Assembly (NCBI GenBank): GCA_905236585.1
Contig: CAJOQZ010000010.1
Location: forward strand, 1-28,452
DNA from: an uncultured Lachnospiraceae bacterium
GTDB lineage: Bacteria; Bacillota; Clostridia; Lachnospirales; Lachnospiraceae
Length of the DNA stretch: 28,452 bases
Direction of reading: 5' to 3'
Under the pieces are notes generated by a model, which was not told the origin of the DNA, made no database searches, and worked only from the letters and a program-made list of their open reading frames with translations. Both the position numbers and the translations under genes were made by a program. This document shows positions 1-28,452 of the stretch, one piece after another; positions within the stretch are counted from its first letter, which is position 1; each line of letters begins with the position of its first letter.

Positions 1-246
1 ACGGCTGGCAACCCCTCGTCTGCGTGCGGCGTCTTTCACCGCAATGGACGGGATCTCCCCTTCGTCCGCCGCAAAGTAGAAGATCACATATCCTAAAATC
101 TCGTCCGCCTCTTCATAAATCCACACGCACGCCTGACTCTGATCCACCGTTCCCGCGATGTCGTCCGCGCTCCAGCCGCCGCAGAACGCCGCCTCCGAAA
201 TCTCGGCAATGCGCCGGACATCCGCAGCCTTCGCCTTGCGGATCAT
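1..246 (-). CDS. rimI: Ribosomal-protein-alanine N-acetyltransferase (GNAT); N-terminal part, runs off the left window edge
   Basis: Not in the ORF track. Manual translation from ATG at 246 (overlaps the tsaB stop as ATGA): MIRKAKAADVRRIAEISEAAFCGGWS...EGEIPSIAVKDAARRRGVASR. GNAT motif A (IAV...RRRGVA); usual position after tsaB. Confidence 0.85.
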   Translation of the reverse strand, partial: MIRKAKAADVRRIAEISEAAFCGGWSADDIAGTVDQSQACVWIYEEADEILGYVIFYFAADEGEIPSIAVKDAARRRGVASR

Positions 247-977
247 ACCTTTCCTTCCGATGCGGGCTGCGCCGCCTTTTTTTGCTCTAAGCGTTCGCGT
301 TCCGCCTGCGACAGCCGCAGATAATCCGGGCGGGGCATATCCGCCGATTCCGCTCTCCCGCCGCGCAGATACAAGTACGCCAACGCACCCACCGAAGACG
401 CCCTCTGGCGGTTCAAATGCTGCGGCGCAAAGCGATACGGAATATTACATTTTGACTTAATATCTTCAAGAAACACCGGCACCCCGTCGCCCAAGAATGT
501 AACCTCTCCTCCCCGGGCATTCAAGTCTCCGATAATCTCATCCACATCCACGGCGCACGCCTCCCGCAAGGTACGCATATCTCCGTCGGCAGCAAACGAA
601 TATATCCCGGTATATGTCTGATGGCGCCTTGCGTCCATCAGCGGACAAACAAGCCCCTTCGCTCCCCAAAGATTGTACGCCAGCCCCTCGGTCGTAGGAA
701 CCGCGATCACCGGAATGTCCAGTGCAAGCCCTAATCCTTTTGCCGTTGCGGAGCCGATCCGAAGCCCCGTAAACGAGCCTGGCCCGGCGGCGACGGCGAT
801 CGCGTCCACATCTTCCATCTGCTGTTCGGTCCGGCTCATGATCTCATCCAGCATGGGAAGCAGCGTCTCCGAATGCGTCCGCTTGAAATCCACCGTGTAT
901 TCCGCAATTAGTATATCTTCATTTAATATCGCAACAGATGCAGCAAGTCCTGAACTGTCGAGCGCAATTATCTTCAT
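243..977 (-). CDS. tsaB: tRNA threonylcarbamoyladenosine biosynthesis protein TsaB
   Basis: MKIIALDSS...HSETLLP...GPGSFTGLRIG...MDARR motifs. Start taken at MKIIALD (977) rather than the ORF start at 1001. Confidence 0.95.
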   Translation of the reverse strand: MKIIALDSSGLAASVAILNEDILIAEYTVDFKRTHSETLLPMLDEIMSRTEQQMEDVDAIAVAAGPGSFTGLRIGSATAKGLGLALDIPVIAVPTTEGLAYNLWGAKGLVCPLMDARRHQTYTGIYSFAADGDMRTLREACAVDVDEIIGDLNARGGEVTFLGDGVPVFLEDIKSKCNIPYRFAPQHLNRQRASSVGALAYLYLRGGRAESADMPRPDYLRLSQAERERLEQKKAAQPASEGKV

Positions 978-1012
978 TTCCTTACTCCGGGAAAAACGCA
1001 AATATCAAATCT

Positions 1013-1438
1013 TTATTTTATCGAAATCTTCCGCCTGTCCGGCTTCTCCGGCACATCTTTTTCTATCGTAATCCGCACCGCGCCCTGCGGCAGCAAGTCC
1101 TCAATCCTGTCCGCCCACTCAATCAGGCAGACCCCCTCGCCGTACAGATACTCGGTCAGTCCGACTTCGAACAACTCTTCCGCATCATCGATCCGATAGA
1201 CGTCAAAGTGGTAAAACGGCAGCCTTCCGCCGTCATACTCCTGCACAATCGTAAACGTCGGCGACGTAATCGGCTCGGATATCCCTAATCCTTCCGCGAA
1301 GCCCTTGGAAAAAACGGTCTTCCCGACGCCTAAATCCCCGATCAGCGCATAAACTTCTCCCGCCTTTGCCCCTCTGCCAAGTCCGCGGGCAATTTCCTTT
1401 GTCTCTTCCGGCGCATCGGTCCAAAAACTTTTTTCCAT
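1013..1438 (-). CDS. tsaE: tRNA threonylcarbamoyladenosine biosynthesis ATPase TsaE
   Basis: Walker A GDLGVGKT, SPTFTIV, HFDVYR, IEWAD motifs; adjacent to tsaB. Confidence 0.95.
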   Translation of the reverse strand: MEKSFWTDAPEETKEIARGLGRGAKAGEVYALIGDLGVGKTVFSKGFAEGLGISEPITSPTFTIVQEYDGGRLPFYHFDVYRIDDAEELFEVGLTEYLYGEGVCLIEWADRIEDLLPQGAVRITIEKDVPEKPDRRKISIK

Positions 1439-1439
1439 T

Positions 1440-1973
1440 TTACTTCAGCCTGCAGCGGTGCACATCCAGTTTTGCTGCACAGATCTCCTTGATCTTGGGA
1501 TATTCGTCCACAATATTGCGCAGCGGAATAATCCACGCGTTTTTCCGGTTCGTATAAATCAGCAGGTTATTCTTTGTCGATACCACCTTGTAGATGTCGT
1601 TCCAACTGACTTTTTCCGTCTGCGGATCGTCCGTCGTCACCGTCGGCTCGGACAATTCCACGTCCGTATGAAGGGTAATCCCGTCCTCATCCAGCGTGTA
1701 TTCCAAAGGATTTTGCAGCACCGGCGAAAGTTCGTATATCCGCGGCGCCACAAGGTTCAGTTTGAACGGCGTCCATGCCAGCAGGAAGAATCCGAACAGG
1801 AAATACCCAACCGACATAACGGGGCGCTGCGACATAACTTCCGATATGCCGGCGGCGATCATAATTGCTGCAAAGACAACGAAAAGCAACCCTCCCGCAG
1901 AACGATAATTCTGATAGAAATTGTAACGCAGAAGATCTTTCACTTCAATTTTTGAAGAAAATGTAAGCGGCAT
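1440..1973 (-). CDS. YcxB-like membrane protein (two TM helices plus soluble C-terminal domain)
   Basis: Two hydrophobic helices, then ...SWNDIYKVVSTKNNLLIYTNRKNAWIIP, typical of YcxB-like C-termini. ATG at 1973 preceded by AAGGAG. Confidence 0.7.
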   Translation of the reverse strand: MPLTFSSKIEVKDLLRYNFYQNYRSAGGLLFVVFAAIMIAAGISEVMSQRPVMSVGYFLFGFFLLAWTPFKLNLVAPRIYELSPVLQNPLEYTLDEDGITLHTDVELSEPTVTTDDPQTEKVSWNDIYKVVSTKNNLLIYTNRKNAWIIPLRNIVDEYPKIKEICAAKLDVHRCRLK

Positions 1974-1993
1974 AAACTTAATACTCCTTATTC

Positions 1994-2626
1994 TTATTTT
2001 TCTCCGTGCAGAATCGGAGACAACTTTTTGTATACCAATAGCGCAACCGCAACCGAGCAAAGCGCCTTAAAAGCCGTAAACGGCACATTGAAAACAAGCA
2101 GGCACTGCGGCAGCGTCTGTACGGACGGCAGAATCGCCTGATACGCCGCCACGATCACCTCTTCCGGCATGAACAGTTCATAGACCGGATAGGTGATAAA
2201 ATAATTGATCGGAAACGACAGTGCAGCCATAACGACTGCCCCGGCAAGTGAGCCGACAACCGCGCCGCGCTTCGTTTTATTGTATTTGTATATCATTCCA
2301 GCAGGCAGCACAAACACCGCCCCGAGAAGAAAGTTGCACATTTCTCCGACGCCGCCGGTCTGAGACAACGTCAGATGGATCAGATTCTTAATCAGGCATA
2401 CCAGCACGCCCGAAACTGGTCCTAACGCAAAGGACGCGATCAATCCCGGCAAATCGGACAGATCGAGTTTGATAAATGTCGGCATCAGCGGAATCGGAAA
2501 TTCAAAAAACTGCAAAATGAACGCGATCGCCGCAAGCATCGCAGTTACCGTGAGGTAGCGCACGCTGACTTTTGATGTGTTGTTCGCTTGGATTGACGTA
2601 GTTGCCCCGGAATTGATGGTAGACAT
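1994..2626 (-). CDS. ribU: ECF transporter S component, probably riboflavin-specific (RibU-like)
   Basis: AMLAAIAFILQFFEFPIP...KLDLSDLP...GP..G...LIKNL and PFTAFK motifs; directly downstream of an FMN riboswitch. Start at MSTINS (2626) after GAGAGG. Confidence 0.85.
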   Translation of the reverse strand: MSTINSGATTSIQANNTSKVSVRYLTVTAMLAAIAFILQFFEFPIPLMPTFIKLDLSDLPGLIASFALGPVSGVLVCLIKNLIHLTLSQTGGVGEMCNFLLGAVFVLPAGMIYKYNKTKRGAVVGSLAGAVVMAALSFPINYFITYPVYELFMPEEVIVAAYQAILPSVQTLPQCLLVFNVPFTAFKALCSVAVALLVYKKLSPILHGEK

Positions 2627-2638
2627 AATTTGACCTCT

Positions 2639-2768
2639 CTTTCTCCCATCCAGACTATACTGTCGGTTCCGGAATCCCACCGGATCAGCTGCAAGGCATG
2701 CAGTTCGCGGACTGTCACCGCCGGTCGGGAATTGAAAACGCACCGTTTTCTCACCCTGCCCTGAAAAA
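2639..2768 (-). ncRNA. FMN (RFN) riboswitch
   Basis: Minus strand reads CAGGGCAGGGTGA..AATTCCCGACCGGCGGT...AGTCCGCGA...GATCCGGTG.GATTCCGGAACCGACAGT.AGTCTGGATGGGAGAAAG, the RFN consensus blocks. No terminator before the ATG and the SD abuts P1, suggesting translational control (inference). Confidence 0.95.
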
Positions 2769-2779
2769 GTTACGCCCCA

Positions 2780-2808
2780 ATTATAAGGGGCGAAGGCGCA
2801 TGTGTCAA
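2780..2808 (-). promoter_or_regulatory. Sigma-A promoter for the riboswitch/ribU
   Basis: Perfect TTGACA (2808-2803), 17 bp spacer, TATAAT (2785-2780). Confidence 0.85.
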
Positions 2809-2828
2809 GGCGATTCTTTATCATGTCG

Positions 2829-2918
2829 CGGAAATCAACTTTTGTGCCGAGAACAAACAATCTCCGTATGAGGTTAAGGCATTCTTGCCGTCGAACACGG
2901 GGATTTGTTTGTTCCCAA
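2829..2918. repeat. Interspersed palindromic repeat, copy 1 of 4
   Basis: GAGAACAAACAATCTCCGT-ATGAGGTTAAGGCATTCTTGCCGTCGAAC-ACGGGGATTTGTTTGTTC; shares the flank CGGAAATCAACTTTT with copy 4. Confidence 0.9.
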
Positions 2919-2949
2919 GACAAGATTAGATGAAAAATGATTTCCGCAT

Positions 2950-4068
2950 TTATTGTGTCGCCTGCTCGAGGGGCATTTGCTGTACCGCCTGTACTGCCTG
3001 TCCGGGCTGCCCAGCTTGAACCGGGCTTTCAACGGACAGCACCGTCGTTTTGACCGAACCGTTTTCATCCATTTTCGTAATGGACTTCTTAACAGTTCCG
3101 TCCGGGAAAACGATGGTTCGCAGCACGCCGCCCGATGCCTGTTTTACAAAGGTCACCGTGCTGCCGTCGGTAGCGATCGCCGTCTCTGTCACGTCTTCAC
3201 CCTCCTGGGCGCGCACCAGAGATTCCGGCACATTAATCCCTTTTGCCACATCCGCGTTATACTGCACAATATAGCGGAAAAGGTTGTCCCCGTACGCCTC
3301 ATGCAGTTCCGGATGCTGCCCCTTGTAGACATTCACGTCAAAATACGGCGACGCCTTGCGTCCCTCGTACATCCCTTCCATGACCCAATGCAGTTTTAAG
3401 GTCACGTCCGTCCAGTTCTGATCGATGCTTTCATAATCGGCGTTGTAGGCAAGATAATATTCCGGGTCGAATGCGCTCTGACAAAAACGGTTCCAGTCTA
3501 CGTTCTCCGCCGGGTCCGTCGGATCATATGCGCCTTTCATCGAAATCCCCTGCCGAGAGGAACAATAGGGCCATCCAAGAGCCCCGGGATTTTCCGCATC
3601 GCAGTAAAACGTCACCTTCGTCCCTGACGGAACCGTATCGTAAAACCACTTCGCATCCCCGCAGAGCAAACGAATACAGCCCATGGAATCCGGCGTGCCG
3701 AGTTTGTCAAAGAGTCCGGCCGCCAGCGAGGAATTATCCCCATCGATCATATACGGCACCGAATGGAACAACATATGGTCGTCATACCGCGTGCAGTACT
3801 GCCCGTAACTGTTGTGATACAGGTTCTTCCATCGGTACTTCTCCCGCAGGTAGCGCGTCCCTTTGCGCGGCGTATCCTCGCCGGTCGAACAGGTCATCGC
3901 CCGAATCGGCGTATCGCCGTAATACACCGTAATGACATTTGCCGTCACATTCACCGATACCGTATACGGACTTGCAGCAGACACATCCGCCGCCGGCGCC
4001 AGTACCGCCAGCACCGTCATCCCTATAAGCGCAAGCAGCCCCATCCTTTTTCTGATTCCAGCCTTCAT
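2950..4068 (-). CDS. Exported L,D-transpeptidase (YkuD-like) with additional C-terminal domains
   Basis: Signal peptide (MKAGIRKRMGLLALIG...AA), CSTG motif, catalytic H...C in FHSVPY...SMGCIRL, then an FDPEYYLAYN...EGRKASPYFD segment. Confidence 0.85.
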   Translation of the reverse strand: MKAGIRKRMGLLALIGMTVLAVLAPAADVSAASPYTVSVNVTANVITVYYGDTPIRAMTCSTGEDTPRKGTRYLREKYRWKNLYHNSYGQYCTRYDDHMLFHSVPYMIDGDNSSLAAGLFDKLGTPDSMGCIRLLCGDAKWFYDTVPSGTKVTFYCDAENPGALGWPYCSSRQGISMKGAYDPTDPAENVDWNRFCQSAFDPEYYLAYNADYESIDQNWTDVTLKLHWVMEGMYEGRKASPYFDVNVYKGQHPELHEAYGDNLFRYIVQYNADVAKGINVPESLVRAQEGEDVTETAIATDGSTVTFVKQASGGVLRTIVFPDGTVKKSITKMDENGSVKTTVLSVESPVQAGQPGQAVQAVQQMPLEQATQ

Positions 4069-4109
4069 TTTTTTCTCCGTTCCATAAATGCGTTTATTAA
4101 ATCCACATA

Positions 4110-6497
4110 TTATAACTCCAAATTTGCCAGCAGGTCGCCCAAAGAACTTCCGAAACTACCCTTCTCGCCGCTGCGCACCCGGCCATGCGCATCGCCATTT
4201 TGTCCATGCTTTCCGGGACGTCTGCCGTCCGGTCTGCGCCTGTCGGCTCCGTCTCCCTGCTTTCGTCCGCGGTTTTTCCCATGCGTTTTGTCATCCGAAG
4301 GACTCTCTTTTTTCGCGGCTTTTTTGCCCGTCCCCGGCTTGTCAGCCGTACTCTTTCCAATCAGCATGGAAAGCCCGATCCGCTGCTTTTTCTCATCAAT
4401 CTCGACGACTTCCACTTCAACGATGTCGCCGACCGACACGACTTCCAGCGGATGATTGATAAACCGATCCGTCATCCGGGAAATATGCACCAATCCGTCC
4501 TGATGGACGCCGATATCGACAAATGCTCCGAAATCGACAATATTGCGCACCGTTCCTTTTAAGATCATGCCGGGTCGTAAATCCGCGATATCCATTACGT
4601 CGCTCCTAAGGATCGGCTTTGGCATATCCTCCCTTGGGTCGCGCCCCGGCTTTTCCAGTTCTTTTATGATGTCGGCAAGCGTCAGTTCTCCGATGCCGAG
4701 TTCCGCCGCCTTTTCCGAAACCGACGCAACTTCTTTTGATACGAATTGCAAGCCGCCGCCTTTGACCTCATCCAGCCCGTGCCCGAGTCCGGCAAGCAGT
4801 TTTTCGCAAACCTCGTAACTTTCCGGGTGTACGCCCGTCGCATCCAGCGCGTTCTCCCCGTCACGGATGCGAAGGAATCCCGCGCACTGTTCAAATGCTT
4901 TCGGTCCTAACTTTTTCACGGAAAGCAATTCTTTTCTCGTTTTGAAACTCCCGTTTGCTTCCCGGTACTCAACGATATTTTTCGCTAAGGTCTTGTTGAT
5001 CCCGGAAACATAGGACAAAAGCGATACCGATGCGGTGTTTAAGTCCACGCCCACCTTATTGACCGAATCCTCGACCACTCCCGAAAGCGCCTCGGATAAT
5101 TTCTTCTGGTTCATGTCGTGCTGGTACTGCCCGACGCCGATGGACTGCGGATCGATCTTGCACAGTTCCGCGAGCGGGTCCTGCAAACGGCGCGCAATCG
5201 ACGCCGCACTCCGCTGTCCGACATCGAAATTCGGAAACTCCTCGGTTGCGAGTTTGCTCGCCGAATACACGGAAGCCCCGGCTTCATTGACGATCACGTA
5301 TTGCACAGGCGCGTCAATCTCTTTTAACATATCCGCTATGATCGCTTCTGACTCGCGGCTTGCCGTTCCGTTCCCAACGGAAATCAGCCCGACATGGTAC
5401 GTATGGATCAGTTTTTTTACCGTTGCTTTTGACTCTTCCACTTTGTTCTGCGGCTCGGTCGGAAAAATGACCGTCGTATCCAGCACCTTTCCCGTCTCGT
5501 CCACAACGGCAAGTTTGCATCCGGTTCGAAACGCCGGGTCCCATCCTAAAACAACCTTCCCGGTAATCGGCGGCTGCATCAAAAGCTGCTCTAAATTCTT
5601 GCCGAACACCTTGATCGCCGCGTCCTCCGCGCTTTCGGTCTGCGCGTTTCGGATTTCCCGTTCGATCGACGGCGCAATAAGCCGCGAGTAAGCATCCCTG
5701 ACCGCATCGGAAAGCGCCGCCGCAACGTCCGCCGCCTGCGTCCTTATGATCTTGCCCTCCAAATAAGATATTATCTCCTCTTCGGGCGCCTCGATCTTCA
5801 CATTCAATATTTTTTCTTTTTCTCCGCGGTTCAATGCCAGCACGCGATAACCCGGCAGCGATTTTAACGGATTGGAAAAATCATAATACATCTCGTATAC
5901 GCTTTCCTCCTCCGCATCTTTTGCTTTTGCCGTTATGACGCCCTTCTCCTCGGTTAAAGAGCGGATATAGATTCTGTACTCCGCTTCATCGGAAATCTGT
6001 TCCGCTATGATATCTTTTGCACCGGCAAGGGCGTCCTCCGCCGTGGCGACTTCTTTTTCCTCATTGATGTATTCCGCCGCCGCCTCCAAAAGCCTGCGAT
6101 CCGCCTCCTGCGCAAACATCCACTGCGCCAGCGGCTCCAATCCTTTTTCTTTTGCCACGGTCGCCCGCGTCCTCCGCTTGGGACGGTACGGTCGATACAG
6201 ATCATCCACTAAAACCAGCGTTTCCGCCGCTACAATCTGCGCACGCAGTTCGTCCGTTAATTTCCCTTGTTCCGCGATGCTTGAAAGAACGCTCTCCTTT
6301 TTCTCTTCAAGATTCCGCAGATACTGCAAGCGTTCATATAAGTTGCGCAGCACTTCGTCGTTCAGCGCCCCGGTCGCCTCCTTGCGGTAGCGTGCGATAA
6401 ACGGGATCGTATTTCCTTCGTCGATCAATTTTACGGTTGCCGCGACCTGCGCGGGGCGGATAGACAATTCTTCCGCTATCTTTGTATTAATGTCCAC
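4110..6497 (-). CDS. tex: Tex-family RNA-binding transcriptional accessory protein
   Basis: TIPFIARYRKEATG, DPAFRTGCK, IGVGQYQHD, HhH and C-terminal S1 domain (FGAFVDIGVHQDGLVHIS). GTG start after AGGAG. Confidence 0.95.
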   Translation of the reverse strand: MDINTKIAEELSIRPAQVAATVKLIDEGNTIPFIARYRKEATGALNDEVLRNLYERLQYLRNLEEKKESVLSSIAEQGKLTDELRAQIVAAETLVLVDDLYRPYRPKRRTRATVAKEKGLEPLAQWMFAQEADRRLLEAAAEYINEEKEVATAEDALAGAKDIIAEQISDEAEYRIYIRSLTEEKGVITAKAKDAEEESVYEMYYDFSNPLKSLPGYRVLALNRGEKEKILNVKIEAPEEEIISYLEGKIIRTQAADVAAALSDAVRDAYSRLIAPSIEREIRNAQTESAEDAAIKVFGKNLEQLLMQPPITGKVVLGWDPAFRTGCKLAVVDETGKVLDTTVIFPTEPQNKVEESKATVKKLIHTYHVGLISVGNGTASRESEAIIADMLKEIDAPVQYVIVNEAGASVYSASKLATEEFPNFDVGQRSAASIARRLQDPLAELCKIDPQSIGVGQYQHDMNQKKLSEALSGVVEDSVNKVGVDLNTASVSLLSYVSGINKTLAKNIVEYREANGSFKTRKELLSVKKLGPKAFEQCAGFLRIRDGENALDATGVHPESYEVCEKLLAGLGHGLDEVKGGGLQFVSKEVASVSEKAAELGIGELTLADIIKELEKPGRDPREDMPKPILRSDVMDIADLRPGMILKGTVRNIVDFGAFVDIGVHQDGLVHISRMTDRFINHPLEVVSVGDIVEVEVVEIDEKKQRIGLSMLIGKSTADKPGTGKKAAKKESPSDDKTHGKNRGRKQGDGADRRRPDGRRPGKHGQNGDAHGRVRSGEKGSFGSSLGDLLANLEL

Positions 6498-6516
6498 TCG
6501 TCAAGTTCTCCTCTAC

Positions 6517-6556
6517 AAAAAAATAATACCGTCTGATCCGCAGACTAAACGGTATT
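6517..6556 (-). terminator. Rho-independent terminator-like hairpin upstream of tex
   Basis: Minus strand AATACCGTTTAGTCTGCGGATCAGACGGTATT followed by ATTTTTTT. Confidence 0.6.
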
Positions 6557-6590
6557 CTAACATAATTCTATATTCGGTGTAAAGCGTGGT

Positions 6591-6656
6591 GAACAAACGA
6601 ATCTTACGTGTTCGACGGCAAGAATGCCTTAACCTCACACTTGAGATTGTTTGTTC
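6591..6656. repeat. Interspersed palindromic repeat, copy 2 of 4 (opposite orientation to copy 1)
   Basis: GAACAAACGAATCTTACGTGTTCGACGGCAAGAATGCCTTAACCTCACACTTGAGATTGTTTGTTC. Confidence 0.9.
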
Positions 6657-6689
6657 GCAAGGCAATAGATGATTCCCGCATCGTTCCGC

Positions 6690-7502
6690 TTACACTCTTG
6701 CACGGAAAATCGCCCCTCGTGACCGTCCCGCTTCCGCCGCTCTTTCTGCAGCAGCATACGGATTCATCCGCGGAACCCGCGCCTTCGCAGCGGCTTTTGT
6801 CACGCCCTCCGCCGTATCGGAAGGCGCCTTAACACGCGGCGCGGGCTCCGCCGTGGACTCCGCCGCCGGTGAACCGCTTATCGCCGATGTCTGCGCCGGT
6901 TCGCCCACCGAAAAATCCTGTCTGCCCGCACGCCTGCCGGAGCCCTTTGCTGATGCGCCTTCTGCTCCGTCGGTATTCGCCGCCGGACTCGGCTTGTCTT
7001 CCGGGTCGCCGTTCGTGCTTTCGATCTTCGAGCCGCCCTCTCCGTTCGGATAAGCGATCACGGTATGGGTCACGCCGCCCGATACATAGATCCGTCCGCA
7101 TTCCGGGCAGACCGACGTATGGATTGCGACGCCGACGGATAAAACTTTGCCTCCCGCTTCCGCCGCCTTGGAGTATGCGTTCGACACGTGCTCCTGCTCA
7201 TGGGCGCGTACTTTCGCCCCCGCCGCAGACGGGTCGACATGGGTCGCCGTCTGGAACGATACATCCGATTCGTCCGAGCCGTCTTTGTATTTGCGGTTCT
7301 TACAAGTCTCGCAGTCTTCGGGAGAGGATTTGCCGCCCGGCTTTTTCTTCTCGTCGACTTCGCCGGGCTTTTCCGCTTTCCCGACCTTGCCGACCGAAAA
7401 TGCGTCCTCACCGCCCTTGCCAAAGGAGAAACCGGCATCCGCTCTGCCGTCGGATGGCGCAGAAAACGGAACTGCATATTTATTATCCAGATTAAAATCC
7501 AT
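6690..7502 (-). CDS. Uncharacterised SprA-related-like protein with CxxC...HExxH...CxxC core and low-complexity ends
   Basis: CETC...VRAHEQEH...CPEC. Start set at MDFNL (7502) after GGAG. Confidence 0.65.
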   Translation of the reverse strand: MDFNLDNKYAVPFSAPSDGRADAGFSFGKGGEDAFSVGKVGKAEKPGEVDEKKKPGGKSSPEDCETCKNRKYKDGSDESDVSFQTATHVDPSAAGAKVRAHEQEHVSNAYSKAAEAGGKVLSVGVAIHTSVCPECGRIYVSGGVTHTVIAYPNGEGGSKIESTNGDPEDKPSPAANTDGAEGASAKGSGRRAGRQDFSVGEPAQTSAISGSPAAESTAEPAPRVKAPSDTAEGVTKAAAKARVPRMNPYAAAERAAEAGRSRGAIFRARV

Positions 7503-7548
7503 ATGCGGCATCTCCTTTCCTTAAAAATTTCGACAATTATACATATTT

Positions 7549-7600
7549 AGTATACACCCCAAAACCGATGTTGACAAGTACCAGATATAGCGGATATACT
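7549..7600. promoter_or_regulatory. Back-to-back sigma-A promoters with overlapping -35 boxes
   Basis: Plus: TTGACA 7571-7576, 18 bp, TATACT 7595-7600. Minus: TTGTCA 7577-7572, 17 bp, TATACT 7554-7549. Confidence 0.65.
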
Positions 7601-7607
7601 TACCTTT

Positions 7608-8006
7608 ATGCAATATGTATTCTCTTTTTTTGACAACTATACCTGTATGTTCCGCAGACTGACCGGCATGTACTGTCCGGGATGCGGCGGAACGCGTGCC
7701 TTTTACAGTCTGCTCCACGGACATGTCGTCCGCTCCCTCCTGTATCACCCGATCGTTGCATACGGCTTTCTGGTTTTCCTTGCCGGCATCCTTCTTTTTC
7801 TTAAAAGGCTGTTTTTCGAAAAGAAAACGCCTCCTTCTTCCGAAGCGGCATGCGGCGCAAACAAATCGACATCAGAACGTAACGCAAATAAAGCGGCGCC
7901 GGAGCGCTTCGTTGTCAGTGCGCTCGCCGGTGCCGCCATCATCTTGCTGCTGCATTATATCGTCCGAAATATTCTTCTTATGCTCGGACTTCCTTCTATG
8001 CCGTAA
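7608..8006 (+). CDS. DUF2752-like small membrane protein
   Basis: C...TG..CPGCGGTRAFYSLLHG motif followed by two hydrophobic helices. Confidence 0.85.
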   Translation: MQYVFSFFDNYTCMFRRLTGMYCPGCGGTRAFYSLLHGHVVRSLLYHPIVAYGFLVFLAGILLFLKRLFFEKKTPPSSEAACGANKSTSERNANKAAPERFVVSALAGAAIILLLHYIVRNILLMLGLPSMP

Positions 8007-8024
8007 AAAGCCGTCTGCCCAGTT

Positions 8025-9065
8025 TTACTGCATTTCCTCCTGCCATTCGATCTCACCGATTTCCGCAACATCATATACCCGCTGCGGAATCCGCAGGATA
8101 AATTCCGTTCCGCTCCCAAGTTCGCTTTTTACCGCAACGGAGCCTTTCATCAAATCCAAAAGCCGCTTAACGATCGCCATGCCAAGCCCCGTTCCCTTAA
8201 ATCCCGCCTCGCGTCCATTCGGAGCGTTCCGATAAGAATCAAAAAGATGATCGACCGTCTCCCCCGATATGCCGCGCCCGGTATCTTTGACCGAAACCAC
8301 CAGCCCGATATCACCGGCAAACATCGGTTCCATTCCGACGGAAAGCGTCACTCCGCCCTCGTCGGTGTATTTTACCGCGTTCGATAAAATCGTAATCAAC
8401 ATCTGCTGGATGCGCGGTGCATCGCCGATCAGCATGGAGGGAATATGCGGATCGCTGTTGATCGTCATGGCGAGTCCCTTTTTTTTGATTTCCGGCATAA
8501 CCATATCGCGGCTCTCGGCGATCAGCTCCGCCAGGCGGTATGGCGACGAATGAATCTGCATGGTCTTGGAAATAATCATGGACAGATCGACCATTTCGTT
8601 GATTACCAGCGAGATGTCTTCATTTGCATCGATCATCTCCATGATCCGCGCCCTGACCTCCTCGTTTTCCTTCTCGCCTAAAATGATTGCGCTCTTGTCC
8701 GATATCGCATTGACCGGTCCCCATAACTGCCGCGCAACGTCGCTGATATTGGCGCTGCTGAAATCCTCCTGAATCGAAATATCCTCGACTATGATCTGTT
8801 TTTTGGAAATCTGAGCCGTAATCCCCCAGACAAATCCGCCAAATGCCGCAAAGCAGGAAAAAATTATCCAAGTCACCGGATTAGCAACGGCTTCCCTCAG
8901 ATACGCGCTGCCAATTACAACCTGCGTCTGCTCTGTGCCGTTTTCCCCCAACGCAAAGATGGAAAGAATCACGACAATCGCAACAACAATGCTGTAATTC
9001 AGCGCAATTCCACGATAGATCAGCGAATACTCGTCTGTTTTTTTGCTTCCCGCCCTTTTTTCCAT
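8025..9065 (-). CDS. Two-TM histidine-kinase-like protein: intact HATPase_c, H-box lacks His (pseudokinase candidate)
   Basis: N box LSNAVKYT, G1 DTGRG, G2 GTGLG intact. H-box region reads DVARQLWGP against canonical NMSHEIRTP. Start at MEKRAG (9065). Confidence 0.8.
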   Translation of the reverse strand: MEKRAGSKKTDEYSLIYRGIALNYSIVVAIVVILSIFALGENGTEQTQVVIGSAYLREAVANPVTWIIFSCFAAFGGFVWGITAQISKKQIIVEDISIQEDFSSANISDVARQLWGPVNAISDKSAIILGEKENEEVRARIMEMIDANEDISLVINEMVDLSMIISKTMQIHSSPYRLAELIAESRDMVMPEIKKKGLAMTINSDPHIPSMLIGDAPRIQQMLITILSNAVKYTDEGGVTLSVGMEPMFAGDIGLVVSVKDTGRGISGETVDHLFDSYRNAPNGREAGFKGTGLGMAIVKRLLDLMKGSVAVKSELGSGTEFILRIPQRVYDVAEIGEIEWQEEMQ

Positions 9066-9069
9066 TTTC

Positions 9070-10986
9070 TTATCTCGTTCCCCCGCTGTAAGACGCCGCA
9101 TCCACGACCTGCTGCGGTATTGTCACGACAATCGTCGTCCCGTGTTCGTTGGTTTCCTTGATCCGCACATTGCCTCCAAGCATCCGCGCCATCCCACCGA
9201 CAACGGACAATGACAATGTCGGCCCGTTACTATCCGCGTTCTGCTTCGTCATAACAAAGAGCCGGTTCGCGTTCACGTCTTTTGGGATTCCACCGCCGCT
9301 GTCCGCTACCGTGATCGTCAAATCTCCGCGCCGCACAAATCCCGCCGCCGAAAACGCAAGGCTGACATGAACCCCGCCCTCTTTTGTAAATCGAAACGAT
9401 GACGCGAGCAGGGAATTTATGATCCGTTTTATTTTCTCCACATCCCCTAAAAGCGCCTTCGGCACCATAGGATCGACGTCACATGAAAACTGAATATCTT
9501 TATTGGTGCGGTAGATCTCCGCCCGCCGCCCAATCGCCCGCACAAGGCTCTCCACCTCGTACGGAATATTCTGCGGGGATAACATTTTCGTTTCGAGTTT
9601 TACATAGTCGGCAATATCGTCAAGCATCGACAAAATCCTTGCCGCCTCGTCATGGATGTCATCCGCCGCTTTCCTTGTCCATTGGCTATTACAGATAGAC
9701 GCGATTGCCGCGCTTTGCGTCTGAACGATCTCTGTGGGGCGTTCAATCGCATTGGATACATTTTCCAGCAAGGCGTTGCGCATCCTCGACTGTGCCACAA
9801 CTGTCTGCCGCACCGTCATGTGGCGCAGATGCCGCTGCCGCACCCAGATAAAGCAGCACAACAAAAATGTCAGTACGCCGATGATGAAAAAGGTTCCATC
9901 CCCAAACTGCGGCAGAACGTAGTATACAAAAATCTCCGCCAGCCCGCACGCCGCCATGATCAGACTTGCCGCGACGATCCAGCGGATGTTGGCATATATT
10001 TCCTTTTCATGGAGTTTAAGGAGGATGATCGATACCAAGCCGCAGACCGTCGATATCGCAATCGCCGCGTGAATCACCCATATGATCATCAGCATATCGC
10101 ATCCCACCGCCGTCAGCAAAAGGTCTAAAAGCACCACGCCGAGATTCAATATGCTTACGATATCAAACGCCTTCCCGTACCGCCGCTGTTCGCAAATATC
10201 CATAAAACGCGCCATGGGAAACGGCACCATCGCCAGCATAAGCGTCTCAATCCATTGCAGCCACGCCGTGTTCCCGACAAAGATCTGCCCGGCATTCGTC
10301 TGCAGCACGAACCATGCTCCGACGCAGAACGACAACATTCCAAGATAATTATAGGGCAGCCGCAGTTCGCGGTCCGCCTGTGCAAAACTAATTCCGAACA
10401 GCATCATTCCGTAGAACAGGATCAGCATCCCGACCACCATTACGAACAGGGTGCCATGGAAGTTATGATACAGCACCGCCCTGGGACTTCCGATCAAAAT
10501 CTCGTTCAAAACGCCGATATAACGCTGCTCTTTGCTGGTATAGGTAACCGACAGGTCTTTTCCCGCATCCTGTTGTGAGATTGGAATAAAGCGGACGCCT
10601 TTTGACGGAAGATTCGTCTCGAAAAAACTGTCCGTCCCATTATAATGCTCACGCAAATCGCCGTCGATGTAGACGTAGGCTTCCTGATGATACGGATAAT
10701 ACGCCAAATATGTCTCGCCCGCATATACTTCCGGCAGTTTTGCCGTAACCGTCACGCTGCCGCCGCGCCTTACGCCAATCCGGTTCGGAAGGTGAATTTC
10801 CCCGCCTTGCATATCGGACGTTTCATAATGAATCGGATTCGGCAGCACTGTACAGCCGCCCCGCGATACATCAAAAAAAGCCGCCGCGATACAAAGCGAC
10901 ACGAAAAACATCAGTACCATGACAAAAGCAAGGTACAAATATAGGAGAACGCGACCCGGGCGCATTGTGCTTGCAAAATTCTTCAT
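9070..10986 (-). CDS. Multi-TM sensor (extracellular domain plus about 7 TM, 7TM-DISM-like) with degenerate histidine kinase domain
   Basis: H-box NVSNAIERP (His to Asn), N box LASSFRF, G2 GPTLSL degenerate, G1 DSGGG retained. Start uncertain (11052, 10986 or 10965). Confidence 0.75.
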   Translation of the reverse strand: MKNFASTMRPGRVLLYLYLAFVMVLMFFVSLCIAAAFFDVSRGGCTVLPNPIHYETSDMQGGEIHLPNRIGVRRGGSVTVTAKLPEVYAGETYLAYYPYHQEAYVYIDGDLREHYNGTDSFFETNLPSKGVRFIPISQQDAGKDLSVTYTSKEQRYIGVLNEILIGSPRAVLYHNFHGTLFVMVVGMLILFYGMMLFGISFAQADRELRLPYNYLGMLSFCVGAWFVLQTNAGQIFVGNTAWLQWIETLMLAMVPFPMARFMDICEQRRYGKAFDIVSILNLGVVLLDLLLTAVGCDMLMIIWVIHAAIAISTVCGLVSIILLKLHEKEIYANIRWIVAASLIMAACGLAEIFVYYVLPQFGDGTFFIIGVLTFLLCCFIWVRQRHLRHMTVRQTVVAQSRMRNALLENVSNAIERPTEIVQTQSAAIASICNSQWTRKAADDIHDEAARILSMLDDIADYVKLETKMLSPQNIPYEVESLVRAIGRRAEIYRTNKDIQFSCDVDPMVPKALLGDVEKIKRIINSLLASSFRFTKEGGVHVSLAFSAAGFVRRGDLTITVADSGGGIPKDVNANRLFVMTKQNADSNGPTLSLSVVGGMARMLGGNVRIKETNEHGTTIVVTIPQQVVDAASYSGGTR

Positions 10987-11167
10987 GCAAAACATTTTAC
11001 AATAACTTGTGCATTCCCGCAAGATGTGATATACTGAACAAATAAATCGCATTATACCGTATTATTATGATAATTTCATATTTTTTTGACCACTGATCAG
11101 GTTGAGACACGAGCATGTTCCACCGTCGTGTTTAGCATAAGCGAGAACAGCGAAAGGAGGGACGCAC

Positions 11168-11422
11168 ATGGCTCAAAAGAAATTAAGCGCCGAGGACATC
11201 CGCACGTTAATGAGCAATCCGCACGTTATGGATGCGAATGAAGCCCGCATTCTGTATACGCCGGAGTTCAAAAAGCATTTCATGGATGAATACCACGCGG
11301 GAAAAGGCCCGACGCAGATCTTTCGCGAGAGCGGCTTTGATCCCAAAATGCTTGGGGGCAAGCGAATTGAGCGTGCGACTGCCCGTTGGAAAATCGCTTA
11401 TGATAAGGGACGAATCTCTTGA
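11168..11422 (+). CDS. Small HTH protein resembling the N-terminus of Firmicute IS3/IS150-type OrfA
   Basis: NPHV...ILYTPEFK...PTQIFRESGFD...KRI..A..RW pattern; strong RBS AAAGGAGG; no transposase catalytic ORF follows. Confidence 0.65.
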   Translation: MAQKKLSAEDIRTLMSNPHVMDANEARILYTPEFKKHFMDEYHAGKGPTQIFRESGFDPKMLGGKRIERATARWKIAYDKGRIS

Positions 11423-11445
11423 AGGGTTCGTCCCTTTCTTTTTTT
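11421..11445 (+). terminator. Rho-independent terminator after the HTH gene
   Basis: GAAGGG-TTCGT-CCCTTT followed by CTTTTTTT. Confidence 0.55.
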
Positions 11446-11494
11446 CAAGAACTACCCTTCCCTATTAAAATCAATCATCATCCAATCCCTCATT

Positions 11495-11561
11495 GAGAAC
11501 AAACAAATCGCCCTGTTCGACGGCAAGAATGCCTTAAGCTCGCACGGAGATTGCTTGTTCT
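11495..11561. repeat. Interspersed palindromic repeat, copy 3 of 4 (most diverged)
   Basis: GAGAACAAACAAATCGCCCTGTTCGACGGCAAGAATGCCTTAAGCTCGCACGGAGATTGCTTGTTCT. Confidence 0.85.
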
Positions 11562-11585
11562 TATTATAAAATGTCCATTCTTCTC

Positions 11586-11638
11586 TTGACATTTACAAAT
11601 AAACGCGTTATATTGAATATATGAACAGTTGTTCAAAT
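11586..11638 (+). promoter_or_regulatory. Sigma-A promoter plus ArsR/SmtB-type operator
   Basis: TTGACA 11586-11591, 17 bp, TATATT 11609-11614. Imperfect inverted repeat ATATGAACAGTTGTTCAAAT (11619-11638) over the start site, resembling SmtB/CadC/CzrA operators. Confidence 0.8.
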
Positions 11639-11676
11639 GAACATTTCTATAAATCCAAAGGAAAGGACTTAAGCCT

Positions 11677-11985
11677 ATGTTTATCTCACAGAATTTTTCG
11701 CCGCCGAGGGAAGAAACCTTATACGATTTGGCGGAACTTTTCAAAATCTTCGGCGACTCGACGCGCATTCGAATTTTATTCGCGCTGTTCGATGCCGAGA
11801 TTAACGTAGGCGCACTTGCCGATGCGCTTAACATGACGCAGTCCGCCGTTTCCCACCAGTTGAAAATATTAAAACAATCCAAACTTGTCGGCTCGCGCCG
11901 TGAAGGCAAGTCCATGATCTATTTTTTGGCAGACGATCATGTGCGGACGATCATCCAGCAGGGTTTGGACCATATTGAAGAATAG
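11677..11985 (+). CDS. ArsR/SmtB-family metal-responsive repressor
   Basis: ELFKIFGDSTRIRIL, QSAVSHQL HTH, alpha5 site DDH-x10-HIEE. Confidence 0.92.
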   Translation: MFISQNFSPPREETLYDLAELFKIFGDSTRIRILFALFDAEINVGALADALNMTQSAVSHQLKILKQSKLVGSRREGKSMIYFLADDHVRTIIQQGLDHIEE

Positions 11986-11995
11986 GAGGCACCTT

Positions 11996-12211
11996 ATGAA
12001 AAAGAAATTCAAATGCGAAGTGGACTGCGCGAACTGCGCGGCAAAAATGTCGGAAGCCGTAAAAAAGATCGACGGCGTAATAGACGCCAATGTGAATTTT
12101 ATGACGCAGAAGTTTACGCTCGAAGCGGAGGACGATCGTTTTGACGATATCGTTAAGCAGGCGGTCGCAGCATGCGAAAAGATCGAACCGGACTGCGTCA
12201 TTGAAATTTAG
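11996..12211 (+). CDS. Stand-alone heavy-metal-associated (HMA) domain protein
   Basis: DCANCA metal-binding loop; ATG 11996 after AGGAGG. Confidence 0.88.
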   Translation: MKKKFKCEVDCANCAAKMSEAVKKIDGVIDANVNFMTQKFTLEAEDDRFDDIVKQAVAACEKIEPDCVIEI

Positions 12212-12283
12212 CGGCAACTGTTTTTGCCATCGGAACAACTGCGTTTAACGAAGAGCATTTTTCGACATAGGCGGACGATCAAC

Positions 12284-14194
12284 ATGACAAAAAAACAGAA
12301 AAAAACCTTATACAGAATCCTGCTTACCGCAGTGATCTATCTGATCCTTTTAGCGGTAAATTCCGCGCTGCCGCTTGCCGCAGTACTGCCGCAGCCGGGC
12401 ATTTTCCTGTTGTTTTTGATTCCGTATCTGATTATCGGATACGATATCATTTGGAAGGCGGCACGCAACATAAAAAACGGTCAGATTTTTGACGAAAATT
12501 TCCTGATGATGGTTGCGACATTCGCGGCATTCGCTATCGGTGAATACGCGGAAAGCGTCGCGGTTATGCTATTCTACCAAATCGGCGAATTATTCCAAAG
12601 TTACGCCGTCGGCAAAAGCCGGGCGTCCATCACGGAAATGATGAGCCTCGCTCCTGATACAGCGTTCGTCGAACGAGGCGGCAAGGTAGAGGAAGTCGAT
12701 CCCGAAGACGTCGCCATCGGCGATATCCTGCTGATCCGTCCCGGCGAAAAGATTCCTCTTGACGGCGTCGTGGTAAGCGGTACCTCCTATATCGACACCT
12801 CCGCCTTAACCGGTGAATCGGTGCCAAAAAAAGCCGATATCGGCGATGATGTGATTAGCGGCTGCATCAACGGCGAAAGCACCCTCCGCGTCCGCGCCGC
12901 CAGGATTTATGAAGACTCCACCGTTGCCCGTATCTTAGAACTGGTGGAAACAGCAAGCGAGAAAAAAGCGCGTCTCGAAAATTTCATTACGCGTTTTGCA
13001 AAATATTATACACCCGTCGTAACGATCGGCGCCGCGGTACTTGCCGTTCTGCCGCCGCTTATTACGGGTTCCCCGTTCTCCGGCTGGATACGTCGTGCGT
13101 GCATCTTTTTGATCGTATCCTGCCCGTGTGCGCTGGTGATTTCCGTGCCGTTAGGGTTTTTCGGCGGGATCGGCGCCGCTTCGAAGATCGGCGTTTTGAT
13201 CAAAGGCAGCAACTATTTGGAGCGTTTAAGTTCCCTGCATACGATCGTCATGGACAAGACGGGAACCTTAACAAAGGGCGAATTTAAGGTTCAAAAAGTC
13301 ATCTCCGCAAACGGCGCGGTTATTTCTGCAACAGATCTTTTGCTCCTTGCGGCAAAAGCAGAGCACTTTTCCACCCATCCGATCGCAAACAGCATCCTTG
13401 CCGCCTGCGAGGGGAACGTAGACGTTTCGGACGTAACGGATACGAAGACCGTCTCCGGCGAGGGGATTTCGGCGGTCGTAAACTCCTCCGGCGAATCGTA
13501 TCGCCTGCTCGTCGGAAACGAAAAACTGATGCGCACAAACGGGATCGATTTTACCGCAAGCAAAGACGCGGGAACCGTCCTTTATGTGGCAAGAGACGAT
13601 ACGTTCTTAGGCACGATCATCATCGACGATACCATAAAAGAAACTTCCGCCGCAGCAATTGCGTCCATGAAAAGGGCTGGCATTGCCGAAAGCGTCATGC
13701 TGACCGGCGACAATGCCGCCACCGCAGAATCGGTCGCGGACAAATTAAAGATTGACCGGTTTTATGCCGGACTGCTGCCACAGGATAAAGTCGCCTGTTT
13801 AGAGCGCATCATGCAGGATGCAAGTGCGGAAAAAAGCAACGCGAAGACGGTCGGCTTTGTCGGCGACGGCATCAACGACGCGCCGGTTTTGATGCGCGCG
13901 GATGTCGGAATCGCTATGGGATCTTTGGGCAGCGACGCCGCCATCGAAGCGGCGGACATTGTAATCATGGACGACGACCTGCAAAAAATCCCGCGGGCAT
14001 ATGCCATTGCGCGGCAGACGGTCCGCGTTGTCCGGCAGAACATCATATTTGCGATCGGCGTCAAACTCCTTGTGCTCTTGCTTGGCGCATTGGGATATGC
14101 TACTATGTGGGAGGCGGTTTTCGCCGATGTCGGCGTCGCCGTACTTGCCATATTAAATTCCATGAGGGTACTGTCCAATGCTCCTAAAAAGTAA
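12284..14194 (+). CDS. cadA: Heavy-metal P1B-type ATPase (CadA/ZntA-like Zn/Cd/Pb/Co exporter)
   Basis: TGES, SCPC, DKTGT, HP, GDGINDAP motifs; no N-terminal metal-binding domain. Start taken at MTKKQKK (12284). Confidence 0.88.
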   Translation: MTKKQKKTLYRILLTAVIYLILLAVNSALPLAAVLPQPGIFLLFLIPYLIIGYDIIWKAARNIKNGQIFDENFLMMVATFAAFAIGEYAESVAVMLFYQIGELFQSYAVGKSRASITEMMSLAPDTAFVERGGKVEEVDPEDVAIGDILLIRPGEKIPLDGVVVSGTSYIDTSALTGESVPKKADIGDDVISGCINGESTLRVRAARIYEDSTVARILELVETASEKKARLENFITRFAKYYTPVVTIGAAVLAVLPPLITGSPFSGWIRRACIFLIVSCPCALVISVPLGFFGGIGAASKIGVLIKGSNYLERLSSLHTIVMDKTGTLTKGEFKVQKVISANGAVISATDLLLLAAKAEHFSTHPIANSILAACEGNVDVSDVTDTKTVSGEGISAVVNSSGESYRLLVGNEKLMRTNGIDFTASKDAGTVLYVARDDTFLGTIIIDDTIKETSAAAIASMKRAGIAESVMLTGDNAATAESVADKLKIDRFYAGLLPQDKVACLERIMQDASAEKSNAKTVGFVGDGINDAPVLMRADVGIAMGSLGSDAAIEAADIVIMDDDLQKIPRAYAIARQTVRVVRQNIIFAIGVKLLVLLLGALGYATMWEAVFADVGVAVLAILNSMRVLSNAPKK

Positions 14195-15848
14195 AACGTA
14201 TTTGTATCTGACCGAATTTTTCGCCGGTGTTTCCGTAATGGCGGTGGAACTGGGCGCGAGCCGTCTGCTCGCGCCTTATTTTTCTTCTTCGCAGATCGTC
14301 TGGACCATCATTATCGGCACGATCATGATCGCTATGGCGCTCGGGAATGTCTACGGCGGGAAAAAGGCGGACGCCGACCCGAATCCCGACCGATTGTTTT
14401 TACGCATTCTGATCGCGGGCGTCTGGATCGCCGCGATTCCGGTTGTCGGCAAATATCTGATCGTCGCCATATCTGCGATCGTAATATTTTCCGTCAATGA
14501 GTTCTACCTTGTATGGGCGGCGTTTGCGGCGTGCATGGCGATCTTTGTATTTCCTCTGTTCCTTTTGGGGACGACCACGCCGTCGCTTGTCAAATATACG
14601 GTGGAAAGTTTAGATGAGGGCGGCTCCGTTGTCGGACGGTTGAACGCCTGCAATACGATCGGAAGCATCATCGGCACGTTCCTGCCGACTTTTGTCACAA
14701 TTCCGCGTGTAGGGACGGCGGCAACTTTTTTGATTTTTTCCGGGATTCTGATCGCTCTCGCGGGCGTATATTTTTACACCGAACGGATGCATTTGAAAGC
14801 GGTTGCCGTTGCGCTCGTACTGTTTTTGCTCTGCTGTATTTTCGGACACAGGAGCAGTTTCGCATTTTGGGAAAAAGACCTGTCCTACGAAGGGGAGTCC
14901 GTCTATAACTATTTGCAGGTCAAAGAAAATGATGCAAACGTGATCCTATCCACGAACGTCCTCTTCGGCGTACAATCGCTCTACCGCAAGGACGGGGGAT
15001 TGACCGGCATGTACTACGATGTGGCAATGGCGGCGCCGTTTCTTGCCGGAGAGCCGGAGGAACCGAACATTTTAATTCTCGGTATGGGAAGCGGAACCTA
15101 TGCGACGCAGTGCTCCCGGTATCTGGAACATCCGACCATCGCCGGCGTGGAGATCGACGAGGCGATCATCGACCTGTCGCGGCGGTATTTTTATCTGCCG
15201 GACGACGTCGCGGTGGCGGAGTATGACGGACGCGCGTATTTGGACGCAGATGAAAACCTCTATGACGTGATCATGGTTGACGCGTATCAGGACATCACGA
15301 TTCCGTTTCAGATGTCTTCAAGGGAATTTTTCAAAAGCGTATACGATCACCTCGACCGTGACGGGATCATGGTCGTCAACTTAAATATGCGAAGCGACAC
15401 CGCCGGGAACATCAATGAATATCTTTTGGATACGATCGCCTCGGTTTTTGCTGACGTAATGACCTGCGACGTTGCATATTCTTCGAACCGCGAAGTTTTT
15501 GCGGCAAAAGATGCCGATATGCTGGCAAGATTTGACGAAATTACGGAGCATTTGGCAGACGAAGCGGCATCTGCGAGGGATTCCGCAGTGCCGGATGAAA
15601 AAGATTCTCTAAGGTTTTCGCCAAGCGAGGCGTCAGGACAATATTCTCCATTGCTTTTAGATCAGCTTCGCTTTGTCCGGGACAACCTCATCGCTTATGA
15701 CGCCGGGGAACGCATCCTAACCGACGACAAGGCGCCCGTCGAACTTCTCGGGATTGCGGTGATCGACGAACTGATTACCGACGAACTTGCCTATTATAAA
15801 GCCGTGTACGAACGCGACGGACTGCGGGGGCTGATGAAAGGGCTATAG
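14178..15848 (+). CDS. Membrane domain fused to a spermidine-synthase-like/SAM-dependent methyltransferase domain
   Basis: N-terminal multi-TM region (ELGASRLLAPYFSSS, GSIIGTF) and C-terminal ILGMGSG, VEID, DVIMVDAY motifs. Confidence 0.85.
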   Translation: MLLKSKTYLYLTEFFAGVSVMAVELGASRLLAPYFSSSQIVWTIIIGTIMIAMALGNVYGGKKADADPNPDRLFLRILIAGVWIAAIPVVGKYLIVAISAIVIFSVNEFYLVWAAFAACMAIFVFPLFLLGTTTPSLVKYTVESLDEGGSVVGRLNACNTIGSIIGTFLPTFVTIPRVGTAATFLIFSGILIALAGVYFYTERMHLKAVAVALVLFLLCCIFGHRSSFAFWEKDLSYEGESVYNYLQVKENDANVILSTNVLFGVQSLYRKDGGLTGMYYDVAMAAPFLAGEPEEPNILILGMGSGTYATQCSRYLEHPTIAGVEIDEAIIDLSRRYFYLPDDVAVAEYDGRAYLDADENLYDVIMVDAYQDITIPFQMSSREFFKSVYDHLDRDGIMVVNLNMRSDTAGNINEYLLDTIASVFADVMTCDVAYSSNREVFAAKDADMLARFDEITEHLADEAASARDSAVPDEKDSLRFSPSEASGQYSPLLLDQLRFVRDNLIAYDAGERILTDDKAPVELLGIAVIDELITDELAYYKAVYERDGLRGLMKGL

Positions 15849-16373
15849 ATACCGCTTTGCGATTACCGTTTCTCCCGCACGAAGCGACTCCTGCACATCT
15901 ATAATCCGCTGGTTGCTGCTGCCGCGGAATCGGAGCGTAATATCCTTCTTTGCCAGAATAAATTCACCGTCTACAAGGATGTCCGTACAGGACAGCAGTT
16001 CCTCTGTCACCTCACAATGCGCCGCTCCGCTCTCCGGCAGGATGTCCGTCTCAAACGTGTAGCCGCTGTATATCCATAAGTCTTTCTTCGGAAACCGCAT
16101 ATCGAACATGCGCAGAAACGGCATCAGCCCCCGTTGGTTCTCCGGCTCTAAGGGTTCGCCGCCGAGCAGCGTCAGCCCGGCGATATAATCCGGCTCCAGT
16201 GAAGACAATATTTCCTGCTCGACTTCCTTTGAAAATGGCTCGCCGAAGTCGAAGTCCCACGTCTGCGGCTGAAAGCACCCCTCGCAATGGTGGGTGCATC
16301 CCGAAACGAAAAGCACCGTCCGAACGCCGATGCCGTTCGCAATGTCCTTGTATTTGATAGCAGCGTAATTCAT
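15843..16373 (-). CDS. nrdG: Anaerobic ribonucleotide reductase activating enzyme (radical SAM)
   Basis: CTHHCEGC radical SAM motif, LLGGEP, RGSSNQR; follows nrdD. Confidence 0.95.
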   Translation of the reverse strand: MNYAAIKYKDIANGIGVRTVLFVSGCTHHCEGCFQPQTWDFDFGEPFSKEVEQEILSSLEPDYIAGLTLLGGEPLEPENQRGLMPFLRMFDMRFPKKDLWIYSGYTFETDILPESGAAHCEVTEELLSCTDILVDGEFILAKKDITLRFRGSSNQRIIDVQESLRAGETVIAKRYL

Positions 16374-16403
16374 GCTTTTCCTTATCAGTACAACGTCCGA
16401 TAT

Positions 16404-16466
16404 CTGTATCTCCCGATTAACGTCCCTGTTTATAAATGTAATACCCGGGGCTGTATCTCCCGATTA
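16404..16466. repeat. 16-bp direct repeat in the nrdD-nrdG spacer
   Basis: CTGTATCTCCCGATTA at 16404-16419 and 16451-16466. Confidence 0.85.
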
Positions 16467-16477
16467 GTACAACCCTC

Positions 16478-18685
16478 TTACAGATGCAATACCCGGTCCT
16501 TGATCTCCTGGGTGCGCCCCTGATTCCAAAACTGGGTGCCGATATAGCCGCAGGTGCGCCGCGCCACGGACATCTTGGACTGGTCGCGGTTGCCGCAGTT
16601 CGGGCATTCCCAGATCAGTTTGCTGCTGTTGTCCTCGACAATGCTAATCTCGCCGTCATAACCGCAGACCTCACAGAAATCGCTCTTCGTATTCAGTTCC
16701 GCGTACATGATGTTGTCGTAGATAAAACGCATCACCGACAGCACCGCCGGAATATTCTGCTGCATATTCGGCACTTCGACGTAGGAGATCGCACCGCCCG
16801 GAGAGAGTTTCTGGAACTCCGATTCGAATTTTAATTTTTCAAATGCGTCAATCTCTTCCGTAACATGGACGTGGTAACTGTTCGTGATGTAATTCTTGTC
16901 CGTCACACCCGGAATGATGCCGAATCGCTTCTGAAGACATTTTGCGAATTTATAAGTCGTAGACTCCATCGGCGTACCGTAGACCGAATAACTGATATGC
17001 TCCGCCTCTTTCCACTGTGCGCACTTGTCGTTAAGCCGCTGCATGACTTTAAGCGCGAACTCTTTTCCCATTGGGTCGGTATGGCTGACGCCGAGCATCC
17101 GGTGGCACATCTCGGACAGTCCCGCATAGCCTAAGGAAATCGTCGAATAACCGTTATACAAAAGCGGATCGATCTTCTGCCCTTTTTCCAAACGCGCCAG
17201 TGCGCCGTGCTGCCAAAGGATCGGCGCCACATCGGAAACCGTCCCCAACAGGCGCTCATGGCGGCACCGCAGCGCACGGTGGCAAAGTTCCAAACGCTCT
17301 TCCAAAATCTTCCAGAATTTATCCATGTCCCCGTACGCGGAACACGCCACGTCAACCAGATTGATCGTTACCACGCCCTGATTGAAACGTCCATAAAACT
17401 TGTAACTGCCGTCCGGGTTCTTTTGCGTTTCCTCTACAGTAAGGAACGACCGGCACCCCATGCAGGTATAGACGTTGTTCTTTTTCAACTCCCGCTGGAT
17501 TTTCGCGGAAATATAATCCGGCACCATCCGCTTCGCGGTGCATTTCGCGGCAAGTTCCGTCAGATAGTAGTAGGGCGTACCCTCGTCAATGTTGTCCTCA
17601 TCCAACACATAGATCAATTTTGGAAACGCCGGTGTCACCCAAACGCCCTTTTCATTTTTGACGCCCTGCATCCTCTGCAGCAGAACCTCTTCGATAATCA
17701 TAGCCAGATCGTCCCGAATCTGTCCTTCCGGCACTTCGTCAAGGTACATGAATACCGTAACGAACGGCGCTTGGCCGTTGCACGTCATCAGGGTGATGAG
17801 CTGGTACTGGATCGTCTGGATGCCGCTCTTGATCTCGGAAGCAAGACGCTTTTCGACGATCTTGTCAATGATTGCATCATCTAAAGGCTCTCCGCAGTCG
17901 GTACGCTCCTCGATCACCTGCTTTCGGATCTTTTTCCGGCTGACATCAACGAACGGCGCTAAGTGCGCCAGCGAAAACGACTGACCACCGTACTGGTTCG
18001 ACGCCACCTGCGCGACGATCTGCGTCGTCACGTTGCAAGCCGTAAAGAAACTGTGCGGACGTTCGATCATCGCCTCGGAGATCACCGTTCCGTTGTTCAA
18101 CATATCCGCCAAGTTGATCAGGTCGCAGTTATGTTCGCGCTGCGCGTAATAATCGGAATCGTGAAAATGAATGATTCCCTCTTCGTGCGCCTTGATAATA
18201 TCCTCGGGAAGAAGGACGCGACGCGTCAAATCCTTCGACACTTCGCCCGCCATGTAATCGCGCTGTGTGGAATTGATGACCGGATTCTTGTTCGAATTTT
18301 CCTGCTTGACTTCTTCGTTTAACTGGTTAATAAGCGCTAAGATTCCGTTGTCCGTCGTGTTGGACTTCCGGGAAAGTTCCCTTTTGTAGCGGTAGCGTAC
18401 ATACTTCTGCGCGACCTCATAGCAGCGCATCTCCATGATCCCGGTCTCCACCATGTCCTGAATGTCCTCGACATTGACCGCATGCGAATAATCCGCCACC
18501 TGCTTCGCGATCTTATCCGCAACTGCACGGATCTGGTATTTGTTCATCCGGTGGATGTCCGCGACCTCTTTATTTGCCGCTTCGATCGCGCCGATGATCT
18601 TCTCTTCGTGAAAATCGACTTCCTGCCCGTTGCGTTTGATAACGTTTGTCTTAACGATGACGTCCTGTGCATCCATTGCGCCCAT
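16478..18685 (-). CDS. nrdD: Class III anaerobic ribonucleoside-triphosphate reductase
   Basis: N-terminal ATP cone (VIKRNG), MGCRSFL, GRFNQGVVTINL, CxxC...CxxC, RRTCGY glycyl-radical loop. Start at MGAMD (18685) after AGGGAGG. Confidence 0.97.
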   Translation of the reverse strand: MGAMDAQDVIVKTNVIKRNGQEVDFHEEKIIGAIEAANKEVADIHRMNKYQIRAVADKIAKQVADYSHAVNVEDIQDMVETGIMEMRCYEVAQKYVRYRYKRELSRKSNTTDNGILALINQLNEEVKQENSNKNPVINSTQRDYMAGEVSKDLTRRVLLPEDIIKAHEEGIIHFHDSDYYAQREHNCDLINLADMLNNGTVISEAMIERPHSFFTACNVTTQIVAQVASNQYGGQSFSLAHLAPFVDVSRKKIRKQVIEERTDCGEPLDDAIIDKIVEKRLASEIKSGIQTIQYQLITLMTCNGQAPFVTVFMYLDEVPEGQIRDDLAMIIEEVLLQRMQGVKNEKGVWVTPAFPKLIYVLDEDNIDEGTPYYYLTELAAKCTAKRMVPDYISAKIQRELKKNNVYTCMGCRSFLTVEETQKNPDGSYKFYGRFNQGVVTINLVDVACSAYGDMDKFWKILEERLELCHRALRCRHERLLGTVSDVAPILWQHGALARLEKGQKIDPLLYNGYSTISLGYAGLSEMCHRMLGVSHTDPMGKEFALKVMQRLNDKCAQWKEAEHISYSVYGTPMESTTYKFAKCLQKRFGIIPGVTDKNYITNSYHVHVTEEIDAFEKLKFESEFQKLSPGGAISYVEVPNMQQNIPAVLSVMRFIYDNIMYAELNTKSDFCEVCGYDGEISIVEDNSSKLIWECPNCGNRDQSKMSVARRTCGYIGTQFWNQGRTQEIKDRVLHL

Positions 18686-18747
18686 GTGTTCCTCCCTTTT
18701 TTTCCGATGCCCCCTTGGGCAGATATGCGTATTAAAAGTCCTTTTAA

Positions 18748-18844
18748 CCACTATATCTTGTATAATTATACAAAATATAGTTTTGTTTTACCATTCTATC
18801 TACAATATCTTGTGTTTGTATGAATAATATACTACATACTGTGG
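18748..18844. promoter_or_regulatory. NrdR boxes upstream of nrdD
   Basis: CCACTATATCTTGTAT (18748-63), ATACAAAATATAGTTT (18768-83), CTACAATATCTTGTGT (18800-15) and weaker ATACTACATACTGTGG (18829-44) match acaCwAtATaTwGtgt. Confidence 0.8.
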
Positions 18845-18888
18845 AAAAAGGAAAGAGGTTTTTGAAAATTCTTGTCTTGGCGAAAACT

Positions 18889-18917
18889 TTGTCTCCTCGT
18901 CGTTAATGTGATATAAT
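18889..18917 (+). promoter_or_regulatory. Sigma-A promoter of the two-component operon
   Basis: TTGTCT, 17 bp, TG-A-TATAAT (extended -10). Confidence 0.7.
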
Positions 18918-18951
18918 CCTTTATATCATTTCGCAAAGAAGGAGTCCGCTC

Positions 18952-19632
18952 ATGCGTATTTTATTAGCCGAAGACGAACGGGAAATGTCAAACGCGCTTG
19001 TCGCGATATTGAAAAACAGCCATTACAGCGTAGATGCCGTATATAACGGCGAGGATGCTTATGACTATCTCGACACCGGGCTGTATGACGCGGCGATCCT
19101 CGACATCATGATGCCGAAAATGGACGGCATCACCGTATTAAAGAAAATCCGCGCCGCCGGAAACGACGTTCCGATCCTGATGCTGACGGCAAAATCCGAG
19201 ATCGACGACAAAGTGACCGGACTCGATGCTGGAGCGGATGATTACCTGACGAAGCCCTTCGCCATGAAGGAACTGCTGGCACGTCTGCGTGCGATCAGCC
19301 GCCGCCAAGGCGAAGTCGCCGACATTGAACTTTCCTTTTCCAACATCCGGCTAAACTGCTCCACCTATACGCTATCGTCCGACGGCGGGAGCTTAAGGCT
19401 TGCCAACAAGGAATTTCAAATGCTGGAAATGCTTATGAAAAACCCGGGGCAGATCATCTCCCCGGATCAGTTCATGGACAAAATCTGGGGCTATGACAGC
19501 GACACGGAAAGCAACGTCGTATGGGTCTACATCTCCTATCTTCGCAAAAAATTGACGCAGGTCGACGCAAACGTCGCCATCCGCGCCGCCCGGGGAATCG
19601 GGTACCGTCTGGAGGAAAAGGCGAATGATTAA
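18952..19632 (+). CDS. OmpR/PhoB-family response regulator
   Basis: LAEDE, LDIMMP phospho-acceptor Asp, LTAK, KPF, winged-helix end RGIGY. Confidence 0.95.
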   Translation: MRILLAEDEREMSNALVAILKNSHYSVDAVYNGEDAYDYLDTGLYDAAILDIMMPKMDGITVLKKIRAAGNDVPILMLTAKSEIDDKVTGLDAGADDYLTKPFAMKELLARLRAISRRQGEVADIELSFSNIRLNCSTYTLSSDGGSLRLANKEFQMLEMLMKNPGQIISPDQFMDKIWGYDSDTESNVVWVYISYLRKKLTQVDANVAIRAARGIGYRLEEKAND

Positions 19633-20983
19633 AACGCTCCGTTACAAATTCATTGCCGTAACCATGCTTTCAGTCGTCCTCGTGCTGATCGTTCTGATGG
19701 GCGGAATCAACTTCGCCAATTACCGCAACGTCAGCCGCAATCTGGATCTGCGGCTGGATCTTCTCGAAGAAAGCGGCGGTGACCTTGCATCCCGCAGGAA
19801 CGAACGCATCCCGCGCAACGAGCAAAACGGCATAGAATCGGAAGCACAGACTCCCCCCGAAAAACCTTCCCCGGACAGTGAGCCTCCTGCTTTCGATAAG
19901 CCGCCGACTTCCCGCAATGATAATCCGTTCGCTTTCCGTAACGAACTGTCCGTGGAGTCTCTTTTTGATACGCGCTACTTTACGGTTTCCGTCGCCAAAG
20001 ACGGCAGCATTTCCTCGGTCAACGCCGACAACATTGCCACCGCGTCCGAAGCGCAGGCAGCCGACCTCGCCCTCGCATTGTATGAAAAAGGCCGCACATC
20101 CGGCTACATCAAAGAATATAAATTCCGAGCGGTTCCCACCGTGTGCGAAGACGGCACCGCCGTTACCATGTACATCTTTTTGAATGCGTCACGAGAACTT
20201 AATTCATTCTATAATTTTTTACAAATATCCTTATTCGTCAGTATCCTCGGAACCGTGCTGATCTTCCTTCTCGTTTTTATCCTGTCAAAAATCGTCATCC
20301 GCCCGGTTGCGGAAAGTTACGAAAAACAAAAGCGTTTCATCACGGATGCCAGCCACGAGATCAAGACGCCGCTTGCCATCATTGAGGCAAATACCGAGGT
20401 GGTCGAAATGGAAGCCGGGGAAAGCGAGTGGACAAAAAGCATCCGCCACCAGATCGCCCGCTTGTCTTCGCTGACGGAAAAACTCGTCTTCCTTTCCCGC
20501 ATGGACGAAGAAGGCACATCCCTTACCGTCACGAAATTCAACCTTTCCGATGCCGTATCCGATACGGCGGAAGGCTTTATGGGCGTCGCGCTTTCTTCGG
20601 GCAAACGGCTGTCCCTATCCATCACGCCGCGCCTTTCCTATTCCGGCGACAAGGCAATGCTTACGCAGCTTATTTCCCTGCTATTGGACAACGCCTTAAA
20701 ATACGCCGCCCCGGAGAGTGAAATCCGGCTGGTTTTAGAGCCGTACCGCAAAGGAAAGCGTACGGTGCGTCTGATACAGGAAAATGCGGTGGAAGAAATA
20801 GAAAAAGGAAACTTGGATGTTCTGTTCGAACGGTTCTACCGGAGCGATCCGTCCCGCAATTCAAGAACCGGCGGGCACGGAATCGGGCTGTCCGTCGCGG
20901 CGGCGATCGTCCGCGCCCACGGCGGCTCGATCCACGCAAAAAGCGACGACGGAAAATCCATCCGTTTCACGATTCACTTATAA
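19625..20983 (+). CDS. Class I sensor histidine kinase (intact)
   Basis: Two TM helices, H-box DASHEIKTPL, N box LDNALKY, FERFYR, GHGIGL; overlaps the response regulator stop. Confidence 0.95.
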   Translation: MIKTLRYKFIAVTMLSVVLVLIVLMGGINFANYRNVSRNLDLRLDLLEESGGDLASRRNERIPRNEQNGIESEAQTPPEKPSPDSEPPAFDKPPTSRNDNPFAFRNELSVESLFDTRYFTVSVAKDGSISSVNADNIATASEAQAADLALALYEKGRTSGYIKEYKFRAVPTVCEDGTAVTMYIFLNASRELNSFYNFLQISLFVSILGTVLIFLLVFILSKIVIRPVAESYEKQKRFITDASHEIKTPLAIIEANTEVVEMEAGESEWTKSIRHQIARLSSLTEKLVFLSRMDEEGTSLTVTKFNLSDAVSDTAEGFMGVALSSGKRLSLSITPRLSYSGDKAMLTQLISLLLDNALKYAAPESEIRLVLEPYRKGKRTVRLIQENAVEEIEKGNLDVLFERFYRSDPSRNSRTGGHGIGLSVAAAIVRAHGGSIHAKSDDGKSIRFTIHL

Positions 20984-20998
20984 CATTTCAAAGTCATG

Positions 20999-21889
20999 TT
21001 AGAGCAGGTCCTCTTTATGCCCGGCATATACGTCCTGCATCATTCGAATAAAATCCAATACATTCTGTCGTTTTTCCGTCGACCCCGTCAGCAGAACGCA
21101 GCGAAGCGTTTCTTTGCAATCGTACGGAATCCACACAAGTTCCCCGTTGTGATCGTTCACGAACCCCGGTGCAAACGCTACTGCCGAATGCGAGGCGACC
21201 GTGTGCAGAATCGTCTGAACATCCGCCACGAGAAAATACGCATTGTGATAGGAGCCGATGATATCCCGCAGCACATGATGCGCTGCGTTCGGATACTTTG
21301 TATTCGTCGTAACCAGCCGCCGATCCTTGATATCTTCTCCACGGATGATCTTTTTTTGGACAAGCGGATCATCTTTTGCAAAACCGCAGCACAACCGGCT
21401 TTCAAATAAAGGATACTCTTTTACGCCGCTCATCCGCCGCGCATTTTCCAAAATGGAAAACTCGATATCCCATTCTAATTTCTCCTGCGGCTGCATCTGC
21501 AGCGATTTGTTAAAATAAGGGGTGACCGGCGATTCCGGATGCATTTTTCGAAACCGATCCACCGCCTCCGGCAGATAATAAAGCGCCGAGCGATACGGCA
21601 GTCCGACCGTTATGCCTTTGGAAAACGACGAGTCGTGCATCTGCCCCTGCCGCATCCCCTCTTCGAGCTGCTCCAAAACATTTTCCAAGACGATCACAAA
21701 CTGCGCACCCGCCGGCGTCATCGTTACGCCGCGCCCGGAGCGCTCAAAAAGCCGAAACCCGATTTCCTCCTCGACGGTTTTGATCTGGTAGGTAAGCGCA
21801 GGTTGGGATATGAAGAGGTTTTCCGCTGCGCGGTTGAAATTTTTCATTTTGGATAGTTCGAGGATATATTCCATCTGTTTTGTCGTCAT
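20999..21889 (-). CDS. LysR-family transcriptional regulator
   Basis: NFNRAAENLFISQPALTYQIKTVEEEIGFRLFER HTH. Start at MTTKQMEY (21889). Confidence 0.93.
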   Translation of the reverse strand: MTTKQMEYILELSKMKNFNRAAENLFISQPALTYQIKTVEEEIGFRLFERSGRGVTMTPAGAQFVIVLENVLEQLEEGMRQGQMHDSSFSKGITVGLPYRSALYYLPEAVDRFRKMHPESPVTPYFNKSLQMQPQEKLEWDIEFSILENARRMSGVKEYPLFESRLCCGFAKDDPLVQKKIIRGEDIKDRRLVTTNTKYPNAAHHVLRDIIGSYHNAYFLVADVQTILHTVASHSAVAFAPGFVNDHNGELVWIPYDCKETLRCVLLTGSTEKRQNVLDFIRMMQDVYAGHKEDLL

Positions 21890-21938
21890 AATCTCGTCCT
21901 GAATTCTTATCACAATCAAAAAGCGATGCCTTTAATTT

Positions 21939-22003
21939 GATAAAAATTATTTATCGGTTTATCAAGTAATTTTATTGGTTATTTTATCGTATCATGCTAT
22001 AAT
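21939..22003 (+). promoter_or_regulatory. LysR-type T-N11-A site and divergent extended -10 promoter
   Basis: GATAA-N7-TTATC (21939-21955; T21941-N11-A21953); TG-C-TATAAT at 21995-22003 with a poor -35. Confidence 0.6.
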
Positions 22004-22009
22004 GAATTT

Positions 22010-22082
22010 ACATAGGGGAATTTTTCTCTATCGTCCTCTATGTGTGAAAGCACTCTGATATCCCCAATCAGAGTGCTTTTTT
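22010..22082 (+). ncRNA. Candidate ~70-nt small RNA, or vestigial leader of a deleted LysR target gene
   Basis: Lies between the extended -10 and a plus-oriented terminator; internal hairpin ACATAGGGGA/TCCTCTATGT. Confidence 0.35.
22047..22082 (+). terminator. Rho-independent terminator (probably also used by the convergent TPR gene)
   Basis: AAAGCACTCTGAT-ATCCCCA-ATCAGAGTGCTTT, with a T6 tract on the plus strand and only T3 on the minus strand. Confidence 0.8.
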
Positions 22083-22115
22083 ATCCAAATATACCGCTTT
22101 CCTTGAAAGTATCTC

Positions 22116-23579
22116 TTATCCGTTTTGTTCTTCCGCCGGAGTTTCCGCTTCCCCTTCTGCGGTTCCTTCTTCGTCTTCCCTCTCTGCTGCCGGAACCGGC
22201 GCCGCAAGGTTCGTATCCGCTACGATCTTGTTGATCGAAGATCTTGCCGTCGAAGCGCGTCTGGTAGACGGATAACCGTCGATAAACGCCTGATAGTAAT
22301 CCAGCGCCTCACGGTATTTTTCCGCGTTCTCGCAGGACTGCGCCAAATAGAAAAGAGCGTTCCCCGTATCATATGCCGCATCCGCCTCCACGACCTGCGT
22401 AAGCAGTTCGACCGCCTTGGCATAGTCCTCGTCCTTCATCGCCGCAACGCCCGCCTCATAATTGTCAGCGGTAATCTGCGCATCCACGGAAGCCATCACA
22501 ATATCATACCGCGCCTGCCCGGAAGCGTCCAAAAGATCCCGGTTGATATCCCCCGACGTCCGCTTCGCCGTCTCCATATCGCCGCTTGCAATTGCTTCTT
22601 CTGTCGCAAGCAGTTCCTCATAGGATGTTTTGACGTCCGCTTTGCCGGTATATTCCTCCAGTTCCGCCGTAAGCGTCTCGACCTGTTTTTCCAGTGTCGC
22701 TACGTTGTTCTTGGAATTTGCCGCTTCTTCATTGGCATTTACGAGCGCACTTGCCGCATCCGAGTTCATCTCCTGCCGCATGGACGGCATAATTAAGAAC
22801 ACGCACGCCAGAACCCCTAAGAGAATCCCGACAAATACGTTGATGATGCCGCTTCCGGTACTGTCAAGAATATGAAACGCCGTCCCGCTCGGAACCGTAA
22901 CGTTTTCCGTCGATTCGGAAAAATCAATATTGTCCTGCCCCCGTCGGCGTCTGCGTTTGCCTTTCCCTTTCAGGGTCCGAAGCACATTCTGCATGTACTC
23001 CATCGTCATCGGATTGCTGTAATCAATCTTCGCCGCTGCGGTAAGGCTTTTTTTCGCCTCCGCGTATTTCCCGTCCTGCATGCACACCAGCGCCAGCAGT
23101 TGATGCGCCTTAACCATCTTCGGATCTGCCGACAAAACCCGCCGCAGTTGGATTCTTGCCAGATCGCGGCTGCCCTGTCTGCAATAGGAAAGCGCCTGGT
23201 TGAATTTGCGCGTGGTCTGATCCAGTTTTTTCAAGGTGCCGGATTTCTCCAGTTCTTCCAGATACGCGTCCGCGCCGTTGTCATCCGGCTGTAAATTTTT
23301 GCTGATGACCCATTCGCGCAGTGCCAGCACCGTCTCCCCGATTTCAAAAAAGCAAAGGCCGAGCAGATTCCGGGCGTTGGTATTGTATTTATTATATTTT
23401 AGACTTAAGTTTAAGACCTCGATCGCCCCGGACAGATCCCTGCCGTTCGCACGATGCACTCCGACATTATATGCCGCATCTGACGCAATCAGAATCCGCC
23501 GGTAAACCTGCTGCTGCGCACCGCAGAGCGGGCATCCGGTCGATTCGCCGATCTCCTCCCCGCAATAAAAACAACGCAA
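22116..23579 (-). CDS. Membrane-anchored TPR protein with N-terminal zinc ribbon
   Basis: TTG start; CFYC...CPLC; TPR helices (ARNLLGLCFFEIGE, AHQLLALVC); one TM (NVFVGILLGVLACVFLI); coiled coil; C-terminal TPR (ALFYLAQSC...YYQAFIDGYP). Confidence 0.85.
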   Translation of the reverse strand: MRCFYCGEEIGESTGCPLCGAQQQVYRRILIASDAAYNVGVHRANGRDLSGAIEVLNLSLKYNKYNTNARNLLGLCFFEIGETVLALREWVISKNLQPDDNGADAYLEELEKSGTLKKLDQTTRKFNQALSYCRQGSRDLARIQLRRVLSADPKMVKAHQLLALVCMQDGKYAEAKKSLTAAAKIDYSNPMTMEYMQNVLRTLKGKGKRRRRRGQDNIDFSESTENVTVPSGTAFHILDSTGSGIINVFVGILLGVLACVFLIMPSMRQEMNSDAASALVNANEEAANSKNNVATLEKQVETLTAELEEYTGKADVKTSYEELLATEEAIASGDMETAKRTSGDINRDLLDASGQARYDIVMASVDAQITADNYEAGVAAMKDEDYAKAVELLTQVVEADAAYDTGNALFYLAQSCENAEKYREALDYYQAFIDGYPSTRRASTARSSINKIVADTNLAAPVPAAEREDEEGTAEGEAETPAEEQNG

Positions 23580-23594
23580 TTTGCTACCTCGTTT

Positions 23595-23765
23595 TTACAT
23601 CCGCACCATGTCGGGTGCCGCCATCTGCTGTGTCATCTGCTGCTGGGTAACCTGCCGGATAATATCCACCATATCCGTCAGGTCTCTCTCATAAATCGTC
23701 GCCTCCGCCTCCTTCACTTCAGGGATCGGCTGAAACTTTTTTAATTCTTCCTCAAAATCAATCAT
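23595..23765 (-). CDS. Small hypothetical protein
   Basis: MIDFEEELKKFQP...; ATG 23765 after GGGGG; fills the cdd-TPR gap. Confidence 0.7.
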   Translation of the reverse strand: MIDFEEELKKFQPIPEVKEAEATIYERDLTDMVDIIRQVTQQQMTQQMAAPDMVRM

Positions 23766-23778
23766 TGAAAAACCCCCG

Positions 23779-24216
23779 TTAATCCAGCGAAAATGAAAGG
23801 GGCAGCAGCTCGCCGAGCGTGTACTCCTCGTAGCCGTCGCTTCTTCCAAGGTAAACCTTCATATCCTTGTCGCAAAACTCGCTCAGCACCTGCCGACATA
23901 CCCCGCATGGCGGACAGATCGAATCGATCTTGCCAAGCACGCCTCCGACGACCGCGATTGCCTTGAACTTCCGCTTTCCTTCATTGACCGCGGAAAAAAT
24001 CGCTGTCCGTTCCGCGCAGTTGGACGGCCCGTAGGACGCGTTTTCAATATTGCATCCCGTATAAATCGAGCCGTCTTCGCACAAAAGCGCCGCACCGACC
24101 TTGAACTTGGAATACGGCGCATACGCATTCTCCAATGCCGCCGTCGCCATCCGCACCAGAATGATCGGCACAATTACCGCATCCTTATCCATATCCACTT
24201 CTACTGTCTTACTCAT
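23779..24216 (-). CDS. cdd: Cytidine deaminase
   Basis: AYAPYSKFKVGAA, GCNIENASY, CAERTA, PCGVCRQ. Confidence 0.96.
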   Translation of the reverse strand: MSKTVEVDMDKDAVIVPIILVRMATAALENAYAPYSKFKVGAALLCEDGSIYTGCNIENASYGPSNCAERTAIFSAVNEGKRKFKAIAVVGGVLGKIDSICPPCGVCRQVLSEFCDKDMKVYLGRSDGYEEYTLGELLPLSFSLD

Positions 24217-26867
24217 GCAAGCCGCTCCAGTCTGGCGACGACGTCGCCCATCATCTGCTCATATTTTTTCTGCTTTTCTTTTTCTTCTTCAACTTTTGCC
24301 GCCGGCGCCTTGCTTAAAAACTTCTCATTTGAGAGCATCCCTTTCGAACGGGCGAGTTCTTTTTCCAAACGTTCTTTTTCCCTTGTAAGCCGCGCACGCT
24401 CCTTATCCTTGTCTACCAAATCCGCAAGCGGCATATATATGGTAGCGTCGGGGATGACAACCGATACAGCGTCCTTCGCATCATTCGGCTCGTCTTGTCC
24501 TACTTCCACCTCGCTCGCATACGCAAGAGATGCATATACTCCCGCAAGATCTTCGAATGTCCGGCGGACGAACGCATCCTTGGATGTAATGAACAGTTTC
24601 GCCTTCCTTGCGTTCGGCACATCCATGTCCGTGCGGATCTGGCGCACGCCGCGGATCAAATCCTTAACGTGTGCAAGCGCCGCTTCTTCCTGCGGAAACG
24701 CGCGATCCTCTCGATATGCCGGATATTCCGCCAGCATGATCGTCTCTTCTTCCGGCAAAAGCGTCAGGTAAATTTCTTCCGTGATAAACGGCATGAACGG
24801 ATGCAGCAGTTTCAGCGCGTCCGCAAGCACCGTCCGAAGCGTCCAAAGCGCAGCGTTTTTGCTTTTTTCTTTGCCGTCTTCTTTTGCATATATCCGCGGC
24901 TTTACGATCTCAATGTACCAGTCGCAGAACTCATCCCAAATAAAATCATAGATCTTCTGCACCGCAATGCCGAGTTCGTATTTGTCCATGTTCTCGGTGA
25001 CGTCTTTTGCCACGGTATTTAAGGCAGACAGTATCCACTTATCCGGCGTTTCCAAATCCTGCCCGGACGGTTCGTATATTGCCGCGCCGTCCAAGTTCAT
25101 CATGATAAAACGGGATGCGTTCCATACTTTATTGGCAAAATTCCGGCTGTTCTCAACGCGCTCCCAGTAAAAGCGCATATCATTCCCCGGCGCATTACCC
25201 GTAATGATCGTAAGCCGAAGCGCATCCGCTCCGTATTTGTCGATCACCTCGAGGGGGTCGATGCCGTTGCCTAAGGACTTGGACATCTTCCGCCCCTGAT
25301 CGTCACGGATAAGCCCGTGAATCAGGACGGTATGGAACGGCGACTTGCCGGTATGTGCGTAGCCGGAAAACACCATGCGCACTACCCAGAAAAAGATAAT
25401 GTCATATCCCGTAACAAGGACATCCGTCGGATAAAAATAATCATATTCCGGCGTATGCTCGGGCCATCCAAGCGTCGAAAACGGCCACAACGCGGAGGAG
25501 AACCATGTGTCCAGATTGTCCTCATCCTGCGCAAGATGCGTCCCGCCGCACTTCGGGCATACATGGGGCGCCTCACTTTGCTTTGCGACAATGATCTCGC
25601 CGCAGTCGCCGCAGTACCACGCAGGAATCCTGTGTCCCCACCAAAGTTGGCGGGAAATGCACCAATCCCGGATATTTTCAAGCCAATGCAGATACGTCCG
25701 GTTAAAACGTTCGGGGACGAATTTCAGTTCCCCGTTAGCGATCGCCGCAATCGCCGGTTTTGCCAATTCTTCCATTGCAACGAACCACTGCGGCTTTACC
25801 ATCGGCTCCACAGTCGTTCCGCAACGGTCATGCGTTCCGACCGCATGCTCGTGGTCTTCGACTTTTTTAAGCAGCCCCTCGGCTTCGAGATCCGCGACGA
25901 TCCGCTTTCTTGCTTCATAACGATCCAATCCGGCGTATTTGCCGCCGTTCTCATTGATCGTCGCGTCGTCGTTTAAGACGTTAACCACCGGCAGGTCATG
26001 CCGTCTGCCGACCTCGAAGTCGTTCGGGTCGTGCGCCGGTGTGATCTTAACGACACCGGTGCCGAACTCCATATCGACATACATATCCGCCACAACCGGA
26101 ATCTCCTTCCCCACAAGGGGCAGAATGACTTTCCTGCCGATCAGGTCCTTATAGCGGTCGTCATCCGGGTGAACCGCAATCGCCGTGTCTCCAAGCATCG
26201 TTTCGGGACGGGTTGTCGCGATCTCGACGAACCGTCCTTCTTCGCCGACGATCGGATAGAGGATATGCCAGAAATGACCCTTTTGGTCTTCATGCTCTAC
26301 CTCCGCATCCGAGATCGTCGTCCGGCAGACCGGGCACCAGTTGATGATCTTCTCACCTTTATAGATCAGACCTTTTTTATAAAAATCGACAAAAACTTCC
26401 TCCACGGCGTTCGAGCATCCCTCATCCATGGTGAAGCGTTCGCGCTCCCAGTCTGCGGAAACGCCCATCTTTTTTAACTGTTTGATAATGCGCCCGCCGT
26501 ATTCCTTGCGCCACTCCCAGCATTTCTCGAGGAATCCCTCCCTGCCGAGATCCGCCTTGTCGATGCCCTGCGCCTTCAGAGATTCGATCACCTTTACCTC
26601 GGTGGATATCGCGGCGTGATCCGTTCCCGGCTGCCAAAGCGCGTTATATCCCTGCATCCTCTTATAGCGGATCAAAATATCCTGCATGGTATTGTCGAAC
26701 GCATGCCCCATATGCAGCTGCCCCGTAATATTCGGCGGCGGCATCACAATGGTAAACGGCTTCTTCGAAGCGTCTACCTCGGCATGAAAATACCCATTCT
26801 TCTCCCAATTCGCGTACAGACGGTCTTCGATATCCTTGGGGTCGTAGGTTTTTGATAACTCTTTCAT
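24213..26867 (-). CDS. valS: Valyl-tRNA synthetase
   Basis: PPPNITGQLHMGH (HIGH), DWCISRQLWWGH, KMSKS, C-terminal coiled coil. Start at MKELSK (26867). Confidence 0.98.
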   Translation of the reverse strand: MKELSKTYDPKDIEDRLYANWEKNGYFHAEVDASKKPFTIVMPPPNITGQLHMGHAFDNTMQDILIRYKRMQGYNALWQPGTDHAAISTEVKVIESLKAQGIDKADLGREGFLEKCWEWRKEYGGRIIKQLKKMGVSADWERERFTMDEGCSNAVEEVFVDFYKKGLIYKGEKIINWCPVCRTTISDAEVEHEDQKGHFWHILYPIVGEEGRFVEIATTRPETMLGDTAIAVHPDDDRYKDLIGRKVILPLVGKEIPVVADMYVDMEFGTGVVKITPAHDPNDFEVGRRHDLPVVNVLNDDATINENGGKYAGLDRYEARKRIVADLEAEGLLKKVEDHEHAVGTHDRCGTTVEPMVKPQWFVAMEELAKPAIAAIANGELKFVPERFNRTYLHWLENIRDWCISRQLWWGHRIPAWYCGDCGEIIVAKQSEAPHVCPKCGGTHLAQDEDNLDTWFSSALWPFSTLGWPEHTPEYDYFYPTDVLVTGYDIIFFWVVRMVFSGYAHTGKSPFHTVLIHGLIRDDQGRKMSKSLGNGIDPLEVIDKYGADALRLTIITGNAPGNDMRFYWERVENSRNFANKVWNASRFIMMNLDGAAIYEPSGQDLETPDKWILSALNTVAKDVTENMDKYELGIAVQKIYDFIWDEFCDWYIEIVKPRIYAKEDGKEKSKNAALWTLRTVLADALKLLHPFMPFITEEIYLTLLPEEETIMLAEYPAYREDRAFPQEEAALAHVKDLIRGVRQIRTDMDVPNARKAKLFITSKDAFVRRTFEDLAGVYASLAYASEVEVGQDEPNDAKDAVSVVIPDATIYMPLADLVDKDKERARLTREKERLEKELARSKGMLSNEKFLSKAPAAKVEEEKEKQKKYEQMMGDVVARLERLA

Positions 26868-26909
26868 TGCTTTTTCGCCTTCTCCTGTATTTTTATGCAA
26901 ATCGCCGTT

Positions 26910-27044
26910 TTAGTCTTCGCTCTCTTCGTCCTCAACGATAGCCGCTGCCGAACCGGCAACCGATGCCACTACCGTAACCACCGCGACTATGACTACCAGT
27001 AAGATGATGAGTCCGAAAAAAATCAAAAAGCCTGTTTCTGTCAT
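26910..27044 (-). CDS. 44-aa Val-rich single-TM small protein with acidic tail (not in the ORF track)
   Basis: Manual translation MTETGFLIFFGLIILLVVIVAVVTVVASVAGSAAAIVEDEESED*; RBS ACAGGAGG; promoter directly upstream. Confidence 0.8.
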   Translation of the reverse strand: MTETGFLIFFGLIILLVVIVAVVTVVASVAGSAAAIVEDEESED

Positions 27045-27081
27045 GACTGCTTCCTCCTGTTATGAAATGCGTCTAAAGTGT

Positions 27082-27111
27082 AGTATACCACAAAAGCACG
27101 AGCCAGGTAAA
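27082..27111 (-). promoter_or_regulatory. Extended -10 promoter for the small ORF-valS operon
   Basis: TTTACC, 18 bp, TGTGG-TATACT. A second TGTGG-TATAAC lies at 27171-27161, overlapping the perfect inverted repeat ATAACAGTCTC-GCA-GAGACTGTTAT (27141-27165). Confidence 0.6.
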
Positions 27112-27207
27112 CATTTATGTTTATCTGGCGACGCTATGCGATAACAGTCTCGCAGAGACTGTTATACCACAATGGCGGCAAGGAAAACAGTAATTTTCTT
27201 TTTATAT

Positions 27208-27391
27208 CACGCGAATTTGCCGTTCGCCCAAAAATTATCTCTCACGACCGGAATCAACGGTCTTTGAGAGAAAATTCTTCAGATTCACTGGTTTAAGACG
27301 CCTTTCACCAACGACCTGCGGATGCATGTCTCTCAAAGGGAGTTGTCTCTCCCTTGAGAGATATGTATCTGCAGGGAGCGGCAATCTCGTG
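27208..27391 (+). ncRNA. ssrS: Structured RNA, probably 6S RNA (strand not certain)
   Basis: About 184 nt closed by a long terminal stem (CACGCGAATTTGCCGTTCGCC with GGGAGCGGCAATCTCGTG), internal long helices, no ORF. Length and closing-stem sequence recall clostridial 6S RNAs (from memory, not searched). Confidence 0.5.
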
Positions 27392-27420
27392 TAATCTATA
27401 TTTTCACTTCATTTCATTAC

Positions 27421-27449
27421 TTGCATTTATCGCCGCTTTTCGTTATCAT
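27421..27449 (+). promoter_or_regulatory. Sigma-A promoter of the MntR-like gene
   Basis: TTGCAT, 17 bp, TATCAT. Confidence 0.65.
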
Positions 27450-27481
27450 AGTAAAAAATACTTACGGAGGCTTCATTCGTT

Positions 27482-27847
27482 ATGAAAATGCAGGAATCCG
27501 CGCAGGATTATCTCGAGAGCATCTTAATCCTGTCGCAGACAAGAGAATACGTCCGCGCAACCGACATCTGCAATTACTTCGGATACGCACGTGCGACCGT
27601 TTCGGTCTTCTTAAAGCAGTTAAAAGAAAACGGCTATGTGGACGTCGACGGGAAGAACCACGTTTTTCTTACCGACAACGGACGCGAAATCGCCGAAGAT
27701 ATGTACGAACGCCATCTGACCCTGACGGAATTTTTTAAGCGCATCGGCGTTCCGGACGATATCGCCGCGAAGGACGCCTGCCGCGTCGAGCATTATGTCA
27801 GCAAGCATACATTCGAAGCATTAAAAAAACACGCCGCGGAATTATAA
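27482..27847 (+). CDS. DtxR/MntR-family metal-dependent regulator (short form, no FeoA domain)
   Basis: ESAQDYLE, TVS..LK.L...GYV, YERH, DACRVEH motifs. Confidence 0.9.
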   Translation: MKMQESAQDYLESILILSQTREYVRATDICNYFGYARATVSVFLKQLKENGYVDVDGKNHVFLTDNGREIAEDMYERHLTLTEFFKRIGVPDDIAAKDACRVEHYVSKHTFEALKKHAAEL

Positions 27848-27868
27848 AATCTGCGGCGTATTGTTTCT
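27831..27868 (+). terminator. Hairpin spanning the MntR-like stop codon; possible terminator
   Basis: ACGCCGCGGA/TCTGCGGCGT stem followed by ATTGTTTCT. Confidence 0.4.
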
Positions 27869-27877
27869 ATTCAACCA

Positions 27878-27969
27878 CGGAAATCAACTTTTATGTTGAG
27901 AACAAACAATCTTAAGTGTGAGGTTAAGGCATTCTTGCCGTCGAACACTTAAGATTTGTTTGTTCCCAA
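27878..27969. repeat. Interspersed palindromic repeat, copy 4 of 4
   Basis: CGGAAATCAACTTTT...GAGAACAAACAATCTTAAGTGTGAGGTTAAGGCATTCTTGCCGTCGAACACTTAAGATTTGTTTGTTCCCAA. Confidence 0.9.
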
Positions 27970-27984
27970 ACCGTTATTTTTATC

Positions 27985-28452
27985 TTATACCAACTCTGCC
28001 CGAATCAGGTTCGTTGTGCCGGAGATCCCAAGCGGCGCGCCCGCCGTTACCACAACGATATCTCCTTCTTCCAGAAGCCCCTCTTCCTTGCTCCGCTCAA
28101 TCGCGTGTAAGATCAACTCCTCCGCATCCGTTTTTTCTTCCACCCGAATCGGGATGACGCCCCACGTTAAATTCATCTGCCGCATGACCTTATCCGTCAT
28201 GACCCCGCCGATGATCGGCGCCTGCGGGCGGAACCGGGAAACGGAATGCGCGGTCTTGCCGGATTTTGTCAACGTAATGATCGCGGTAGCATCCAAGTCC
28301 CCCGCCATCGTACAGGTATTGTGCGTGATCGCGTCGGTGATCTTCGGATTGTGCAGGGAACCGCGTCGGCGCAGCCGCTCCAGATAATTGATGTCCTGCT
28401 CCGTCTTGACAGCGATCTTCGCCATCGTCTCCACCGCCTCCACGGGGTAGGC
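27985..28452 (-). CDS. pyk: Pyruvate kinase, C-terminal part (gene starts beyond the right edge)
   Basis: AVETMAKIA, TKSGKTA..VSRFRP, WGVIP, GDIVVVTAGAPLGISGTTN. Confidence 0.93.
   Translation of the reverse strand, partial: AYPVEAVETMAKIAVKTEQDINYLERLRRRGSLHNPKITDAITHNTCTMAGDLDATAIITLTKSGKTAHSVSRFRPQAPIIGGVMTDKVMRQMNLTWGVIPIRVEEKTDAEELILHAIERSKEEGLLEEGDIVVVTAGAPLGISGTTNLIRAELV

Follow-up and report, generated by a model that had tools for sequence, protein, structure and literature searches.

A candidate receptor-transducer pair of tandem histidine pseudokinases, both without the phospho-acceptor histidine, in uncultured Lachnospiraceae

Background

Single histidine pseudokinases and ATP-blind modulators of kinases are already known, but their frequency of origin and the features they retain are poorly charted beyond model Proteobacteria and Actinobacteria. 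In NifL and in the plant subfamily-2 ethylene receptors and phytochromes, the GHKL (histidine-kinase/Hsp90-type ATPase) domain serves nucleotide binding or the formation of heteromers without histidine phosphorylation. Intramembrane-sensing kinases of the BceS and LiaS type have the histidine and a cognate response regulator, and they work with ABC transporters or with LiaF, none of which is kinase-like. In Pseudomonas aeruginosa, RetS, which inhibits GacS, does not bind ATP and works through a heteromer in which the DHp (dimerisation and histidine-phosphotransfer) domains of the two proteins meet (PMC8498467). DivL of Caulobacter (PMC4211667) and PsmA of Streptomyces (PMC12963549) are further precedents, that is, kinase look-alikes that act independently of phosphorylation.

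In this paper we examine two adjacent genes, here called LARGE and SMALL, in a stretch of 28,452 nucleotides (the window) from an uncultured Lachnospiraceae bacterium, which a preliminary description had singled out as tandem histidine-kinase-like genes that both lack the phospho-histidine. We compare the pair with its orthologues, with the hybrid kinases that share its sensor, and with the systems named above.

Results

Both genes lie on the minus strand, in open reading frames found at 9070..11052 (LARGE) and 8025..9101 (SMALL). The ATG of SMALL at 9065 matches the N-termini of its orthologues and is 4 nt past the TAA of LARGE, so that the co-orientation and the 4-nt intergenic gap first noted for the pair are confirmed. 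The first in-frame ATG of LARGE is at 11052, where the preliminary description placed the end of the gene. Orthologues begin M-x-x-M-[KN], however, and the DNA 5' of the corresponding position is a conserved non-coding block, so the true start is probably 10995 or 10986. From the reading frame, Pfam, the orthologue starts and an AF2 model, LARGE is annotated as a 7TM receptor-like histidine pseudokinase (9070..10995, or up to 11052, minus strand); from the reading frame, Pfam and hydropathy, SMALL is annotated as an intramembrane-sensing-type histidine pseudokinase that has two TM helices and intact ATP-binding boxes in its CA (ATP-binding catalytic) domain (8025..9065, minus strand).

HATPase_c of Pfam matches both proteins, and HisKA matches neither at E<=0.1. 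Both C-termini read IPQxV right behind the CA domain. There is no REC domain in either protein, nor in the operon here or at L001-L004, L183 and L192, and no HPt or REC gene at any locus of the pair, which agrees with the earlier remark that the proteins stop after the HATPase domain and have no receiver or cognate regulator nearby. The window also holds an OmpR-type regulator with its kinase (18952-20983), a self-contained system 8 kb off. Sequencing runs that match the pair are three DNA metagenome runs only, with none among RNA runs.

As modelled by AF2, LARGE begins with an N-terminal anchor helix, after which come a beta ectodomain (residues 38-159), seven helices from 161 to about 380 and a single long helix that continues into the DHp domain; a big sensor with about seven TM segments had been anticipated from the sequence. 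The ectodomain, modelled at pLDDT 85, has the periplasmic domain of RetS (3JYB) as its top PDB match (E 2e-4, TM-score 0.47) and reaches a TM-score of about 0.6 against sugar-binding domains of GH2. Pfam PF07696 (DISMED2) has no match on the ectodomain, and PF07695 (7TMR-DISM_7TM) has none on LARGE and matches homologues of the sensor only sub-threshold, at 22-27 bits vs a cut-off of 29. The best sequence match of the LARGE kernel is the kinase region of RetS, which by fold comes second after GacS (7z8n).

In this kernel the catalytic features are largely gone. Alignment with solved kinases by phmmer, and by hmmalign, puts Asn434 (9751-9753, minus strand) in the phospho-His column, and the orthologues have N, N, M, A, G and G there, with H in P0159. 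The N-box reads LLASSFRFT (9385..9411, minus strand; Asn to Ser in the family alignment), the Asn that coordinates Mg-ATP being S/S/T/G/L over the family, and the G2 box or ATP lid is the degenerate NGPTLSLSVV in the same alignment (9199..9228, minus strand). The G1 box is retained as DSGGG; with the N-box Asn and the G2 box lost, LARGE no longer has the N, G1, F and G2 set for ATP binding. In P0124 and P0125 DHp helix 2 and the CA domain are deleted outright, and these deletions are real since the gap from the stop to SMALL is just 14 nt. In L191 LARGE is broken between ectodomain and TM region. A second histidine, His408 (9829..9831, minus strand, located by alignment), is adjacent to the membrane and invariant in 8/8 LARGE members, and the outgroup kinases are without it. 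It is unlikely as an alternative phospho-acceptor because it stands 26 residues ahead of the canonical column. The histidine of DDIHDE, which the preliminary description had named as a possible acceptor, is rejected, being Arg in L001 and Asn in P0123.

SMALL has two hydropathic segments, roughly residues 20-40 and 63-86, joined by a loop of some 23 aa, a layout shared by its orthologues and, as two TM segments with a short loop and no sensor domain, that of intramembrane-sensing kinases; the short 2-TM region described before is thereby recovered. By comparison with what is established for that class, SMALL, without a sensor domain of its own, must receive its input via a membrane partner. 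HATPase_c matches it at E 1e-23, and the N, G1, F and G2 boxes are all present, in canonical form for the N box (8364-8390), G1 box (8268-8288) and G2 box (8169-8195; together 8169..8390, minus strand). They are invariant in the family and are the same boxes as in bona fide hybrid kinases. The family alignments thus agree with the contrast first drawn between degenerate N and G2 boxes in LARGE and intact N, G1 and G2 boxes in SMALL.

Arg112 (8730-8732, minus strand) occupies the phospho-His column of SMALL by the same two alignments; with the codons checked, the changes from His to Asn in LARGE and from His to Arg in SMALL are as originally read. It lies in a remodelled H-box, VARQLWGPVNAI (8703..8738, minus strand, from the alignment), for which the family motif is [RK]xLWxP[IV]N, with the His column always Arg or Lys. 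As the alignment indicates, the H-box of SMALL is reshaped to a new conserved motif and not randomised. The hmmalign column retains His in 96/104 of the nearest kinase ORFs of other genomes, so the loss is no background feature. Recent tandem duplication was rejected as the origin of the pair, SMALL and LARGE being just 22% identical and SMALL being nearer to other hybrid kinases (~36%).

The pair recurs at eight further metagenomic loci in a narrow Lachnospiraceae clade, with LARGE 37-52% and SMALL 43-57% identical, so that co-conservation, proposed as a check, is borne out. The genes are adjacent and 4-34 nt apart in the window, L001-L004, L183, L191 and L192, and neither was seen alone in the loci examined; as the nine loci come from close kin, the conserved adjacency is not independent evidence. 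The loss of His is likewise conserved, in 7/7 complete SMALL orthologues and 7/8 LARGE members. The H-box of SMALL could not be read in L183 and L191, where the contigs stop earlier, and the SMALL partner of P0159, the one LARGE exception, is readable only to residue 68. A search within the family, covering 400 other genera and the same-genus G221, gave no SMALL orthologue at E<=1e-50, and a scan of GTDB representatives and JGI metagenomes gave ordinary kinases only (26-38% identity). The top full-length match, L089, is an ordinary 862-aa hybrid kinase and was discarded as an orthologue; G221 was discarded as an empty site, since its Tex gene lies beside an RND efflux operon that has no relation to the locus. 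The family is thus tiny and confined to uncultured Lachnospiraceae, whose samples seem to be of animal gut or rumen.

Between L003 and L192, the closest pair, dN/dS is 0.13 for LARGE and 0.15 for SMALL, and within SMALL 0.07 for DHp and 0.12 for CA; more distant pairs give 0.17-0.38, a bound only, since dS is saturated (1.3-3.2). These ratios indicate that LARGE and SMALL are under purifying selection and are not decaying genes, and the view that they are no simple pseudogenes holds at about 0.13-0.15 in the closest pair. The kinase fold is retained in the pair despite the loss of His, according to the AF2 model and a fold search. Mean pairwise identity in LARGE falls from the ectodomain (52%) and 7TM region (44%) to CA (37%) and DHp helix 2 (32%), and in SMALL from CA (59%) and DHp helix 2 (54%) to the TM region (25%). 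At the level of sequence, conservation is therefore complementary, LARGE preserving the sensor and SMALL the ATP site. The complementary decay put forward at the outset is even stronger than claimed, the CA domain of LARGE having been deleted in two lineages.

The ectodomain-7TM sensor is shared by the outgroups P0160, P0162 and P0163 (E 1e-77 to 1e-48); among its homologues the outputs attached to it are kinase, HD and GGDEF, in keeping with the class name 7TMR-DISM. These outgroups are complete hybrid kinases of about 780 aa with a second hybrid kinase gene directly downstream (3/3 examined); unlike the pair, their tandem operons still have His and REC, and in part also HPt and a LytTR regulator. 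Because the same-sensor relatives are hybrid kinases with another next to them, the pair is, as domain content and gene order indicate, a stripped-down, degenerate descendant of tandem two-kinase modules. P0160 already combines a dead CA domain with an intact His and REC, which implies that a partner kinase phosphorylates it in trans. The available relatives sample different states: tandem hybrid kinases that are intact, a sensor kinase whose CA is dead, and pairs that have lost both His and REC. In a DHp-CA tree no sister relation between SMALL and the outgroups' partner kinases is resolved, so the tandem as such is at most a possible inheritance from the ancestor.

Divergent from LARGE is an 84-aa HTH_Tnp_2 gene (11168..11422, plus strand; Pfam, synteny), which adjoins LARGE in 5/5 loci having upstream sequence, is 82-89% conserved and is single copy in the source genome; its product is a candidate partner or output of the pair. 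In other genera HTH_Tnp_2 is sporadic (13/200), mostly as 145-aa IS-like forms at contig ends that are uninformative on kinase linkage. The divergent control region between the two genes (10996..11167, no strand assigned), recognised by conservation at the DNA level, contains the conserved leader of the HTH gene (about 11095-11167) and a conserved promoter-like block directly 5' of the LARGE start; Rfam gave no credible match to it. A secreted Amidase_3 gene follows the pair in the same operon in relatives and is missing in the window. The search for an orthologue elsewhere in the source MAG (80% complete) found nothing nearer than a different amidase, matched weakly and in part.

Modelled as a complex, LARGE 160-631 and SMALL reach an ipSAE of 0.49 vs 0.00 for the best control, which weakly supports association. 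That mark is attained by 58/80 solved complexes and 2/110 mismatched pairs, and among those that attain it with a score <=0.60 are just 7/80 solved complexes and both mismatches. The modelled interface joins DHp to DHp and includes the G2 loop of SMALL, and no TM contacts between LARGE and SMALL are predicted with confidence. Any two HisKA-type DHp domains may give the same model, as a generic memory of kinase dimers. The heterodimer suggested as a check thus stands above its control, but weakly, in a generic mode and without confident TM contacts.

Discussion

We favour, with a probability of roughly 55%, the reading that the pair is a co-transcribed and selectively maintained receptor-transducer unit without a His-Asp phosphorelay, for which we infer the physical association, the ATP dependence and the output. 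As both proteins are without His and are yet selected as a pair, signalling is probably by protein contact and ATP binding. LARGE would be the sensor, with a RetS-like ectodomain of carbohydrate-binding type and a 7TM bundle, its kinase core a structural remnant. SMALL would contribute a two-helix membrane anchor, a complete predicted ATP-binding CA domain and a positive Arg or Lys at the place of the phospho-His. LARGE could convey its conformational state to SMALL by a canonical four-helix contact between their DHp domains, as between RetS and GacS, and the nucleotide-loaded CA/DHp of SMALL may then be a switch surface that catches or frees a downstream protein, for which the candidates in order of preference are the 84-aa HTH protein, another hybrid kinase and the secreted Amidase_3. 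Several observations weigh against the unit as proposed: the complex score is weak and without confident TM contacts, the TM region is the least conserved part of SMALL, the LARGE orthologue of P0159 still has the His, the tree does not place SMALL with the outgroups' partner kinases, no RNA run matches the pair, and the family is a small set of close kin.

The strongest alternative, which we consider unlikely, is that the pair is a cryptic kinase in which phosphate is still transferred from the intact CA of SMALL to a non-canonical acceptor, such as His408 of LARGE, His207 (DPHIP) of SMALL, a Ser, Thr or Tyr, or a third protein (the 84-aa HTH protein, or a different hybrid kinase, phosphorylated on its His within a heterodimer). 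The invariant ATP-binding residues of SMALL exceed the needs of a pure scaffold, LARGE has its family-specific invariant His at the membrane boundary, P0159 keeps the canonical His, P0160 implies phosphorylation in trans, and for GacS it has been demonstrated that His-less and ATP-site-less subunits complement each other in trans (PMC8498467). His408, however, is about seven helical turns off the column and at the membrane, where a docked CA presumably cannot reach it; the catalytic acidic residue after the His is replaced, by Ala in LARGE and variably in SMALL; the T/N phosphatase position is likewise unconserved in both; and the loci are without a REC or HPt gene.

It is rather improbable that the two are independent proteins, neighbours by descent from tandem kinases, each acting alone, for instance by titrating separate kinases in the manner of RetS and GacS. 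The source genome encodes at least 28 further kinase-like genes, and many of these are large hybrids; LARGE and SMALL are too divergent to be recent duplicates, no TM contacts are predicted between them, and in P0124 and P0125, where LARGE is without DHp helix 2 and CA, a canonical four-helix bundle with SMALL is impossible. Against this, the short gaps across loci suggest coupled expression, the domains are conserved in a complementary pattern, and neither gene was found unpaired.

An extension of the favoured unit to a three-gene cassette of HTH gene, LARGE and SMALL, a phosphorylation-free analogue of a two-component system in which the HTH protein replaces the response regulator, is quite speculative and improbable. 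The heteromer would hold the domesticated transposase-type HTH protein at the membrane, or free it, depending on ATP and signal (partner switching), and once freed it would regulate the operon, which in relatives includes the secreted amidase.

Decay of both kinase genes to remnants that have no role is highly improbable, for although their dN of 0.36-0.81 is about 4x that of neighbouring housekeeping genes (0.11-0.14 for Tex), LARGE is interrupted in L191, the downstream amidase is lost in the window and the distribution is very narrow, eight or nine lineages at dS >1 have kept uninterrupted frames of 340-650 codons, dN/dS is low, neither the ATP boxes nor the new motifs specific to the family vary, and by dN the window lineage is no faster than L004 despite its loss of the amidase.

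The pair is a natural dissection of a kinase, with the sensor in one subunit and the ATP site and a re-invented H-box in the other. If LARGE and SMALL bind, they would offer a compact system for the role of an ATP-binding domain that has nothing to phosphorylate, and a model of how multikinase networks evolve to phosphorylation-independent switches; the practical reach is limited by the tiny family and its uncultured hosts. The preliminary description held the locus to be its best candidate for an undescribed system. That claim is tempered by the descent from tandem hybrid kinases, by the resemblance to pseudokinases of the RetS and of the DivL and PsmA type, and by the His of P0159.

Among these known systems, BceS and LiaS are like SMALL in their two TM segments, short loop and lack of a sensor, and BceS is among the PDB matches. 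NifL and the plant receptors belong to unrelated lineages, have other domain contexts and act on known targets (NifA, CTR1). DivL and PsmA share with the pair a kinase fold without phospho-His, and their output is protein binding; PsmA, like LARGE, varies at the His column and has lost both the E/DxxT/N phosphatase motif and the ATP motifs. DivL, in which a Tyr is conserved, senses a receiver in its phosphorylated form, and PsmA retains a receiver-like part. Unlike the pair, both are single cytoplasmic or polar proteins without an ATP-competent His-less partner. RetS is like LARGE, as modelled, in the overall plan of jelly-roll ectodomain, 7 TM and DHp-CA core, and like it has lost the ATP-binding motifs, at about 21% identity and with no Pfam 7TMR-DISM match on LARGE. 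Unlike the pair, it still has its His together with two receiver domains, it siphons phosphate as well, and GacS, the kinase it pairs with, is complete and comes from another locus, whereas here the partners are encoded in tandem and both are without His and REC.

Gene structure and domain content

The open reading frame of the larger kinase homologue, which is receptor-like with seven transmembrane helices (LARGE), was called at 9070..11052 on the minus strand, and that of the smaller homologue just downstream, with two transmembrane helices (SMALL), at 8025..9101 on the same strand. Their junction reads TAA-gaaa-ATG, which places the ATG of SMALL at 9065, 4 nt past the LARGE stop and in agreement with the N-termini of all SMALL orthologues. 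The preliminary description extended LARGE to 11052. An open frame does reach that position, but because LARGE orthologues begin with M-x-x-M-[KN] and a conserved non-coding block lies upstream of 10995, the start is most likely 10995 or 10986, and the first in-frame ATG at 11052 is probably unused. A promoter-like block (TTGCGG, 17 nt, TAAAAT; 10996-11052, minus strand), conserved in the window and in related loci L003 and L004, lies directly before or overlaps the first conserved ATGs of LARGE. With this block as promoter, transcription would begin at the second ATG (10986) or close to it, and so the LARGE mRNA may be leaderless.

HATPase_c is the sole Pfam domain in both proteins (E 2e-12 in LARGE, 1e-23 in SMALL), and neither has a Pfam match to HisKA. 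NCBIfam gave partial hybrid-kinase matches (TorS, ArcB, LuxQ, BarA, RcsC), all far below family cut-offs and limited to the dimerisation and histidine-phosphotransfer (DHp) and ATP-binding catalytic (CA) part. In the AF2 model of LARGE (pLDDT 77), an N-terminal anchor helix is followed by a beta ectodomain (38-159), seven helices (161 to about 380), one continuous helix into the DHp and a CA fold. Foldseek against the PDB matched LARGE best to the kinase cores of GacS, RetS and DivL, and in AlphaFold DB clusters 7TM kinases match it over the full length. The ectodomain modelled alone (pLDDT 85) is closest to the RetS periplasmic domain 3JYB (E 2e-4, TM 0.47); next come sugar-binding jelly-rolls from GH2 glucuronidases (TM about 0.6). 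SMALL has two hydrophobic helices joined by a loop of ~23 residues, the layout of intramembrane-sensing kinases.

Loss of the phospho-His and state of the ATP site

In phmmer alignments to solved kinases, v-a-R-q-l-w-g-P of SMALL stands opposite m-s-H-e-i-r-t-P, and v-s-N-a-i-e-r-P of LARGE opposite i-s-H-e-i-r-t-P. Together with a coordinate check, they agree with the replacement codons first proposed for the phospho-His position (the His column), Arg at 8730-8732 in SMALL and Asn at 9751-9753 in LARGE. As background, 104 kinase ORFs were taken from the 80 nearest loci of other genomes: His occupies this column in 96 and Gln in 2, and 4 are truncated at a contig end, so that His loss is a trait of the LARGE/SMALL family and not of the background. 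Gln (THITQEVRTP) is found in Lachnospiraceae kinases of ~510 aa in L031 (ORF from 5272) and L033 (ORF from 5284), which are further His-less kinase homologues unrelated to this family.

The loss recurs in the relatives, with one exception. The column holds R, R, R, R, K, R and K in the seven SMALL members, always within [AV]-[RK]-x-L-W-x-P-[IV]-N; the H-box motif has gained an invariant Trp, and there is no conservation at the acid following the His or at the T/N phosphatase position. In LARGE the column reads N, N, N, M, A, G and G in seven of the eight members and H in the eighth, P0159, within N-[IV]-[ST]-x-A-[ILV]-x-x-P, the next residue being Ala in every member. P0159 is sister to an Asn-bearing member in a tree rooted with His-bearing outgroups, so the site is unconstrained in LARGE, whether through several losses or one reversion. 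The His of DDIHDE, once suggested as an alternative acceptor, is not conserved among LARGE orthologues and can be set aside. His 408 of LARGE, at the membrane boundary, is invariant in 8/8 members and absent from outgroups; its position, 26 residues before the canonical column, suggests a structural role.

In SMALL the N-box Asn, the D-x-G-x-G of G1, the F box and the G-T-G-L-G of G2 are all present, invariant across its family and common to bona fide kinases. In LARGE the N-box Asn has become S/S/T/G/L and G2 G-P-x-L-[ST]-L; G1 survives. The degenerate boxes of LARGE and intact ones of SMALL, noted originally in the window, are thus a pattern that holds across the family alignments. Two LARGE orthologues (P0124, P0125) stop after DHp helix 1, and because SMALL starts only 14 nt past that stop, their CA and DHp helix 2 are truly deleted. 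Complementary decay, as the preliminary description had it, is also seen in regional conservation, which is highest in the CA (59%) and DHp helix 2 (54%) and lowest in the TM part (25%) of SMALL; LARGE is best conserved in its ectodomain (52%) and then its 7TM region (44%), and least in DHp helix 2 (32%) and the CA (37%).

Distribution and selection

Six SMALL orthologues (43-57% identical, 339-403 aa, with HATPase_c as sole domain) came out of a search of 5.8 billion proteins; beyond them identity falls to ~35% and the matches are ordinary hybrid kinases. The search with LARGE gave four orthologues, all from contigs that carry SMALL orthologues; a fifth, cut by a contig end, lies before P0004, the SMALL orthologue in L001, and a sensor profile search added P0159 (39% identical over its full length; L183) and P0161 (L191). 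The pair is co-conserved: in every locus LARGE and SMALL share an orientation and either overlap or are separated by 4-34 nt. Searches of 400 other genera of the same bacterial family, one same-genus genome among them, and scans of GTDB and JGI yielded no orthologue. Going by the source names of the protein matches, the LARGE/SMALL family occurs only within a narrow clade of uncultured Lachnospiraceae. In L191 (3-224, 212-1672) LARGE is split between ectodomain and TM region, and the invariant YYPYHQ motif reads YCPNHQ; the break is either decay or a (low-coverage) assembly error.

Between the window and L001-L004, dN was 0.42-0.81 for LARGE and 0.36-0.58 for SMALL, against 0.11-0.14 for Tex and 0.05-0.12 for the neighbouring HTH gene; apparent omega was 0.17-0.38, with dS saturated. 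In the closest pair, L003 and L192 (75-77% identical, dS about 1.0-1.3), omega was 0.13 for LARGE and 0.15 for SMALL (DHp 0.07, CA 0.12). From the high dN relative to Tex and the low omega of the closest pair, both genes evolve fast yet clearly under purifying selection. The window lineage, which has no amidase downstream, shows no acceleration against its sister L004.

Neighbouring genes

A secreted Amidase_3 protein (signal peptide, 346-357 aa, C-terminal domain of ~130 aa without Pfam match) is encoded 1-93 nt after SMALL in 4/4 other loci with sequence there (L001 2235-3299; L002 9086-10159; L003 8508-9548; L004 4433-4714). In the window it is cleanly absent, only 18 nt (8007-8024) separating the SMALL stop from a convergent DUF2752 gene, and no orthologue was found in the window's 80%-complete genome. 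Between DUF2752 and Tex, at 6690-7511 (minus strand), lies a gene for a 273-aa protein without Pfam match (CxxC ... HEQEH ... CxxC; 61-68% identical in L001 and L002), which may be metal-binding or metalloprotease-like. The claim that no cognate regulator lies nearby stands: the window has a single receiver, part of a complete OmpR-type system at a distance of 8 kb.

On the upstream side, LARGE adjoins an 84-aa HTH_Tnp_2 gene (11168-11422) in 5/5 loci with sequence there. Three of these loci have it divergent from LARGE; in the other two it reads in the same direction, with gaps of 72 nt and 3 nt. The next genes out vary (ArsR, Asn synthase, HMA, NrdG). The HTH gene is single-copy in the window's genome and 82-89% identical between loci, and because the search of the 400 other genera gave only longer forms that look IS-like (42-57% identical) and not this close form, it shares the narrow distribution of the pair. 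Its ~70-nt leader (11095-11167, plus strand; L002 5672-5760; L003 5791-5868, minus; L004 1278-1353, minus; L183 780-866) shows DNA-level conservation across the five loci despite saturated synonymous sites in neighbouring genes. RNAalifold pairs an invariant G-U-U-C-C-x-C-C with the ribosome-binding site GGAGGGAC, a fold that could sequester it; all pairs are invariant, giving no covariation support, and the leader has no Rfam match.

Probable origin from tandem hybrid kinases

A profile of the sensor detects 2057 relatives. Outside the LARGE/SMALL family the closest are ~780-aa hybrid kinases carrying HisKA, HATPase_c and REC; HD and GGDEF outputs are also joined to this sensor. In 3/3 outgroup loci examined, the gene directly after the sensor kinase encodes another hybrid kinase (493 aa; 953 or 599 aa; 895 aa with HPt), and in one locus a LytTR regulator comes after the kinases. 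In P0160, a 784-aa relative of LARGE from these outgroups, the H-box and REC are intact and the N, G1 and G2 boxes are lost (HATPase_c 22 bits, below cut-off). Its 493-aa neighbour is a complete hybrid kinase whose segment before the H-box is similar in length to that of SMALL, and together they have the look of a natural split kinase, or of a Firmicutes tandem of RetS/GacS type. Their genes overlap by 38 nt (L184 1818-5616; also L185 and L186). As outgroups with the same sensor are tandem hybrid kinases, the window pair is, on sequence, best seen as a stripped-down tandem two-kinase module; a DHp-CA tree neither supported nor excluded descent of SMALL from the outgroup partner kinases.

Predicted contact and interpretation

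A complex of LARGE 160-631 with full-length SMALL scored 0.49 against 0.00 for the best control, weak support for contact: of 80 solved complexes 58 reach our mark, as do 2 of 110 mismatched pairs, but at scores of 0.60 or below only 7 of those 80 and both passing mismatches do. Confident contacts join DHp helices 1 and 2 of LARGE to DHp helices 1 and 2 and the G2 loop of SMALL, with none within the membrane. The RetS-GacS interface is this same DHp-DHp interface (PMC8498467); the predicted interface is the canonical one of kinase dimers and would show likeness, not specificity. From membrane exit to His column SMALL has about 25 residues and LARGE a similar number, about 30, so a canonical DHp register is geometrically possible in a membrane-anchored heteromer.

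The comparisons indicate that LARGE and SMALL are functional and belong together, that canonical autophosphorylation, phosphotransfer and HisKA-type phosphatase chemistry are unavailable to them, and that selection preserves the sensor of LARGE and the nucleotide site and DHp of SMALL. On these grounds we favour, with a probability of about 0.55, a receptor-transducer heteromer of pseudokinases in which the ATP-bound CA/DHp of SMALL would act as a switch surface. The conserved positive charge at the SMALL His column could hold the CA nucleotide against the DHp, and candidate outputs are the co-inherited HTH protein, another hybrid kinase or the amidase. The main rival, which we think unlikely, is a cryptic kinase whose acceptor would be non-canonical or a third party; in its favour, every ATP-site residue of SMALL is retained and P0159 has its His. 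Independent action of the two proteins is less likely again and rather improbable. Simple decay is scarcely credible.

Comparison with known systems

LARGE resembles RetS in the modelled type of its ectodomain, seven modelled TM helices, ATP-blind CA and predicted DHp heteromer, but it is without the His and receiver features of RetS, and on sequence it does not belong to that class. In topology SMALL matches BceS/LiaS-type kinases. Literature searches found no account of a conserved tandem in which two His-less kinase homologues degenerate in complementary ways; the ingredients of such a tandem are all known already, and LARGE and SMALL, like DivL and PsmA (PMC4211667; PMC12963549), fall within the operational definition of histidine pseudokinases.
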